This document shows, in pieces, positions 1-64,000 of a stretch of 64,000 bases of DNA (its first letter is position 1; every line of letters begins with the position of its first letter). The position numbers were made by a program, and so were the translations under genes. The notes beneath the pieces were generated by a model. It had not been told where the DNA came from. It worked only from the letters and a program-made list of their open reading frames with translations, and made no database searches. This DNA comes from Robiginitomaculum sp. (GTDB lineage Bacteria; Pseudomonadota; Alphaproteobacteria; Caulobacterales; Maricaulaceae): assembly GCA_002733495.1 (NCBI GenBank), contig NVVV01000004.1, positions 32,806 through 96,805 on the forward strand, written 5' to 3'.

Positions 1-561
1 ACCGGATCGTTTTTTACCCATTGGCAAAAGCACGACCATACGGGCCTGCCTGTGCAAAAAATATCGTCTTATGAGACGGATCCAGCGTTTATTGACGCCC
101 ATGTAGAGGCAATCACCGCACATTTTTCGCAAAACGGTGCGCCGCCGAATATCCGGGTAATTATGTCGGCACATGGTCTGCCGGAGAAAATCATTGCGGC
201 GGGGGACCCTTATCAGCGCCAGATTGAGGCAAGCTGTGCTGCAATTAAAGATAAACTTCCCAACGCCTTGCAGGATATGAAAATTGCCTATCAAAGCCGG
301 GTGGGGCCGCTAAAATGGATTGGTCCTTCGACACTGGATGGAATCAACCGCGCGGCAAATGAGAAAAAAGGTGTTTTGATTGTGCCCATTGCCTTTGTCT
401 CAGAGCATATAGAAACCCTGGTCGAACTTGATATAGACTATCGCAAACAAGCTGAGAGTATGGGCATAAAGACCTATCTACGGGTGCCGGCATTGGGTAT
501 AGCGCCAAGCTATATCCATGCGCTGTCCGAACAGGTAAAAGCGGCGATGAAAGAGAAATAG
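1..561 (+). CDS. hemH: ferrochelatase, C-terminal part (5' end lies outside the window)
   Basis: Frame 1 is open from nt 1. The translation (..SAHGLPEKIIAAGDPYQ.., ..LIVPIAFVSEHIETLVELD..) matches the conserved C-terminal blocks of ferrochelatase. hemJ follows immediately. Confidence 0.85.
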   Translation, partial: TGSFFTHWQKHDHTGLPVQKISSYETDPAFIDAHVEAITAHFSQNGAPPNIRVIMSAHGLPEKIIAAGDPYQRQIEASCAAIKDKLPNALQDMKIAYQSRVGPLKWIGPSTLDGINRAANEKKGVLIVPIAFVSEHIETLVELDIDYRKQAESMGIKTYLRVPALGIAPSYIHALSEQVKAAMKEK

Positions 562-562
562 A

Positions 563-1024
563 ATGAACTTTCTGGCGGAAAATTACGACATCTGGCGGGC
601 TGGGCATATCCTTAGTGTGATTGGTTGGATGGCCGGGCTGTTATATTTACCGCGTCTTTTTATCTATCATTTCAAGGCCAAAAGCGGCGGTGAGTTGGAA
701 ACATCGCTGATTGTGCAGGAACAAAAACTGTTGCGGATGATCATGAACCCGGCTTTTGTTTTAACCTGGGTTTTTGGCATTTTGCTGATCTTTTCCAATG
801 CTGGACGTGCGGGGGGTTGGAGTATTTTTCTGGCCTGGCCGTGGATCCTAAAATTTACCCTGATTACGCTGATGACCCTGTTGCATCATTACTTTGCCAT
901 TGCCAGAAAACACTTCGCTGCGGGGAAACGACCTTTGAGCGAGAAAAAATGGCGCTTTATCAATGAAGCCCCGGCTGTGCTGGCCATTTTGATTGTTATC
1001 ATTGCCGTGGTGTGGATCCGCTAG
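563..1024 (+). CDS. hemJ: protoporphyrinogen IX oxidase HemJ (UPF0093 membrane protein)
   Basis: A 153-aa multi-TM protein with the N-terminal block WRAGHILSVIGWMAGLLYLPRLFIYH typical of HemJ. There is a 1-nt gap after the hemH stop codon. Confidence 0.8.
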   Translation: MNFLAENYDIWRAGHILSVIGWMAGLLYLPRLFIYHFKAKSGGELETSLIVQEQKLLRMIMNPAFVLTWVFGILLIFSNAGRAGGWSIFLAWPWILKFTLITLMTLLHHYFAIARKHFAAGKRPLSEKKWRFINEAPAVLAILIVIIAVVWIR

Positions 1025-1199
1025 GAACAAGACCTTAAACCGTTATGGTGCTTGACCTAGTGCCCGACACATGCTTTTAAAACCTTTCCCAAAAGGCGGC
1101 ACCCTTTTAAGGTTTGCCGCTACACACCCAAATCACAAATAATTTTCCGCCCGTTTCCGCCCATCTTTGTGCGCATAGACAGGAAAATAAGGAAAATTC

Positions 1200-2570
1200 G
1201 TGCAGGAGTTCCAGCAGATTATGACTGTTGAAGATAATGACGATAATGAAGAATGCGAAGATGTGCCGATTGAAGAGCCGGTAAAAAAAGAGCGGCCCGA
1301 AGGCATGACCCGCATGACCTTGCAGGAATTAAAAGAAAAAGACCCCAAGGATTTGCTAAAACTGGCCGAATCCCTTGAGATCGAAAACGCCTCGACCATG
1401 CGCAAACAAGATATGATGTTTGCCATTTTGAAAGACCTGGCCGAGCGCGATGTGGAAATCCATGGCGGCGGGGTTTTGGAAACCCTGCAGGACGGATTTG
1501 GGTTTTTACGCTCTCCAGAATCTAATTATCTGGCCGGCCCGGATGATATTTATGTCAGCCCCTCGCAAATTCGCAAACTTGGTCTGCGTACAGGCGATAC
1601 GGTTGAGGGCGAAATTCGCAGCCCCCGTGCTGGCGAGCGTTATTTTGCTCTGGTCAAAACGCTAGCGATTAATTTTGAAGAGCCGGAAAAAGCCCGCCAT
1701 AAAATCCTGTTTGATAATCTGACGCCGCTTTATCCCGATGAGCAGATGAAAATGGAAACCGACGATCCCGCCATTAAAGATCGCTCGGGCCGGGTCATTG
1801 ATATTGTGGCGCCTTTGGGCAAAGGCCAGCGGGCGCTGATTGTCGCACCACCGCGCACAGGTAAAACCGTTTTATTACAAAACATTGCCCATGCGATTGA
1901 GGCCAACCACCCTGAATGCTTCCTGATTGTGCTGCTTATTGATGAGCGCCCTGAAGAAGTGACTGACATGCAACGCTCGGTTAAAGGCGAAGTGGTTTCC
2001 TCCACATTTGATGAGCCCGCCACCCGGCACGTGCAAGTAGCGGAAATGGTGATCGAAAAAGCCAAACGCCTGGTCGAACATGGCCGCGATGTGGTGATTT
2101 TACTCGATTCCATCACTCGTCTGGGCCGGGCTTATAACACCGTTGTGCCTTCTTCGGGCAAAGTGTTGACCGGCGGTGTGGATGCTAATGCCCTGCAACG
2201 GCCAAAACGCTTTTTTGGTGCGGCGCGGAACATTGAAAACGGTGGGTCTTTGAGCATTATTTCCACAGCCTTGGTGGACACCGGCTCGCGCATGGATGAA
2301 GTGATCTTTGAAGAGTTTAAAGGCACGGGCAATTCAGAAATTGTTCTGGACCGCAAAGTCTCTGACAAAAGGGTCTTTCCGGCCATTGATGTTACCAAGT
2401 CCGGTACCCGTAAAGAAGAGCTGCTGGTGCCCAAGGACGTGTTGCAGAAAATGTTTGTGCTGCGCCGCATCCTTAATCCTATGGGGACCACGGACGGTAT
2501 TGAATTCCTTTTGGAGAAACTGCGCCAGACGAAAAACAATGATGAGTTTTTTGATAGCATGAATACCTAA
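1200..2570 (+). CDS. rho: transcription termination factor Rho
   Basis: Contains [30 protein letters not shown], the Walker A motif [19 protein letters not shown], and [13 protein letters not shown]. The start is ambiguous: GTG 1200, ATG 1221 or ATG 1305. An acidic N-terminal extension is present if an early start is used. Confidence 0.9.
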
Positions 2571-2580
2571 AGGCTCACTC

Positions 2581-2851
2581 ATGGCCATCACGCTTTTTCA
2601 TGCCCGGCGTACCCGCTCTTTGTGGCCCTTATGGCTGCTCGAAGAAATATGAGCTGCACACCTTGGCCTTTAAAATGGGCGATACGGGTGGCAAAGACTT
2701 TGCCAAAACAAACCCCTTGCAAAAAGCGCCAGCGCTGAATGATGGTGATCAGACCCTGCCGGAATCTGTGGTCAGAATGGATTATCTGATGGGGCGTTAT
2801 GGCCCCACGGCGTTCAGCGTTGGTGCGCAATTTCTAAATAACACCCTCTAA
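2581..2851 (+). pseudogene. glutathione S-transferase remnant (frameshifted N-terminal domain, C-terminal domain missing)
   Basis: Frame 1 reads MAITLFHARRTRSLWPLWLLEEI and then hits a stop (2581-2652). Frame 2 continues as YELHTLAFKMGDTGGKDFAKTNPLQKAPALNDGDQTLPESVVRMDYL, the GST N-terminal thioredoxin-like domain, and stops at 2851 with no C-terminal helical domain. Confidence 0.6.
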
Positions 2852-2944
2852 GCAACAGCCAGACCCGCTGGCTGGTTATACTCGGGTATGACCAGCGCAC
2901 AGGCGGTAACGGTCAGGTGAAGAGATGACAGAATAGCCATATTT

Positions 2945-3643
2945 TCATGCGCGCAAGGCGTTTTCCAGAAAGCCCAGCGTGCGTTTATGGGCGAGCTTTG
3001 CATCGCCCTCATGATAATGCGTGCCCATGGGCCGGGCAAAGGCATGGTCTCTGTCAGGGTAAAAACAGGTGGTCACCAGTGTGTTGTTTTCAAAGGTTTT
3101 TATAACGCTTTTCTGGGCACTTGGCGGCACAAACTCATCCTTGCCGGCAATATGCAGCATCAATGGTTTGGTGATATTTTCTACCTCATCCAGCAGGTTT
3201 TCAATGCCGACACCATAGTAGGAGACAGAGGCGTCTGTGTCGGTGCGCGCGGCACAAAGGTAAGCCAGATTGCCACCAAGGCAAAACCCCAGCGTGCCCA
3301 CGCGCCCATCACAAGACGGGTGCTTTCTAAGGGCGGTAATACTGGCGGCGATGTCGGTCATACCGTTTTGGGTGTCAAAAAGACCGTAAAGTTCAAAGGC
3401 GCGTTTCATCTCTGCATCGGTTTTATCGGTAATCTCGATGCCCGGCTCTATGCGCCAGAAAAGGTCCGGGCAATAGGCGCAATAGCCTTCACGGGCCAGC
3501 CAGTCGCAAATGGCCTGCATAGAGGCGTTAACACCAAAAATTTCCTGTAAAACTACAATGCCCGGCGCCGGCAGGGTTTTAGGCAAAGCCAGATAACCTG
3601 AAAACGTGCCATCATCGGTGGAAATCATAAGGGAGTCAGACAT
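2945..3643 (-). CDS. dienelactone hydrolase family protein (carboxymethylenebutenolidase-like)
   Basis: Contains GIVVLQEIFGVN.., the nucleophile elbow GFCLGG, and ..HIAGKDEFVP...DHAF. The start was chosen at MSDSLMIS (ATG 3643). The longer ORF reaching 3688 has no better support. Confidence 0.8.
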   Translation of the reverse strand: MSDSLMISTDDGTFSGYLALPKTLPAPGIVVLQEIFGVNASMQAICDWLAREGYCAYCPDLFWRIEPGIEITDKTDAEMKRAFELYGLFDTQNGMTDIAASITALRKHPSCDGRVGTLGFCLGGNLAYLCAARTDTDASVSYYGVGIENLLDEVENITKPLMLHIAGKDEFVPPSAQKSVIKTFENNTLVTTCFYPDRDHAFARPMGTHYHEGDAKLAHKRTLGFLENALRA

Positions 3644-3732
3644 GGAAAACCTCTGTAGCTTTTTATAGGAAAGGCTGTAACGGCCCACCAGATTAGATTA
3701 GAGTGCAAGTCCTGATTATGAGGGGAAAGACG

Positions 3733-3972
3733 ATGAAGGTCAAAATAGATATTTCCTGCACGCCAGAAGAAGCCCGCAGCTTTTTTGGCTTGCCTGATGT
3801 GCGCGCCCTGAACGAAACCCTGACCGAAGAAATGACCAAACGGATGCAGGATAACATTGCTGAGCTGTCGCCAGATGCCCTGATGGGACAATGGATGTCG
3901 CTCGGCGGAAAAATGAGCGAACAGTTTATGGGTCTGATGTCGGGCATGGGTAAAGGCGAAACGACCAAATAA
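3733..3972 (+). CDS. small conserved hypothetical protein
   Basis: A 79-aa ORF (MKVKIDISCTPEEARSFFGLPDV...) with the RBS AGGGGAAAG 3-11 nt upstream. It lies 2 nt before the mnmE start. The composition looks coding. I do not recognise a function. Confidence 0.5.
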   Translation: MKVKIDISCTPEEARSFFGLPDVRALNETLTEEMTKRMQDNIAELSPDALMGQWMSLGGKMSEQFMGLMSGMGKGETTK

Positions 3973-3974
3973 CC

Positions 3975-5333
3975 GTGACGCCGTATCAACCCACAATTTT
4001 TGCACTGGCAACCCCGCCCGGAAAGTCCGGGCTGGCGGTTTTGCGTATAAGTGGCAAGAAAGCCTATGCATTATTGCAAACCTTGAGTGGTGGCCGGGAC
4101 TTTACGCCCCGCATGGCAAGCGTTGCGGCGCTTTATGCCGCAGAACAGGCGACGCCGTTCGATACGGCTCTGGTTTTGTTTTTCCAGGCCCCAGCCAGCT
4201 TTACTGGCGAAGATGTGGTCGAGCTGCACCTTCATGGCGGCCCAGCCATTATCGAGGCCGCCAGCGCGACGCTGTTGGCACTGGGGGCAGAGCCTGCCGG
4301 CCCCGGTGATTTTACCCGCCGCGCTTTTGAAAATGGAAAAATGGACCTGGTACAGGCCGAAGCCATTGCCGACCTTATAGATGCGCAAACCCGGGGGCAG
4401 TTGGAACAGGCACAAAGACAGTTAAAAGGCGACCTTGGCGAGCTTTATGGCACGTGGCGCAAAGCCTTAACAACGATCCGCGCCCAGATCGAAGCCTGCA
4501 TAGATTTTCCCGAAGAAGAGGACGTTATCAATGAGGCGCTAACGGCGCTGGGACCAAAGGTTACGAGCCTTACTTCACAAATTCATGCGCATTTACAGGA
4601 CCATAAGCGCGGCGAGCGGGTGCGTGAAGGCTTGAGCATAGCGCTGATCGGTGCGGTTAATGCGGGAAAATCCACGCTGTTAAACGCGCTTGCGGGCGAA
4701 GAGGCAGCGATCGTCTCCGCCGAGCCAGGCACCACCCGCGATGTGGTGCGTGTCCGCCTGGACCTGGGCGGATTTCTGGTCGAGCTGGCCGATACGGCGG
4801 GCCTTCGCCGTTCTCGCCATGACATTGAAAAAGAGGGTATAAAGAGGGCAAGGGCCACAGCAAAAAACGCGGACCTTCGTATTTTGGTTGTTGATTCCAG
4901 CGACGAAGAGGATTGTGATGCAGAGGTTTTATCCATGTTGCGCGATGGTGATTTTGTTGTTTTTAACAAACAAGACAAACTGTCGGGCAAAGAGACAAAA
5001 AGGGTAATTCAGAGCGCCGCAAAGCTGCAAACCCATGATCTGAGTGCAAAAGAGGGGCAAAACATTGATAATTTTGTCCAGGCCCTAGAGGCGCATGTCA
5101 CGGCTTTGCTTGGCGCCCAGGAAAGCCCCAGCCTGACCCGGGCGCGACACCGGCTAGCCCTGGAAGAGACCTGCCGGGCATTGTCTTTGGCCGTGCAGCT
5201 TTTGGAAGACAGCCCGGAACTGGCAGGCGAGCATTTGCGCGAAGCCGGGGCGGCGCTGGGTCAGATAACCGGGGAGGCGGGTACAGAAGAGGTGTTGGGG
5301 AAAATCTTCAGCGCCTTTTGTATCGGCAAGTGA
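3975..5333 (+). CDS. mnmE: tRNA uridine-5-carboxymethylaminomethyl modification GTPase MnmE
   Basis: Contains TIFALATPPGKSGLAVLRISG at the N-terminus, the G-domain motifs GAVNAGKSTLLNAL and DTAG, and the C-terminal FCIGK. GTG start. Confidence 0.92.
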   Translation: MTPYQPTIFALATPPGKSGLAVLRISGKKAYALLQTLSGGRDFTPRMASVAALYAAEQATPFDTALVLFFQAPASFTGEDVVELHLHGGPAIIEAASATLLALGAEPAGPGDFTRRAFENGKMDLVQAEAIADLIDAQTRGQLEQAQRQLKGDLGELYGTWRKALTTIRAQIEACIDFPEEEDVINEALTALGPKVTSLTSQIHAHLQDHKRGERVREGLSIALIGAVNAGKSTLLNALAGEEAAIVSAEPGTTRDVVRVRLDLGGFLVELADTAGLRRSRHDIEKEGIKRARATAKNADLRILVVDSSDEEDCDAEVLSMLRDGDFVVFNKQDKLSGKETKRVIQSAAKLQTHDLSAKEGQNIDNFVQALEAHVTALLGAQESPSLTRARHRLALEETCRALSLAVQLLEDSPELAGEHLREAGAALGQITGEAGTEEVLGKIFSAFCIGK

Positions 5334-5436
5334 CAGGGCATGGTTTAGCCTGATAATTTAACCACATTAATACGCGGGGCTTTAGTTGACGTCTGTGGCT
5401 GAATTAATAAGCCGAAATGAAAAGCCTTGGCCCAAA

Positions 5437-5452
5437 TGTTTCACGTGAAACA
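5437..5452. promoter_or_regulatory. parS centromere site (perfect TGTTTCACGTGAAACA), centre of a 28-bp perfect palindrome at 5431-5458
   Basis: An exact match to the 16-bp ParB-binding parS consensus. It lies in the mnmE-mnmG intergenic region, 2.6 kb upstream of parA. Confidence 0.85.
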
Positions 5453-5533
5453 TTTGGGGGCTTTATGACATGCAGATTAGACATTCCTGCCTGATAAGGC
5501 TATGCAGCGCGCCTTAATGAACACGGCAGAGTT

Positions 5534-7435
5534 ATGCAAAAACCAGACAAAATATGGCCAGAGAGACTATGGGACGTGATCGTCATTGGCGGTGGTCATG
5601 CGGGCTGCGAAGCGGCTGCTGCGTCCGCGCGCATGGGCGCATCGACTCTGCTGATCAGTCCCAGCCGCGATAATTTTGGCCAAATGTCGTGCAATCCGGC
5701 CATTGGCGGCATTGGCAAGGGGCATTTGGTGCGCGAAGTGGATGCGCTGGACGGCTTGATGGGCAAGGCGGCGGATGCCTCGGGCATTCAATTTCGCCTG
5801 CTGAACCGCAGCAAGGGACCTGCGGTACAAGGGCCGCGCACACAATCGGACCGCAAGCTTTATCAGGCGGCAATGGCCGCTTTGATTGCAGCGCAAGAGG
5901 GCCTTGTTACCTGCGAAGACCGGGTTGAAGATATAGAGATCAACAACAAGGCCGTAAAGGCGGTGCTGTGCGCCAGCGGCGCGCGCTATCGTTGCGGCGC
6001 GGTGGTGCTGACCACGGGCACGTTTTTGAACGGCGTTATTCATCGCGGCAATGTACAGCAGGCGGCGGGGCGGTATGGCGAAGCGCCGTCAATTGGTCTG
6101 GCGCGCACCTTGGCCGCCCTGAACTTGCCCATGGGGCGGCTGAAAACTGGCACACCGGCGCGTTTGGTAAAGGACAGCATCAACTGGGCTTCGCTGGAAA
6201 TGCAGGCCGCAGACGAACACCCGGTGCCTTTGTCTTTTTTGACAGACACCATCACCGTGCCGCAAATACCTTGCGCGATTAGCTGGACCAATCCCAAAAC
6301 CCATAAAATTATTGCAGACAATATTGGGCTTTCGTCCATGCATGCTGGCAATATTAGCGGTACAGGTCCGCGCTATTGCCCGGCGATCGAAGATAAAATC
6401 ACACGTTTTGCCGATAAAGATGGCCATCAGGTGTTTTTAGAGCCTGAAGGACTGGATAGCCCGCTTATTTATCCCAATGGCATTTCCACGTCTTTGCCGG
6501 ATGATGTGCAGGATGCGTTTTTGCGCACCATGGTGGGCATGGAAAATGTGCGGGTGCACCGTTATGGCTATGCCATTGAATATGATTATGTGGACCCGCG
6601 CGCCCTAAAATCCAGTCTGCAAATCAAGGGCGTTCAAGGCTTTTACCTCGCCGGGCAAATCAACGGCACCACCGGCTATGAAGAGGCGGCGGCGCAAGGG
6701 GTGTTGGCAGGCTTGAATGCAGCGCTTTTCGTTGGCGGGTCCGCGCCCTTTGTGCCGGACCGCAGCGAAGCCTATCTTGGGGTGATGGTGGATGATCTGA
6801 CCAGCCACGGGGTGAGTGAGCCCTATCGGATGTATACTTCGCGGGCGGAATATCGCCTCAGCCTGCGTGCTGATAATGCCGATCAGCGCCTGACCCCCAT
6901 GGGCCAAACACTGGGATGTATTGGCAAGACGCGCCGCATTGCCTTTGCAAAAAAAATTGAGGCTCTTGATAGCGCCCGCGTTTTGGCAAGGTCCTGCAAT
7001 AAGACGCCGCAAGGCCTGTCAAAAGAGGGGATTAAAATTAATCAGGACGGGGTGCGCCGTACGCCGTTGGACCTTTTGGCTTATCCGAACATCAAATGGG
7101 ATGATGTGGTGCGCGTCTGGCCGGAATTAACCGCGATAGGCTCAAAAATTGCTGAACAACTTTCCATAGATGCCCGTTATGCCGGGTATCTGGAGCGCCA
7201 ACAGCGCGATGTTCGGCGGTTTAAAAAAGAAGAACACCAGCGCTTGCCCGAGGATATGGATTACAGCCACATCTCAGGTCTTTCCAATGAAGCAAAGGAA
7301 AAACTGATCAAGGCGCAGCCCGAAACCCTGGGTCAGGCAGGGCGCCTAGAAGGGGTTTCCGCCGGGGCGCTGGCGCTATTGTCTCATTATGTGAAGCGCG
7401 CAGGCAAACAAAAAGCGGCGAATCAAAGCCAATGA
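5534..7435 (+). CDS. mnmG: tRNA uridine 5-carboxymethylaminomethyl modification enzyme MnmG (GidA)
   Basis: Contains the FAD-binding N-terminus [15 protein letters not shown] and the motifs [11 protein letters not shown] and [11 protein letters not shown]. 633 aa. Confidence 0.95.
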
Positions 7436-8061
7436 ACGGGTTAAACGGCCAAGGGGTTTTTCAGGATCACTTGAATGTTTCACGTGAAACACTGGACAGG
7501 TTTTCCATATGGCAGGCGTTGTTGGAAAAGTGGTCCAGGCGCATAAACCTAGTGGCGCCCGGCACGCTGGATGATTTTTGGGTGCGTCATGCGCTGGATA
7601 GTGCGCAATTGGCGGCTTTGGTACCAAAAAACGCGCAAAAAGGCGTTGATCTTGGTTCTGGCGCGGGGTTTCCGGGCATTGCCTTGGCCTTGATGCGCAG
7701 GGAAGAGAACCCAATTCACATGGTTTTGGTGGAATCAAACGCCAAAAAGGCTGCGTTTTTGCGGGTTTGTATTGAAGAAACCGGCGCGCCCGCAGAAGTG
7801 GTCTGCGCCCGATCTGAATCATTGCCCCCTATGGCCTATGATGTCATAACGGCCAGAGCGCTGGCGCCCTTGTCAAAACTTTTGCATCTCAGCGCTCCGT
7901 TTGTTGGAGAAAAGACGTTGCGGATATTCCAAAAGGGCGCAGATGTGGAGCGTGAATTGACGCAAGCCCGCAAGGACTGGGTGATGGATTATGAGAGCGT
8001 GCCCAGCCTGACTGAAAGCGGCGCAGTTATTTTGAAGATCAGAAAGGCCAAACGTGTCTGA
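7432..8061 (+). CDS. rsmG: 16S rRNA (guanine527-N7)-methyltransferase RsmG (GidB)
   Basis: Contains VSRETLDRF...W..RINLV and the SAM motif [12 protein letters not shown]. It has an ATGA overlap with the mnmG stop. Confidence 0.9.
7476..7491. promoter_or_regulatory. parS centromere site (perfect TGTTTCACGTGAAACA) inside the 5' end of rsmG
   Basis: An exact 16/16 match to the parS consensus. It encodes the conserved VSRET of RsmG. Confidence 0.85.
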
Positions 8062-8857
8062 CACACCTGAAAAAATGCGAATTATTGCGGTGGCCAACCA
8101 AAAAGGCGGTGTGGGCAAAACCACAACAACCATTAATCTGGCCACGGCCTTGTGCGCCATTGGTAAAAAAACCCTGATTTTAGATTTGGACCCGCAGGGC
8201 AATGCCTCCACAGGTGTGGGCGTCGGTCATGCGGCGCGCCACACGACCACCTATGACGTTCTGGTGCGCCAGGTGCCCTTGGCCAAATCTATAGTCCATA
8301 CCAGCATCCCCGGTCTGCACCTTGCCCCAGCTGAGGCCGACCTTGCCGGGGCAGAATTGGAAATGGCCAATGTGGCGCGCCGCTCACACCGCCTGAAAGA
8401 CGCGCTGGAGGTTTTGCGTAAAAATAATGACTATGCCTATATTCTCATAGACTGTCCGCCGTCCTTGAATGTGTTGACGGTCAATGCCCTGACGGCGGCG
8501 GATGCTTTGCTGGTGCCGCTGCAATGCGAATTTTTTGCACTGGAGGGCTTAAGCCAGCTTTTGCGTACGGTTGATCTGGTACGGGGAAATCTTAATCCAC
8601 GTCTGGAAATACAAGGGTTGGTGCTGACCATGTATGATCCGCGCAACAACCTTTCCAAACAGGTATCAGATGATGTGCGCGCGCATTTTGGTGACAAGGT
8701 CTATGAAACCGTAATCCCCAGAAATGTAAGGGTTTCCGAAGCGCCATCCTTTGGCAAACCAGTGTTGATTTATGATCATATGTGCGCCGGCAGCAAGGCT
8801 TATATGAAGCTGGCCAGCGAAGTTATCCGCCGTGAAAACAAGGTAAGAGCATTATGA
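8054..8857 (+). CDS. parA: chromosome partitioning ATPase ParA
   Basis: Contains the deviant Walker A motif NQKGGVGKTTTTINL, plus LDLDPQGN and IDCPPSL. The GTG start has GAAAGG upstream. It overlaps the rsmG stop. Confidence 0.93.
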   Translation: MSDTPEKMRIIAVANQKGGVGKTTTTINLATALCAIGKKTLILDLDPQGNASTGVGVGHAARHTTTYDVLVRQVPLAKSIVHTSIPGLHLAPAEADLAGAELEMANVARRSHRLKDALEVLRKNNDYAYILIDCPPSLNVLTVNALTAADALLVPLQCEFFALEGLSQLLRTVDLVRGNLNPRLEIQGLVLTMYDPRNNLSKQVSDDVRAHFGDKVYETVIPRNVRVSEAPSFGKPVLIYDHMCAGSKAYMKLASEVIRRENKVRAL

Positions 8858-9744
8858 GTGATACCGCCAAAGGGCCCAAAGGACAGAGGTTGGGCCGTGG
8901 TTTATCCGCGCTTTTGGGCGAAATGGAACCGCAGGACCGGGCCACGCCGAATATGGACAATGATAACTTTGTTCCTATTGAATCTTTGAAGCGGAACCCA
9001 GATCAGCCCCGGCGACGCTTTGATGAGGAAGCGCTTGAGGGTCTGGCACGCTCAATCGCCGAAAAGGGCATCCTGCAACCGATTATCGTGCGCCCCATAC
9101 CTGGCGGTGACGGGTTTCAAATCGTGGCGGGTGAGCGCCGCTGGCGCGCCGCACAACGGGCTGGTCTGCACGAAGTCCCTGTTCTTGCGCGTGATTTGTC
9201 TGATCGTGAGGTTATGGAAATCGCCCTGGTGGAAAACATCCAGCGCACGGACCTGGACCCGATAGAAGAAGCCAGAGGGTTTCAGGTTTTATCCGAACAG
9301 TTCAGTCATACACAAGAAGACATTGCCCGCGCCGTGGGGAAAAGCCGTGCGGCGATTGCCAATGCCATACGGCTATTGTCCTTGCCGGCCTCGGTGCAGG
9401 ACATGGTGTGTGATGGCCGCCTTAGCGCCGGTCATGGCCGAGCCTTGATCAATACGCCAAACCCAGAGGCGCTGGCGTCGCGTGTTGCGGCCCAAGGCCT
9501 GAATGTACGCCAGACCGAGGTTCTGGCTCGCGAGGCCAACGCTGCGCCAGAAACCAAAAGCCGGGGTAAAGCAGGCACGGTTAGCAAAGACCCGGACACG
9601 CTGGCGCTGGAAGATGATTTGACCCGCCGTCTGGGACTTGCCGTTTCCATAGCTTCAAAGGCCAATGGTTCAGGGTATATCCAGATCGGTTTTCGGACCC
9701 TGGAACAGCTTGATGATTTGTGCCGCCGCTTGACCCAGGATTAG
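8854..9744 (+). CDS. parB: chromosome partitioning protein ParB
   Basis: Contains the ParB boxes QPRRRFDEEAL and IVAGERRWRAA, plus LVENIQRTDL and an HTH region. It has an ATGA overlap with parA. Confidence 0.93.
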   Translation: MSDTAKGPKGQRLGRGLSALLGEMEPQDRATPNMDNDNFVPIESLKRNPDQPRRRFDEEALEGLARSIAEKGILQPIIVRPIPGGDGFQIVAGERRWRAAQRAGLHEVPVLARDLSDREVMEIALVENIQRTDLDPIEEARGFQVLSEQFSHTQEDIARAVGKSRAAIANAIRLLSLPASVQDMVCDGRLSAGHGRALINTPNPEALASRVAAQGLNVRQTEVLAREANAAPETKSRGKAGTVSKDPDTLALEDDLTRRLGLAVSIASKANGSGYIQIGFRTLEQLDDLCRRLTQD

Positions 9745-9760
9745 GGTTTTCCCTGCGGTT

Positions 9761-10804
9761 TCAGGCGTTTTTGGACGCACAAACTTTAATCACCAGACGC
9801 GCCAGCAGGTTATCAGGCAGGGCACCGCTTGATTTTATCGCGCGTTCTGTGGCCAGGCTATGGGAAAGAACTTGCCCCAAAGCCGGGGCTGACCAGCGTG
9901 AAAGCTGGCGAGAAAAATGCTGTTGGCGGATAAAGAAGACCGGCGGTCTGAGGTTGGCCATGGCCGCTTTGGCATTTTGACCCTGATCCAACACAGTGCG
10001 GGCTTCGCTAAGACGCATAAAATGGCGTTGAATGGCCCGCAACATGGCAATAGGCGATTGTCCTGCTTCTTTGGCCCGGGTTAGCTGCTGATCAGCAAGG
10101 GCATTATTCTGGTCCGCCAAGGCAAAGACAAAGGCATCAAGATTCTGATCCAGTGAATCGGTGACGACAGCCAGAACATCTGCAACGTCTATTTGAGCGG
10201 GCTCATTATTTGCTGCGTAGAGCATAAGTTTTTCAATTTCAGAGCGTGCAAGCGCACGATCCTGTGGCAGGCGGCTTGTCAGAACATCCAGAGCGCCATC
10301 TGCAAAACCCAAACCACTGGATTTACCGTCTTCCAGCGCCAACGTGCGTAGATCGGCCAGGCCGGGTGCATAGCAGGGTACCGTTATGGCGTTATTTCTG
10401 TCCTGTTCAATGGATTTTCGTAACGACGAGCGTGGCCCGAGGTCGCCCGCTTCAATAAGCAAAAGAGCAGCAAGGCGAAGCTCATTTTTATTCAGCGCAT
10501 CAAGCAGGCCTTTAACGACCTTTGCTGCCTGATCAGCGGTCGTTTTAAGGCGCACGACACATTTACCACCACCCAGGGGCAAGGCACTGAGACTATCTTG
10601 CAAAATGGCAGGATCGCTTTTGAGGTCATCCTGGCTTAAAAAAGTATGCGAAAACGGCCCCGAATCGGCGCCAAGGTGTTTCTGTTCCAGCAACTTAGTT
10701 CGTTCTGTCACCAGACCGTGGTCAGGGCCATAAAGTAAAATAACGCTGATTTTCGGGTCAGGGCTTTTTATAAAACCGCTAATTGCAGAGGCAGAGAGTT
10801 TCAA
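9761..10804 (-). CDS. holA: DNA polymerase III subunit delta
   Basis: 347 aa. The N-terminus reads ..VILLYGPDHGLVTERTK.. The leuS-lptE-holA operon order is conserved, and there is a 4-nt overlap with lptE. Confidence 0.8.
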   Translation of the reverse strand: MKLSASAISGFIKSPDPKISVILLYGPDHGLVTERTKLLEQKHLGADSGPFSHTFLSQDDLKSDPAILQDSLSALPLGGGKCVVRLKTTADQAAKVVKGLLDALNKNELRLAALLLIEAGDLGPRSSLRKSIEQDRNNAITVPCYAPGLADLRTLALEDGKSSGLGFADGALDVLTSRLPQDRALARSEIEKLMLYAANNEPAQIDVADVLAVVTDSLDQNLDAFVFALADQNNALADQQLTRAKEAGQSPIAMLRAIQRHFMRLSEARTVLDQGQNAKAAMANLRPPVFFIRQQHFSRQLSRWSAPALGQVLSHSLATERAIKSSGALPDNLLARLVIKVCASKNA

Positions 10805-11301
10805 TGCTCTTCCTGAGCGCTGGCAAAAAAGACGGCCAGGTCATTTAGAACTTTTTCTGCCAGTACAGATACTGCTGTTTCTTCGGCACCCTGTTCAGCG
10901 ACAAGCGCGCCATAAGGCTCGTCGGGGACATCAAACGCCGCCTGACTTTCAGCAAGGCCCCGATAAGCAATTTTTCCTTCACGATCACGAACGCTATAGC
11001 GGGCGCGAAGCGTCAGGCGTGAGCGCGTAGAGACATTATCAATACGAACACCCACATTGACCTGTGACTTGCTCAAAACCGTTTCCAGAACAAAGGTTCC
11101 TGATTCTCCTGTAACGATACCGCCCCGGTCTAAAAGCGCCTGAGAGAACAAAAACCCGGCACGGCCGTCTATAGGGGCAGCACTTAAGCGGTTAAAATTA
11201 GTGCGGACGCTGGTGTTTTCGCCATAGAGGGGTTGAAACCCGGCACAAGCCGTCAGAAAAAGTGCCAGAGTGATGGAAAAAAGAATTTTGAGCACGTTCA
11301 T
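10801..11301 (-). CDS. lptE: LPS-assembly lipoprotein LptE
   Basis: The signal peptide with lipobox (MNVLKILFSITLALFLTAC) points to the start at ATG 11301. The position between leuS and holA is conserved in proteobacteria. Confidence 0.75.
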   Translation of the reverse strand: MNVLKILFSITLALFLTACAGFQPLYGENTSVRTNFNRLSAAPIDGRAGFLFSQALLDRGGIVTGESGTFVLETVLSKSQVNVGVRIDNVSTRSRLTLRARYSVRDREGKIAYRGLAESQAAFDVPDEPYGALVAEQGAEETAVSVLAEKVLNDLAVFFASAQEEH

Positions 11302-11302
11302 A

Positions 11303-13849
11303 TCAATTGGCCACAATGTTAACGATGCGATCGGGCACCACAATGACTTTGCGGACCGTCAGGCCCTGTAATGCCCGAAGAGCACCCGCATTGGCAAGGG
11401 CAAGGGCCTCAACATTACCTTTGGCAAGGCCTTTTGCGGCCATAAATTCGCCGCGCCGCTTACCATTGATCTGTACGGGGATCATGATCTCTTCGTCTTC
11501 GCAAAGGGCGGGATCAAAGCTGGGCCAGGGGGCGCTGGCCACCAGGCCCTTGCCACCCAGAACTTCCCAGCAATTCTCAGCCAGATGGGGGGCAAAGGGG
11601 GCCAGTAATTGGGAAAAGATGCGCATAAGGGGCGTAACATCAATATCCTCAGGCGTTTTCCGTATGGCGTTAAGAAAATCATAAAGCCGGGCAATGGCGC
11701 GGTTAAAGCCAAAGCCCTCAATATCCTCACTAATGGCTTTAATGGTTTTGTGGCACAATCTCTCGATCTGCTTGTCTGGCACTTTATCACCAGAGCGTTC
11801 CGTTGCGGCGCAGGCATTGGCCCAGACCCGCTGTACAAAACGGTTTGCCCCCTCAACGCCTGCATCTGTCCATTCGACATCCCGCTCAGGCGGCGAGTCT
11901 GAAAGGACAAACCAGCGGGCAACATCGGCACCGTAGCGGGCAATGATGTCCTTGGGGTCAACGGTATTTAGCTTTGATTTGGACATTTTTTCAATGGCCC
12001 CGGCTTTAACCGCCTCGCCGGTATCGCGCTTGATCCATTGTCCGTCTTTTTTCTCAACCTCGGTGGGGAGCAACCAGTTCCCGTCTTTATCTTTATAGGT
12101 CTGGTGGGTCACCATGCCCTGGGTGAAAAGCCCGGCAAACGGCTCTCGGCCCTCAATGTCTAAAAGGCCACAATCTTTCATGGCGCGGGTGAAAAAGCGC
12201 GCATAGAGCAAATGCAAAACGGCGTGTTCAACACCGCCAATATACTGATCCACGGGCAGATAATATTTGGTCGTCTTTTGATCCACAGGATTGTCATCAC
12301 GCGGAGAGCAAAACCGGGCAAAATACCAGGACGAATCCACAAACGTGTCCAGCGTATCGGTTTCGCGGGTCGCTTTTGCGCCGCATTTGGGACAAGTGGT
12401 GGCCTTCCAGCCTTCATCACGTGTCAAAGGATTGCCTGGCAGGTCAAAACTGACCTCATCAGGCAAAATCACCGGCAGGCTTTCTTCTGCAACGGGGACA
12501 ACGCCGCAATCCTCACAATGAATGGCCGGTATGGGGCAACCCCAATAGCGCTGACGGGAGACGCCCCAGTCACGCAGACGATAATTGATAGTGCGCTTGC
12601 CCTGTCCGGTTTTCTCAATAGCATCAATGGCTTTTGGTATGGCCTCATCAACCGGCAGGCCGTCTAAAAAACCTGAATTGATAATCGTGCCACTGCCGGT
12701 ATAGGCGGTTTTTTCAATGAGGGCGTCTTCTTTGGTTTTGCCTTCGGGACAAACAACGGCCAGCACAGGCAGGTCATATTTGCGGGCAAAGTCCAGATCG
12801 CGCTGATCCCCGGCGGGACAAGCAAATATAGCGCCCGTACCATAATTCATCAAAACAAAATTGGCCGTCCAGACGGGCAGGGTTTTGCCTTCAATAAAGG
12901 GGTGTTTAACCCGAAGGCCGGTGTCCAGACCTTCTTTTTCGGCGCGCTCTACCGCCTCTTCGGTGGTGCCAAGGCGTGCGCACTTATCAGCAAAGCCTTT
13001 TAAGGCCGGATTGGATTTGGCCAATTGCGTGGTTATCGGGTGGTCTGGTGCCAGGGCAATAAAGCTAGCACCAAAAAGCGTATCGGGCCGTGTTGTATAA
13101 ACTTCGATCCCGTCAACACCTTCACACGGTGTCTTTTCGCCCAGCGCAAAGCTGAACTGCAAGCCCTCGGAGCGGCCAATCCAGTTGGCCTGCATCGTTT
13201 TAACCTTGTTGGGCCAGCGATCAAGATCATCAAGGCCGCGCAAAAGATCTTCGGCATATTCCGTGATCTTGAAGAACCACTGGGTCAGCTCACGGGTTTC
13301 CACCAACGCATTTGAGCGCCAGCCACGGCCATCAATAACCTGTTCATTGGCCAGAACCGTCTGGTCCACCGGGTCCCAGTTTACTTTTGACGATTTGCGG
13401 TAAACCAGCCCGGCCTTCCAGAAAGCCAGAAATATTTTCTGCTGTTGTCCATAATATTCAGGATCACAGGTTGCAAACTCCCGATCCCAGTCCAGCGCAA
13501 AGCCCAAGCGCTGCATTTGCTCGCGCATGGCGTCAATGTTTTCATAGGTCCAGGTTTTTGGCTGGGTGTTATTGGCCATGGCGGCATTTTCTGCTGGCAT
13601 GCCAAAGGCATCCCAACCCATGGGGTGCAGTACTGAAAACCCGTTAGCCAGACGGTATCGTGCCACCACATCGCCCATGGCATAATTGCGCACATGACCC
13701 ATATGAATTCGCCCCGAAGGGTAGGGAAACATTTCCAGCACATAGGCTTTGTCTTTGCCGCTGTCCTGGGGGTCTGCCTTGAAGACACCACCGTCAGTCC
13801 AGGCTTTTTGCCATTTTTTTTCACTGGCAGAATGGTTATAAAGTGTCAT
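11303..13849 (-). CDS. leuS: leucine--tRNA ligase
   Basis: 848 aa. Contains the HIGH-type motif [13 protein letters not shown], the KMSKS motif EKMSKSK, and a zinc-knuckle block CPKCG. Confidence 0.97.
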
Positions 13850-13879
13850 TATAAACCAAAACTTTCAAAGGCTTATGGT

Positions 13880-14344
13880 TTATCCCAGTGTGGATATTTT
13901 TAACTCACGAGCGCGGGTAAGGATTGCGTTTTCAATCTGCACTTCGGTATCGGGATCAACATCAGCATTGATCCAGTTTCCATTGTCGCTCTGAGTCTGT
14001 TTAAACACGGCAACTTTGATCGCATCAGCACGAAGCCGTGTATCCAAAATATAAACGGTTGCCTTGAAGCGCTCATTTGGCGTTGAGGATTCGCTATACC
14101 AGCCGGTAATGATCACACCGCCATAAGGATCAGCAGACGTCAGGGGCATGAATTCGATGGTTTCCAGCGCGGCACGCCATAAAAAGCTGTTTACGCCAAT
14201 GCCAGCAACGGCTTTGGAACTTTTGAACAGGCCGCCGGAGCGCCTTCCACCTGTATCTGTCTTATTTTTACTGCCAAAAACGGAACAAGACGCCAATGCG
14301 GTAGCGGCAAGAAGGATAACGGCAATGCGAACTTTGGCGCGCAT
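13880..14344 (-). CDS. DUF3576-like lipoprotein
   Basis: The signal peptide and lipobox (MRAKVRIAVILLAATALASC) fix the start at 14344. The body (NSFLWRAALETIEFMPL..DPYGGVIITGWY) matches the alphaproteobacterial DUF3576 family as I recall it. Confidence 0.65.
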   Translation of the reverse strand: MRAKVRIAVILLAATALASCSVFGSKNKTDTGGRRSGGLFKSSKAVAGIGVNSFLWRAALETIEFMPLTSADPYGGVIITGWYSESSTPNERFKATVYILDTRLRADAIKVAVFKQTQSDNGNWINADVDPDTEVQIENAILTRARELKISTLG

Positions 14345-14778
14345 AGATTTTCTCCACAGGGAACGGCAAGACTGCCATATATACAATTCGATAGCGTGTA
14401 TACCATGATCATTGCCTGAGACCAGTCTTGGTTTACAGAGAGCGGTGCGGTATTTCTGTTAAAGGTTTGTTGCTCTGAGGACACAATGCCGAAGAAGCAT
14501 GAGGGCAAAGCCTCTTTTATCTTGACCGTGGTTTCCCTATCGTTCATGGAAAATGCAGGCGTCCGGGGGATGGGGCTGCTCGCTACCGGTCACAGAATGC
14601 CCATAATTAAGGGGTTATGTTCTGTGACCGGCACGCGGACATGCTACCAAGGGGCTTTGTACGGCTTAAAGTTGCATTAAAGTGTTTTGTAGACTTTAAT
14701 GCATTCTTGACGGGATTGAGTTAGGCTGCATCAGTTCTTATATATGGTGCAGCAAAGAAAAAAGGGACCGGACACAGC

Positions 14779-15264
14779 ATGAAGCCCATGCCGTCCATAT
14801 TGGCCGCACTGGCCCTTAGCATACTTGCCGGACCCGTTTTGTCTGATGAGGCTGGAGATGTGCGCCCTGTTGCACCTGATGCTGAGGCCGTAAAAGCCGC
14901 GCTGGCCGTCACGGCGCTGACAGAAACGACTTTGCCATGGAACCGCGCCTTTACTGTGCGCGCAGAGAGTCGCGAACAAGCACAAAGCGCGGTATCCATA
15001 CGCTCACCCGGCGTGGCCATTCCAGCCACAAGCAAATGGGGCGTTACGGTCAATTTTGACCTTAAAGACACGGCTTTTAAAAAAATGGACAGGATGAGCG
15101 CGGGCGCTTATTTTGACATTAGCCCGCGTATTCGCCTTGGCGGCAGCCTGAGCTTTAGTGCTCCTGGGGACCTTCGGGTCTCAACGCCGGGCGACCGGGT
15201 TTTACCGACAGCGCTCGGCGAAAATGAATCCGCTGTGCGCATAGAGTCTTCAATAAAATTCTAG
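14779..15264 (+). CDS. secreted hypothetical protein (signal peptide, C-terminal ..SSIKF)
   Basis: Has an N-terminal signal peptide (MKPMPSILAALALSILAGPVLS). The sequence is Ala/Ser-rich and ends in an aromatic residue, as beta-barrel or periplasmic proteins often do. I do not recognise a family. Confidence 0.5.
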   Translation: MKPMPSILAALALSILAGPVLSDEAGDVRPVAPDAEAVKAALAVTALTETTLPWNRAFTVRAESREQAQSAVSIRSPGVAIPATSKWGVTVNFDLKDTAFKKMDRMSAGAYFDISPRIRLGGSLSFSAPGDLRVSTPGDRVLPTALGENESAVRIESSIKF

Positions 15265-15290
15265 AACGTTTCTGAACGGTTGTGCCGCGC

Positions 15291-16241
15291 CTATGCAGAG
15301 GCCTGCCCCGTATCTGGCGATCTGTGTTCCTCGTTCTTTTCGACATTGACGGTCGATATTGAGGGTGTCACTGGTTCGGCCATAGGGGCAATCGGCTGCG
15401 CAATTTGGCTTTTGCATATTGCGTCCATGCGCATGGACATGCGCAAACGATCACGAAAAGCATTCACCAGGCCAGTAATTAAAAGAAGGCCAAGAACGGG
15501 CGCATACCAATAAAGTACAGCCCCTTGCGCACTGTCATAGCCAAACATATGATTTTTAAGAATAAACAAGCATAAGATAAAAGCCGGAATGGTGATAAGT
15601 CGCCAGGAACGATAAAAAAGGATCATCACCATTATCAGTGTTGCCAGCAAGATTATGGCACCCTGATCTTGCATGGAGCCAAAGGTTGCATTGGTTTGCA
15701 GGGAGAATGACGGCCATGGCACCCAGGCGTATAAGGCGTTCATGGCAGTGGTAATGAAACTGAATATAGGGCGCAGGGGTTCAAAATAAGCATCATTTAA
15801 AGAGGTCAGATATTGCGAAATATCGCGCGCGTAAAACCCGCACTCAGTAGCAATCGCGCCGAGAATAAGAAAGACAAAGCTCGTCCACCAAAGGGTCGTG
15901 CGGCTAACTTTTGATTTTTTTAATAGCTTAGGCAAAGTCAAAAGGCATTGACGCTCACGCTGTGTGCGGTTGATAATTGCGGCCAGAAAAGGGGGTTTTC
16001 CATTTCTGGGCGTAACGTAAACCTGGGTGATCACATCATCCTGGGCGCAAGACATGTTCCAGTTCTGTGTCCGGGTTTCCTTTATTGAGCCATCTTTGAA
16101 GCGCAAAACAAGTTTGTTTTCATCGGCCTCAGCACTTTGTTGATTAGCAGCCGTAGCGACGACCATGGCGTCCTCAAGCGAGAACCGCACCAGTCTGCGA
16201 CCGTATTTCTGTTCGCGTAAATGTGGTGAAAGCACGCTCAT
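15291..16241 (-). CDS. hypothetical integral membrane protein (soluble N-terminal domain plus about 5 TM helices)
   Basis: A 316-aa ORF from ATG 16241 (MSVLSPHLREQKYGRR..). It has hydrophobic helices from about residue 130 onward and no recognisable motifs. Confidence 0.55.
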   Translation of the reverse strand: MSVLSPHLREQKYGRRLVRFSLEDAMVVATAANQQSAEADENKLVLRFKDGSIKETRTQNWNMSCAQDDVITQVYVTPRNGKPPFLAAIINRTQRERQCLLTLPKLLKKSKVSRTTLWWTSFVFLILGAIATECGFYARDISQYLTSLNDAYFEPLRPIFSFITTAMNALYAWVPWPSFSLQTNATFGSMQDQGAIILLATLIMVMILFYRSWRLITIPAFILCLFILKNHMFGYDSAQGAVLYWYAPVLGLLLITGLVNAFRDRLRMSMRMDAICKSQIAQPIAPMAEPVTPSISTVNVEKNEEHRSPDTGQASA

Positions 16242-16469
16242 ACCACCCCCAAAGGACACCCTAGCGCACAAAAAACAGAAAAAAAACGGATGACTCCTCA
16301 GAGGAGAATCCAAAAACAACTCTGTTTACGATATAAAGACATCTTTATATCATCTTGTCATGGCTGTCCGTCATTGATATAGGCAGCACAGAACCGGGCC
16401 AGCGCCCGCGCGTCAGGATGACGGCTTTCCTGCCCGCATTTGCTTTAATGCCGAAAATAACTAGGACGC

Positions 16470-17771
16470 ATGACAATGACTGCGCAAAACGACTATAAAG
16501 TCAAAGATATCAGCTTGGCCGAATGGGGTCGCAAGGAAATTGACATTGCCGAGGTGGAAATGCCGGGCCTGATGTCAATCCGCGAAGAGTTTACCAAAGA
16601 GCAGCCCTTAAAGGGCGCGCGGGTCACCGGCTGTTTGCACATGACCATTCAAACCGCTGTGTTGATTGAAACCTTAACTGCGCTAGGGGCCGAAGTGCGT
16701 TGGTCTTCGTGCAATATTTTCTCAACCCAGGATCAGGCCGCTGCGGCCATTGCCGCCAGCGGCGTTCCGGTTTTTGCCTGGAAAGGTGAAACCGAAGAAG
16801 AATATGAATGGTGTATCGAGCAAACCATTAAAGGCCCCGATGGTTGGGCACCGAATATCCTGCTGGATGATGGTGGCGATCTGACCTTGATGCTGCACGA
16901 AAAGCACCCGGAATTGTTGGATGATATTGTTGGTGTGTCCGAAGAAACCACCACCGGCGTGCACCGTCTTTATGAAATGGCCAAAAAGGGCGCATTGAAA
17001 ATCCCCGCCATTAACGTTAATGACAGCGTAACAAAATCCAAATTTGATAACAAATACGGCTGCCGGGAAAGTCTGGTCGACGCCATCCGTCGGGGCACCG
17101 ACGTGATGATGGCTGGCAAGCTCGCCGTGGTTTGCGGCTATGGTGATGTGGGCAAAGGGTCCGCCCAAAGTCTCGCTGGTTCTGGCGCGCGGGTGATTGT
17201 GACCGAAATTGACCCGATTTGCGCTTTGCAGGCCGCTATGGACGGCTTTGAAGTGCGCCGTCTTGATGATGTGGTGTCTAATGTGGATATTATTGTCACC
17301 ACAACCGGCAATAAGGACATTGTTACTGCCGATCATATGCGAGCGCTCAAAGACATGGCGATTGTCTGTAATATCGGTCATTTCGATAATGAAATTGCCG
17401 TCGCCGACATGAAAAACTACAAATGGACCAATATTAAGCCGCAAGTGGACATGATTGACCTGCCGTCTGGCAATCGCATGATCCTGTTGTCCGAAGGCCG
17501 TCTGGTTAATCTGGGCAATGCCACGGGCCACCCCAGCTTTGTCATGTCCGCCAGCTTTTCTAATCAGACTTTGGCGCAGATCGAGCTTTGGAAACACGGC
17601 AGTAAATACGACAATCAGGTGTATACCCTGCCCAAACATCTGGATGAAAAAGTCGCACGTTTGCACCTGGCCAAATTAAGCGCAGACCTGACCATCCTGA
17701 CCGATGCTCAAGCAGAATATATCGACGTAAGTGTCAACGGTCCCTATAAAAACGACGCTTACCGGTATTAA
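16470..17771 (+). CDS. ahcY: adenosylhomocysteinase
   Basis: Contains [24 protein letters not shown], the NAD motif [16 protein letters not shown], and the C-terminal YRY. 433 aa, i.e. the short form without the insertion. Confidence 0.95.
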
Positions 17772-17798
17772 GACCGATTACATAGAAAAGTTAGAGGA

Positions 17799-17828
17799 GC
17801 GGGATCTGGAAACGGGTCCCGCTTTTTT
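17799..17828 (+). terminator. rho-independent terminator of ahcY
   Basis: The stem GCGGGA (17799-17804) pairs with TCCCGC (17817-17822) and is followed by TTTTTT (17823-28). It sits 28 nt after the ahcY stop. Confidence 0.6.
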
Positions 17829-17904
17829 ATCGGCAACACCACGCCCCGCCGTCATCGACTCAGTTGTTGCTATTTGTTTTGATCCCGGATTCCAGCTAAT
17901 TCAC

Positions 17905-18089
17905 TTGGTTTCCTCCTCCGCTTGCGGGGGAGGTGCCCCGAAGGGGTGGTGGGGGGATTTTGCAGCAAGGCTGCAAGTTGAGACACGCAACGGCGGTTCT
18001 CCTTGTCGATGGTACGGGATTTATGACAACAAAGCCCCCCTCCGAGCGCATTCGCGCCCACCTCCCCCGCAAGCGGAGGAGGAAACCAA
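17905..18089. repeat. MITE-like element or long hairpin: 185 bp with perfect 31-bp terminal inverted repeats
   Basis: TTGGTTTCCTCCTCCGCTTGCGGGGGAGGTG (17905-17935) is the exact reverse complement of 18059-18089. A further imperfect pairing lies inside (GGGGGGATTTT / CAAAGCCCCCC). The only ORFs across it are mirror-image artefacts. Confidence 0.6.
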
Positions 18090-18150
18090 AACTATCCATG
18101 TGTAACTTCCCTGCGTTGCAATGACGAAAGGCGGTAAGGATTCTACGTCT

Positions 18151-18438
18151 TTAATCCCCGCTTCTCACCGGCTCATCATTGCCAAACCATGTGCCTTCGA
18201 ACACTACGCCATAGACATTTATGTCTTTAAGGTGCATGGGCGGCACCTGGTAAGGGTTTTCTTCGAGCACCGCAAAATCGGCTTTTTTGCCAGGTGCTAA
18301 CGAGCCAATATCGGCTTCAAGGCCAAGCATTCTTGCAGCATTTATGGTAATGGCGCGCATCGCCGAGTCGATGGAAATGCGTTGCTCTGGTGCCATCAAA
18401 TGCCCCTCCATATTGACCCGGTTGAGCGCAATCCTAGT
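18151..18438 (-). pseudogene. amidohydrolase-family remnant (C-terminal ~95 aa only)
   Basis: ..MEGHLMAPEQRISIDSAMRAITINAARMLGLEADIGSLAPGKKADFAVLEENPY... is the C-terminal end of metal-dependent amidohydrolases, which are normally 400-550 aa. An in-frame stop sits 9 codons upstream of the Met. Only 40 bp separate it from the next gene. Confidence 0.6.
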
Positions 18439-18478
18439 TTAGACATATATCATTGGTCGGGCGTTTCGTTACCGGGCG

Positions 18479-19237
18479 TTATTTATGCTTTTTCTGATAC
18501 CGGCTCTGGATCACATCGGTAATAACAATCACCGCCAGTACAAAGTAAAAGGTAGTCTTGCTCATCGCCTCTACGGCAAAGCCAAAGAGTTTGATATGGG
18601 CGAGATGTCCGCCTTCAGTAACCAGCAAAATACCGACAAGGAACAGGATAAAAAGGCCCATGACCTCATACATGCGGTTCTTTTCCAAAAAACTGGCCAC
18701 ATAATCGGAAAGCCAGATCATCAACAGCCCGGATATGACAATGGCTGTGGCCATAATGGCAAAAACATCCGATAGCGCCATGGCCGACAGGATTGAGTCA
18801 AAGGAAAACACCAAATTCATGGTGACAATCCAAAAGAGCGCCTTGGTAACCGAGCCACCCGGCTTGTGTTCGCCCTCAAGGTTTTCAACGCTTAAAAGGT
18901 GGCTGATTTCCTTGGTGGCGGTATAAATGATAAAGCCGCCGCCGATCAGGGTGATCAGACTATGTACGTTAAAGGTGCCCGTGAAAACACCATTAAAGCC
19001 GACGGTGAAGACGGGCGCTGAAAAAGCGCTAACGGCGTGCAGAACCACAAACAACAGCGCGATGCGAAAGAAAATGGCAATGCCAATACCCGCATGGCGG
19101 ACAAAGGCTTGCCTGCTTTTCTCTACGCGTTTGGATTCAATAGAAATATAAAGAAGGTTGTCAAACCCAAGCACCGCCTGCAGGGCGACCAGCATCAGCA
19201 AAGTGAAAAAGTTTTCCGGGGTAAAAAGGGCGCTCAT
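18479..19237 (-). CDS. TerC family integral membrane protein
   Basis: ..LVALQAVLGFDNLLYISIES.. and ..SFDSILSAMALSD.. are the duplicated TerC signature helices. 252 aa. Confidence 0.8.
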   Translation of the reverse strand: MSALFTPENFFTLLMLVALQAVLGFDNLLYISIESKRVEKSRQAFVRHAGIGIAIFFRIALLFVVLHAVSAFSAPVFTVGFNGVFTGTFNVHSLITLIGGGFIIYTATKEISHLLSVENLEGEHKPGGSVTKALFWIVTMNLVFSFDSILSAMALSDVFAIMATAIVISGLLMIWLSDYVASFLEKNRMYEVMGLFILFLVGILLVTEGGHLAHIKLFGFAVEAMSKTTFYFVLAVIVITDVIQSRYQKKHK

Positions 19238-19267
19238 TCATCTCTCCTGATAAAGCGAGCGCCTTTT

Positions 19268-20383
19268 CTATCCCGGTAAGTTGCAAACGCCAATGCGTAG
19301 GTGTTCAGGCTTTAACTTCATGCCAAAGAATATCCGCAGAAGCGCCAAGCGCTTGATGATCAGCTCACTGATCAACACACAGCCACCAATGGTGCCAATA
19401 ATGATTGCGCCGGCTTCCACAGGCAGGCCGAGCTTCATTTGGGACAAGGGGTAAGCAATAGAGATAATCAGGGTCTGATGCAGGATGTAGTAAGGAAAAA
19501 TCATCGCCGTCAGATAGGCCAAAATGCGGCTGGGTTTATTGAGCAAACGCTGGGCAAAACCTAATAAGGTGGCAATGGCAAACCAAGCATAGAGCACCCG
19601 TCCGGCGCGGGCGATAAACAACAAAGGCGAAGCCTCACTGTCTGGACCAAGCCATTGTAAAAAACCCTCCCAGTGTATCCATAATGGCGTAAGCGGCACA
19701 ATCAACAAGATTGAAAGCCCCAGCGACCAAAAGCGCATTTTATCAATGGTGGTCCAAAAGCGTGCTGATTTTGCCACCATATAACCAAGCAGGAAAACAT
19801 AAAAACTGGCCGCATGATTGGCCCAGTCTGAAACCAGATTATGGGTAATTGGCCAATGCGGCGTCAGGGTAAAGCGCACAATCAGCAAGGGGACTACCGG
19901 CAGGGCCAGCGCAATGATCCAAGCGGGGAGACGCGAGACGCCCCTGCCAAGGGGGCCGCTCATCAGAGCCTTTAGCCAAGGGGCCAGACCCACCAGCAAG
20001 AATGAATAGACCAGCAAATAGGCCACATACCATAAATGGTTCCATGTGGGCGTTGTCGTGCCCTCAAAGACAAAGTCGGGGTCAGAATATTGTGCAAAAA
20101 ACGCCCAGAACCCTGGCTCTATCGTGCCAGATTGCAAAAACTGGAAATAGGTTTGCGGCGCGACCACAAATTGCATGCCAATGAACAGCGGGATGAGCAG
20201 ACGCCAAAGGCGCTCTTTGGCAAAGGTTTCACGTGAAACCTTGTCCAGCATAAACCGGCCCGCCACACCGGAGATAAAAAACAATAAGGATAACCGCCAC
20301 GGGTTTAGAACGCGCATAAAGGGTTCCAGATCAGGGCCGGCGTAGGTGCTTTTGACGTGCCAGTCCCAACTCACATAATACAT
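19268..20383 (-). CDS. acyltransferase family 3 / OpgC-like membrane protein (apparently missing the first helix)
   Basis: A protein of about 10 TM helices. The block WHVKS......F.RVLNPWRLSLLFFISGVAGRF aligns with the region after TM1 of OpgC-type acyltransferases. TAA sits 2 codons upstream of the ATG. Confidence 0.6.
   Translation of the reverse strand: MYYVSWDWHVKSTYAGPDLEPFMRVLNPWRLSLLFFISGVAGRFMLDKVSRETFAKERLWRLLIPLFIGMQFVVAPQTYFQFLQSGTIEPGFWAFFAQYSDPDFVFEGTTTPTWNHLWYVAYLLVYSFLLVGLAPWLKALMSGPLGRGVSRLPAWIIALALPVVPLLIVRFTLTPHWPITHNLVSDWANHAASFYVFLLGYMVAKSARFWTTIDKMRFWSLGLSILLIVPLTPLWIHWEGFLQWLGPDSEASPLLFIARAGRVLYAWFAIATLLGFAQRLLNKPSRILAYLTAMIFPYYILHQTLIISIAYPLSQMKLGLPVEAGAIIIGTIGGCVLISELIIKRLALLRIFFGMKLKPEHLRIGVCNLPG
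20225..20240. promoter_or_regulatory. parS-like site GGTTTCACGTGAAACC (14/16 to consensus; a 20-bp perfect palindrome at 20223-20242)
   Basis: The core GTTTCACGTGAAAC is identical to the two perfect sites. It lies inside the acyltransferase CDS, where it encodes KVSRETF. Confidence 0.6.
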
Positions 20384-20551
20384 TCCTGTTTAAAGTTGGT
20401 TTCCTGACAGACATCACACACGGTTGGGCATGTCTTGAGGGGTGGTGCGAGCGGCGCGGCGGCGGGGTAACTGGCAAGTCTTGGGGCCATGTGGCGCGCC
20501 GCCGGGGCCGAGCGGCTAGCCAAAAAGGGGCTTCCTTCGTATAGGTGAGGC

Positions 20552-21337
20552 ATGAGCATGGCACGTGACGCAATATACAAAAGTGAGAAACGCCTCGACC
20601 GGAGTATCTGGATCTGGGTTGCGGTTATCGGTTTTGTGTTTGCGCTGATCAATGTCACCTCATTGCAAATGGAGGCGGCAAGAAATGGTGAGCCGGCACT
20701 AGGCATCTGGCCGTTGATCACCGAAGGCAGCAGCCTGTTGTCTACATTGATAATCTTTCCGCTTCTGGCCTACCTTGTCCGCATCATTCCTTTTTCAGCG
20801 GAAAGCTGGCGGCGCGCATCTCTGTTGCACCTTGTTGGCAGTATTGGGTTTTCTGCCCTGCATGTTTCTATCATGGTTGGGTTACGAAAACTCGCTTATC
20901 CGGTTTTTCTGAACCAGAACTACAATTTTTTTGGTGATGTCGTTCGCGAAATTCTTTATGAATACCGCAAGGATTTTGCCAGCTATTTTCTTCTGGTCAG
21001 CGGGCTATATGTGGTGCGGGCTTTGGCGCAACAAAGCCGCGAGCTGGAAGCAGCCCGTCTTGAGGCTAAAAAAACCGGGCGTTTGTCGCTAAAATGCGGA
21101 GCGCGGACCCTTCACATTCCGGCAGAAGACTTTGTCTATGCGCAAGCCGCAGGCAATTATGTGGATGTGTTCATCCCCACCGGCCAGCATCTCGTGCGCA
21201 CCTCTCTCACCGCTTTACAAAAACAATTGGAAGCGGCTGGCATACAGGCCTTGCGCATTCACCGCACGCGTCTGGTCAACGCCAAGGCCATTGGTGAAAC
21301 CAGACCCGCAGGCAGCAGCGATCTGAATGTGATTTAA
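20552..21337 (+). CDS. membrane-anchored LytTR-domain regulator, terminated by an in-frame TAA inside the LytTR domain
   Basis: Four to five TM helices, then the LytTR block (..LHIPAEDFVYAQAAGNYVDVF...LVRTSLTALQKQL....F.RIHRTRLVN). The frame stays open after TAA 21335-37 and reads QDGTSLRASRRYRDNLAS, which is the normal C-terminal strand of LytTR. Confidence 0.7.
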   Translation: MSMARDAIYKSEKRLDRSIWIWVAVIGFVFALINVTSLQMEAARNGEPALGIWPLITEGSSLLSTLIIFPLLAYLVRIIPFSAESWRRASLLHLVGSIGFSALHVSIMVGLRKLAYPVFLNQNYNFFGDVVREILYEYRKDFASYFLLVSGLYVVRALAQQSRELEAARLEAKKTGRLSLKCGARTLHIPAEDFVYAQAAGNYVDVFIPTGQHLVRTSLTALQKQLEAAGIQALRIHRTRLVNAKAIGETRPAGSSDLNVI

Positions 21338-21434
21338 CAAGATGGCACAAGTCTTCGGGCCTCCCGGCGCTATCGTGATAATTTGGCGAGTTAAATGGTG
21401 CGACAACCTGACCCGATGATTTTTTTGCGCCCCC

Positions 21435-21462
21435 CTTGTGCGGCAAAAAAGCAACACTATCT
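21435..21462 (+). promoter_or_regulatory. candidate RpoH (sigma32) promoter of clpB
   Basis: CTTG (21435-38), N17, then ACTATCT (21456-62), compared with the alphaproteobacterial heat-shock consensus CTTG-N17/18-CYTATNT. It lies about 110 nt upstream of the clpB ATG. Confidence 0.45.
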
Positions 21463-21574
21463 GTACTATGAACGCAGGCTAATCGTGCCAAATTGGGCGA
21501 AGGGTCTGTCATCTCGCTGAACCATGCGCTCAAGCAGCGAAGCGGTAGCGCAAAGACCAAGACGGGGGATACCC

Positions 21575-24166
21575 ATGGATATAGAAAAATTTTCTGATCG
21601 TGCCAAAGGCATGATTCAAGCCGCGCAAACGCGCGCATTAGCGGCTGGACACCAACAATTTACGCCAGAGCACGTGCTCAAGGCCCTTCTTGATGACCGC
21701 GAAGGCATGGTGGCAAATTTGATGCGGGCCGCAGGGGCCCAGCCCGACCGTGCCTTGCAAGACGTTTCGGACGCGCTGGACAAACTGCCCAAAATTGAGG
21801 GTGGTGACGGCAAAATATACATGACGGCGGAAACCGCCAAGGCTTTACAGGCCGCTGAAGATGTTGCCCAAAAAGCTGGTGACAGCTTTGTCACGGTCGA
21901 GCGCATTTTGCTGGCCCTTTGTCTGACCAAGGACGCCAAAACCGCAGATATACTAAAGCGTGCCGGCCTTACTGCGCAAAAGCTGAACGCGGCAATCAAT
22001 GACATTCGCAAGGGGCGCACCGCTGATAGTGCCTCCGCCGAGGAGTCCTATGACGCCTTGAAGAAATATACCCGCGATCTGACCGAAGCGGCCCGTGATG
22101 GCAAATTGGACCCGATCATTGGCCGGGATGAAGAAATTCGCCGCACCATTCAAGTGCTGTCCCGGCGCACCAAAAATAATCCGGTGCTGATCGGTGAGCC
22201 GGGCGTGGGCAAAACTGCCATCGCCGAAGGGCTGGCCTTGCGCATCATAAATGGCGATGTGCCCGAAGGTCTTAAAAACAAAAAGCTTCTGTCTCTCGAT
22301 ATGGGGTCTTTAATCGCCGGTGCGAAATATCGCGGTGAATTCGAAGAGCGCTTAAAAGCGGTGATTAACGAGGTGCAGGCCGCCGAAGGTGAAATCATCC
22401 TCTTTATTGATGAAATGCATACGCTGGTGGGTGCGGGCAAGGGCGATGGGGCTATGGATGCCTCTAATTTGCTCAAACCCGCTCTGGCGCGCGGTGAATT
22501 GCACGCCATTGGGGCGACGACGCTGGATGAATATCGCAAGCATGTGGAAAAAGACGCGGCCCTTGCGCGACGCTTTCAGCCGGTGATGATTGAAGAGCCA
22601 AGCGAAGAGGACACGGTTTCCATTTTGCGTGGCCTGAAGGAAAAATACGAAGTGCACCACGGCGTTCGTATTGCCGACAGTGCCCTTATTGCTGCGGTGA
22701 CGCTTTCCACGCGTTATATTGCCGATCGGTTTTTACCCGATAAAGCCATTGATCTGATGGACGAGGCCGCTTCGCGCCTGCGTATGCAGATCGATTCCAA
22801 GCCCGAGGCGTTGGACGAGGTGGATCGCCGTTTGATGCAGGCGCATATCGAAGCGGAATCCCTGCGCAAGGAAAAAGACGATGCGTCCAAGGAACGTCTG
22901 CAAAAACTGGAAGTTGAAATCATAGATCTGGACGCACAATCGGCGGAGCTGAGCGGGGCGTGGCGGGCGGAAAAGGAACGCCTGTCCGAGGCCACCAAGG
23001 CCAAGGAAGCGCTGGAGATTTTGCGCAATGAATTGGCTGAGGCCGAGCGTAATGGCGACTGGGCGCGCGCATCTGAAATTAAATATGGCCGTATTCCGCA
23101 ACTGGAAGAAGCCTTGGCCAAAGAGCAGGAACAAAGCGAAAGCGAATCCAGTATGGAAGTGGTGGATGCCGAACAGGTGGCGGCAATTGTGTCGCGCTGG
23201 ACTGGCATTCCTGTGGATAAGATGCTGGAAGGTGAGCGCGAGAAACTATTGCGCATGGAAGACCAGCTGCGCGCCCGCGTGGTCGGTCAGGACGAGGCTT
23301 TGCGCGCAGTATCCGATGCGGTGCGCCGCGCCCGCGCTGGGCTGTCTGATCCTTCCAAACCCATTGGCTCCTTTATGTTTTTGGGGCCAACGGGTGTCGG
23401 CAAAACCGAACTGACCAAGGCGTTGGCGGGCTTTTTGTTTGATGATGAACACGCCATTACCCGGCTTGATATGTCGGAATATATGGAAAAACATTCGGTC
23501 AGCCGCATGATCGGTGCGCCGCCCGGCTATGTTGGCTATGAAGAAGGCGGCGCGCTGACCGAGGCGGTTCGTCGTCGCCCCTATCAGGTGATTTTGCTGG
23601 ACGAGATCGAAAAGGCGCACCCGGATGTGTTTAATGTGCTCTTGCAGGTGCTGGATGATGGTCGCCTGACCGACGGGCAGGGCCGCACGGTGGATTTCCG
23701 CCATGCCTTGATCATTATGACGTCTAATCTTGGTTCAGAACATCTGGCAGCAGCCTCTGCGGAATCATCCGAAGAAAGCCGTGAAGCGGTGATGAATGAA
23801 GTTCGGTCGCATTTTCGGCCAGAGTTCTTGAACCGCGTGGACGAGATTATTCTTTTCCATCGCCTCAAGGCCGAGCATATGGCCAGTATTGTCGATATTC
23901 AGATGAAACGCCTGCTGGCGCTTTTGGCGGATCGTCATATCAGCCTCGAGCTGGATGCTGCGGCCCGCACCTGGATTGGCAATCAGGGCTATGACCCGGT
24001 TTATGGGGCGCGGCCTCTAAAGCGGGTGATCCAGAAACAGCTGCAAGACCCGCTGGCCAAGCTGATTTTGGAAGGCATTGTTAAAGATGGCGATGCTATA
24101 AAGATCGGCGTTGCCGAAGGTGCGCTGACCTTTAATGGGAAAACCCTTGACGTGCTTATATCGTAA
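21575..24166 (+). CDS. clpB: ATP-dependent chaperone ClpB
   Basis: Contains two AAA+ modules ([15 protein letters not shown] and [15 protein letters not shown]) and a long coiled-coil middle domain. The start is at [12 protein letters not shown] (ATG 21575, with the RBS GGGGGA). 863 aa. Confidence 0.95.
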
Positions 24167-24183
24167 ATAAAAAAGCAAACGGA

Positions 24184-24240
24184 CGGACCCACCATGTTTC
24201 TGTTTTTACAGGGATTCTCTGGTGGGCCCGCTTTATTTTA
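24184..24240. terminator. possible bidirectional terminator between convergent clpB and the trm112-like gene
   Basis: CGGACCCACC (24184-93) pairs imperfectly with GGTGGGCCCG (24221-30), followed by CTTTATTTTA. The loop is large, so this is weak. Confidence 0.35.
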
Positions 24241-24350
24241 GGCCGCCTTGTTTTGGGTCCTGCGCAGCCAAGATGTGTAAATAAAAATGGCCAATACGGT
24301 CAGAAAGTAGATCCCGGCCACACTAAACGGCAATCAGCGCGTATCGTCCA

Positions 24351-24545
24351 TTATTTGTCTAACTTGCGCGCGTCATCAACCAGCATGATGGGTACGCCTT
24401 CGCGAATTGGAAAGGCCAGCTTAGCCTTCTTGGAGACTAGTTCGCAGGCATCGCGGTCATAAACCAGCGGACCATGGGTCAATGGACAGACCAAAAGCTC
24501 AAGCATTTTGGGGTCAGGCTCCCGGGGGGCTTGTGATTTGCTCAT
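24351..24545 (-). CDS. Trm112 family protein (UPF0434)
   Basis: A 64-aa protein containing [13 protein letters not shown].......LVS......FPI.EGVPIML..DA, the Trm112/YcaR signature. Confidence 0.8.
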
Positions 24546-24554
24546 CAGGTTCTC

Positions 24555-25469
24555 CTAGCGAAACAGTAATGTGGACAGGCGCTTGCGTCCCTTTACCGCG
24601 AAATCCGAACTTGCACCAGCGGCCTCGAACAAGGTCAGCAAGAGTTTGCGTGCTGCGTTTTCATTCCAGTCTTTGTCGCGTTCTATGCTGTAAAAAAGCT
24701 GCTCTGCCGCACCCTCCATATCGCCAGAGGCACTCAATGCCTCGGCCAGAGCATAACGGGCGTCAAGGTCCTCGGGATTGGCTTTTACTTTTGCCGCGAG
24801 ATCATCATTCTCACTCTGATTGTTCGTCCCGGATTCGGCTAAGGTAATGGCCGCCAGAACGCTTTTGACGTCCGGGTTTTCTTTTGCCTTATCATCAAGA
24901 CCCGCCAGCAGGCCTTTTGCGCCCTCAATATCATCATTTTGAAGATAACAGCGCGCCATGCCAGCCAGTGCGCCGGCGTTTTGCGGATCAATTTGCAAGG
25001 CGGCAGCAAAATCCTGCGCTGCGCCGCCAGCATCACCAATATTCAAAGAATCATGGCCGCGCGTCACCAGTGCAGCGGCTTCTTCGCCAATATCGGTTTC
25101 CCCGCTCAAGCGATCAACAAAGGCCTTGATCTGGCTTTCGGGCTGCGCGCCCATAAAGCCATCTACGGGTTGGCCATCTTTAAAGGCAAACACTGCGGGA
25201 ATGGACTTTACCTGCAATTGTCCGGCCATGGCGGGGTTTTCGTCTATATTAATCTTGACCAGTTTCACCGCGCCCCTGGCCGCTTTGACCACGCGCTCGA
25301 TGGTGGGGCCAAGCTGGCGGCAAGGTCCACACCATGGGGCCCAGAAATCCACAATAACCGGCGTGGTTTTTGAGGTTTCCACCACATCGGCAACAAAGCT
25401 GGCGTCCGTGCTGTCCTTGATCAAATCATCAGAGGCGGCGCTGGGGGTATCGTTTCCAAACAAGCTCAT
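24555..25469 (-). CDS. thioredoxin-domain plus TPR co-chaperone (YbbN/CnoX-like)
   Basis: The thioredoxin fold carries WAPWCGPC, followed by a TPR-like C-terminal half. The start is at MSLFGNDTP (ATG 25469). Confidence 0.8.
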   Translation of the reverse strand: MSLFGNDTPSAASDDLIKDSTDASFVADVVETSKTTPVIVDFWAPWCGPCRQLGPTIERVVKAARGAVKLVKINIDENPAMAGQLQVKSIPAVFAFKDGQPVDGFMGAQPESQIKAFVDRLSGETDIGEEAAALVTRGHDSLNIGDAGGAAQDFAAALQIDPQNAGALAGMARCYLQNDDIEGAKGLLAGLDDKAKENPDVKSVLAAITLAESGTNNQSENDDLAAKVKANPEDLDARYALAEALSASGDMEGAAEQLFYSIERDKDWNENAARKLLLTLFEAAGASSDFAVKGRKRLSTLLFR

Positions 25470-25589
25470 TCTATTGCTCCCGTGTTCATGGGCAAAAGAT
25501 GGGCCGTGTGGCACCGGCGCGCAAGTCCTGTTAGACACCATGGCGCAGGCTTTTGAGAAAGGCCCTTGTCTGCGCCCAAGGGTCTATAT

Positions 25590-27071
25590 TCAGGCAAGAG
25601 CGGCCGAGGCTTCGCGTACCTTTTGCGTTGCTGCATCGACCTGCTCGGTCGCCCCGGCAATTTCGCTAATGCCCCGTGTTATATTGTCTACACCGCTGGC
25701 CGCCGTTTGCATGTTGGAGGACATTTCGCCGGTCACCGCCGTTTGTTCTTCCATGGCCGCAGAAATGGCGGTGGAAAACTCGTTGATATCACTAATGGTT
25801 TTGGAAATGCCCTCAATGGCCTTTACGGCGTCTTGCGTTGTGTTTTGCATCTCATTGATTTGCTTGCTGATTTCCTCAGTTGCTTTGGCGGTTTGGCTGG
25901 CCAATGATTTCACCTCAGAGGCAACAACGGCAAATCCCTTGCCAGCATCACCGGCGCGGGCAGATTCGATGGTGGCGTTTAGTGCCAGCAAATTGGTCTG
26001 TTCAGCAATATCAGAAATCATGCCGACAACCTCGCCGATATTCTGTGCTGAATCGGCTAGGCCAGAAACAACCCCATTGGTGCTTTTGGCCTGATCAACC
26101 GCTTCGGTAGAAACATCCAGTGCGGATGATACCTGGCGGTTAATTTCACCAACCGATGCCACCAGTTCTTCAATGCCTGCGGCCAGGGATTGTACATTCG
26201 ATGAGGTTTCATCGGCCGCACCAGAAACGCTGGCTGCCTGGTTTTTGGTGTTATCTATGGCATTGGTGATTTCCCCAAGGTCACTGTCAATATTTTTTTG
26301 AATCTCGATGCGCCGCATCCGCTCTTCCACCTGGGCACTGACATCGGTGGCAAATTTGACGACCTTGACCACAACCCCGCCATCATTGATGATCGGGTTA
26401 TAAGAGGCCTGAATCCATATGATTTTACCGCCTTTGCCGATGCGTTTATATTCAGCGGCCTGATACTCCCCACGGCGCAGGGCGTCCCAGAAGCTTTTGT
26501 ATTCTGCGGAATTGCGCTCCGCCGGGTCCACAAACAGGCTGTGATGCTGGCCCTTGATCTCTTCCAGCCGGTACCCAAGCACTGCAAGAAAATTTTCATT
26601 GGCATCCAGAACGGTGCCGTCCATATCAAACTCAATAACCGCCTGAGAGCGGTTAATCGCCTCAATCTTTCCCCGATAATCCATATTGCGGACTTTTTGC
26701 TCGGTGATGTCGGTGGCAAACTTAATAACTTTGACGGGCTGGCCTTGACGATTGAGTATGGGATTGTATGAGCCTTGAATCCAAACCTCTCGCCCCCCCT
26801 TGCCGACGCGCTTGTATTCGGCGGCTTGATATTCGCCGCGGCGCAGGGCATCCCAAAATGCCTTATAATCTGTGGAATTACGATAATCCGCATCCACAAA
26901 CAGACTATGATTTTTGCCGTTGATTTCACCTAGCTCATACCCGAGGGCGCGCAGGAAGTTCTCATTGGCATTAAGGATTGTCCCATCCATAGTAAATTCA
27001 ATAACCGCTTGTGACGTATTGATCGCCTCAACTTGTGCTTTCATATCGTTTGATGCTTGGAAGTTTATCAT
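25590..27071 (-). CDS. soluble methyl-accepting chemotaxis protein with two tandem PAS domains
   Basis: There are two ~110-aa PAS repeats (QAVIEF.MDGT.L.ANENFL..LGY...E..G..HSLFVD), then an MCP signalling domain (..[37 protein letters not shown]..). No TM helices. The start is at MINFQ (ATG 27071). Confidence 0.88.
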
Positions 27072-27130
27072 ATTTTTGTCCCCTAAATAGCGCCTGATTT
27101 GCACTTGCGCACGACTATCAGGACAGTTCT

Positions 27131-27145
27131 TTAATAACCAGTTAA
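27131..27145. promoter_or_regulatory. CtrA-box-like motif TTAA-N7-TTAA upstream of the MCP gene
   Basis: The sequence is TTAATAACCAGTTAA, 60-74 nt upstream of the MCP start codon. It is a single occurrence, so chance cannot be excluded. Confidence 0.3.
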
Positions 27146-27214
27146 AGGGGCGTTCTAAAAAAATTATACCTATGCTTGTGTTTTTCGTAAGGGCCCTCGA
27201 AAAAATGGCGGCGG

Positions 27215-27718
27215 TTAAAGTCCTGGCGCATCAAAATCCAGAACTGTCGGTGTGTGCCCAGTGGCTTTGGCAAAGCGGATAAGGTCCGCACTGGAAATGG
27301 CGGTTGTGGCATTATTTTTCAGCGGGTGAAAGTTTACGATGTCGTGGGCAATCAAGGCCTGATCAAGAATAAAACTGATCTGGGGTGGCTGATCATTGAT
27401 CAGGGCAAAGGCGGTGACGGACCCCGGGGTCACCCCCAGCATGGCTTCCATAATTTCGGCGCGGCCAAAGGATAGCCGGGCGCAGCCCAGCGTCTTGTGC
27501 AATTGATTTAAGCGAATTTGCGTGCTGCCAAGGGCCGAGATCAGGAAAAACGCACCTTTTTTGTCTTTCAAAAACAGGTTTTTTGAATGACCACCTGGTA
27601 AGTTGGCCTTGATGTCGGCACCCTCTTTCACGGTGAACACTTCACGGTGTTCCATTGTGGAATGTCGGATGCCCAGATCGTCCAGATATGCGAAAAGCCC
27701 TGCGCGTGTTGCTGTCAT
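27215..27718 (-). CDS. YbaK/ProX-type aminoacyl-tRNA editing domain protein
   Basis: 167 aa. Contains ..[17 protein letters not shown]......Q.RLN....LG..RLSF......M...LGV.PGSVT.FAL..D, the pattern of prolyl-tRNA-synthetase-associated editing domains. Confidence 0.7.
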
Positions 27719-27823
27719 TTTAATGCCTTACTGAGAATATCCCCACACCCTCTCTTGCATTCCGTTTCGCTTTGCGCAATAACCCCCGCCTGTTCAGCAC
27801 TGCTGTACAGAAGGCAATTGGAT

Positions 27824-27898
27824 GCGGGCGTAGCTCAGGGGTAGAGCGAAACCTTGCCAAGGTTTAGGTCGTCAGTTCGAATCTGATCGCCCGCTCCA
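27824..27898 (+). tRNA. tRNA-Gly (anticodon GCC)
   Basis: A hand-folded cloverleaf: acceptor GCGGGCG/CGCCCGC, D arm GCTC-AGGGGTA-GAGC, anticodon arm AAACC-TTGCCAA-GGTTT, T arm GTCAG-TTCGAAT-CTGAT, and an encoded CCA. Confidence 0.9.
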
Positions 27899-27918
27899 GA
27901 TTGTGGTCTTTATTTTTG

Positions 27919-29634
27919 CTAATCCTCGCGCAATAAGCCGGTCAGGGTGACCACAGTTATGGCAAAGAGGATGGCGCCGATTAGCGCATAGAAAAAATCG
28001 AATGCCCGCCAGAGCGGTGCCCCAAAACGCCCCGTCGGATCAAAGGCGCACGCGCGTCTTTGTCCAAATTCGACGATTGGTAAAACCGTATCCATGGCAT
28101 AAAGCGGCGCGATGAGGCCGGGGCAGCCCCGAACGGTTTTTGTAAAGACTCCCGGTATGCTGACCTTGGTACCGGAAAGTGAAGCGTGCTCTCCATGACC
28201 AATTTGTTCTGCCGGGCCAAAGCTTCCTGAAAAGGCATGTGCCCCATAGAACGCTGAGCCGATCAGTATCCAGATCATCAGCGCCAGCACGGCCCTGCTG
28301 CTGGAATAGCCAAAGCGGCATGTCAGGCCCAGAAACTTCTGAAAGGCCTGCATGAACCAGGGGTCCATATGTGTCTGTAAACGTAAGGCGTGCATGGTGA
28401 TCAGAACCTGATCGGCATCTCCGTTTTGGCCACGGGCGCGCAAAATATTGGCGTATTGCGTATAGGGCTGCGGATCAAACTCACTAGCCTTTGGGCGGTT
28501 TGGGTCCTGATATTGCCGCTTTATCCAGTCAAGGCGGCGGCCAATTGGATTGTCCTCATGTTTCGCATTGTCCTGATGCAGACGGTTATAGGTGAACCCG
28601 GACAGTTGAATGTGACCGTTTTGACGTGGCCAGCCAGTGTCTGGGTTATCAAAAAGCGCCTGTACGTGCGCATTGCGTACGCCAAAGGTGCCGTCGATTT
28701 CCACATCCTGGGTAATCAGATTGGATTCGATACGGGCACCTGTAAAATGCACATCGCCGACCGCCCTAAATGGCAGGCCGCCGGACGAGGCAAGCAGGAA
28801 CACATTCCCTCGTATATTTGCCCCCTGAAAGCTGAGCGCCTCGTTGCCCGGGTTGTTTAAATCAGCGCCATTGGCGGCGAATTGGCCCCCGATATCTGCA
28901 ATCCAGAACCGGCATTCCCCATTAGCTTGAAAACGAAAACCCGCCTCCACGGTCAGAAACACACTATTGCGGATGTCTACACGGGTAAAGTTCAGCGCCA
29001 CCCCGCCGGGATTGTCCAGCAAAGCCCCATTGGCATTAAATGCACCTTCAATACAGGCACCAAGAAAGCTTATTTCGCTAGAAGCATGAAAGCGTTGCCC
29101 GCTACGGGGGCGCAAAATAACATTGCCGCCAATTTTTGCGCCGGCAAAGTCCAGCGCCAGGTTTTCTCCGGCCTGATTTGCCTCTGCCCCGGTAATTGTA
29201 GAGCCGTTCAGGTGTACCGACCCCACAATACGGGCGCTGCCTGCTGACAGGCGCACGAGTGAACACCCTAAAAAAGAAAGGCTGTCTATATGACTTTCCT
29301 CCAGCGATACAGGGGCATTCAGCGTACAGTTTTCTAGCTCTATTGTCGGCAATATACGCGATGGGTCATCTGCCCTTCCGGTCCATCCAGACAGGTCCAG
29401 CATCCCTTCAATAACGGCATGTTTTATACGAATGCCCCGGGGGGCCACAGGATCGGCGTATTTACGGCGGTTTTGGGCAAGGCCGGTAATCAGGCGGCGC
29501 AGCATCTCGGCTTGTAAGGCCGGTGGCGTGTCCAGATCAGAAAAGTCAGCAACATCACCCGTGCTGGCGGCAGTAATGACGGCGCGTTCATGGGGGCTAA
29601 GGGCGGTTTTCTTTGTGTTTGTGCGCGCGGTCAT
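27919..29634 (-). CDS. large beta-helix (pentapeptide-like repeat) protein with a C-terminal membrane domain
   Basis: 571 aa. Residues ~100-330 show repeated units of ~20-25 aa (..L.F.GA.I.GNV.L...) typical of a right-handed beta-helix. The C-terminal ~130 aa contain 3-4 TM helices. The function is unknown. Confidence 0.6.
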   Translation of the reverse strand: MTARTNTKKTALSPHERAVITAASTGDVADFSDLDTPPALQAEMLRRLITGLAQNRRKYADPVAPRGIRIKHAVIEGMLDLSGWTGRADDPSRILPTIELENCTLNAPVSLEESHIDSLSFLGCSLVRLSAGSARIVGSVHLNGSTITGAEANQAGENLALDFAGAKIGGNVILRPRSGQRFHASSEISFLGACIEGAFNANGALLDNPGGVALNFTRVDIRNSVFLTVEAGFRFQANGECRFWIADIGGQFAANGADLNNPGNEALSFQGANIRGNVFLLASSGGLPFRAVGDVHFTGARIESNLITQDVEIDGTFGVRNAHVQALFDNPDTGWPRQNGHIQLSGFTYNRLHQDNAKHEDNPIGRRLDWIKRQYQDPNRPKASEFDPQPYTQYANILRARGQNGDADQVLITMHALRLQTHMDPWFMQAFQKFLGLTCRFGYSSSRAVLALMIWILIGSAFYGAHAFSGSFGPAEQIGHGEHASLSGTKVSIPGVFTKTVRGCPGLIAPLYAMDTVLPIVEFGQRRACAFDPTGRFGAPLWRAFDFFYALIGAILFAITVVTLTGLLRED

Positions 29635-29665
29635 AAGGAAGCGTAGCAGAAGGACACGTTAAGCG

Positions 29666-30634
29666 TCACCTGTTTCGTAGGCCGTCTTCTCTTTTTTTGA
29701 GCCAACTTACCATCAAGGTGCTCAGCTCGTCTGGCTTTTCCCATTGGGTCCAATGGCCACAACCCTTGATCACGTGCTTTTGTAGATCCGGAATACGTTC
29801 CTCCATACCCTCCATAAAGACCGGGGGCAGAAACAGGTCCAGCTCTGCCCCGATCATTAAAGCGGGCTGATGAACTGTCATGTCCACGCCCTCCATGCGC
29901 TGCCAATTGGCGGTGACATTGCGATAATAGTTTACCCCGCCATGAAAACCGGACCTGGCATAGGCGCGCGCATAATGAACACGCTCTGCCGCCGGCACGG
30001 CAATGTTGCGCTCGGCCCGGTCGGTAAAGTCGGCAAAACGGTTCAGCAAATGGGTGGCACTTGCCGGCAGCGTTTTGGTGATGCGTTTGGGCGGGCGGGC
30101 AAATACGAATTTGAAAAAATCTTCTTCGCGGCCCTCAAGGGCGGCTTCTGGCGCATCCGGTTCCTGAAAGCGTGCAAAATAGTGGTCCTCACCAAAGCGA
30201 GCGCGCAGCAGCTCTACCGGACTGGCTGGCGGTCGCGGTAAATGCGGCGTGTTAATGCCAATAACGCCCGCCACACGGTCCGGTACCAGCAGAGATGCTG
30301 GCCAGACGATCAGGCCGCCCCAATCATGACCCACCCAGACCGCCTTTTTTATATCCAGCGCATCCAATAGCCCGGTCATATCAGAGAGCAGGGTGTCGAT
30401 GCCATAAAGATATCGGTCTTTGGGCGCGTCCGAGCCGCCAAAGCCGCGCATGTCCGGCGCAATGACCCGAAACCCCGCCTCGGCCAGCGGGCCGATCTGG
30501 TTTAACCAGGATCGTGCCAGTTCTGGCCAGCCATGCAAAAGGAGAACAGGCAAGCCATCTTTTGGCCCGGCCTCATGGACGCTCAGGGTGATGCCATTGG
30601 TTTGAATGCGTTTTGGTTCTGGAAAATCAGCCAT
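29666..30634 (-). CDS. alpha/beta hydrolase, epoxide-hydrolase-like
   Basis: Contains LLLHGWPE...SW..Q...L...GFRVIAPDMRGFG.S and the nucleophile motif GHDWGG, plus a cap domain and C-terminal ..GCGHWTQ.E.P. Confidence 0.85.
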   Translation of the reverse strand: MADFPEPKRIQTNGITLSVHEAGPKDGLPVLLLHGWPELARSWLNQIGPLAEAGFRVIAPDMRGFGGSDAPKDRYLYGIDTLLSDMTGLLDALDIKKAVWVGHDWGGLIVWPASLLVPDRVAGVIGINTPHLPRPPASPVELLRARFGEDHYFARFQEPDAPEAALEGREEDFFKFVFARPPKRITKTLPASATHLLNRFADFTDRAERNIAVPAAERVHYARAYARSGFHGGVNYYRNVTANWQRMEGVDMTVHQPALMIGAELDLFLPPVFMEGMEERIPDLQKHVIKGCGHWTQWEKPDELSTLMVSWLKKREDGLRNR

Positions 30635-30662
30635 GAGGCACCTTAGGGTAAATTAAATTTCC

Positions 30663-30676
30663 ATGCAATATTGCAT
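30663..30676. promoter_or_regulatory. 14-bp perfect palindrome ATGCAATATTGCAT, candidate MarR operator
   Basis: It lies in the 72-bp divergent region between the epoxide-hydrolase-like gene and marR, 31 nt upstream of the marR ATG. Confidence 0.45.
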
Positions 30677-30706
30677 ATGTGAAGCATTTGTGGCAAAAAC
30701 CGAATC

Positions 30707-31144
30707 ATGGCTATCGCAAGACCCATAGACCGACGCTTGTTTTTATTGCTGGACCGGGCGCGCAACCGCTTGTTCAAGCGCGCCAACCGCAAACTATTAC
30801 ACAGCGCAAATATAACGGTGGCACAAGGCGCAGCCTTGTTTTATCTTAGCCGCCATGACGGCTGTTTGCTATCTGATCTGGCCGACGGTCTGGATCTGAA
30901 CAATTCAGCGATTACCGGGCTGGCCATGCGTATGGAAAAGGCAGGCCTGTTGGAGCGCAGGCCCTGCGCCGAAGATGGCCGCGCCATGCGCGCGCATCTG
31001 ACCGAGAAGGGTCGCGTCAGTCATGAAGCGGTGAAACACGTTTTGCGGGATTTCAACGCCCAGATCGAACAGGGCTTTAGCCCAGAAGAAATGGATGTGG
31101 TCTATCGGTTTTTGGCCCGCACCGCTAATGTCCCTCTTGTTTAA
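30707..31144 (+). CDS. MarR family transcriptional regulator
   Basis: 145 aa with a winged-HTH core (..ITVAQGAALFYLSRHDGCLLSDLADGLDLNNSAITGLAMRMEKAGLLERR....DGRA...LT.KG). Confidence 0.85.
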   Translation: MAIARPIDRRLFLLLDRARNRLFKRANRKLLHSANITVAQGAALFYLSRHDGCLLSDLADGLDLNNSAITGLAMRMEKAGLLERRPCAEDGRAMRAHLTEKGRVSHEAVKHVLRDFNAQIEQGFSPEEMDVVYRFLARTANVPLV

Positions 31145-31165
31145 TTATCCTGTTAGGAGATCGTC

Positions 31166-31939
31166 TTGAGTACAGAAACTATATTGGTCAGTGATAACGG
31201 CAGCGTCCGTCTGATCACCATGAACCGGGCCGACAAAAAAAACGCCATCACCGAAGACATGTATGCGGCCATGGCCGATGCCATTTATGATGCCCAGGAT
31301 GATGCCACGATACGGGTGGTGATGATCACCGGCAGCGCGGATGTGTTCACCGCCGGCAATGATATGGGGGCGTTTTTAAACCCCAAAGCGCGTATGGGCG
31401 AGGCCGATCAGCCGGTCGAGCGTTTCTTGCAAGCCATATTGACCGCTAAAAAACCGTTGCTGGCGGCGGTCAACGGTCTGGCCATTGGCATTGGCACCAC
31501 CATGTTGCTGCATTGCGATCTGGTTTATGCCGCCGATACGGCGCGCTTTTCCGTGCCCTTTATCAATCTGGGCCTGATGCCCGAGGCCGCATCATCGCTG
31601 TTGTTGCCCCGGGCCGTGGGCACAAAAAAGGCCACTGAAATGCTGATGTTCGGGGATTTTCAAAATGCCAAAGCGGCCCTTGATATGGGGTTGGTCAATG
31701 AAGTTTTTCCCGCAGACAGATTAATGGAAAAGGCTATGGAGCGGGCGCAAAAGCTGGCCGCCAAACCCCCGGCGGCTTTGTTGCTGATCAAGGCATTGCT
31801 GAAAAGTGAAGCCGAAACGACGGCGGCGCGTATGGCCCGTGAAAGTGCGCTTTTTGGCGAACGCCTGCAAAGTGCCGAGTGCAAGGAAGCGGCCACCGCG
31901 TTCTTTGAAAAACGCGACCCTGATTTTTCTAATTGCTAA
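31166..31939 (+). CDS. enoyl-CoA hydratase/isomerase family protein
   Basis: A crotonase fold: ..LNRADKKNAI......AM......A..D...RVV.ITG....F.AGND...F and ..AAVNG.A.G.G.T..L.CDL..A. TTG start. Confidence 0.85.
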   Translation: MSTETILVSDNGSVRLITMNRADKKNAITEDMYAAMADAIYDAQDDATIRVVMITGSADVFTAGNDMGAFLNPKARMGEADQPVERFLQAILTAKKPLLAAVNGLAIGIGTTMLLHCDLVYAADTARFSVPFINLGLMPEAASSLLLPRAVGTKKATEMLMFGDFQNAKAALDMGLVNEVFPADRLMEKAMERAQKLAAKPPAALLLIKALLKSEAETTAARMARESALFGERLQSAECKEAATAFFEKRDPDFSNC

Positions 31940-31957
31940 CCTGCGGAGATTTCCATC

Positions 31958-32302
31958 ATGAGCACGCATAATCATATCGACTATGTAGAGCTACCCGCCA
32001 CGGATTTAAGCGCCATGAAGGCGTTTTACGGCGCGGCCTTTGGCTGGACGTTTGAAGATTATGGGCCAGACTATGTGGCTTTTAGCGGCGCAGGGTTAGA
32101 GGGTGGTTTTGCCCCGGTCAAAGCCCCACCGCCCCAAGGCGGGGCCATGGTCATTCTTTACTCAGATGATCTGGATGTCAGTGAAAAGGCTGTGCGCGCG
32201 GCAGGCGGCGAAATTCTGGAACGGATTAGTTTTCCCGGTGGTAGCCGGTTTGGCTTTGTCGACCCATCAGGTAATGAGCTGGCCATATGGACCAAGGCCT
32301 AA
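31958..32302 (+). CDS. VOC (glyoxalase/bleomycin-resistance) family protein
   Basis: 114 aa. Contains I.YVELP..DL...K.FY..AFGW.F.DYGP.Y..F....L.GGF and ..GG....F.DPSGNELA.W. Confidence 0.8.
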   Translation: MSTHNHIDYVELPATDLSAMKAFYGAAFGWTFEDYGPDYVAFSGAGLEGGFAPVKAPPPQGGAMVILYSDDLDVSEKAVRAAGGEILERISFPGGSRFGFVDPSGNELAIWTKA

Positions 32303-32408
32303 GGGGAACACGTGTGCCACGCGCTCACAGCCTGATCACGCCAAACTGATTTTCAATTGATCCAAACTTCTGCCAATGTGCACAGGTAGGCAGAAACGGG
32401 GGGGGCAA

Positions 32409-32606
32409 ATGATGGAGCCTCTTATGGATCGTGTTCAAGAACTCGTAGACATTGCCTTTTATCGCTGGCAGTGCGCCGAAATGAAATTTAAAGACACCCC
32501 TCTTCCTTTGGCCTGCAGCTCAAACATTGCCTGCGCCTTGCCTTTGTCAGCAAAGAAACGGGCACGATTGCATGCCGCCTTTGGCAAAACCCGCACCCGC
32601 CTATAA
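32409..32606 (+). CDS. hypothetical small protein (weak call)
   Basis: A 65-aa ORF preceded by a G-rich, RBS-like run. There is no recognisable motif and the coding status is uncertain. Confidence 0.25.
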   Translation: MMEPLMDRVQELVDIAFYRWQCAEMKFKDTPLPLACSSNIACALPLSAKKRARLHAAFGKTRTRL

Positions 32607-32682
32607 TTCGAGCAAGACAGGGTCTATGTCCCTTTGCCGTCCTTTATGGTGACAGAGCCGGTCCGTCACGCTAGCAAGGGGT

Positions 32683-34185
32683 ATGAGCTATTCTTCCCTG
32701 AGAGATTATCTGGCGGCGCTAAAAGTCGATGGCCTTTATAAGCGGGTGCAGACCACGGTTTCAACCGATATGGAACTGACCGAAATCGGCTGTCGGCTGA
32801 TCCGCAAAGGTGGTCCGGCGGTGCTCTTTGAAAACGTGCAGACAGAGACAGGCGCCGCCTCAGACATGCCGGTGCTGATCAATCTGTTTGGCACGGTCGA
32901 GCGCGTGGCGCGCGGCGTTACCATGGGCGGCAAGACACGAACCACAGCGCAGGATCTGCGCGAAGTGGGCGAATTGTTGGCCTTTATGCGCCAGCCCGAG
33001 CCGCCGCGCGGTGTCGGTGATGCCTTGAAACTTGCCCCCCTGATTAAAACCGTGATGGCCATGCGGCCCAAAATCGTACGCAAGGCCCCCTGTCAGGACG
33101 TGGTGCTGATGGGCAAGGACGCATCCCTTGATCGCCTGCCGATCCAGACCTGTTGGCCGGGCGAGCCAGCGCCCCTGATCACCTGGCCATTGGTGGTGAC
33201 ACGCGGGCCGGGCAAGGCCGCCGAAGACAATACCAATCTTGGTATTTACCGGATGCAAAAGCTGGGGCCTCATAAAACCATTATGCGCTGGTTGGCCCAT
33301 CGCGGCGGGGCGCAGCAATTTGCGCGCTTTAAAGCGGCCAATCCCGGCAGGCCCATGCCGCTGGCTGCGGTCATTGGGGCCGACCCCGGCACCATTTTGG
33401 CCGCCGTAACCCCGGTGCCTGATACGTTATCTGAGTATCAGTTTGCCGGGCTGTTGCGCGGTAAAAAGGCCGAACTGGTCAAATGTAAAACCATAGATTT
33501 GCATGTGCCCGCCGAGGCCGAAATTGTTATTGAAGGGCATGTTCACCCCACAAAGACCGCGCCTGAAGGCCCTTACGGCGATCATACGGGCTATTATAAT
33601 TCGGTTGAAAATTTCCCGGTCTTTGAGATCAGCGCCATCACCATGCGCGAAGACCCGATGTATTTAAGTACCTATACGGGCCGCCCGCCGGACGAGCCAA
33701 GTGTTTTGGGTGAGGCACTAAACGAGGTGTTTATTCCGCTGCTGCAACAGCAATTTCCCGAGATTACGGACTTTTATTTGCCCCCCGAGGCCTGTTCCTA
33801 TCGCATTGCCGTGATCTCCATGAAGAAAGCCTATGCGGGCCATGCCAAACGGGTGATGATGGGCGCATGGTCATATTTGCGGCAGTTCACATATACCAAA
33901 TGGCTGATCATTGTGGATGATGATATTAACGCCCGCGATTGGAAAGATGTGATGTGGGCCATCTCCACCCGCATGGACCCGGCGCGGGACTGTGTGACTG
34001 TGGAAAACACCCCGATTGATTATCTGGACTTTGCCTCGCCGGTTTCTGGCCTTGGCTCCAAAATGGGCTTGGATGCCACCAATAAATGGCCAGGCGAAAC
34101 CACACGCGAATGGGGCCGCGAGATAAAAATGGACGCCGCGGTTATCGCCGCCGTCACCGCAAAATGGGACAAGATGGGCCTGTGA
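32683..34185 (+). CDS. ubiD: UbiD family decarboxylase (4-hydroxy-3-polyprenylbenzoate decarboxylase)
   Basis: 500 aa. Contains LRDYL..L...G.....V.......ELTEI..R....GGPA.LFEN., ..N.GIYRMQ and ..EGP.GDHTGYY. Confidence 0.9.
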
Positions 34186-34823
34186 GCGTTCCGCCAGAGC
34201 ATTTACGTTATGCCAGCGCCTCCGCAGCGGTACAAAAAAAGGCCTTTATCGACCTGATTAATCAAAACCCGACCAATGCCGAGATATGGAAGCGCATGCC
34301 GGCTCTGGCCTTGCCGCAGGGCATGCTGGTCTCTGGCTGCCTTTATCAAAGCGTCTGGAATATCCTTCTTGGGCATGATCCATGCCGGGGTATTCGCGAT
34401 TATGATCTGGTCTATTTTGATGATGGAGATCTGTCCTATGAGGCTGAGGACAAAGTGATCAAGACGTGCGCCGCCGTCTTTGCTGATTTAGGCGTAGAGG
34501 TTGAGGTGCGTAATCAGGCGCGGGTGCATCTGTGGTTCAAGGACCGTTTTGGCTTTGATTATACGCCGCTGCAAAACGCCGCCCAGTCTCTTTTGCGCTA
34601 TATGTCGCCCTGTCATGCGGTGGCCGCAGAGCCAGACAGCAAAGGTAATTTGAAACTTCACGCGCCCTTTGGCCTGGATGACGTGTTTGGCTTTATGGTG
34701 CGCCCACGTGAGGGTGATGCCGAAATTTCATCCACATCTTACCAGAAAAAAGCCGCACGGATGAAGGCGCTTTGGCCGGAGCTGACCGTTGTGCCGCTAC
34801 CATCCGGCGCAAATAAAAACTAA
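34182..34823 (+). CDS. nucleotidyltransferase family protein (NTP_transf_6/DUF925-like)
   Basis: GTG 34182 overlaps the ubiD stop (GTGA). Contains ..[12 protein letters not shown]......[20 protein letters not shown], typical of this family as I recall it. The in-frame ORF upstream of 34182 lies inside ubiD. Confidence 0.6.
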
Positions 34824-34881
34824 CATATATTAGCATGCATCTATTTGCTGGAGAGAGTACCAAGGAAAGAAGCAATTACCT

Positions 34882-35949
34882 ATGGAAGACAAGCCCAAAA
34901 ACTTAAAATCAGATATATGTGTGAATAGATGGCTCTCTATGCTGAAAAAGCCACATATTGCCCCTCTTACGCAATTTGTTGATGAACTGAAAAAAGAGCT
35001 AGGAGCCGGGGTTGGAATCCCCTATTTCGATCCTCTAGACGGCGGAATTAACGCGAGACTTCTTTGGGTATTGGAAACCCCTGGGCCAAAGGCTGTTGGA
35101 ACGAATTTTGTCTCACGTGACAACCCTGATCTCACCGCCAAGAACACGTCTATAATTTTCAAAAAAACAGGAATTAAGAAAGAGGATACGGTGCTATGGA
35201 ATGTGGTTCCATGGAATCTGAGCACAGAAGAAGAAAACCAAAACCCCAATGCTGCCGAGATACGCCGAGGAATACCTTATTTATTGCGCCTGATAAAAAT
35301 ATTGCCCAAGCTGGAGGCCGTCGTTTTGTGCGGCAACTCCGCCAAAAGAGCGGCACAAAGCATTCGTGAGTCAACCAAACTCAAGGTTTTTAAGACGTAC
35401 CATCCAGCGGGACGATCTTATAACATAACTAAATATAGGGACGACATTCACAATGCAATGAGGGATGTCGCAAACTTCCTGTATGAGGGTAACGACAACG
35501 TGGGGATATTTAATCTGGTCCCAGAAATCGGTAGACATCAGGATAAAAGTACAAGGAAATCAGTCAATATGCAAAACGCCAATCCGCCGTTGAGGGGCAC
35601 TGGTTATTCAGTTGAGAGCCACATAGAAAAGACAAATAACGAATGTAGAGCCATATTTCAGGAGTTATTTAATCGTATTATGGAGCTACATCCTGCGGTG
35701 ACAGAAAAGGCAGTTAAAGTCCTTGTTGGTTATAAAGCTAGGTACAACTTCGCAGAAATTCACTTTCTCGGCAATCGTCTTAAAATTCATCTTAGACCAA
35801 AGTCTTATTTCGACCCAAGAGAGCTGGTTGCACACCTTGAGAATGCTGGTATCATAATGAATCGCCGTGTTTATATATCCTCAAAAAAAGATATCGAATA
35901 CATTATGTCGCTCATAAAACAATCATATGAAGACGTGGCTTTCATCTAG
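34882..35949 (+). CDS. UDG-superfamily-like domain fused to a DUF5655-like C-terminal domain (AT-rich islet gene)
   Basis: The N-terminal half has ARLLWVLETPGPKA (compare UDG motif A, GEAPG), VLWNVVPW, AVVLCGNSAKRA and FKTYHPAGRSY (compare motif B, HPS). The C-terminal part reads KVLVGYKARYNFAEIHFLGNRLKIHLRP...YISSKKDIEYIMSLIKQSYE. Hand-counted GC is about 33-40% against about 58% in the flanks. Confidence 0.6.
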   Translation: MEDKPKNLKSDICVNRWLSMLKKPHIAPLTQFVDELKKELGAGVGIPYFDPLDGGINARLLWVLETPGPKAVGTNFVSRDNPDLTAKNTSIIFKKTGIKKEDTVLWNVVPWNLSTEEENQNPNAAEIRRGIPYLLRLIKILPKLEAVVLCGNSAKRAAQSIRESTKLKVFKTYHPAGRSYNITKYRDDIHNAMRDVANFLYEGNDNVGIFNLVPEIGRHQDKSTRKSVNMQNANPPLRGTGYSVESHIEKTNNECRAIFQELFNRIMELHPAVTEKAVKVLVGYKARYNFAEIHFLGNRLKIHLRPKSYFDPRELVAHLENAGIIMNRRVYISSKKDIEYIMSLIKQSYEDVAFI

Positions 35950-35972
35950 ATTTTGACGGTTTTACTGCTTTC

Positions 35973-36545
35973 TTAAAACGGTAAGACCTTGCGTTTGCGG
36001 CTGTATTTCAAATAGCCCACACTGGCCCCAAGGCGCAGGCCCGCGCCCGAGCGCATGGGCACCAGCGTGATATTGTGTCCGCGTTGATAATTAATGCCCA
36101 TACCGGCAATCAGATAGGCCGAGCCATCAACGCCGGGAAAGCGCTGATAAATATTTTCAAAATCCTGCAGGCCATAAATCAGGGTAAACACTTTTGAGCC
36201 ATTGCCGCCCACATCAAAACCGATGGACGGGCCTTGCCAGTAGACGATTTCGCGGGTGCCGTCTTTTAAGACCATAGTGCCTTTGCCATACCGCAAGCCA
36301 ACCCCAATGGCGGCGGAGCCTTCACCCCCGTAAATATAGCCAATTGGGCGGCCTTGTTTGGCAAAAATGCTCTCTACGGCGGACCCGGCGGCCTCGGAGG
36401 TGACACCGAAAAAGTCTGAAACCGCATTGGTGACTTCGCTGCGCCCATAGGTCGCTTCATCGGCGGGGGCTCTTTCCTGTGCCTGCGCAAAGTTGGGCAT
36501 TGCGGGCATGGCAAAGAGGGTCAATATAAAAAGGATGCGGTACAT
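35973..36545 (-). CDS. DUF1134-like (EipA-like) periplasmic protein
   Basis: The signal peptide [22 protein letters not shown] with the RBS GGAGAA fixes the start at 36545. The Gly-rich beta body (..[22 protein letters not shown]..) fits this family. The upstream part of the 306-aa ORF overlaps lepA and is discounted. Confidence 0.65.
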
Positions 36546-36638
36546 AAGGTTCTCCATTATCTTATTCATCATGCCCGGTCTGGCGCCGTATGGGAAGGGC
36601 GCTTGGCGCAGGACAGCGTTGCTGCTAAGTCCCCATTT

Positions 36639-38447
36639 ATGACCATAGATCCTAAACATATTCGCAATTTTGCCATTGTCGCCCATATCGACCACGGTAA
36701 ATCCACGCTGGCCGACCGCCTGATCCAGGAAACCGGCGGCCTTAGCGCCCGCGAAATGAAAGCCCAAGTGCTCGACAGCATGGATATTGAGCGCGAACGG
36801 GGCATTACCATCAAGGCGCAAACCGTGCGCCTTGAATATAAAGCCCAGGATGGTCAGGATTATGTTCTGAACCTTATGGACACGCCGGGCCATGTGGACT
36901 TTGCCTATGAGGTGTCGCGCTCGCTCTCGGCCTGCGAAGGCTCACTTCTGGTTGTTGATGCCAGCCAGGGGGTTGAGGCGCAAACGCTGGCCAATGTGTA
37001 TCAGGCGCTGGACCACGATCATGATATCGTTTCCATCTTGAATAAAATTGATCTGCCTGCCGCTGAGCCGGACCGTATTCGCCAGCAGATCGAGGATGTC
37101 ATTGGGCTGGACGCCAGTGATGCCATCGAGGTTTCGGCCAAAACCGGCCAGGGCATCCCTGAGGTCTTGGAGGCCATTGTCAAGCAATTGCCGGCACCAA
37201 TGTCCGGTGATCCTGAGGCACCCTTAAAGGCATTGCTGGTCGACGCCTGGTATGACACTTATCTGGGGGTGGTGGTTCTTTTTCGCATGCTCGAAGGCAC
37301 AGCGAAAAAGGGCTTGCGCATCAAGATGATGTCCAATGGCTCGTCCTATGTGCTGGACCGGGTTGGGGTGTTTCGTCCCAAGGCCGAGGAAGTGGCGTCG
37401 TTGGGGCCGGGCGAAATTGGCTTTTTTACCGCCTCCATCAAGGAAGTGGCCGACGCCGCCGTTGGCGATACCATCACCGAAGAAAAACGCCCCACCAAAG
37501 TGGCGCTAAAAGGCTTTCGGCCGGTCCAGCCGGTGGTTTTTTGCGGCATATTCCCGGTCGATGCCGCCGATTTTGAAGATCTGCGCGCTGCCGTGGGCAG
37601 ATTGCGCCTCAATGACGCCAGTTTTTCCTATGAAATGGAAACCTCTGCGGCGCTGGGCTTTGGCTTTCGCTGTGGGTTTTTAGGGCTGCTGCACCTGGAG
37701 ATCATTCAGGAACGCCTGGAGCGTGAATTTAATCTCGACCTGATCGCTACCGCCCCCAGCGTGGTGTACCAGATCGCCATGAGCGATGGCAGCCAGATGG
37801 AGCTGCACAACCCGGCGGACATGCCGGACCCGGTACGCATCGAAAGTATTGCCGAGCCGTGGATCAAAGCCACCATTTTAACGCCGGACGAATATGTCGG
37901 CGCGGTACTCAAGCTTTGTCAGGATAGGCGCGGCGTGCAAACGGCGCTGACCTATGTGGGCAGCCGGGCGATGATTGAATACGAATTGCCGCTGAACGAA
38001 GTGGTGTTTGATTTTTATGACCGGCTGAAATCCCTGACCAAAGGGTATGCCAGCTTTGATTATTCGATGATCGGCTATCGCGAGGGGGATCTGGTGAAAA
38101 TGTCGATCCTGGTGAATGCCGAGCCTGTGGACGCGCTTTCCATGCTGGTGCACCGTTCCCGCGCCGAGGCTCGAGGCCGGGTAATGTGCGAAAAACTGAA
38201 AGACCTGATCCCGCGTCACATGTTCAAAATCCCCATTCAGGCGGCCATTGGCGGACGGGTGATTGCCAGAGAGACTATTGCCGCTTTGCGCAAGGATGTG
38301 ACGGCAAAATGTTATGGCGGCGATGCCACCCGCAAACGCAAACTGCTGGACAAACAAAAGGCCGGCAAGAAGAAAATGCGCCAGTTTGGCAAGGTGGAAA
38401 TCCCCCAAACCGCCTTTATTGCGGCACTGAAAATGGATGGGGATTAA
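36639..38447 (+). CDS. lepA: translation elongation factor 4 (LepA)
   Basis: Contains [29 protein letters not shown] and NKIDLP, plus the LepA C-terminal domain. The start is at MTIDPKH (ATG 36639), giving 602 aa. Confidence 0.95.
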
Positions 38448-38468
38448 GGGGCTTTTTGCTTGCAAGGT

Positions 38469-38504
38469 GGGTCCGGGTTAAGGCAACTGCCTTTCCGGGA
38501 ATTC
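38469..38504 (+). repeat. degenerate copy (A1) of the hairpin repeat that flanks the GIY-YIG gene
   Basis: GGGTCCGGGTTAAGGCAACTGCCTTTCCGGGAATTC resembles copies A2 and A3 (core TCCCGGATAAGGC..GCCTTTCCGGGAA). Confidence 0.45.
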
Positions 38505-38513
38505 TTTAGCGCT

Positions 38514-38577
38514 CCTCATCCTGAGCCTGTCGAAGGATGTAAGCCCCCCTCTATGGTTCGACAAGCTCACCATGAGG
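38514..38577. repeat. REP/RIME-like imperfect palindrome
   Basis: CCTCATCCTGAGCCTGTCGAA (38514-34) matches the reverse complement of TTCGACAAGCTCACCATGAGG (38557-77) at 18/21 positions. When translated it gives the familiar artefact peptides ..VSLSNH.. and ..SFDRLRMRS.. Confidence 0.6.
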
Positions 38578-38641
38578 GTTGCCTCCATAGAGCCACCGGG
38601 CCTTAGGCCCCAAGGTCTGTTGTGAGCTAAACCTGCAAGAT

Positions 38642-38695
38642 GGATCCCGGATAAAACCAGAGGGTTTTCCGGCAACCCTAAGTATAATGAGGCTT
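38642..38695 (+). repeat. hairpin repeat copy A2 (left flank of the GIY-YIG gene)
   Basis: GGATCCCGGATAAAACCAGAGGGTTTTCCGGCAACCCTAAGTATAATGAGGCTT is about 80% identical to A3 at 39142-39194, in direct orientation. Confidence 0.65.
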
Positions 38696-38708
38696 ACCCC
38701 CATAGGGT

Positions 38709-38737
38709 CCCCGGACTTGATCCGGGGTCAAGTTTTT
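38709..38737 (+). terminator. hairpin plus T-run (possible distal lepA terminator)
   Basis: CCCCGGA, loop CTTGA, TCCGGGG, then TCAAGTTTTTG. Confidence 0.35.
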
Positions 38738-38779
38738 GCGTCTCATTTTGACCCGATGCCTATATAAATTTTGGACCGT

Positions 38780-39079
38780 CTACATGTTACTGATTTTATC
38801 CCACAAATCATGCCATTGCGAATTGTCTTTCTCGATAAGCGCAATCTTCCAGGCTCGCTTCCATCGTTTAATTCTTTTTTCTCGTAACAGTCCGATATGT
38901 GGCTCTGTATGGTGTTCAAACCAAACAAGCCGGGTGACATCATATTTTTTAGTGAAACCGGGAACCACTTTATTTTTATGTTGCCAAACTCGTTCTACAA
39001 GATTGTCTGTGGCCCCGACATAAAGGGTTCCATTGGGTTGGCTGGCCAGGATGTAGACATAGAAATTAATCTGGTTCAT
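38780..39079 (-). CDS. GIY-YIG nuclease family protein (UPF0213-like)
   Basis: MNQINFYVYILASQPNGTLYVGATDNLVERVWQHK......FTKKY.V.RLVWFE........REK.IK.W.R..K..LIE carries the GIY and YVG motifs and the conserved Arg/Glu. It is low in GC. Confidence 0.85.
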   Translation of the reverse strand: MNQINFYVYILASQPNGTLYVGATDNLVERVWQHKNKVVPGFTKKYDVTRLVWFEHHTEPHIGLLREKRIKRWKRAWKIALIEKDNSQWHDLWDKISNM

Positions 39080-39141
39080 CGCATTAAGGTGATGAATGCA
39101 ATGCAAAAACGCAAGCTGCGTTGAATTTAAAACACTTGGCT

Positions 39142-39194
39142 GGGTCCCGGATAAGGCTAACGCCTTTCCGGGAACCCTAAGTGCAATGAGGTTT
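39142..39194 (+). repeat. hairpin repeat copy A3 (right flank of the GIY-YIG gene)
   Basis: GGGTCCCGGATAAGGCTAACGCCTTTCCGGGAACCCTAAGTGCAATGAGGTTT folds as nested stems: TCCCGGA/TCCGGGA and AAGGC/GCCTT. Confidence 0.65.
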
Positions 39195-39200
39195 CGCGCT

Positions 39201-40760
39201 CTACCCCCTAATCGCCATTTCTAACCCATTGGCATCGCGCGCCGGTTCATGAGGCAACACTTCGGCGGCATTAAACAAGATGCGCTGGGCCGACCAGGCA
39301 CAGGCACAGGCGTCCAGAAAGTCTTCACGCACATTGCCAAAGGGCGTGAAGGTCTCCAGACGCAAAAACTCTTTATCAAAGCTGACTTTTTGCAAGGCTT
39401 CTACGCGTTCCTGCTCTCCTTCTTTAGTTTTCTTGGGGTGGGCACACGGCTCGCCCTCGCGGATCAGGGTAAAGCAAAGCTCCGGGTGGGTTTCAAAAAT
39501 CCTTTTTTGTAATTCAGGTGTAATGCGCGCATCAATTTCACGCATCTTGTCAAAGAGCGCAAAAGTTTGCTGGGAGAGTTTGGGCGCGTGTTCTGCGGTT
39601 TTAGCATTGGCGGCACAGGCCGCTTCATAATTGGTGGTATAAAGCGCCCGGCGGCTGGGCGAAGAAAACACCGAAGATTTACGCATCCCAAGGCGTTCCC
39701 GTGCGGCACGTTCACACCCACGTCCGCCGCGCACCGCCTTTTCCAAAAAGCCAATGGGCATATCCACGGCGACAATCTCCGGGCGCTCTGGCGTTAAAAG
39801 GACATCCCAAAACCCGCGCAAGGGGCGCATGACAGGGATGTGCTTGCCGGTGACATCGACCATAACGGCGACCCATCCGCCAGGACAGGCGTCCATGCCG
39901 GCCACCCAGCGCGCATGGCGGCGGGTTTGCAAAGGGGGGCGGGCGGTGACCCCGGTACGCGGGCTGACCAGACGGTCCTGTGTGGCTACCAGAGGCAGTT
40001 CTTTGGCGTTCAGCCGCTGGGCTTCGCCTAACACCATATCAATGGAGGAAACGGCGGTTTCAAGCGCAACGCGTACCGGCTTGCCGTTCAGCAAATGCGC
40101 CGTAATGAGCGCGGTCAGCAAATCCCCCGTGCCGCGCGGCACATTTTTGTAATTGGACGAACTGACACACCAGGATTCTTCTTCACTGATGGAAAGGGTC
40201 GTGCACTGGGTGGTGCTGGGGGTCGAGCTGGCAATCACCAGCGGGCATTTGGTGGCGCGCGCTGCCTCAACCGCTGAACTTTCATCAAAAACCGGACGGT
40301 CTGAAATATGTGCCAATTCCCAGGCATTGGGGGTGATAATGTCGGCGCGAGGCACCAGATCGCGTTTTATGGCTTCGGCCACAGCATCAGAAACATAAAG
40401 CCCATCTGGCTCATCCCCCATAACCGGGTCCACCACAATCATCACATCGGGTTTGGCGGCGCGCACATAATCAATCATCGCGGCGGCGGCGGTGATTTGG
40501 CGGGTCGAGCGAAAATACCCGGTAATGACCGCGTCAATTTTGCTTAAAACGCCCTGATCCTGCACTGCCAGAAACATACGCGACAGGCCGTCGGCATCAA
40601 TATCGACCAGTCCAGGGTCGCCCCAACCGGGGTGGCGACCCATAAGCACGGTCGGCAAAGTGATTACCTCAACTCCAAGGCGTTGCAGGGCAAACATTGA
40701 GGCCGAAGCGCCAACACGGCTGGATGCCGCCTGCGAAGTGATCAGAAGCACGGTTTTCAT
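39201..40760 (-). CDS. pyridoxal/pyridoxine kinase (PdxY/PdxK-like) fused to a DUF429 domain
   Basis: The N-terminal ~275 aa are ribokinase-fold PdxK (MKTVLLITSQ...VDPVMGD...ITPN.WE....GTGDL). This is followed in frame by WVAGMDACPGGWVAVMVD...VAVDMPIG, which is typical of DUF429. The start is at ATG 40760. The ORF upstream of that is antisense to the citE-like gene. Confidence 0.7.
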   Translation of the reverse strand: MKTVLLITSQAASSRVGASASMFALQRLGVEVITLPTVLMGRHPGWGDPGLVDIDADGLSRMFLAVQDQGVLSKIDAVITGYFRSTRQITAAAAMIDYVRAAKPDVMIVVDPVMGDEPDGLYVSDAVAEAIKRDLVPRADIITPNAWELAHISDRPVFDESSAVEAARATKCPLVIASSTPSTTQCTTLSISEEESWCVSSSNYKNVPRGTGDLLTALITAHLLNGKPVRVALETAVSSIDMVLGEAQRLNAKELPLVATQDRLVSPRTGVTARPPLQTRRHARWVAGMDACPGGWVAVMVDVTGKHIPVMRPLRGFWDVLLTPERPEIVAVDMPIGFLEKAVRGGRGCERAARERLGMRKSSVFSSPSRRALYTTNYEAACAANAKTAEHAPKLSQQTFALFDKMREIDARITPELQKRIFETHPELCFTLIREGEPCAHPKKTKEGEQERVEALQKVSFDKEFLRLETFTPFGNVREDFLDACACAWSAQRILFNAAEVLPHEPARDANGLEMAIRG

Positions 40761-40821
40761 GGGCGCAGTATTGCGTAAAGATGTTAAAGAAATATCGCGT
40801 TTATCCTCAGGGAGTTTGAAA

Positions 40822-41736
40822 ATGGCCGTCCGCCCCAGATCAATTCTGTTTGTACCCGCCGCCAATGCTAAGGCGCTGGCCAAAGCCCCCAAACTTGATG
40901 CCGATGCCATTATCATTGATCTGGAAGATGCGGTGGCACCGGGCGAGAAGGAAGCCGCACGGGCGGCCACCTTGCGGGCGCTTGGTGTGGCGGGCTGGAA
41001 AACCCCTATTCGGGCGGTGCGGATTAACCCATTGCAAAGCCCCTGGGGCCAAGGCGATGTGCTGGCCATTGCGCCATCGGCCCCCGACGTGCTGGTTATT
41101 CCCAAGGTGGAAAGTGCCGATATGTTGCGCCAAATACGGGTTCAGATCTCACGCGCTGCTTTGCCGCGCGGCTGGCAAGCGCCAATATTATGGGCCATGG
41201 TGGAAACCCCGCGCGGGATTTTAAACATAAAAGAGATTGCCGCCAGCGCCGCCGAGACGGGCCTTGGCGCGTTGATTGCGGGCACCAATGATTTGGCCAA
41301 GGCCTTGCGCTGTGATGGGTTGGCGCAGGGTCGGTTGGCTTTGCAGGCCCATTTGTCTACCCTGGTTCTTGTGGCGCGCTGCTATGACCTGATGGTCTTT
41401 GATGGCGTCTATAATGCTTTTGCCGATGAGGCCGCCTTCGCGCGCGAGGCAAAACAGGGGCGCGCCTTTGGTTTTGATGGCAAAACCCTGATCCATCCGG
41501 CGCAAATTGGCCCGGCCCGAACCATATTTGGTCCTGACGGCGAGGCGATAAAACAGGCCAAAGCCATTGTGCGAGCCTTTGGCTTGAAAAAGAATGCTGG
41601 CAAGGGTGTGATTAATCTGGGTGGGCAAATGATCGAACGTTTGCATCTGCAAGAGGCGCGCTCTTTGCTTGACTCTCTGCCGGTCCTGTCGGCAAAACCT
41701 TCATCATCGGCACGGTCGTCTAAAAGGAAGTCATGA
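40822..41736 (+). CDS. HpcH/HpaI aldolase / citrate-lyase beta-subunit-like protein (CitE family)
   Basis: RSILFVPAANAKALAKAPKLDADAIIIDLEDAV and ...ETP.G......IA......L..G.NDL are CitE-type motifs. The start ATG 40822 has the RBS GGGAG. Confidence 0.8.
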   Translation: MAVRPRSILFVPAANAKALAKAPKLDADAIIIDLEDAVAPGEKEAARAATLRALGVAGWKTPIRAVRINPLQSPWGQGDVLAIAPSAPDVLVIPKVESADMLRQIRVQISRAALPRGWQAPILWAMVETPRGILNIKEIAASAAETGLGALIAGTNDLAKALRCDGLAQGRLALQAHLSTLVLVARCYDLMVFDGVYNAFADEAAFAREAKQGRAFGFDGKTLIHPAQIGPARTIFGPDGEAIKQAKAIVRAFGLKKNAGKGVINLGGQMIERLHLQEARSLLDSLPVLSAKPSSSARSSKRKS

Positions 41737-42341
41737 TTATGAGGGTTTTGCTTATCGGCCTTGGGGCCATCATTCTAATGACATCTTCTGCCCTAGCGCA
41801 GGATCAGGGTGCGGGCGATGAGACATGCAGCGTTAGCGGCAAGGACATGAGTGCCTATGCCGCCCTTGATTATGATGCCTTTAATTATGGCGCTGATGGT
41901 TGGCGGGCCTTGGCGTCGCGTAAATGTTTTTATGATGCCGGGGCCAGTATTATCTCCTGGCTTGTAGACCATGAGGGCGACCTTGATGGCGCGCAATTAC
42001 GCACAGAGCATTATCAGGCGGCGCGCAATTTTGCGCTGGCCGATCGGCGGGAAATTGCCCTGTTACAATTACGTCTGGCACAGGACAACACGCCCAAAAA
42101 GCTGGGGGCCATGAACTGGAATGCCTATCTGGATGCCTTTGAAGCCTGGTTGTCCGAAGATGCGCAAGGACTGCGCACCTCTATTGCCCGCCTTGAAAAA
42201 CAGCCCGATGGCAGCGATGGCCGCAAGCCAAACCTGGATGCGGCGCGCCGGTTTGAACGCTGCTTTACCAAAACCTATATTATGATTGAACGAGACCCGG
42301 CCTGTTTACCAGAGCCAGCATCCACGCAAGGGGTGCGCTAA
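41733..42341 (+). CDS. secreted hypothetical protein
   Basis: Has a signal peptide (MIMRVLLIGLGAIILMTSSALA). It overlaps its neighbours by 4 nt and 1 nt, suggesting operon coupling. I do not recognise a family. Confidence 0.55.
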   Translation: MIMRVLLIGLGAIILMTSSALAQDQGAGDETCSVSGKDMSAYAALDYDAFNYGADGWRALASRKCFYDAGASIISWLVDHEGDLDGAQLRTEHYQAARNFALADRREIALLQLRLAQDNTPKKLGAMNWNAYLDAFEAWLSEDAQGLRTSIARLEKQPDGSDGRKPNLDAARRFERCFTKTYIMIERDPACLPEPASTQGVR

Positions 42342-42709
42342 TGAAAGTGCTCTCGACCATTATGGTATTGATTGTTGCCGCGCTACACGGCTGGTTTTTG
42401 GTTGTCGAGATGTTTTTATATGAACACCCGATCGGCTTGAAAATTTTTTCACATACGCCGGAACACGCCGCCGAAACCGCAATGTTTGCCGCCAATCAGG
42501 GGCTGTATAACGGCTTTTTGGTGGCCGGTTTGTTGTGGGGCTTGCTGCGCGGCAAGCGCGATTTCACAATCTTTTTTCTGTTATTTGTGATCATTGCTGG
42601 CGTTTACGCCGGTATTGTTGTTGATCCGGGTGTCTTTTATCTTCAGGCGGCGCCTGCCGCATTGGGGTTGGTGCTGACACTGCTTGCCCCAAAACCTCGC
42701 TCAGCTTGA
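42341..42709 (+). CDS. DUF1304-like membrane protein
   Basis: 122 aa with 4 TM helices. ..ALHGWFLVVEMFL.......F........A.......NQGLYNGFLA.GL matches my recollection of DUF1304. Confidence 0.6.
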   Translation: MKVLSTIMVLIVAALHGWFLVVEMFLYEHPIGLKIFSHTPEHAAETAMFAANQGLYNGFLVAGLLWGLLRGKRDFTIFFLLFVIIAGVYAGIVVDPGVFYLQAAPAALGLVLTLLAPKPRSA

Positions 42710-42732
42710 GCCTATAAGACGAGAGTAAAACC

Positions 42733-43083
42733 ATGAGCCTGAAATTTTATCACAATCCGCGCTGTTCAAAATCCCGTGCTGCCAAGGCGTTGCTGGATGA
42801 GCGTGGCCTGAACTATGACACAGTTTTATATCTGGACACGCCGCCAGATATGGACGAGCTGTCATCCTTGGTTAAAAAGCTGGGCGTTGATACTGCGCGC
42901 GACATGATGCGCAAGGGCGAAGAAGCCTATAAGGACCTGGGCCTTTCTACAATCAGCGATGAACAGGCCCTGATTGTGGCTATGAGCGAGCATCCGCGCC
43001 TGATCGAGCGGCCAATACTGGTTAAGGGTGAACAGGCTGCCATTGGCCGTCCCCTTGAAAATATTATTGACCTTCTGAAATAG
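42733..43083 (+). CDS. arsC: ArsC-family reductase (glutaredoxin-type arsenate reductase fold)
   Basis: FYHNPRCSKSR......L...G.....V.YL..PP...EL..L...........R......Y..LGL..........I..M..HP.LIERPI aligns along its full length with E. coli ArsC/YffB-type proteins. Confidence 0.7.
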   Translation: MSLKFYHNPRCSKSRAAKALLDERGLNYDTVLYLDTPPDMDELSSLVKKLGVDTARDMMRKGEEAYKDLGLSTISDEQALIVAMSEHPRLIERPILVKGEQAAIGRPLENIIDLLK

Positions 43084-43107
43084 AAAGGCGCGAAGGGCCA
43101 CAGAACC

Positions 43108-44457
43108 TTGCGCGCAAATCTAATTGTGACCCATGTGCCCTTAACCCGAAAGCGTGTCATGGCGCTGACCTGGCCGATGATCTTTGCCAATGCGTTGATC
43201 CCGCTGGTGGGGGTAATTGATACTGCCGTGATCGGCTTGTCCGGCGATGCTACAGATATTGGCGGTGTGGCTGTTGGCGGCATGGTATTTGCCGTTTTTT
43301 ACTGGAGCACATATTTTTTGCGCATGGGGGTCACTGGCCTCACCGCCCAGGAAATTGGTGCAGGCGATCGGGCCGAAAGCCAGCGTATTGTCGCCCGCGC
43401 TTTGCTGATCGCTCTGGTTCTGGGCTTTACCTTTCTGGCGCTGAAAACTCCCATCAGCGCGCTTGCCTTTAATGTCTTGCAGGGCAGTGAAACGGTTGAA
43501 ACCAAGGGTGCGGCTTATGTTTCGGCGCGGTTTTGGGGCGCGCCAGCCGCGCTTGGTCTTTTTGCTGTTACCGGATGGTTGATCGGCGCCGGTAAAACCC
43601 GTCTGGCGCTGATGGTGCAGGCCGTTCTGGCGCTGACAAACGCTGCGCTGGATGTCTGGTTTGTTATGGGTTTTGGCTGGGGACCGGCGGGGGTGGCCGC
43701 AGGCACAGTCATCGCGGAATGGCTGGCCTTTTTGTTGGGCCTTGCACTGGTTTTACGGGCCTTTGGGGTGAACCGGGCCGTGCTTGTTGAGACCCTCTCT
43801 TTGGCGCAACTCATTGATCCTGCGGCGCTAAAGCGCTTGTTTGGCCTGAATTTCAACCTCTTTTTACGTTCCATTTTCCTGACTATTGGCTTTAGCTGGT
43901 TTATCAATGCCGGTGCGCGTCAGGGCGATGTCTTGCTGGCGGCCAATCAGGTTTTATTGCAATTCATCATGGTCTGGGCCTTCGTGCTGGACGCCTTTGC
44001 CTATACTGCCGAGGCAGAAACGGGCCGGGCCTTTGGCCAACGCTCGATCGCAGACTTGCGCCGCGCCGTGCGCCTGACCAGCGAATTTGCCTTTGCCTGT
44101 GCCTTTGGGTTTGGGGCTTTGACGCTCTTTGGTGGCGGCTGGGTTATCTCTCATTTGATTAGTGATCCTATGGTGCGCGAGGCTGCAATTGTGTATCTAC
44201 CCTGGTGCGCCGCCGTGCCGGTATTGGGCATTGCCTCCTGGCAATTGGATGGCATTTTTACCGGGGCCACACGCAGCGCCGCCATGCGCAATGCTTCACT
44301 GGCCAGTCTGTTGGTCTATCTGGGCTTTGACGCGCTTTTATCGCCGGGGGGCAATGGCGGCGTCTGGGCGGCGTTTTTGATTTATTTTGTCGCCCGGGGC
44401 GTAAGCCTTTTGGTGGCCTACCCGGCGCTGGAGCGGGGCATGACAAAGCCTGCCTAG
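43108..44457 (+). CDS. MATE family efflux transporter (DinF-like)
   Basis: A 12-TM protein with ..W.MI..N...PL.G..DTAV.G....... at the N-terminus. The start is uncertain: TTG 43108 or ATG 43159. Confidence 0.8.
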   Translation: MRANLIVTHVPLTRKRVMALTWPMIFANALIPLVGVIDTAVIGLSGDATDIGGVAVGGMVFAVFYWSTYFLRMGVTGLTAQEIGAGDRAESQRIVARALLIALVLGFTFLALKTPISALAFNVLQGSETVETKGAAYVSARFWGAPAALGLFAVTGWLIGAGKTRLALMVQAVLALTNAALDVWFVMGFGWGPAGVAAGTVIAEWLAFLLGLALVLRAFGVNRAVLVETLSLAQLIDPAALKRLFGLNFNLFLRSIFLTIGFSWFINAGARQGDVLLAANQVLLQFIMVWAFVLDAFAYTAEAETGRAFGQRSIADLRRAVRLTSEFAFACAFGFGALTLFGGGWVISHLISDPMVREAAIVYLPWCAAVPVLGIASWQLDGIFTGATRSAAMRNASLASLLVYLGFDALLSPGGNGGVWAAFLIYFVARGVSLLVAYPALERGMTKPA

Positions 44458-45506
44458 GCCCCAACCGCTTCGGCCACGCTGGAAAACCCGTCGCTACGTA
44501 AACAAGCCGCCAGATCCGCCTTGATGGTCGTGACCAGTGAGGGGCCATGAAAAGCCATGGCGGTATAAAGCTGAACGGCGCTGGCCCCGGCACGAATTTT
44601 GGCATAGGCATCCGCGCCTGAGGCAATGCCGCCAACGCCGATCAACGCTATTTTCCCATTTGTGACGGTTTTGAATGCGCGCAAAACTGAGGTTGAGCGC
44701 GCAAAGAGCGGCGTACCAGACAGGCCCCCACTTTGGCTACGCGCGGCGCTAAGCAGACTATCCGGGCGCGCTATGGTGGTGTTGCTGATGATCAGGCCAT
44801 CCAGGGCAAAATGGCAGGCCGCTTCGCCGATCTCCTGAATTTGTAGATCGTCAAGATCGGGAGCGATTTTTAGGAAAATCGGCGGCGAGGGCTGATTGCC
44901 CATCAAGCCCGCACGAGCCTCCATAATGCGTCCCAAAAGGTCATAAAGCGCATCCTTGCTTTGCAAATCGCGCAGGCCCGGCGTGTTGGGCGAGGAAATA
45001 TTGATGGTGAACCAACTTGGCAGTCCCCACAGGGTTTTCAGGCCGGTCACATAATCACCAATGCGGTCCGTTGCCGTTTTATTGGCCCCGATATTGGCGC
45101 CAATTCTTGTACTATGCTCATTTTGAGCACTTAAATTGTATTTAAAGCGATCAAGACCCTCATTATTAAAACCCATGCGGTTAATCACCGCGCCATCTTC
45201 GGTCAGGCGAAACAGTCTTGGTCGTGGATTGCCAGCTTGCGCCAAGGGGGTCACCGTGCCGCATTCTACCCAGCCAAACCCGGCGCGGATCATGGCGGCA
45301 CCGACGTCGGCATTTTTATCAAACCCGGCGGCAAGGCCAATGGGGTTAGGTAAATCCAGTCCACAAAGATTTGTGCGTAAAATTGGATCATCCGGGGTGG
45401 TCTGCCTTGGGCCAAGCCCGGTTTTCAAGGCCTTGATGGTCAGTTTATGCGCTGTTTCGGCGGGGAAGTGCCGCAAGGCCGCGCCGGCAAGGTCATAAAT
45501 ATTCAT
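44454..45506 (-). CDS. pyrD: dihydroorotate dehydrogenase (quinone), class 2
   Basis: Contains ..NP.GLAAGFDKN.., ..G.VE.GTVTP..Q.GNP.PR.FR, ..NISSPNTPGLR and ..GGI.SG.DA..KI.AGAS.VQ.YT. Confidence 0.93.
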   Translation of the reverse strand: MNIYDLAGAALRHFPAETAHKLTIKALKTGLGPRQTTPDDPILRTNLCGLDLPNPIGLAAGFDKNADVGAAMIRAGFGWVECGTVTPLAQAGNPRPRLFRLTEDGAVINRMGFNNEGLDRFKYNLSAQNEHSTRIGANIGANKTATDRIGDYVTGLKTLWGLPSWFTINISSPNTPGLRDLQSKDALYDLLGRIMEARAGLMGNQPSPPIFLKIAPDLDDLQIQEIGEAACHFALDGLIISNTTIARPDSLLSAARSQSGGLSGTPLFARSTSVLRAFKTVTNGKIALIGVGGIASGADAYAKIRAGASAVQLYTAMAFHGPSLVTTIKADLAACLRSDGFSSVAEAVGA

Positions 45507-45856
45507 GGAATGTACGCCTCAAAGACATGGCCTTGGTCATTGCGCACCAAACGCTTGGCCGCGATCACCTGATCGGTGCGTAAGGGCGCATAAAGGTGGG
45601 GAAATAAAACACCACCGCGCGAAGGTTCCCATTTTAGATCATCCCCAAGGGGTGCTGCCTGAACGCTGAGCAGCAACAGGTCATCACAGTGCGCATAATA
45701 ACGCCGGGCCGTTTCGCGCACTGTTGTGGCGGTCGAGAAATGAATAAACCCATCACGCTTATCATGCGCGCTGCCCGTAAACAGGCCGCGCGCTTGCACA
45801 TCGCGCCAGCTTTCGCTGTCCATAAGGCGATATATGATCTCTTCCATAGGGCGCAC
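45503..45856 (-). CDS. DUF952 domain protein
   Basis: 117 aa. IYRLM....W........F.GS..D..DGFIHFS......ETA..Y........LL.V is the pattern of DUF952. It has a 4-nt overlap with pyrD. Confidence 0.7.
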   Translation of the reverse strand: MRPMEEIIYRLMDSESWRDVQARGLFTGSAHDKRDGFIHFSTATTVRETARRYYAHCDDLLLLSVQAAPLGDDLKWEPSRGGVLFPHLYAPLRTDQVIAAKRLVRNDQGHVFEAYIP

Positions 45857-45970
45857 ATAGCGCCTGTGAAAGGCTCTGCCAATCCCTTTTATGTTTCAAT
45901 CCTAAAATAGGTTTACATTCCTAATTTTGACGATATAGTCTGCTGATTCTGGAACGGTAGCTAAGGGCCC

Positions 45971-46612
45971 TTGCCTCTTCACATGCTGACCCACAAACAG
46001 ATCTGGCGCGGACTTGATGTTCTGGCGGACCGGGCAGGCTTAAGTGCCTCTGGCCTGGCCCGAAAGGCAGGTCTGGACGCCACCGCCTTTAACCCGTCAA
46101 AACGCTATGCAGCCAATGGTACGCGGCTGCGCTGGCCTTCTACCGAGAGCCTAGCCAAGGTGCTGGAGGCCGTGGAAGTATCCTTTGAAGACTTTGCGGC
46201 CATGACCAGTGAGGCTTTGGCGTCTGGCCGTCCGGTGCCTTTAATCGGTCTGGCACAGGCTGGATCAGGCGGGTTTTTTGATGATGCCGGCTATCCTACG
46301 GGCACGGGCTGGGACGAGGTGCGCTTTCCGGGTTTTGACGGTGGCCGCGCCTATGCGCTGGAAATTTCAGGCGATTCCATGGTGCCGGTGTTTCGTGATG
46401 GGGACCGCATTGTTGTCGCCCCGGACGAAAGCGTGCGGCGCGGCGACCGGGTGGTGGTACGCACATGCGAAGGCGAGGTTCTGGCCAAGGAATTACGCCG
46501 CATGACCGATACCAAGATCGAACTGGCATCGCTCAATCCTGAATATCCAGACCGGGTTCTGGCGCGAAAAGACGTGGACTGGATTGCCCGCATCGTCTGG
46601 GCCAGCCAGTAA
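45971..46612 (+). CDS. HTH plus S24 peptidase (LexA/CI-like) family repressor
   Basis: The C-terminal part ALEISGDSMVPVFRDGDRIVV.P.......GDRVVV......V.AKEL is the S24 catalytic core (Ser...Lys). The N-terminal part is HTH-like. The start is TTG 45971 or ATG 45983. Confidence 0.75.
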   Translation: MPLHMLTHKQIWRGLDVLADRAGLSASGLARKAGLDATAFNPSKRYAANGTRLRWPSTESLAKVLEAVEVSFEDFAAMTSEALASGRPVPLIGLAQAGSGGFFDDAGYPTGTGWDEVRFPGFDGGRAYALEISGDSMVPVFRDGDRIVVAPDESVRRGDRVVVRTCEGEVLAKELRRMTDTKIELASLNPEYPDRVLARKDVDWIARIVWASQ

Positions 46613-46624
46613 TAATTTTTCCTG

Positions 46625-47779
46625 TTAGCACAAATGCTGTGGCAGTTTTTGTAAAGTGCGCAGACATTTGTCCAATTGGCTTATGTCTACGTATTCATCG
46701 GGCTTGTGGGCCTGTTCGATAGAGCCGGGACCACAGACCACGGCGGGCAGGCCGGCGCGCTGAAACAGTCCGGCTTCGGTGGTATAGGACACCACGCGGC
46801 TTTGGTTATCGCCGGTAAGAAGCCGGGCAATCTGTTCGGCGGCACTTTGCGGATCTGCATTAAGAGGCGGGGCACTGGTTTTGCGTTCAAAGCGAATGTG
46901 CGCCTCAGGGGCATTTTGGCGCATTTGCGCCTCAACCGCTTTAACCTTGCGGTCAAAGCGCGTCTCAATAGCGGCGCAATCATCACTGGGCAGCAGACGC
47001 AGATCCCAGGAAAAAGTGCAGTCCCTGGCAATGATATTCACTGCCGTACCGCCTTTAACCAGACCAATGGTCAAGGTGCCATAGGGCGGGTCAAACGGAT
47101 TATGCGGCGGGGCGTTTTTGCGCAGATCATCGGCAATGGTGCTAAGTTCTGCCATCAAAAGGCCAGCGGCCATGATGGCCGAGGCCCCTTTGTGCGGCAG
47201 GCTGGAATGGGCCTCTTTGCCTTCAATACTAACGAGGTAGGAGTTTTGACCTTTATGGGCACTGACCACCTGCATAGAGCTTGGCTCGCCCACAAGGACA
47301 GCAGCAGGGGCCGGTAAATCGCGCTGCAAAGCCTCGATCAGGGAAGGTGCACCAAGACAGCCAACTTCTTCATCATAGGAAAAGGCAAAAATAACCGGGC
47401 GTTTTAAGTTGGCCTTGGCAAAATCCGGCGCAGCGGCAAGGGCGCAGGCAATAAAACCCTTCATATCGCAGGTGCCGCGCCCGTAATAACGCCCGTCTTG
47501 TTCTTTGAGGGTAAAAGGTTCACTGGACCAGTTCTGCCCGTCAATCGGCACCACATCTGTATGGCCCGATAGAACGAGACCGCCAGCAATTTGCGGGCCT
47601 AGACGGGCATAAAAATTAGCCTTTTTACCGCCATCACCGCAAACGCGCCAACATTGCGCGCCTAATTTACCAAGATAATTTTCAACCCAGTCAATCAGCG
47701 TGATATTGGAATTGCGCGAGACCGTATCAAAACCTACAAGTGTGGTCAGGATCTTGCGCAATTGGTCCTGATTGCTCAT
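46625..47779 (-). CDS. argE: M20-family deacylase, probably acetylornithine deacetylase
   Basis: Contains ..LVGFDTVS.., LSGHTDVVP, GRGTCDMKGF and YDEEVGC. The start ATG 47779 overlaps the FKBP gene stop (ATGA). Confidence 0.65.
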   Translation of the reverse strand: MSNQDQLRKILTTLVGFDTVSRNSNITLIDWVENYLGKLGAQCWRVCGDGGKKANFYARLGPQIAGGLVLSGHTDVVPIDGQNWSSEPFTLKEQDGRYYGRGTCDMKGFIACALAAAPDFAKANLKRPVIFAFSYDEEVGCLGAPSLIEALQRDLPAPAAVLVGEPSSMQVVSAHKGQNSYLVSIEGKEAHSSLPHKGASAIMAAGLLMAELSTIADDLRKNAPPHNPFDPPYGTLTIGLVKGGTAVNIIARDCTFSWDLRLLPSDDCAAIETRFDRKVKAVEAQMRQNAPEAHIRFERKTSAPPLNADPQSAAEQIARLLTGDNQSRVVSYTTEAGLFQRAGLPAVVCGPGSIEQAHKPDEYVDISQLDKCLRTLQKLPQHLC

Positions 47780-48384
47780 CCTTCTGATTTGGAACAATCC
47801 AGCGCAGGATTCGCCGCATAAGTGCTGCGGTATTCATCCATACTCAGATCCATCAGCTTGATCAGGTTAATTTTGAACACCAAAGTTTCATTGGGACCGA
47901 TAGGCCCACCCATGGTGCCGTTGCGGCCATAGGCCAGTTCAGGGGCAATATATAACATCCACTCATCACCGGGGCGCATAATCGACAGCGCTTCAACCCA
48001 GCCTTTGACCAGACGGTTAGAGGGAAAAACAGCAGGGACGCCGCGCTTGTAAGAGCTATCAAACTCTTTGCCATCCAGCGATGTGCCCTGATAATTCACG
48101 CAGACGAATTGCCCAGAAAAGGGATGTTCGCCGCCTTTAGGCCCTGATGTCAGCACTTTGTATTGCAGACCTGAATCCGTGACCTTGATACCACGCTTCT
48201 TTTTATTTTGTTCAAGAAAAGCCGTGCCGGCGGCCAGGTTTTTCTCTGCCGGACTGGCATTTTCATCCAGTGTAATCTGATCCTGATCCAACTGGTCCTG
48301 ATCATCTGCGGCATCTTTGTTCGCCGGGCTGCAAGCGGCTATCAACGCGATAAGACCAAGGCCAGTAAGGGTAATCAGTTTCAT
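47776..48384 (-). CDS. FKBP-type peptidyl-prolyl cis-trans isomerase lipoprotein
   Basis: A lipobox (LIALIAAC) is followed by the FKBP core (..V.Y.G....GKEFDSSY.RG.P..F......V..GW.EAL..M..G..W.LYIP.ELAYG). Confidence 0.85.
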   Translation of the reverse strand: MKLITLTGLGLIALIAACSPANKDAADDQDQLDQDQITLDENASPAEKNLAAGTAFLEQNKKKRGIKVTDSGLQYKVLTSGPKGGEHPFSGQFVCVNYQGTSLDGKEFDSSYKRGVPAVFPSNRLVKGWVEALSIMRPGDEWMLYIAPELAYGRNGTMGGPIGPNETLVFKINLIKLMDLSMDEYRSTYAANPALDCSKSEG

Positions 48385-48535
48385 AGTTTTCGTCCTAAAA
48401 AATGGGTTTGATTAGGTGTAAACGAGGGGCACGGTTTTGGCGAGTAAAATATAGTCATCTGAAAAGATGTGCATCTTTCTTGCCAGCGTTAAGGGGCGCG
48501 GCTATGCCTGAACCAACAAAGAAAGAGGCAGGGAA

Positions 48536-49261
48536 ATGACTGTTTTAGCGCTTGTGCGCCATGGCCAGAGCCAGTGGAATCTGGAAAACCGTTTTACCGG
48601 CTGGGTCGATGTGCCCTTAACGCCAAAGGGTGAGGATGAAGCGCGTAAAGCGGGGCAGTTGCTTGCGGCTTGCGGCCATGATTTTGATCAGGCCTTCACA
48701 TCCCTGCAAACCCGGGCCATCCGGACTTTATGGCTGGCGCTAACCGAAATGAACGCGGTCTGGTTGCCAACCCAAAAAGATTACCGCCTGAATGAGCGCC
48801 ATTACGGGGCGCTGACTGGCCTGGACAAGGCCGAAACGGCAGAAAAGCATGGTACCGATCAGGTGCATATCTGGCGGCGCTCCTATGATGTACCCCCGCC
48901 GCCACTGGATTGGGACGATCCCATAAACCCGTGTCTGGACAGGCGTTATGCACATGTGTTGCGCGATGACTTGCCGCGCGCGGAATCTTTAAAAATGACG
49001 CTGGAGCGGGTGCTGCCCTATTGGCAGGCGCAAATTGAACCACAGGTTCTGGGTGAAAAAAACATCATTATCTCCGCTCATGGCAATTCTCTGCGCGCTT
49101 TGGTAAAGCTGTTATTTGGGGTTTCTGAAGCTGATATTGTGAATGTGGAAATTCCAACAGGTAATCCGCTATTAATCGAATTTTCAACGGGCAGCCTTGC
49201 CATAAAAAGCGCTCGCTATCTGGATGAAAGCCGCGCTCGGGACTTGCCGCCGTTTGGCTAA
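48536..49261 (+). CDS. gpmA: 2,3-bisphosphoglycerate-dependent phosphoglycerate mutase
   Basis: Contains the catalytic motif LVRHGQSQWN.ENRFTGW.DV.LT..G, plus ..ERHYGAL.G and ..SAHGNSLRAL. Confidence 0.92.
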   Translation: MTVLALVRHGQSQWNLENRFTGWVDVPLTPKGEDEARKAGQLLAACGHDFDQAFTSLQTRAIRTLWLALTEMNAVWLPTQKDYRLNERHYGALTGLDKAETAEKHGTDQVHIWRRSYDVPPPPLDWDDPINPCLDRRYAHVLRDDLPRAESLKMTLERVLPYWQAQIEPQVLGEKNIIISAHGNSLRALVKLLFGVSEADIVNVEIPTGNPLLIEFSTGSLAIKSARYLDESRARDLPPFG

Positions 49262-49401
49262 AACTTTCCTGTGCGTGGTTTTTACTGGATGTAATGTAAA
49301 TTGGTCTATGAAATCATGCATTTCCTCGCACAAATTCATTATAGATTATCCTTCTCTTAATATTCTGGCGGCACCATTGCCCCCTACAGGGATGTGAGGC
49401 C

Positions 49402-49830
49402 ATGTTCGACGACGACGATTTTGAACTTCCAGATGATTTGGCCGCGATGGCCGATGCCGCCGGTGCGGCGCTCGCTGGCATGGGCGAGGAATTTGCCGCA
49501 GGCGCGCAAACCGATGCGGAAAACCTGAAAGGTCATCTGGAAAATGCGGCGCAATCATCCGATGATACGGATTTTATAAAACATGTTGGGTTGGCCTTTG
49601 GCATTGCTCATGACCTGAAAGGTCAGGGGTCGACGTTTGGCTATACGCTGGTTACCGACATTGCCGAGCATTTATGCACATTGTCTCGTCCACAAAACAA
49701 TCCTGACCGCAACGCCATGCCGGTAATACAGGCCTGTGCACAGGCGTTATATGATGTCTTGGCCGGGCGCATAGAAGGCGATGGTGGCGATATGGGCCAG
49801 CGTCTGCGCAGAGAGCTGGGCCTTAGCTAA
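49402..49830 (+). CDS. Hpt (histidine phosphotransfer)-like domain protein
   Basis: AFGIAHDLKGQGSTFGY fits the H-x-x-K-G phosphohistidine motif in a helical protein. The N-terminus is acidic. Confidence 0.5.
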   Translation: MFDDDDFELPDDLAAMADAAGAALAGMGEEFAAGAQTDAENLKGHLENAAQSSDDTDFIKHVGLAFGIAHDLKGQGSTFGYTLVTDIAEHLCTLSRPQNNPDRNAMPVIQACAQALYDVLAGRIEGDGGDMGQRLRRELGLS

Positions 49831-49851
49831 AAGCTAAAAGTTTACAGATAT

Positions 49852-49885
49852 AAAAAAAGGCGGCACCGCAGCGCCGCCTTTCTTC
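49852..49885. terminator. bidirectional rho-independent terminator (between the Hpt gene and hsp20)
   Basis: AAAAAAA, GGCGGC (49859-64), loop, GCCGCC (49873-78), TTTCTTC. It lies between convergent genes. Confidence 0.65.
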
Positions 49886-49900
49886 GTTATGATTATCGCT

Positions 49901-50368
49901 TTAATTGGCTTTTTTGCCGGTAACCAGCTTGCGACCACGATTAACAACGCGATCAATCTTGATGGTGCGCGGTTTCATCGCTTCGGGTAGCTCGCGCTTT
50001 AGATCAATACGCAACAGGCCGTTTTCCAGACCGGCATTTTGCACAACCACATAATCAGCAAGCTGAAAGCGCCGTTCAAAAGCGCGCTCGGCAATGCCCC
50101 GGTGCAGGAATTGGCGCTCGTCTTCTATTGGCGGTTTATTACCGCGAACGACCAGCACGCCCTCGCGCACTTCAATGTTCAGATCATCTTCGGTAAACCC
50201 GGCGATGGCCAGTTCAATGCGATAGGCATCTTCGTCGGTTTGTTCAATATTATAAGGGGGATAGCCTTGTGAGGCCGGGTCAATCTTGGCCGCCTCGTCA
50301 ATCATATCAGCCACACGGTCAAACCCGACCAGTGTGCGATAAAGGGGGGTAAAATCAAAACTTTGCAT
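49901..50368 (-). CDS. small heat-shock protein, Hsp20/IbpA family
   Basis: An alpha-crystallin domain (..YPPYNIE...ED.YRIELA.AGF...DL.IEV....L.V.G........FLH.GIA.R.F.R.F.LAD.V.V..A.L.NGLL.IDL). The start ATG 50368 has the RBS GGAGA. Confidence 0.9.
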   Translation of the reverse strand: MQSFDFTPLYRTLVGFDRVADMIDEAAKIDPASQGYPPYNIEQTDEDAYRIELAIAGFTEDDLNIEVREGVLVVRGNKPPIEDERQFLHRGIAERAFERRFQLADYVVVQNAGLENGLLRIDLKRELPEAMKPRTIKIDRVVNRGRKLVTGKKAN

Positions 50369-50376
50369 GTCCTTAT

Positions 50377-50395
50377 CTCCTTTTTCTAAAAGCAA
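50377..50395 (-). ncRNA. ROSE-like RNA-thermometer hairpin occluding the hsp20 Shine-Dalgarno
   Basis: On the minus strand, UUGCUUUU-AGA-AAAAGGAG: the UUGCU motif pairs with the AGGAG SD and has an unpaired G, as in ROSE elements. It ends 8 nt before the AUG. The whole leader of about 115 nt runs from 50369 to about 50483. Confidence 0.45.
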
Positions 50396-50490
50396 CATGT
50401 CGGTTCGGTGCGGTACGGCCCGAACCTGCCGGTTTTTGCGCCGCTCCAAAGGGCAGAGGCGCGCGAAGGCCCAAAAGGCACCTTCAGAAT

Positions 50491-50520
50491 ATATTTGGGA
50501 TTGATGACAAGTTTTTCAAG
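50491..50520 (-). promoter_or_regulatory. sigma32 (RpoH)-type promoter of hsp20
   Basis: The minus strand reads CTTGAAA-N14-CCCAAATAT, compared with the consensus CTTGAAA-N13-15-CCCCATNT. Confidence 0.6.
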
Positions 50521-50585
50521 AACCCTTGCTTCCCACCGGCGGACATGGCTATGACTGGCCCTTGGTAGGCGTATGGGAGTGCCAG

Positions 50586-51491
50586 ATGGATCAGCGTATA
50601 GGTTTTGGATTAGCCGCCATTCTTTTTGCCCTTAGCGGCTGTGAAAAGAGCGAGCCAAATCCGCAAATTCAGATCCCGATACCCAAAGCGGCACCCATCC
50701 CTACAGGGCCAGAGATTGGAACGCTGGAATGGGCAGTCAAAGGCGAATGGCGCTCGGACACTGACAAGGCTCGCAATGCGTGGCGTCATCCCCTTAAAAC
50801 CTTGCAGTTTTGTGGCCTGGCCCCAAAGCAAAGCGTTTTGGAGGTTTGGCCTGGCGGTGGCTGGTACACCCAAATTCTGGCCCCCTGGGTCAAGGAAAAT
50901 GAAGGTCAATACAGGGCCGCCCGGATCGACCCTGATATTTCGGATAATGCCGCAGCTCTGAACCGTTCTTTTAAGCGCAAATTTGAAGACAAAGACCTTT
51001 ACGGGTCGATAAACACCACCGTGCTTAGCGCTACGTCTGGCCCGCTGGTTCCTCCGGACAGCGTTGATCTCATTTTGACCTTTCGTAATGTGCATTCCTG
51101 GTTGGCGCAGGGCATGGCGGCCAAGGCCTTTAATGATTTTTACGCGGCGCTAAAACCCGGCGGCAGTTTCTGTGTGGTTGAGCACCGCCTGCCCGATGCG
51201 CGCGAACAGGACCCGCTGGCCAGTTCCGGCTATGTCCAGCGCACGCTGGTCAAGGCGCTGGCCAAGGATGCAGGCTTTATTTTTGACGGGCAAAGCGATG
51301 TGAATGCTAATCCCAAAGACACCGCAGATCACCCCTTTGGGGTCTGGACCTTGGCGCCGGTGCGCCGCAATGCTGCACCGGGTGAAGACCCGGACCTGGC
51401 ATTTAACCGTCAGCGTTATGATGATATTGGTGAAAGTGACCGAATGACCTTGCGCTTTTCCAAACCCCTGCCCCCCAAAAGCGGAGAATAA
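50586..51491 (+). CDS. class I SAM-dependent methyltransferase with lipoprotein signal peptide
   Basis: The lipobox (AAILFALSGC) points to the start at ATG 50586. Contains VLEVWPGGGWYT (SAM motif I-like) and ..LKPGGSF.VV.H. Confidence 0.65.
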   Translation: MDQRIGFGLAAILFALSGCEKSEPNPQIQIPIPKAAPIPTGPEIGTLEWAVKGEWRSDTDKARNAWRHPLKTLQFCGLAPKQSVLEVWPGGGWYTQILAPWVKENEGQYRAARIDPDISDNAAALNRSFKRKFEDKDLYGSINTTVLSATSGPLVPPDSVDLILTFRNVHSWLAQGMAAKAFNDFYAALKPGGSFCVVEHRLPDAREQDPLASSGYVQRTLVKALAKDAGFIFDGQSDVNANPKDTADHPFGVWTLAPVRRNAAPGEDPDLAFNRQRYDDIGESDRMTLRFSKPLPPKSGE

Positions 51492-51493
51492 TA

Positions 51494-52435
51494 ATGTCCC
51501 TTGATCCAGCGCCCCTGATTGCCCTTGATGATGATCCGGCCCCGAAAGGTACAGAAACCTTTTGGTTTGAAGGTAAAGGCAAGGTACGTTTACGCGCAGC
51601 ACTTTGCCCAGCGCAGGGCAATGTTAAAGGCTCCATACTTTTTTCGCCAGGGCGCTCTGAATATCTGGAAAAATTTCTGGAGCTGGCGCGGGATTTAACG
51701 GCGCGCGGCTATAATTTTGCGGTGATCGACCATCGAGGTCAGGGGCTATCGGATCGTCTGCTGAAAGACCCGCTTATGGGCTATGTCAAAAACTTTGCTG
51801 ATTACGCTGCTGATTTGGAAACCCTGGCCGGGCATTTGCAAGGCCGCATGGGCGGGCCATTGGTTTTGGCGGCCCATTCCATGGGCGGGCTGATCGCCGC
51901 CGATGTGGCCCGCCGGGGCAAGCTTGACCTTGCCGGCATGGCGCTCAGTGCACCAATGTTTGGCTTCTATGCCGGCGGCGCCGGTATGGAAATGATGATC
52001 AGCGTGGCCAATGCGCTGGGCTTTGCCGCCAAAAGCCCGCCCGGCGTTGATGGCGGCGGCGCGCAAAGTGAAAATGCTGCCCAAACGCTGACCTCGGACA
52101 AGGAACGCTTTGGCCGCGATCAAAGACGCAATGCCATGAATGAAGATATTCACCTTGGCCCGCCGACTTTTGGCTGGCTAAAGGCGGCGCTGGCAAAGCA
52201 AAAACGGATGTTCAAAAAAGGCGGCTTTGCGGCGTTAAGCCTGCCCATCTATATGGCCAGCGCCGGCGAAGAAGCGCTGGTCAGCAATGAGGCCATAAGA
52301 GAAGCCCACGCCCTGATGCCTGACGCCGTTTATGAGAATATACCCGGAGCCTTGCACGAACTGATCGAAGAGCAGGACCAATACCGCGATCGCTTTATGG
52401 ATGGTTTTTATGCGCTCTTGGCCCGGGTGAGCTAG
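51494..52435 (+). CDS. alpha/beta hydrolase (lysophospholipase/monoglyceride-lipase-like)
   Basis: Contains ..SPGRSEY.EK..E....L...GY.....DHRGQG.S.R and the nucleophile elbow AHSMGG, plus a C-terminal ..G.LHEL. Confidence 0.8.
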   Translation: MSLDPAPLIALDDDPAPKGTETFWFEGKGKVRLRAALCPAQGNVKGSILFSPGRSEYLEKFLELARDLTARGYNFAVIDHRGQGLSDRLLKDPLMGYVKNFADYAADLETLAGHLQGRMGGPLVLAAHSMGGLIAADVARRGKLDLAGMALSAPMFGFYAGGAGMEMMISVANALGFAAKSPPGVDGGGAQSENAAQTLTSDKERFGRDQRRNAMNEDIHLGPPTFGWLKAALAKQKRMFKKGGFAALSLPIYMASAGEEALVSNEAIREAHALMPDAVYENIPGALHELIEEQDQYRDRFMDGFYALLARVS

Positions 52436-52848
52436 CCTGAAAAGACCCTGTCATAAAGTCCCATCAGCGGCAGAGACAAATAAGCGGCGGTAAAGCCTAT
52501 CGCCCAGAATGTGATCGCAACCTTAAACAGGCGGCGGTTCCATGTGTCTGCACGCGCACACTGGGCGGCCAGTACCGGGTCTGTGGGGCAGGCCCGTCCC
52601 GGTCGGTAAAGCGCCCAGGCGGCGAGCACCATCAGAAGGGCGCTGCCAGAAAATAGCCAGACCTTGTGATGCGCCAACACGGCCAGAAACGGAAAATTGG
52701 AAAAAAGTGCCGCAGAAACCGCGCCAAAGCCAAGCGCCACCAGCATGATCGGCAAGGCACAGCAAATCATTGTGGTGGTTGAGGTAAACAACAACACCCA
52801 GCCCCATTTGCCTTGTTGCAGTCCAGCGGTTTTTCCCGAAATCATCAC
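52432..52848 (-). CDS. MerT-like metal-ion transport membrane protein
   Basis: TM1 carries a vicinal Cys pair (TMICCALPIMLVALGFGAV; compare MerT SACCLGPLVLIALGFSGAW). A second Cys pair sits in a loop after AWALYRPGRAC......C (compare MerT AWRRIYR..AAC.....C). Confidence 0.65.
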   Translation of the reverse strand: MMISGKTAGLQQGKWGWVLLFTSTTTMICCALPIMLVALGFGAVSAALFSNFPFLAVLAHHKVWLFSGSALLMVLAAWALYRPGRACPTDPVLAAQCARADTWNRRLFKVAITFWAIGFTAAYLSLPLMGLYDRVFSG

Positions 52849-53183
52849 CCTGCTTTGTCCTCACTCTTTTGTGTAGAATCATCAGCAGAACAGGTTTTGG
52901 TTTTGGTCATGGAGCGGTACGTGAAACCTCTTTCAAGGAACATGGCTTTGAGCTGATCATCAGTAAAATTGACCGTGCCATCGGTGCACACATTGATAAC
53001 GCCAGTTTCCAGATTGGCAGAGGCATCCTTAACGCCATTGATCTTTTTCAGGGCTTTTTCAGAGGTCGCTACACAGAACGGGCAGGTCATACCATCGACC
53101 TGAAGTTTGTACCCTGTATCGGCGGCCAGGGCAGACCCGGCCAGCATGGTCATTGCGATTGAAAGTGAGAGTGTTTTCAGCAT
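52845..53183 (-). CDS. periplasmic heavy-metal-binding protein (MerP-like HMA domain)
   Basis: A signal peptide is followed by the metal-binding loop VDGMTCPFCV (the GMTCxxC variant) in a ferredoxin-like fold. It has a 4-nt overlap with the merT-like gene. Confidence 0.7.
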   Translation of the reverse strand: MLKTLSLSIAMTMLAGSALAADTGYKLQVDGMTCPFCVATSEKALKKINGVKDASANLETGVINVCTDGTVNFTDDQLKAMFLERGFTYRSMTKTKTCSADDSTQKSEDKAG

Positions 53184-53198
53184 GATTTTCTCCTATGC

Positions 53199-54053
53199 TC
53201 AGAAGTTAAAACGAAGGCTGGTGACCAGAGAATAATCCGGCTCCAGCGCCGTACCGTGAAGCTCATTCACCACGGGTATTTTCAGGGCGGTTTCGGCAAT
53301 CCAGCGCCGGGTGGCATATTGTAAACCCGGCGAGAGAAAGACCTGGGTGCCGCCCGAATTGGGATTGATATTGCTGCCCAGCCAATCTCTTTGTAACTGC
53401 GTGAAATTGGCTTCAAGTACGCCATACAAAAACCCCTTGGTGCTGGCGGTAAGGGTGTTTGGTAACAGCCGGTATTGCAGCGAGGCATCGGCGCTGACCG
53501 TGTCGCCGCGCGCAAAACCATTGGCGCGGGTGTTGGCAACATATTTGATCTGGCTATCAAAATTCCAGTTTGTGCTGGCGGCGGTGAAGATCAGTCCGGC
53601 AAAGCCATCCACGGAGCCATCTCCGGTCTTGCCAGTGCGGCCCGTAGGCAGGGTTGCGCCCACAAAAGGGGCGATGCGGATGGTCTTTCCAGGCCTGTCA
53701 TTTCTATAAATTTCATAACGGGCAAAAATGGTGGCATCACCAAGCCCAGTGAAATTGCTGTTCATAGGGCCTATTTCACGGTCAATATTAACCAGGGGCG
53801 CTACGCCAAAAAGCGCCAGCTTTGGCGTTACGCCATATCCCAGTACAGAAACACCGGCGCGCACCGTAACGTCTCGCTTCATGCCATTCAGGCGATCAGA
53901 AAGGTTGGTTACAATGAATTGCTGGCGCAGCAGGACCTCGCCCTTGCTGACCGGCAGCGCCGTATTAAACGTGATGGGGGCGGCAAAAGCCGTTCCTGAT
54001 GCCGCCATGAGCGGACCTAGTAAACAAACTGCCCGGATACTCGTTTTCATCAT
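53199..54053 (-). CDS. outer-membrane beta-barrel transporter (MetA-pathway/phenol-degradation-like family)
   Basis: It has a signal peptide, alternating amphipathic strands and the C-terminal ..LVTSLRFNF. It is the first gene of the operon driven by the MerR-type promoter. Confidence 0.6.
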   Translation of the reverse strand: MMKTSIRAVCLLGPLMAASGTAFAAPITFNTALPVSKGEVLLRQQFIVTNLSDRLNGMKRDVTVRAGVSVLGYGVTPKLALFGVAPLVNIDREIGPMNSNFTGLGDATIFARYEIYRNDRPGKTIRIAPFVGATLPTGRTGKTGDGSVDGFAGLIFTAASTNWNFDSQIKYVANTRANGFARGDTVSADASLQYRLLPNTLTASTKGFLYGVLEANFTQLQRDWLGSNINPNSGGTQVFLSPGLQYATRRWIAETALKIPVVNELHGTALEPDYSLVTSLRFNF

Positions 54054-54089
54054 GATTTAATATTGCCTTGTATTTAAAACCTGAGCCAG

Positions 54090-54120
54090 TGTATAAGGCC
54101 TGTAGTAACTATAGGCTCAA
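54090..54120 (-). promoter_or_regulatory. MerR-type promoter/operator: -35 TTGAGC, 19-bp spacer with dyad, -10 TATACA
   Basis: The minus strand reads TTGAGC-CTATAGTTACTACAGGCCT-TATACA. The spacer of 19 bp contains the dyad CCTATAG-TTA-CTACAGG (54099-54115). It lies between merR and the OMP-merP-merT operon. Confidence 0.7.
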
Positions 54121-54131
54121 GAGCTATTATC

Positions 54132-54551
54132 ATGACCTCACACAGACGTGAATTTTATATCGGAAATGTTGCCAAACTGACCGGCGTAAAAATTGAGACC
54201 ATAAGGTATTATGAAAAGGCCGGGGTTTTGACATCGCCTGCCCGGGGCGAGAACGGTTACAGGCTCTATACGAAAGCGCAGATCGAACGGCTGATGTTCG
54301 TTAAACGCTGTCGGGCGCTGGGGTTCAGCCTCTCCCAGACCCTCTCTTTGCTCAACCTGGCAAATTCAGAAGGGCGCACCTGCAAGCAAATCAGCCAAAA
54401 GGCAGAAAAGCAATTAAAGGACGTACGGACAAAAATAGAAGACCTGAGACGGATGGAAGATGTGCTGGCCGCCTATGTCGATGCCTGTCCGCGCGATGCC
54501 AGCATTGATTGCCCCATCGTGACCGCTTTGTCGGATGTTCCCACGCTTTAA
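54132..54551 (+). CDS. MerR family metal-responsive transcriptional regulator
   Basis: The N-terminal HTH reads IGNVAKLTGVKIETIRYYEKAGVL. Cys84, Cys119 and Cys127 are spaced 35 and 8 residues apart; Hg-MerR has C82/C117/C126, spaced 35 and 9. Confidence 0.85.
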   Translation: MTSHRREFYIGNVAKLTGVKIETIRYYEKAGVLTSPARGENGYRLYTKAQIERLMFVKRCRALGFSLSQTLSLLNLANSEGRTCKQISQKAEKQLKDVRTKIEDLRRMEDVLAAYVDACPRDASIDCPIVTALSDVPTL

Positions 54552-55411
54552 AGCGCGGCATCGGCCAGATGCGCCAGCGCCTCGTCATGCACGCGGGCAT
54601 CGCCACTGGCCAGCACCTGGCCGCCTTGCCAGGCGGTGCCGCCAGACCAGTTGGTGACCGTGCCGCCAGCCCCCTCGACAATGGGGATCAGCGCCGCAAT
54701 GTCGTAATCCTGAAGGCCGGATTCAATCACCAGATCAACGCCGCCACGCGCCAATGCTGCATAGGCGTAACAGTCCAGGCCGTAACGCTGCAAACGTGTG
54801 GTCTCACGTAAAACTTCAAACGCTGGGCGCTCTTTTTTTGTAAACAGGGTGGGATCGGTGGTGCACAAGGTTGCCGCGTGCAGACCTTCGCAAGAGCGGG
54901 TTTTTAGCTGTCTTTGTTGCTGACCGTGTTTATACAGCCAGGCCTTATCGCCCAGACCAAAAAACCGCTCGCCCGTTACTGGCTGATCCATCAGGCCTAA
55001 TACGGGCCGCCCGTTTCGGGTGAGGGCAATCAGTGTCCCCCAGACCGGCAAGGCGCTGATAAAAGCGCGAGTGCCATCAATGGGGTCCAGCACCCAGCTA
55101 AAATCACTAATGGTGTCTTTAACGCCATATTCCTCGCCGCGAATGCCATGATCCGGGTAATGGTGGTCCAGCAAATCCCGAATAGCGCGCTCAGCGCCCC
55201 GGTCCGCAATGGTTACCGGGTCATACCCGCTAGGGTGATCCGGCTTGACCTCAACCCCGATAGGGGTGTCAAAATGCGCCAAGGTTACTTTGGCGGCGGC
55301 ATCGGCCAGGACAAAGGAAAAGCGGCCAAATTTGGCGCGCTCTTCCTCGCCAAGACGGCGTGGCAGGCTTGACAACTGATCCTGGGGCTTTGGTGTTTTG
55401 GACATGCGCAT
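54548..55411 (-). CDS. inositol monophosphatase family protein (possibly histidinol-phosphatase HisN)
   Basis: Contains the IMPase motifs ..DPVT.AD...E..I.......P.H...GEE and WVLDPIDGT..F, plus the C-terminal ..WD.AA...I.EGAGG. Confidence 0.75.
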   Translation of the reverse strand: MRMSKTPKPQDQLSSLPRRLGEEERAKFGRFSFVLADAAAKVTLAHFDTPIGVEVKPDHPSGYDPVTIADRGAERAIRDLLDHHYPDHGIRGEEYGVKDTISDFSWVLDPIDGTRAFISALPVWGTLIALTRNGRPVLGLMDQPVTGERFFGLGDKAWLYKHGQQQRQLKTRSCEGLHAATLCTTDPTLFTKKERPAFEVLRETTRLQRYGLDCYAYAALARGGVDLVIESGLQDYDIAALIPIVEGAGGTVTNWSGGTAWQGGQVLASGDARVHDEALAHLADAAL

Positions 55412-55461
55412 TTGTATCGCTGCATGAACCCCAAGGCTAGATCACGAACTCATAAACAGGC

Positions 55462-55839
55462 TCAGGCGGCAGGCGCTGTTCCGCTCATGGCTTTGGCCAG
55501 TTCCAGCAGGCGTCGCCGCGTACTTTCATCGAGCGTGTAATAAGCCCGAACCAGTTCCATGGTTTCGTTTTGCGTCAGAATATCGGCTGGCAAGGCATGA
55601 GAATCATTGGCCGCTTCCTCATTGCTTAACCCGTCATAGAAGTATTGCACCGGGACGTGCAAGGCTTCGGAAAGGTCAAACAGGCGGCTGGCGCTGATCC
55701 GGTTCGCCGCACATTCATATTTTTGAATTTGCTGAAAGCGGATACCGACCTGTTCCCCCAGGCCCTGTTGAGTCATGCCCAAAAGGCGACGACGACGGCG
55801 CAGACGACGCCCCACATGAATATCAATAGAATTGACCAT
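55462..55839 (-). CDS. XRE family helix-turn-helix transcriptional regulator
   Basis: DIHVGRRLRRRRRLLGMTQQGLGEQVGIRFQQIQKYECAANRISASRLFDLSEAL is a Cro/C1-type HTH. Confidence 0.85.
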   Translation of the reverse strand: MVNSIDIHVGRRLRRRRRLLGMTQQGLGEQVGIRFQQIQKYECAANRISASRLFDLSEALHVPVQYFYDGLSNEEAANDSHALPADILTQNETMELVRAYYTLDESTRRRLLELAKAMSGTAPAA

Positions 55840-55917
55840 AACGCACTCTCATTCTTTTTACCTGACACGGTGTGTTGTGCCTGACAAAATGAATGCAAAA
55901 GTGGTGCCGAAATATGT

Positions 55918-57738
55918 TTATTTATTAAGCTTTTGTTTTTGCTTGCGTTTTATGGGGTCAAGGTCCACTTTTCGTACACGGACGACGCTTGGGGTTACTT
56001 CAACTTGCTCGTCATCGGCGATCCAGGCGATGGCCTGTTCCAAAGTGAGACGCCTTGGTGTGATCAATGTCACCGCATCATCCTTGCCTGAGGCGCGCAT
56101 ATTGGTCAGTTTTTTTCCCTTGATCGGGTTGACCATCAAATCATCGCCCCGGGTGCATTCGCCAATAACCATGCCGTTATAGACCTGTTCGCCCGCACCA
56201 ATGAACAAGGTGCCGCGTGGTTCAATATTCATCAGCGCAAAGGCCGAGGCCTTGCCATCAGCCATTGAGATCAGCGCGCCTCTGGCCCGATCCTCGATCA
56301 CACCGCGCCATGGTCCCCAATGCGAGAACACACGGTTTAACACGCCCTTGCCCCGGGTTTCGGTTAAAAACCTGCCGCCATAACCAATCAGCGAGCGCGA
56401 CGGCGCATCAAACACCAGCCGCGTATGACCGGCCCCGGCTGGCCCCATGTTTTTCAGCTCGGCTTTGCGCTGCGTCAGGCTTTCAATCACCGTGCCCGAA
56501 TGGGCATCATCCACATCACAGACCACTTCTTCATAAGGCTCAAGGCGTTCACCCGTGGCCTCATCGGTGCGGATCAGCACCCGTGGACGCGAGACAGACA
56601 GCTCAAAACCTTCGCGACGCAGGGTTTCAATCAACACCCCCAATTGCAACTCGCCGCGCCCGGCCAGTTCCAGCGCGTCGGCCCCGGTGGAGGCATCCCG
56701 CACTTCGATGGCCACATTGGAGCGCGCTTCGCGCATCAGACGGTCCCGAATAATGCGCGATTGCACCTTGTCGCCATCACGACCACCCAATGGGGAATCG
56801 TTGATGGAGATGGTCACCGCCATGGTGGGCGGATCAATCGGGTTGGCGGTAATGGGTTCTTTTACTTCTGGCGCGGCCAGGGTATCGGCCACATTGGCGG
56901 TACTAAAACCGGCAATGGCCACAACATCACCGGCATGAACCTCTTCGGCGGGCACGCGGCTCATGCCCTCCATGATAAATAGCTTGGAAAGGCGTGCGCG
57001 CTCAATAGGCTCGCCGGTGCGGGCCAATGCCTGCACCATATCACCAGTGCGGATGGTTCCGCTCTCGATACGTCCGGTCAGCACCCGGCCCACATAGGGG
57101 TCGGCATCCAGCATGGTGACCAGCATGGTAAAAGGTTCGCCCTTGCGCTTGGCGGCCTCAGGGGCCGGGGTGAAGTCCACAATGGTTTCAAAAAGCGGGT
57201 CCAGGTTTTCACCGACCACGCCTTCTTCCTTGCTGGCCCAGCCATCACGACCGGCGGCGTAAACAAAGGGAAAGTCCAGTTGCTCGTCAGACGCGCCCAG
57301 ATCAGAGAAAAGGTCAAAGACGGCGTTCAGTGCTTTTTCCGGGTCTGCGCCGGTGCGGTCCACCTTGTTCAAAACCACCATGGGTTTGAGGCCTAGGCCC
57401 AAAGCCTTTGACAGCACAAAGCGGGTTTGCGGCATTGGGCCTTCAGCGGCATCAATCAGCAAGACCGCGCCATCAACCATAGAGAGGATGCGTTCCACCT
57501 CGCCGCCAAAGTCTGCATGACCCGGGGTGTCGATAATATTAATGCGCGTACCCTGCCAGGTGACACTGGCGCATTTGGCCATAATGGTAATGCCGCGCTC
57601 CTGCTCCTGGTCGATATTGTCCATCGCCCGCTCAGGGCGATTCTCATGGGCGGCAAACACGCCGGTTTGAATCAGCATCTGGTCAACCAGTGTTGTCTTC
57701 CCATGGTCAACGTGGGCGATGATGGCAATATTACGCAT
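55918..57738 (-). CDS. typA: translational GTPase TypA/BipA
   Basis: Contains [33 protein letters not shown] and NKVDR. 606 aa. Confidence 0.95.
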
Positions 57739-57867
57739 TGGAATTGGTCTCTTTGATCGTCAGCCGGAAACGGCAAAAGCGTCAGCTAGAGCAATCAAGG
57801 CCTAAAAGATAGCCATAGTCTGACTTTTGTGCGCCGCACCCTTGATTTTTGTGCACTGCAATATATT

Positions 57868-57957
57868 GTTCAGATGTAGCGGCGTCACACGCCGTCACCC
57901 TTTTGGGTGTTTCCTCCCTACATCACTTTAGCCGCGCCTTTTTGGCGCGGTTTTTTT
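57868..57957 (+). ncRNA. candidate small RNA (two short hairpins, single-stranded CCUCCC motif, intrinsic terminator)
   Basis: Hairpins CGGCGT-cac-ACGCCG (57879-94) and CACCC-tttt-GGGTG (57896-909), then UUUCCUCCCUACA, then CCGCGCC-ttttt-GGCGCGG followed by T7 (57932-57957). The U-tract exists only on the + strand, yet no + strand gene lies upstream. The 5' end is a guess, based on a weak TTGATT..TATATT at 57842-67. Confidence 0.35.
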
Positions 57958-58852
57958 ATGAGCCAGTGAAGGCACATATGTCTTGGCTCAACACATCCAT
58001 ATTCCGTTGCAGACGGGTAAAGCCATTATGCTTTTGCTGCGTACTTTCATCCATATAGAGCGCCCGGTTAATCTCGATCTGTATGGCTTCAAAACGCAAG
58101 GATGGCTGCCCATAACGCAAGGTCGTATACCCGCCAGCATAGGGGGTGTTGCGTAAAACACGATAGCCCATGGCGCGCAAGACGGCCTCCATATGGGCGA
58201 TCAGGGCCTCATCACAGGTCTGGCCATGGCCATCCCCCAATATAAAATCTGCTATCCCGCCGGGGCCGTTTGCGGCGCAAGCAGAGGGCATGGAATGGCA
58301 ATCGACCAGCAAGGCAGAGCCATGGGTCTCATTTTGCTGTTTCAGCATCTCGCCTAACGCCTGATGATAGGGACCATGCAAATGATGCAGGCGGGCGATG
58401 GCCTCGCTAAAGGGCAGTTTGTGATCATAAATGGCCGTATTGGCCGCCACGATACGCGGAATGACGCCAAGGCCAGCGGACAGGCGGGCGCTGTGCTTTA
58501 CCGGCTGGCCGGGTGCAAAACCTTCAAACATGGCCGGGTCCAGTTCCGCCGGGTCGCGATTAGCATCCACCATGGCGCGGGGAAAATGCGCAATCAGGGT
58601 CGAGGCCCCATAATGGCTGGCACTGGCAAACAGCTCGTCCACCCAGGCATCTTCCGAGGCGCGCAGGGTGTAGGCATCCAGCGCGCTTTGTTCGCAAAAG
58701 GCCGCCGGGTAACAGCGCCCGGAATGCGGGGCGGCAAACAGTACCGGCACATCAGGCTTTGGTGTATGCGCGCTGAAGGCGACTTTCAGCTCCGGCCACA
58801 GGTTATGCCGGGACGGCTTGGTAACAGCGTCGAGCGTATTCCAGACATTCAT
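57956..58852 (-). CDS. N-formylglutamate amidohydrolase family protein
   Basis: Contains ..PVLFAAPHSGR.YP......, ..R..VD.NR and ..L.D.HSMPS. The start was chosen at MNVWNTLD (ATG 58852). Confidence 0.7.
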   Translation of the reverse strand: MNVWNTLDAVTKPSRHNLWPELKVAFSAHTPKPDVPVLFAAPHSGRCYPAAFCEQSALDAYTLRASEDAWVDELFASASHYGASTLIAHFPRAMVDANRDPAELDPAMFEGFAPGQPVKHSARLSAGLGVIPRIVAANTAIYDHKLPFSEAIARLHHLHGPYHQALGEMLKQQNETHGSALLVDCHSMPSACAANGPGGIADFILGDGHGQTCDEALIAHMEAVLRAMGYRVLRNTPYAGGYTTLRYGQPSLRFEAIQIEINRALYMDESTQQKHNGFTRLQRNMDVLSQDICAFTGS

Positions 58853-59003
58853 AACATGGTTTTTGCGTAGACACCGCCTGCCGTCAAGGGTGCGGTAAAG
58901 CCTCATCCCTTCACCACCCCTTTACTCTCTTGGGGTATTGTTTTCATCAGCATTCATAAAATCGCCCCAAAAGAGGGTGTATACGGGTATCAGGAGTTGG
59001 GAC

Positions 59004-59369
59004 ATGGCACGGATATTACTGGCAGAAGATGATGATTCAATGAGAGGCTTTCTGGCGGGGGCGCTGGAACGGGCCGGTCATGAAGTGGTCTCTTGTGCCG
59101 ATGGCGATGAAGGGCTGGACGCTTTGCGCGAAGGCCCCACAGATTTTGATCTGTTGCTGACCGATATTGTCATGCCAGGTGTTGATGGCATTGAACTGGC
59201 CCGCAAAGCCGCCGAGAAAGACAAATCCTTAAAGATCATGTTCATTACCGGCTTTGCTGCTGTGGCGCTGAACCCGGGCCATCAGGCGCCCAAGGATGCC
59301 AAGGTTCTCTCCAAGCCGTTTCACCTGCGTGAGCTGGTGGCCGAAGTTGAGCGGGTGATGGCAGCCTAG
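59004..59369 (+). CDS. cpdR: single-domain response regulator CpdR
   Basis: MARILLAEDDD.MR.FL..AL..AGH.V....DG...L.......FDLLLTDIVMPG.DGIELAR.A........I.FITGFAAVAL...........LSKPFHLR.LV. The RBS AGGAG lies upstream. 121 aa. Confidence 0.8.
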   Translation: MARILLAEDDDSMRGFLAGALERAGHEVVSCADGDEGLDALREGPTDFDLLLTDIVMPGVDGIELARKAAEKDKSLKIMFITGFAAVALNPGHQAPKDAKVLSKPFHLRELVAEVERVMAA

Positions 59370-59479
59370 TTTTGTCTGTCTATTACGGGCGCACTGACGC
59401 CGCCTCTTGCAAGCGGTGCGACCCTTGGCTATAGACGCCATTCTTATCACAAGGCCAAGATAGTTTTTGGCTTGTTTTA

Positions 59480-59554
59480 GGGCGATTAGCTCAGCGGGAG
59501 AGCACTACATTGACATTGTAGGGGTCACTGGTTCAATCCCAGTATCGCCCACCA
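59480..59554 (+). tRNA. tRNA-Val (anticodon GAC)
   Basis: Cloverleaf: acceptor GGGCGAT/ATCGCCC, D arm GCTC-AGCGGGA-GAGC, anticodon arm CTACA-TTGACAT-TGTAG, T arm ACTGG-TTCAATC-CCAGT, discriminator A, and an encoded CCA. Confidence 0.9.
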
Positions 59555-59694
59555 TTTTCTTTTTTGTGTGCTATCGCGACGGCAAGCCTCGCTATTTGAG
59601 GACGTTTTCTCCTGTCCTATCGCGATGCTGACGCCCGCCGATCTTCACTCAAATTGACCTATATTAAAGCCTATTGAGAAGGCGTGCACATCTC

Positions 59695-59795
59695 TTATTT
59701 ATCCCCGTTTTATAGGGGTAAAAGAGGGTAAATAAGGGTCAATTAAGGGTAAAAAAAGTAAATTTTTATCCCTTTAAGGGGTAAAGTAAGGGCCA
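59695..59795. repeat. iteron-like array of (A/G)GGGTAAA motifs, four of them in tandem at 10-11 bp spacing, flanked by inverted copies
   Basis: GGGGTAAAA (59715), AGGGTAAAT (59725), AGGGTCAAT (59735), AGGGTAAAA (59746) and GGGGTAAAG (59778). Inverted copies are TTTATCCCC (59698-706) and TTATCCCTT (59766-74). Confidence 0.55.
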
Positions 59796-59812
59796 AAAAA
59801 GAAAAAGCAGGC

Positions 59813-60241
59813 TTAGCGCCCGATACGCACCTGACCCAGACGGTAGTCAATAAACACCAGGCAATTTTTCAGACCCGTCCCGCCAACCGGCGCGAATTGC
59901 CATTTCTCAATCGCTTTGATGGCCGAGCCATCAAAAACCCCGCCGGGCGCGGAACGCTTGATGGATACTGCATCGGTCTGGCCATCGGGCCGGACATCCA
60001 GCTTGGCCACCACCCAGCCCTGACGGCCCTGGCGTTTGGCAAAGCGGGGGTATTTAGGCACGATCAATGTGCGTGCCGCCAGCGCCTCGCCGCCCTGACA
60101 GGCGCCGGGTTCGCTCAGGCGCTTGATGCTGGGGGGCATGGGGTAGGCATTACTCAGGCGAAACGGTTTTTTAGAGGCGCAGCCGACAAACACGAACAGA
60201 GCCACCAGCACCAGTGCAGACCATTTTTGGGCCATACTCAC
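59813..60241 (-). CDS. TonB C-terminal-domain lipoprotein
   Basis: A lipobox (VFVGC) is followed by ..P.YP..A...G..GWV....V...G......I..S.P...FD..A..A...W.F.P, a TonB_C fold signature. Confidence 0.65.
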
Positions 60242-60558
60242 CCTTGGGAGCGGGGCATGCGCAAGATAATGCCGTCCATCTCTTTGCTCAAGGTGATCTG
60301 GCAGGACAGGCGCGATTCAGGCTTTTGTTCAGAGGCAAAATCCAGCATGCTTTCTTCCATGCTTTCAGCTGTGCCGGTCAAGGCTGCAAATTTTGGATCA
60401 ACATAAACATGACAGGTTGCACAGGCACAGGCCCCGCCGCAATCGGCATCAATGCCGGGCACCATATTGTTCACCGCCGCTTCCATCAAAGTGACGCCGG
60501 GCTCGGCCTCAATGGTGTGTTCGGTGTTGTCATGCTCAATATATGTAATCTTTACCAT
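60238..60558 (-). CDS. 2Fe-2S ferredoxin (adrenodoxin/putidaredoxin type)
   Basis: Cluster ligands are in [12 protein letters not shown] ... and a distal Cys (SRLSCQI). 106 aa. It has a 4-nt overlap with the downstream gene. Confidence 0.88.
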
Positions 60559-60671
60559 TGTTCTTCCATCTCACATTATTAGGGTCATTTAAAGTGCTGG
60601 CGCGCAAGATCAAGCCCCCTGGCCGCAATGGGTACATTGTCAGGCTTTCGCCAAGGCTTTAAGACCCTTGC

Positions 60672-61136
60672 ATGACGCCCTTTCCCCGCCAGCATATTTT
60701 GCCCGATGAGGCCGGGACCATGCGTCTTGGTGCCGCTTTGGCAAAGGGGGCGCGCGGCGGTGATGTGCTCTGTCTTTATGGCGATCTGGGGGCTGGAAAA
60801 AGCGTTCTGGCGCGCGCCTACATCCGGGCGCTGTGCGGTGCAGACACCGAAGTGCCCAGCCCCACCTTCACCTTGATGCAATATTATGAAGCCCCGAAAT
60901 TTGACATTATCCATGCTGATCTATACCGGCTTGAAACTTTGGAAGAGATAATAGAGATTGGCCTTGAAGAGCGCTTTGATGACGCGCTCACTTTGATAGA
61001 ATGGCCGCAAAGACTGGGCGCACTCTTGCCCGCAGCACGATTGGATATTTCCCTGACAATTGATAATGATGGTAGCCGTTTGGTAAGGCTTGTCCCCCAT
61101 GGTCAGTCCTGGGAGGGCCGCTGTGAACACCAATAA
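60672..61136 (+). CDS. tsaE: tRNA t6A37 biosynthesis ATPase TsaE
   Basis: Contains the P-loop LYGDLGAGKS, plus SPTFTL...Y and HADLYRL. Confidence 0.85.
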   Translation: MTPFPRQHILPDEAGTMRLGAALAKGARGGDVLCLYGDLGAGKSVLARAYIRALCGADTEVPSPTFTLMQYYEAPKFDIIHADLYRLETLEEIIEIGLEERFDDALTLIEWPQRLGALLPAARLDISLTIDNDGSRLVRLVPHGQSWEGRCEHQ

Positions 61137-62208
61137 CCGCAATGCCGAAATTGAGAGTTTTCTGCAACGCGCCGGCTGGGGCGAGGCAAAGCGTCAGGCG
61201 CTGGTGGCCGATGCCTCTTCGCGCCGTTATGAGCGCCTTTTTGGTGCCGATGGCCCGGCTATATTGATGGATGCTCCGGCGGGCAGTGAAGGTTCTTATT
61301 GTCCACCAGACGCTAGCGAAGAAAAGCGCGCTGGTCTTGGTTATAACGCTCAGGCGCGCCTCGCCGGGTCTGATACAGGGGCTTATGCCGCCTTGGCCAG
61401 CGAGCTGGTGGCGCGGGGTTTTTCTGCGCCAAAGATTATGGCGGCAGATCATGAGCGCAATTTATTATTGCTGGAAGATCTGGGCGATGATCTTTTTGCC
61501 CGTATCAAAGTTGACAAGGCCGAACTTTATGGCGCGGCGGTAGATGCGCTGGCGGCGCTCAGCCGCTCCAGCTTTGAAGCCAAAATGCCTTTTGGCGGTG
61601 ATGACTGGACCCTGCTTGATTATGACACTTGCGCGCTTCTGACCGAGGCCAGCCTGCTCCTTGACTGGTATGCGCCTTATCGCGGCTCGACATTGGACGC
61701 GGCGGCTCATGAAGAGGCTCTGGCGCTCTGGAAAGAGGCTTTTGCCCGCCTTGACGAATTGCCCCGGGTGCTCAGCCTGCGTGATGTGCATGCGGAAAAT
61801 CTTTTATGGCTTTCCAAACGCGAAGGCATTGCCCGGGTCGGCCTGATTGATTTTCAGGATGCGCTTTTTGGCTCGCCTGCCTATGATCTGGTGTCCTTAT
61901 TACAGGATTCGCGGCGCGATCTGCCGCCGGGTCTGGAAGCAGCAATGATCGCCCGCTTTTTGAACCATGCCAAAATCAGAAACACAGACGCCTTTATGAC
62001 CAGCTATGCGGTTTTGGGGGCCCAGCGCTCGGCCAAGGTGCTGGGCATTTTCATCCGTCTGGCCAAGCGCGATGGCAAGGAACGTTATTTGCAATTTTTG
62101 TCGATCACCGCGCGCAATCTGGCCCGCTGTCTTGCACACCCGTCGCTGACAGACCTGAACGCCTGGATGCACACCCATATTCCCACCATCTTTACGGAGC
62201 GCGACTAA
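61123..62208 (+). CDS. amgK: aminoglycoside-phosphotransferase-fold kinase, probable N-acetylmuramate/N-acetylglucosamine kinase AmgK
   Basis: Contains ..ADAS.RRYERL and the APH catalytic block LRDVHAENLLWL...........GLIDFQDA..G..AYDLVSLLQD. The likely GTG 61123 start overlaps the tsaE end. The tsaE-amgK-murU order is conserved. Confidence 0.7.
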   Translation: MNTNNRNAEIESFLQRAGWGEAKRQALVADASSRRYERLFGADGPAILMDAPAGSEGSYCPPDASEEKRAGLGYNAQARLAGSDTGAYAALASELVARGFSAPKIMAADHERNLLLLEDLGDDLFARIKVDKAELYGAAVDALAALSRSSFEAKMPFGGDDWTLLDYDTCALLTEASLLLDWYAPYRGSTLDAAAHEEALALWKEAFARLDELPRVLSLRDVHAENLLWLSKREGIARVGLIDFQDALFGSPAYDLVSLLQDSRRDLPPGLEAAMIARFLNHAKIRNTDAFMTSYAVLGAQRSAKVLGIFIRLAKRDGKERYLQFLSITARNLARCLAHPSLTDLNAWMHTHIPTIFTERD

Positions 62209-62933
62209 TGGCCTTGCCGGGTCGCGCCATAGTGCTGGCGGCGGGGCGGGGCACACGGATGTTGCCGCTGACCAAAACCTGTCCCAAGGCCCTGGTCAAT
62301 GTCGATGGGCGCACCTTGCTGGCGCACCAACTGGACCGGCTACGCGATGCCGGTGTCGGCAAAGCCATCGTCAATGTGCATCACTTTTCTGACCATGTGC
62401 GCGGGCAATTGGCGGCCCGAAAAGGCGCACCAGAAATTGAAATTTCCGATGAAAGCGATCAGTTACTGGAAACCGGCGGGGCTTTGGTGCGGGCGCGGCC
62501 CTTGCTGGGGGATGCGCCGTTTTTTGCCATGAATTGCGATGTGATCTGGGCGGGGGTGAAAACCGACCCGTTTGCCGCTTTGCAGGCCAAGTTTGATACG
62601 GTGAAAAAACCGGCGGCGGTACTTTTGCTGGCGCGCAAAACCCACGCGCTTGGCTTGAACACCAAAGGTGATTTTGACCTTGAACCCGATGGGCGTTTGC
62701 GCCGCCGTGGTCCGGATGAAGCGGTGCCTTATTATTATGCGGGGACGCAAATTTTGGACCCAGGCTTGCTGGATGGTGAAGCCGAGCGGCCTTTCTCTGC
62801 CAATTTGATCTGGGATAAGGCCCAGGTACAGGGCGCGCTTTATGGTGTGGTGTTGGACGGCTATTGGTTGCATGTGGGTGATCCAGCGGCTCTGGATGAT
62901 GCCGAGGCTTATCTGGCAAAAAGCGGCGCATGA
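62208..62933 (+). CDS. murU: nucleotidyltransferase, probable N-acetylmuramate-1-phosphate uridylyltransferase MurU
   Basis: Contains the G-rich loop A.VLAAGRGTRMLPLT...PK.L. 241 aa. It is start/stop coupled to both neighbours. Confidence 0.7.
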   Translation: MALPGRAIVLAAGRGTRMLPLTKTCPKALVNVDGRTLLAHQLDRLRDAGVGKAIVNVHHFSDHVRGQLAARKGAPEIEISDESDQLLETGGALVRARPLLGDAPFFAMNCDVIWAGVKTDPFAALQAKFDTVKKPAAVLLLARKTHALGLNTKGDFDLEPDGRLRRRGPDEAVPYYYAGTQILDPGLLDGEAERPFSANLIWDKAQVQGALYGVVLDGYWLHVGDPAALDDAEAYLAKSGA

Positions 62934-64000
62934 GCGCCCCGGCCAGCATATTGGCCATGCCGGGCCCCCGGGTGTTTTCCATGCCGTCCGGGGCAAATTT
63001 TCTTCATCAATTGGCCCAGGGCGTTTATGCCGCCAGTGATGCCGGATCGCCCTATGGCCTCAGCGATGCCATGGTATTGGTGCCGACACGCCGGGCAGTG
63101 CGCGCCCTTAGCGATGCTTTCATTGCCGCCCATGGTGGTACGGGGGCAGTGTTATTGCCGCGCATTCGCGCCATTGGCGATGTGGACGTGGACGAACCGC
63201 CGTTTGAGCCGGGGGCGCTGGCACTATTATCGCCCCGCGCTTTATCGTCTGAACGCCGTTTGTTTGATCTTTGCGCACTGGTGCAGGCGCGTCTGCGCGC
63301 CAGTGGCCAAAACGCGGCCTTGGCCGTGGCCTTGGCCGAGGCCGAGGCTTTGGCCCGGCTGATGGATGAGGCCCATACCGAAGAGGTTAAAACCTTTGAT
63401 CTGGCCCTCGATGAATTTAATGAACGCCTCAGTGGCCAGCCCGATCATGTCAAACGCGCCACCCTGTTTCTGGACATTGTTATGCAATATTGGCCAGAAC
63501 ATTTGCGCGCCCTTAGGGGGTCTGACCCGGCGGCCTATCGTTCAGCGGTGCTGCGCGCCCTGGCGCAAAGCTGGCAGGAGACCCCGCCGGACCATATGGT
63601 AATTGCCGCCGGCTCCACTGGCTCGGTGCCGGCAACGGCCAATTTGCTGACGGTAATTTCGCATTTGCCCAAAGGCGTGGTGGTGCTGCCGGGGCTGGAT
63701 GAAAGCCTGTCTGATGAAGACTGGCAAAGCGTAGAGCAAAGCCCGGCGCATCCGCAATATGGCTTGTCGCGCTTACTGGCCCATATGGGGCTTACGCGCG
63801 GCGATGTGCGCCCGTGGCCGGGGACCAGGGAAGCCAAACCAGCCCGCACCCGCCGCCGCTTGATAAACGAGGCCTTATTGCCAGCCCAGGCCACCGCAGA
63901 CTGGGCCGAGCGCCTGTTGCGTCTGGCCAAGGCCGAAACACTGGCCCCGGCAGAACTGGTCCGCACAGGCCTGTCTGGCCTTAGCCTTATTGAGGCACAA
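62930..64000 (+). CDS. addB: double-strand break repair protein AddB (alphaproteobacterial type), N-terminal part; continues beyond the window
   Basis: My translation of frame 2 from ATG 62930 is open to the window end wherever I checked. It reads MSAPASILAMPGPRVFSMPSGANFLHQLAQGV.....SDAMVLVPTRRAVRAL.DAF........LLPRIRAIGD. It has an ATGA overlap with murU. Confidence 0.75.
   Translation, partial: MSAPASILAMPGPRVFSMPSGANFLHQLAQGVYAASDAGSPYGLSDAMVLVPTRRAVRALSDAFIAAHGGTGAVLLPRIRAIGDVDVDEPPFEPGALALLSPRALSSERRLFDLCALVQARLRASGQNAALAVALAEAEALARLMDEAHTEEVKTFDLALDEFNERLSGQPDHVKRATLFLDIVMQYWPEHLRALRGSDPAAYRSAVLRALAQSWQETPPDHMVIAAGSTGSVPATANLLTVISHLPKGVVVLPGLDESLSDEDWQSVEQSPAHPQYGLSRLLAHMGLTRGDVRPWPGTREAKPARTRRRLINEALLPAQATADWAERLLRLAKAETLAPAELVRTGLSGLSLIEAQ

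Follow-up and report, generated by a model that had tools for sequence, protein, structure and literature searches.

The islet at 34824-35972 of the window (the whole stretch of Robiginitomaculum sp. DNA analysed, 64,000 nucleotides) raised the question of whether a laterally acquired gene between housekeeping genes, with a uracil-DNA glycosylase (UDG) fold joined to a DUF5655-type domain, encodes a glycosylase directed at modified or foreign DNA rather than one that performs routine uracil repair. The initial annotation had proposed a single 355-aa open reading frame in an AT-rich islet, and this was borne out: one gene, at 34882..35949 on the + strand, fills the islet (Table 1). The bordering stops were located as described (the upstream TAA ends at 34823 and the complement of the eipA stop begins at 35973), and the G+C counts made by hand on 60-nt lines (35/60 at 34561, 20/60 at 34861 and 23/60 at 35761) were exact on recount. 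The GC content of the islet is 41.9% compared with 55.6% for the flanking genes (ubiD to NTP_transf_6 and eipA to lepA), and that of the gene itself is 42.3% compared with 53.7% for the 64-kb window (z = -3.8). GC falls to its lowest in the window at this gene, a value as low being reached in only 0.1% of 1068-bp windows, and GC3 drops from 0.57-0.66 in the neighbouring genes to 0.43. A purine-rich AAGGAAAG stretch lies 5' of the ATG within the upstream spacer. The encoded protein is identical to COA84_02460 of a Robiginitomaculum sp. MAG, the sole exact copy in the databases.

Table 1. Features of the islet in window coordinates.
Feature	Position	Strand	Basis or remark
Spacer, 58 bp, AT-rich	34824..34881	+	From NTP_transf_6 stop to start codon
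CDS, UDG::DUF5655 fusion, 355 aa	34882..35949	+	Stop TAG included
N-terminal UDG-fold domain, aa 1-205	34882..35496	+	Pfam, AlphaFold, Foldseek
Motif A equivalent L64-E-T-P-G-P69	35071..35088	+	Clade consensus LEAPGP
F76-V-S-R-D-N-P-D-L-T-A-K-N88	35107..35145	+	Alignment, conservation
W106-N-V-V-P-W111	35197..35214	+	Alignment, conservation
Motif B equivalent H174-P-A-G177	35401..35412	+	Clade consensus HPSP
Linker, predicted disordered, basic, aa 206-240	35497..35601	+	pLDDT <50, pI 10.9
C-terminal DUF5655 domain, aa 241-355	35602..35946	+	Pfam, model pLDDT 91.9
Spacer, 23 bp, to convergent eipA stop	35950..35972	.	Right border of the islet

The ubiD-lepA locus was compared with that of five other Robiginitomaculum MAGs. 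The order VOC-ubiD-NTP_transf_6-eipA-lepA was kept in all five, and the UDG::DUF5655 gene was absent from 5/5, with no DNA remnant of it in any. Because these relatives retain the synteny but lack the gene, the comparison shows the low-GC gene to be a strain-specific insertion, placed between housekeeping genes at an intergenic spot that is variable. Lateral acquisition, as first claimed, is upheld: the gene is horizontally acquired and foreign in composition, in one marine Robiginitomaculum strain. NTP_transf_6 was considered as a further member of the islet and rejected, since it is conserved in the five relatives and its GC is native. As the initial annotation had stated for the borders, no integrase was found near the islet, no tRNA within 7 kb of it and no meaningful direct repeats flanking it; nor were there meaningful inverted repeats. 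In the window the gene stands alone among housekeeping genes and has no defence gene as a neighbour.

Such an insertion could be a functionless passenger, a fragment of a recently inserted mobile element that is silent or decaying. No promoter upstream of the gene was recognisable above chance, no mobility genes are left, and the single exact copy in the databases would suit this explanation. However, the reading frame is full-length when compared with the 344-347 aa of relatives that carry the same, rare, UDG::DUF5655 fusion, its start agrees with that of homologues, and the conserved motif residues described below are all intact. The gene is also co-oriented with the upstream ubiD and NTP_transf_6, 58 bp away, with no terminator-like site seen between them. 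We consider a functionless passenger very improbable.

The N-terminal half had been read as a UDG-superfamily fold, and both profile and structure searches recovered this fold. Pfam matched UDG (PF03167) at aa 57-184 with 45.8 bits, above the gathering cut-off of 24.3, and the AlphaFold model gave block-mean pLDDT values of ~87-98 over residues 11 to 200. Foldseek against the PDB returned 68 matches at E <= 0.001, and the best 50 of these 68 were almost all UDG-superfamily structures, of families 1, 3, 4 and 5 and UdgX. The top matches (E ~1e-8, probability 1.0, target TM up to 0.70) were to UdgX and to the family 4 enzymes of S. tokodaii (4ZBX/4ZBY), T. maritima (1L9G) and T. thermophilus (1UI0). 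Sequence searches of the PDB with the single protein or with a 42-sequence profile gave only marginal matches (E 0.03-1.3), so it is through the predicted structure that the fold was established. The domain also has a clade-specific N-terminal helical extension with invariant PHIAPLT and PYFDPxDGG motifs.

The four motifs named in the initial annotation aligned with motif A, the base-stacking Phe, the base-reading Asn and motif B of family 4 UDG. In a HMMER alignment to the T. maritima enzyme, LETPG corresponds to GEGPG, FVSR to FVGR, WNVVPW to CNVVKC and HPA to HPS. Residue conservation was counted over 42 members of the clade to which the domain belongs. In motif A, E65, which aligns with the Glu of family 4 GE(A/G)PG, is kept in 41/42, as are the Pro and the Gly that follow, and the first Gly is replaced by Leu or Phe in all members. 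F76, aligned with the base-stacking Phe, and N107, aligned with the base-recognising Asn (the N of NVVKC), are each present in 42/42, and H174 of motif B in 41/42. Past H-P-(S/A), motif B continues as P-x-F-V-N in the clade and as G-R-S-Y-N in the window protein, the terminal Arg being absent. S78, R79 and N81 (each 42/42) and D83 (41/42) form a clade-specific signature. Trp replaces both Cys that flank NVVK in the T. maritima enzyme, no column has a conserved Cys, and 37 of the 42 members have fewer than four Cys, 8 having none at all. Alignment and model together establish a predicted UDG fold with a family-4-type catalytic set (Glu65, Phe76, Asn107, His174) and without an Fe-S cluster. Motif A had been called non-canonical, which holds only in a mild sense, since the clade consensus LEAPGP keeps the E-A-P-G core of GEAPG; judged from the alignment, the true departure from family 4 is the loss of the Fe-S cluster, not motif A.

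UdgX cross-links to abasic DNA of its own making, and the protein could be a UdgX-like, non-hydrolytic reader or trap of a lesion or modified base which blocks replication or recruits other factors. Foldseek places UdgX structures high among its matches to the domain, and an extra invariant S-R-x-N-x-D signature stands beside the stacking Phe. On the other hand, the catalytic Glu, Asn and His are all kept, and nothing in the clade's conserved motifs corresponds to the KRRIH element of UdgX with its His109; we regard a reader or trap as improbable.

The C-terminal domain had been likened to DUF5655, and Pfam confirmed this with a match to PF18899 at aa 244-350 (47.3 bits, cut-off 24; 107 of the 109 model positions covered). 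This domain was partly unresolved in the first full-length model and was re-modelled with a deeper alignment, and the modelled domain has a YdhG/DUF1801-like alpha/beta fold. Its best Foldseek matches were YdhG-like/DUF1801 proteins (PDB 9T2W, 2OC6, 2I8D) with TM 0.60 and probability 0.99, at an E of only 0.045 and a sequence identity of 14-15%; a DUF1801 protein at one locus (L115) gave a weak match to the DUF5655 model. Against viral proteins Foldseek returned only uncharacterised DUF5655 proteins. The MotA C-terminal domain showed a likeness that fell short of significance (E 0.08), and nothing here rests on it. We know of no documented nucleic-acid function for the YdhG/DUF1801-like, frataxin-like fold, so any role given to DUF5655 is guesswork; the domain is presumed to be non-catalytic because only two of its positions are near-invariant.

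Homologues of the C-terminal domain were collected by exhaustive HMMER searching, used in place of a word-indexed search that gave 2 matches with the C-terminal domain alone and 40 with the DUF5655 profile. The closest stand-alone DUF5655 protein was found on short contigs with uninformative surroundings. DUF5655 forms 642 clusters in the representative library, and its fusion partners include NucS_C, GmrSD_N/C, T5orf172/MUG113, SRAP, PDDEXK_9, SduA_C (Shedu), HNH and GIY-YIG. All nine plasmid matches (9/9) lie inside DUF262/DUF1524 genes, one of them within a type I restriction-modification (RM) operon on an integrase island, and a split NucS_C and DUF5655 pair adjoins TaqI_C and a transposase. 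The PADLOC models of the candidate system PDC-S18 matched the C-terminal domain only (aa 219-352), over model positions 187-301 of 302 or 187-323 of 365, leaving their N-terminal effector part unmatched. A literature search for DUF5655 or PDC-S18 found nothing relevant. Judged by its domain partners, DUF5655 is repeatedly found attached to defence nucleases, type IV restriction enzymes among them.

By sequence comparison, the N-terminal domain belongs to a large, uncharacterised UDG clade marked by LEAPGP and WNVVPW, whose members are named 'uracil-DNA glycosylase' by annotation pipelines and which has no entry in PADLOC v2. Homologues were found at more than 443 metagenome loci and in 97 plasmid records, and in 0 of 50,697 phage records. 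Homologues also occur on 11 IMG/VR contigs, which means that some of the copies are carried by predicted viral or prophage DNA. The initial annotation had suggested looking for homologues in defence islands: six of eight sampled homologues adjoin RM, integrase, transposase or toxin-antitoxin genes, and the other two are isolated, as are some plasmid copies; some plasmid copies lie in metabolic contexts. The six comprised a homologue adjacent to two Mrr-type REases in an integrase/AlpA/DUF3987 island; one adjacent to a transposase, REase-ARP and a DNA methylase; one adjacent to GIY-YIG and an XcyI RM pair; one directly 3' of type I hsdRMS with ThsB-TIR close by; one 4 bp 3' of an integrase; and one adjacent to an Eco57I-type RM, HNH and MazE/PIN. 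A stand-alone clade member of Chlorobium phaeobacteroides is among those lying next to Mrr.

Among the 129 nearest neighbours of homologues (36 non-redundant loci) there were 143 PADLOC model matches, including type IIG RM (9e-208), methyltransferases, PD-T4-6, MADS, MkoA and PtuB, and no conserved operon partner. A control of 65 housekeeping ORFs gave 21 PADLOC matches, which were weak and generic. RM and mobile-element genes are over-represented next to the homologues, an association that is circumstantial and roughly calibrated, against one 64-kb control region. In 91 related loci (L022-L112), a local HMM search with a positive control found no DUF5655 fused or adjacent to a UDG homologue; the PDC-S18 neighbour (PADLOC model PDLC04944) is therefore without a recognisable DUF5655.

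A real rival to a defence role is an accessory repair glycosylase for uracil or deaminated bases, carried on mobile DNA, which would clear U or other damaged bases from host or element DNA, for example after single-stranded DNA transfer or stress. DUF5655 would then be a neutral or targeting add-on, and defence genes would lie nearby only because accessory genes share islands. The family-4-like active site, with its uracil-type Asn and stacking Phe, would be equally expected of a repair UDG, and its intactness counts against the defence reading. The pipeline names of homologues, the many plasmid copies with some in metabolic contexts, the several singleton copies among housekeeping genes (the window gene included) and the presence of SRAP, an abasic-site repair family, among the DUF5655 partners also speak for repair. 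Against it stand the patchy, strain-specific distribution and foreign composition of the gene, its dispensability at the locus in 5/5 congeners, the tight adjacency of RM systems or integrases in 6/8 sampled contexts, DUF5655 partners that are overwhelmingly restriction or defence nucleases and not repair enzymes, and the fact that the clade has lost the Fe-S cluster which repair families 4 and 5 typically carry. We consider accessory repair unlikely, if well short of negligible. The homologue neighbourhoods and the DUF5655 partners lend real, if circumstantial, support to a putative defence role, as opposed to routine repair.

Our preferred reading, to which we give an even chance, is that the horizontally acquired gene encodes a candidate DNA glycosylase which would defend, as a single-gene system, against phages or plasmids by acting on invading DNA with non-canonical bases. 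By analogy, the candidate would be a new variant of the principle of Brig1, Brig2 and Brig3. Following the mechanism of the UDG superfamily, the UDG domain would flip a base out of the DNA and hydrolyse its N-glycosidic bond, leaving abasic sites at which replication would stall and AP endonucleases would nick, as shown experimentally for Brig1 and Brig3. The substrate would most likely be a uracil- or thymine-type base missing from host DNA, because the gene comes without a partner 'immunity' gene and the invariant base-reading residue is Asn, not the Glu of Brig1. Such a base could be dU, 5-hmU or a hypermodified thymidine of phage DNA, and its absence from host DNA would spare self DNA. What the stacking aromatic does, and how Asn and Glu differ in base reading, is taken from the Brig1 study, in which Glu reads a cytosine derivative and Asn is the base-reading residue of uracil-specific UDGs (PMC11078745), and the predicted substrate was inferred from this one residue analogy. 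DUF5655 probably performs an accessory task that DNA-targeting defence effectors have in common, which may be engagement of the target or of modified DNA, oligomerisation or regulation. A wider proposal, possible but doubtful, is that the whole LEAPGP/WNVVPW clade consists of widespread, hitherto unrecognised Fe-S-free defence glycosylases against modified U/T-type phage bases, with DUF5655 as a portable module that engages or senses modified or foreign DNA and has been joined to many DNA-attacking effectors (GmrSD, NucS-like, HNH, GIY-YIG, Shedu and, here, a glycosylase).

Immunity by base excision is a recent finding, demonstrated no earlier than 2024-2026 (Brig1, Brig2, Brig3 and the Dag enzymes), and few families of such enzymes are known. 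If the clade is defensive, many genomes would carry a mis-annotated immune gene, and the uracil-type active site would point to dU-, hmU- or hypermodified-T phages. Such phages are common in marine systems. The fusion would also offer a first functional handle on DUF5655 and, as the partners of this domain are almost all DNA-attacking defence effectors, its function would inform that of type IV restriction enzymes and PDC-S18. If the protein is a repair UDG instead, the clade would be an Fe-S-free sister group of family 4.

Among known systems, family 4 UDG (UDGa) shares the fold, being the best structural match together with UdgX, and the order of motifs (E-x-P-G, stacking Phe, Asn of N-V-V, H-P-S/A). 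Unlike family 4, the clade is without the four Cys of the [4Fe-4S] cluster, carries N-terminal helices and an S-R-D/N-N-x-D-x-T-A-x-N signature of its own, and has HPSPxFVN where motif B of family 4 is HPS(S/A)(L/V)(L/V)R. The window protein has LETPG for GE(A/G)PG, with the first Gly changed to Leu, and is fused to DUF5655. It falls well below the NCBIfam family 4 cut-offs (TIGR00758, 24.4 against 125.3 bits; NF040953, 30.5 against 250), the profile-to-PDB sequence E-values are no better than 0.03-0.05, and the genomic context of the clade is mobile or defence-related, not core. UdgX differs in its motif A, GEQPG, and in the R-loop KRRIH with the cross-linking His109 that defines it (PMC10359453); no KRRIH-like element occurs among the conserved columns of the clade.

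Brig1 is an alpha-glucosyl-hmC DNA glycosylase (Hossain et al. 2024, PMC11078745) which excises the phage-specific base and leaves abasic sites that block replication. It likewise is a single-gene system with relatives in defence islands and has a UDG-superfamily fold, its best PDB match being the same S. tokodaii family 4 UDG. The likeness to Brig1 drawn in the initial annotation stands for principle and fold but not for detectable sequence homology. When the clade profile was compared by hhalign with the Brig1 sequence, which was OCR-read from the supplement, the probability was 0.5% (E = 0.11, 31 columns) and the alignment covered an N-terminal stretch outside the motifs; membership of the clade in the Brig1 family was rejected on this comparison. 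Brig1 reads the base with Glu147 and stacks with Tyr Y121, where the clade has the invariant Asn107 and Phe76, and it is without DUF5655. With 42 homologues, mostly in Actinobacteria, the family of Brig1 is small, whereas the clade is large and its members are for the most part proteobacterial or environmental.

Brig2 and Brig3 were compared by description only. Brig2 is a UDG-like enzyme of defence against thymidine hypermodification, and its homologues are reported from A/T-rich stretches that were acquired recently and lie close to mobile elements (Getz et al. 2025 preprint). It follows the same principle, with uracil/thymine-type targets as the Asn of the clade suggests, and the window gene too lies in A/T-rich acquired DNA; the clade motifs were not found in the available portion of the Brig2 supplement text. 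Brig3, a 5hmC glycosylase (Mejia-Pitta et al. 2026 preprint), is described as AAG-like, and neither this description nor its residues N50, E55, W100, H125, D127 and N225 (the intercalating residue) appear to fit the motifs or spacing of the clade. Neither enzyme is described with a DUF5655 fusion.

DUF1801 proteins are stand-alone with no known action on DNA, whereas the C-terminal domain here is fused. GmrSD type IV enzymes with a C-terminal DUF5655, and PDC-S18, have this module in common with the window protein, in each case at the C-terminus of a DNA-attacking or putatively DNA-attacking effector, and are likewise single polypeptides without a cognate methylase. They differ in the effector, which here has a glycosylase fold and not DUF262/DUF1524 or a NucS-like PD-(D/E)XK; Pfam found neither GmrSD_N (DUF262) nor GmrSD_C (DUF1524) in the window protein. 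Should the clade be defensive and DUF5655 a portable module, the window protein would rank as the first 'type IV restriction glycosylase', one that uses the accessory module of type IV restriction nucleases.

The islet between the NTP_transf_6 (PF06042 nucleotidyltransferase) gene upstream and the convergent EipA (formerly DUF1134) gene contains a single ORF of 355 aa in the six-frame ORF list, and with the domain calls for both neighbours this agrees with the one-ORF islet described in the initial annotation (see table). The AT-richness claimed there was also evident, as the 1149-bp islet has a GC content of 41.9% vs 55.6% over the four flanking genes, and the UDG::DUF5655 gene is the global GC minimum of the 64-kb sequence (z = -3.8; all 1068-bp windows), with a GC3 of 0.43 vs 0.57-0.66 in ubiD, NTP_transf_6, eipA and lepA. 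Recounting of the earlier hand counts of G+C (35/60, 20/60 and 23/60) returned exactly the same values. No tRNA was found near the islet and no integrase beside it, and flanking repeats did not rise above chance-level short matches, as previously stated. The remainder of the window encodes ordinary housekeeping functions (ferrochelatase, MnmE/MnmG, AdoHcy hydrolase, LeuRS and DHODH among others).

The longest NTP_transf_6 ORF overlaps the 3' end of ubiD by 100 bp and, because its Pfam domain does not start until aa 70 and the relative in locus L005 aligns only from aa 39, its true start is probably well downstream. The longest eipA ORF (306 aa) overlaps the start of lepA; its EipA domain spans aa 148-306, a signal-peptide-like start is seen at about aa 108, and the real gene is probably shorter.

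Coordinates of features in the window and in retrieved loci (L numbers)
Sequence	Feature	Coordinates	Strand
Window	ubiD	32683-34185	+
Window	NTP_transf_6, longest ORF (stop 34823; true start probably well downstream of 34086)	34086-34823	+
Window	AT-rich islet	34824-35972	
Window	UDG::DUF5655 gene	34882-35949	+
Window	eipA, longest ORF (stop 35973)	35973-36893	-
Window	eipA, probable gene	about 35973-36572	-
Window	lepA	36603-38447	+
Window	GIY-YIG islet	38780-39106	-
L001	NTP_transf_6/eipA gap with unrelated ORF	6595-7103	
L002	NTP_transf_6/eipA gap with unrelated ORF	6598-7103	
L005	Secreted-esterase-like ORF	7402-8285	
L021	GmrSD protein with C-terminal DUF5655	6291-8390	
L114	NucS_C-like gene and DUF5655 gene	1768-2657	

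The same locus was retrieved from five other Robiginitomaculum MAGs with EipA as anchor. The order VOC-ubiD-NTP_transf_6-eipA-lepA was kept in all five (protein identity 68-98%), none encoded the fusion protein at this locus, and blastn found no remnant of the islet in them. The gap between NTP_transf_6 and eipA was 5 bp in one relative, 185-201 bp and non-coding in two, and about 508 bp with an unrelated ORF in another two. Since the junction differs in size and content among relatives, insertions recur at this point, and the UDG::DUF5655 gene is a strain-specific acquisition; no att-like repeats were recognisable there. This comparison of the ubiD-lepA region, together with the low GC, confirmed the lateral acquisition that had been proposed. 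It is very unlikely that the acquired gene is a silent passenger, given that the ORF is intact and full-length with every conserved residue in place.

The unrelated ORF in two relatives (about 140 aa) occupies the exact spot of the UDG::DUF5655 gene and is secreted-protein-like, with an apparent N-terminal signal peptide. One relative carries a strain-specific insertion of about 880 bp, a secreted-esterase-like ORF, between ubiD and NTP_transf_6. Just beyond lepA, the window contains a second AT-rich single-gene islet (GC about 0.42-0.43) encoding a 108-aa GIY-YIG (PF01541) protein which is missing in all five relatives, two of which have only 12-50 bp between lepA and the next gene. In the unrelated locus L011, a GIY_YIG_3 gene is found directly upstream of a homologue of the UDG domain. 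A stand-alone UDG protein (P0005, 70% identical) is encoded at a different locus of another Robiginitomaculum MAG, adjoining lipid A genes.

The encoded protein is identical to the database entry hypothetical protein COA84_02460 of a Robiginitomaculum sp. MAG. Pfam assigned aa 57-184 to the UDG superfamily (45.8 bits against a cut-off of 24.3) and aa 244-350 to DUF5655 (47.3 bits against 24), in keeping with both domain assignments made from the sequence. An AlphaFold2 model based on a 50-sequence alignment gave block-mean pLDDT values of about 87-98 over residues 11-200 and predicted a disordered basic linker at aa 206-240, between the two domains. Foldseek analysis against the PDB returned 68 matches at E <= 0.001, and the best 50 of these 68 were almost all UDG-superfamily structures, headed by family 4 UDGs (S. 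tokodaii 4ZBX/4ZBY, T. maritima 1L9G/1VK2, T. thermophilus 1UI0) and UdgX (E about 1e-8, probability 1.0, target TM 0.55-0.70) and followed by family 5, SMUG1 and UNG. The distance to all solved UDGs is large at the sequence level (best profile E 0.03-0.05). HMMER alignments to T. maritima UDG extended through the whole UDG domain and superposed all four motifs named in the initial annotation: VLETPG on VGEGPG (motif A), FVSR on FVGR (stacking Phe), WNVVPW on CNVVKC (base-reading Asn) and HPA on HPS (motif B).

A 90%-identity protein collection contains about 220 clusters that are 37-46% identical to aa 1-205; most are stand-alone proteins of about 200-210 aa. In an alignment of 42 members of this UDG clade, residues F76, S78, R79, N81, W106, N107, V109 and P110 were invariant, as were the clade-specific N-terminal motif residues H25, P47, D50, D53 and G55, while E65, P67, G68, D83 and H174 were each present in 41/42. 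Motif A of family 4 is defined as GE(A/G)PG (PMC10359453), and LETPG does differ from GEAPG as first remarked, but the clade consensus LEAPGP retains the E-A-P-G core, so that the motif is non-canonical only in part. The catalytic constellation is intact and family-4-like, without Fe-S. That the protein is a UdgX-like trap or reader is very unlikely, as the UdgX-specific R-loop is missing from the conserved motifs and the catalytic residues are retained. There was no conserved cysteine column in the alignment; Cys is altogether lacking in eight of the 42 members and 37 carry fewer than four, on which count a [4Fe-4S] cluster is impossible. The NCBIfam family 4 models scored the protein far below their cut-offs. 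Membership of family 4 was rejected on these two grounds, and we regard the clade as an Fe-S-free relative of that family. Other architectures were seen among the homologues, namely a tandem UDG-UDG protein (P0010, 354 aa), a fusion to an N-terminal HTH_11 regulator-like region (P0088) and C-terminal extensions of unknown fold (P0013, P0042), that of P0013 apparently with a hydrophobic segment.

Homologues of the clade were found in more than 443 metagenome loci, on 97 plasmid records and on 11 IMG/VR contigs, and in none of 50,697 GenBank phage records. For eight homologues on long contigs, the surroundings were examined one gene at a time. P0026 (Chlorobium phaeobacteroides) adjoins two Mrr_cat/NA-iREase1 genes within an integrase/AlpA/DUF3987 island; P0028 adjoins an rve transposase, REase-ARP and a DNA methylase; P0078 is flanked by a GIY-YIG protein and an N6_N4 methylase/XcyI pair; P0037 is directly downstream of a type I hsdR-M-S with a ThsB-TIR gene nearby; P0105 lies 4 bp past an integrase; and P0047 adjoins an Eco57I-type RM gene, an HNH gene and MazE/PIN. 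On the point raised for checking in the initial annotation, whether homologues reside in defence islands, six of the eight adjoin RM, mobile or toxin-type genes, and P0005 and P0095 are singletons amid housekeeping genes.

A census of the two nearest ORFs per side at 36 non-redundant loci (129 ORFs from a simple greedy caller) revealed no conserved partner gene. The 143 PADLOC model matches included a type IIG RM enzyme (9e-208), type II methylases (about 1e-81 to 1e-88), PD-T4-6, MADS components, PDC-S37, MkoA, PbeA and PtuB; Type ISP, HipA and S24 repressors emerged from Pfam, and clearly housekeeping proteins were also present. When 65 housekeeping ORFs of the window were processed identically there were 21 matches, all generic AAA or GTPase cross-matches (best 6e-37), and no RM components. 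The control is rough, comes from a single genomic region and is not a statistic, but it indicates that defence and mobile genes are really over-represented in the neighbourhoods of the clade. An accessory repair UDG merely carried by mobile DNA would fit the canonical-looking active site and those copies in non-defence contexts; we consider this unlikely, if the most serious of the alternatives.

A dedicated model of the DUF5655 domain (33-sequence alignment; pLDDT 91.9, pTM 0.85) best matched YdhG-like/DUF1801 proteins in the PDB (9T2W, TM 0.60, probability 0.99; 2OC6; 2I8D), a fold that is uninformative on DNA; a DUF1801 protein in one retrieved locus weakly matches the DUF5655 model. Only two positions are near-invariant, which argues against an enzymatic role. 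An exhaustive HMMER search gave 642 representative DUF5655 clusters, and the partners in 88 multidomain matches were NucS_C (9), GmrSD_C (7), T5orf172 (6), MUG113 (5), GmrSD_N (4) and, once each, SRAP, PDDEXK_9, Shedu SduA_C, DUF3320 and ankyrin. Further partners were GIY-YIG and HNH, the latter in P0076, whose DUF5655 is 60% identical to that of the window protein. The PADLOC candidate defence system PDC-S18 matched only the C-terminal part of the UDG::DUF5655 protein, all nine plasmid tblastn matches to DUF5655 fell inside DUF262/DUF1524 (GmrSD-family) genes, and the gene of the closest stand-alone relative for which context is available shares 4 bp with a NucS_C-like gene, beside TaqI_C and a transposase. 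From these associations, DUF5655 is a module appended time and again to effectors that attack DNA, most of them of the defence type. Its fusion to a UDG is rare (about five clusters only: P0001-P0004, P0123 and fragments), and no DUF5655 was found in 91 other UDG-clade loci (L022-L112) with a local HMM and a working positive control.

On the Ruegeria sp. TM1040 megaplasmid, a GmrSD (DUF262/DUF1524) gene with C-terminal DUF5655 lies inside a type I RM operon of an integrase/AlpA island, with hsdS on one side and the helicase/R subunit on the other, a defence gene nested in another defence system. In locus L114, a NucS_C-like gene and a DUF5655 gene (138 and 158 aa, overlapping by 4 bp) adjoin a TaqI_C-domain gene and a DDE transposase. 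The pair represents a PDC-S18-like protein that is either naturally split or frameshifted.

Our overall reading, an acquired one-gene candidate defence glycosylase, is one we judge about equally apt to hold or to fail; all functional statements derive from sequence, predicted structure and gene neighbourhood. The enzyme would flip out and excise a base, leaving abasic sites that block replication, as has been shown experimentally for Brig1 (PMC11078745) and Brig3 (preprint), two defence enzymes of the UDG superfamily. As a one-gene system must spare self DNA, the substrate is expected to be a base absent from host DNA. The residue at the Watson-Crick edge is Glu147 in Brig1, which acts on a cytosine derivative, and Asn in uracil enzymes, e.g. 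N82 of S. tokodaii UDG (PMC11078745). Because Asn107 is invariant in the clade, the predicted target is a uracil- or thymine-type base, i.e. dU, 5-hmU or hypermodified thymidines. DUF5655 may supply an accessory function that this protein shares with type IV restriction enzymes.

The parallel with Brig1 drawn in the initial annotation was retained as to the common UDG-superfamily fold but not as to sequence, where no similarity to the clade was detected (the Brig1 sequence being read by OCR from a PDF). The target class predicted for the clade is the one reported for Brig2, uracil/thymine-type (Getz et al. 2025 preprint). The N-terminal domain matched no PADLOC v2 model, and no literature on DUF5655 as a shared defence-nuclease module was found in the searchable library. 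With Brig1 (2024), Brig2 and Dags (2025) and Brig3 (2026) already known, the idea of a defence glycosylase is itself no longer new; what appears to be new is a large Fe-S-free, family-4-like UDG clade with defence and mobile-element associations, its fusion to DUF5655, and DUF5655 as a putative accessory module common to many defence nucleases.
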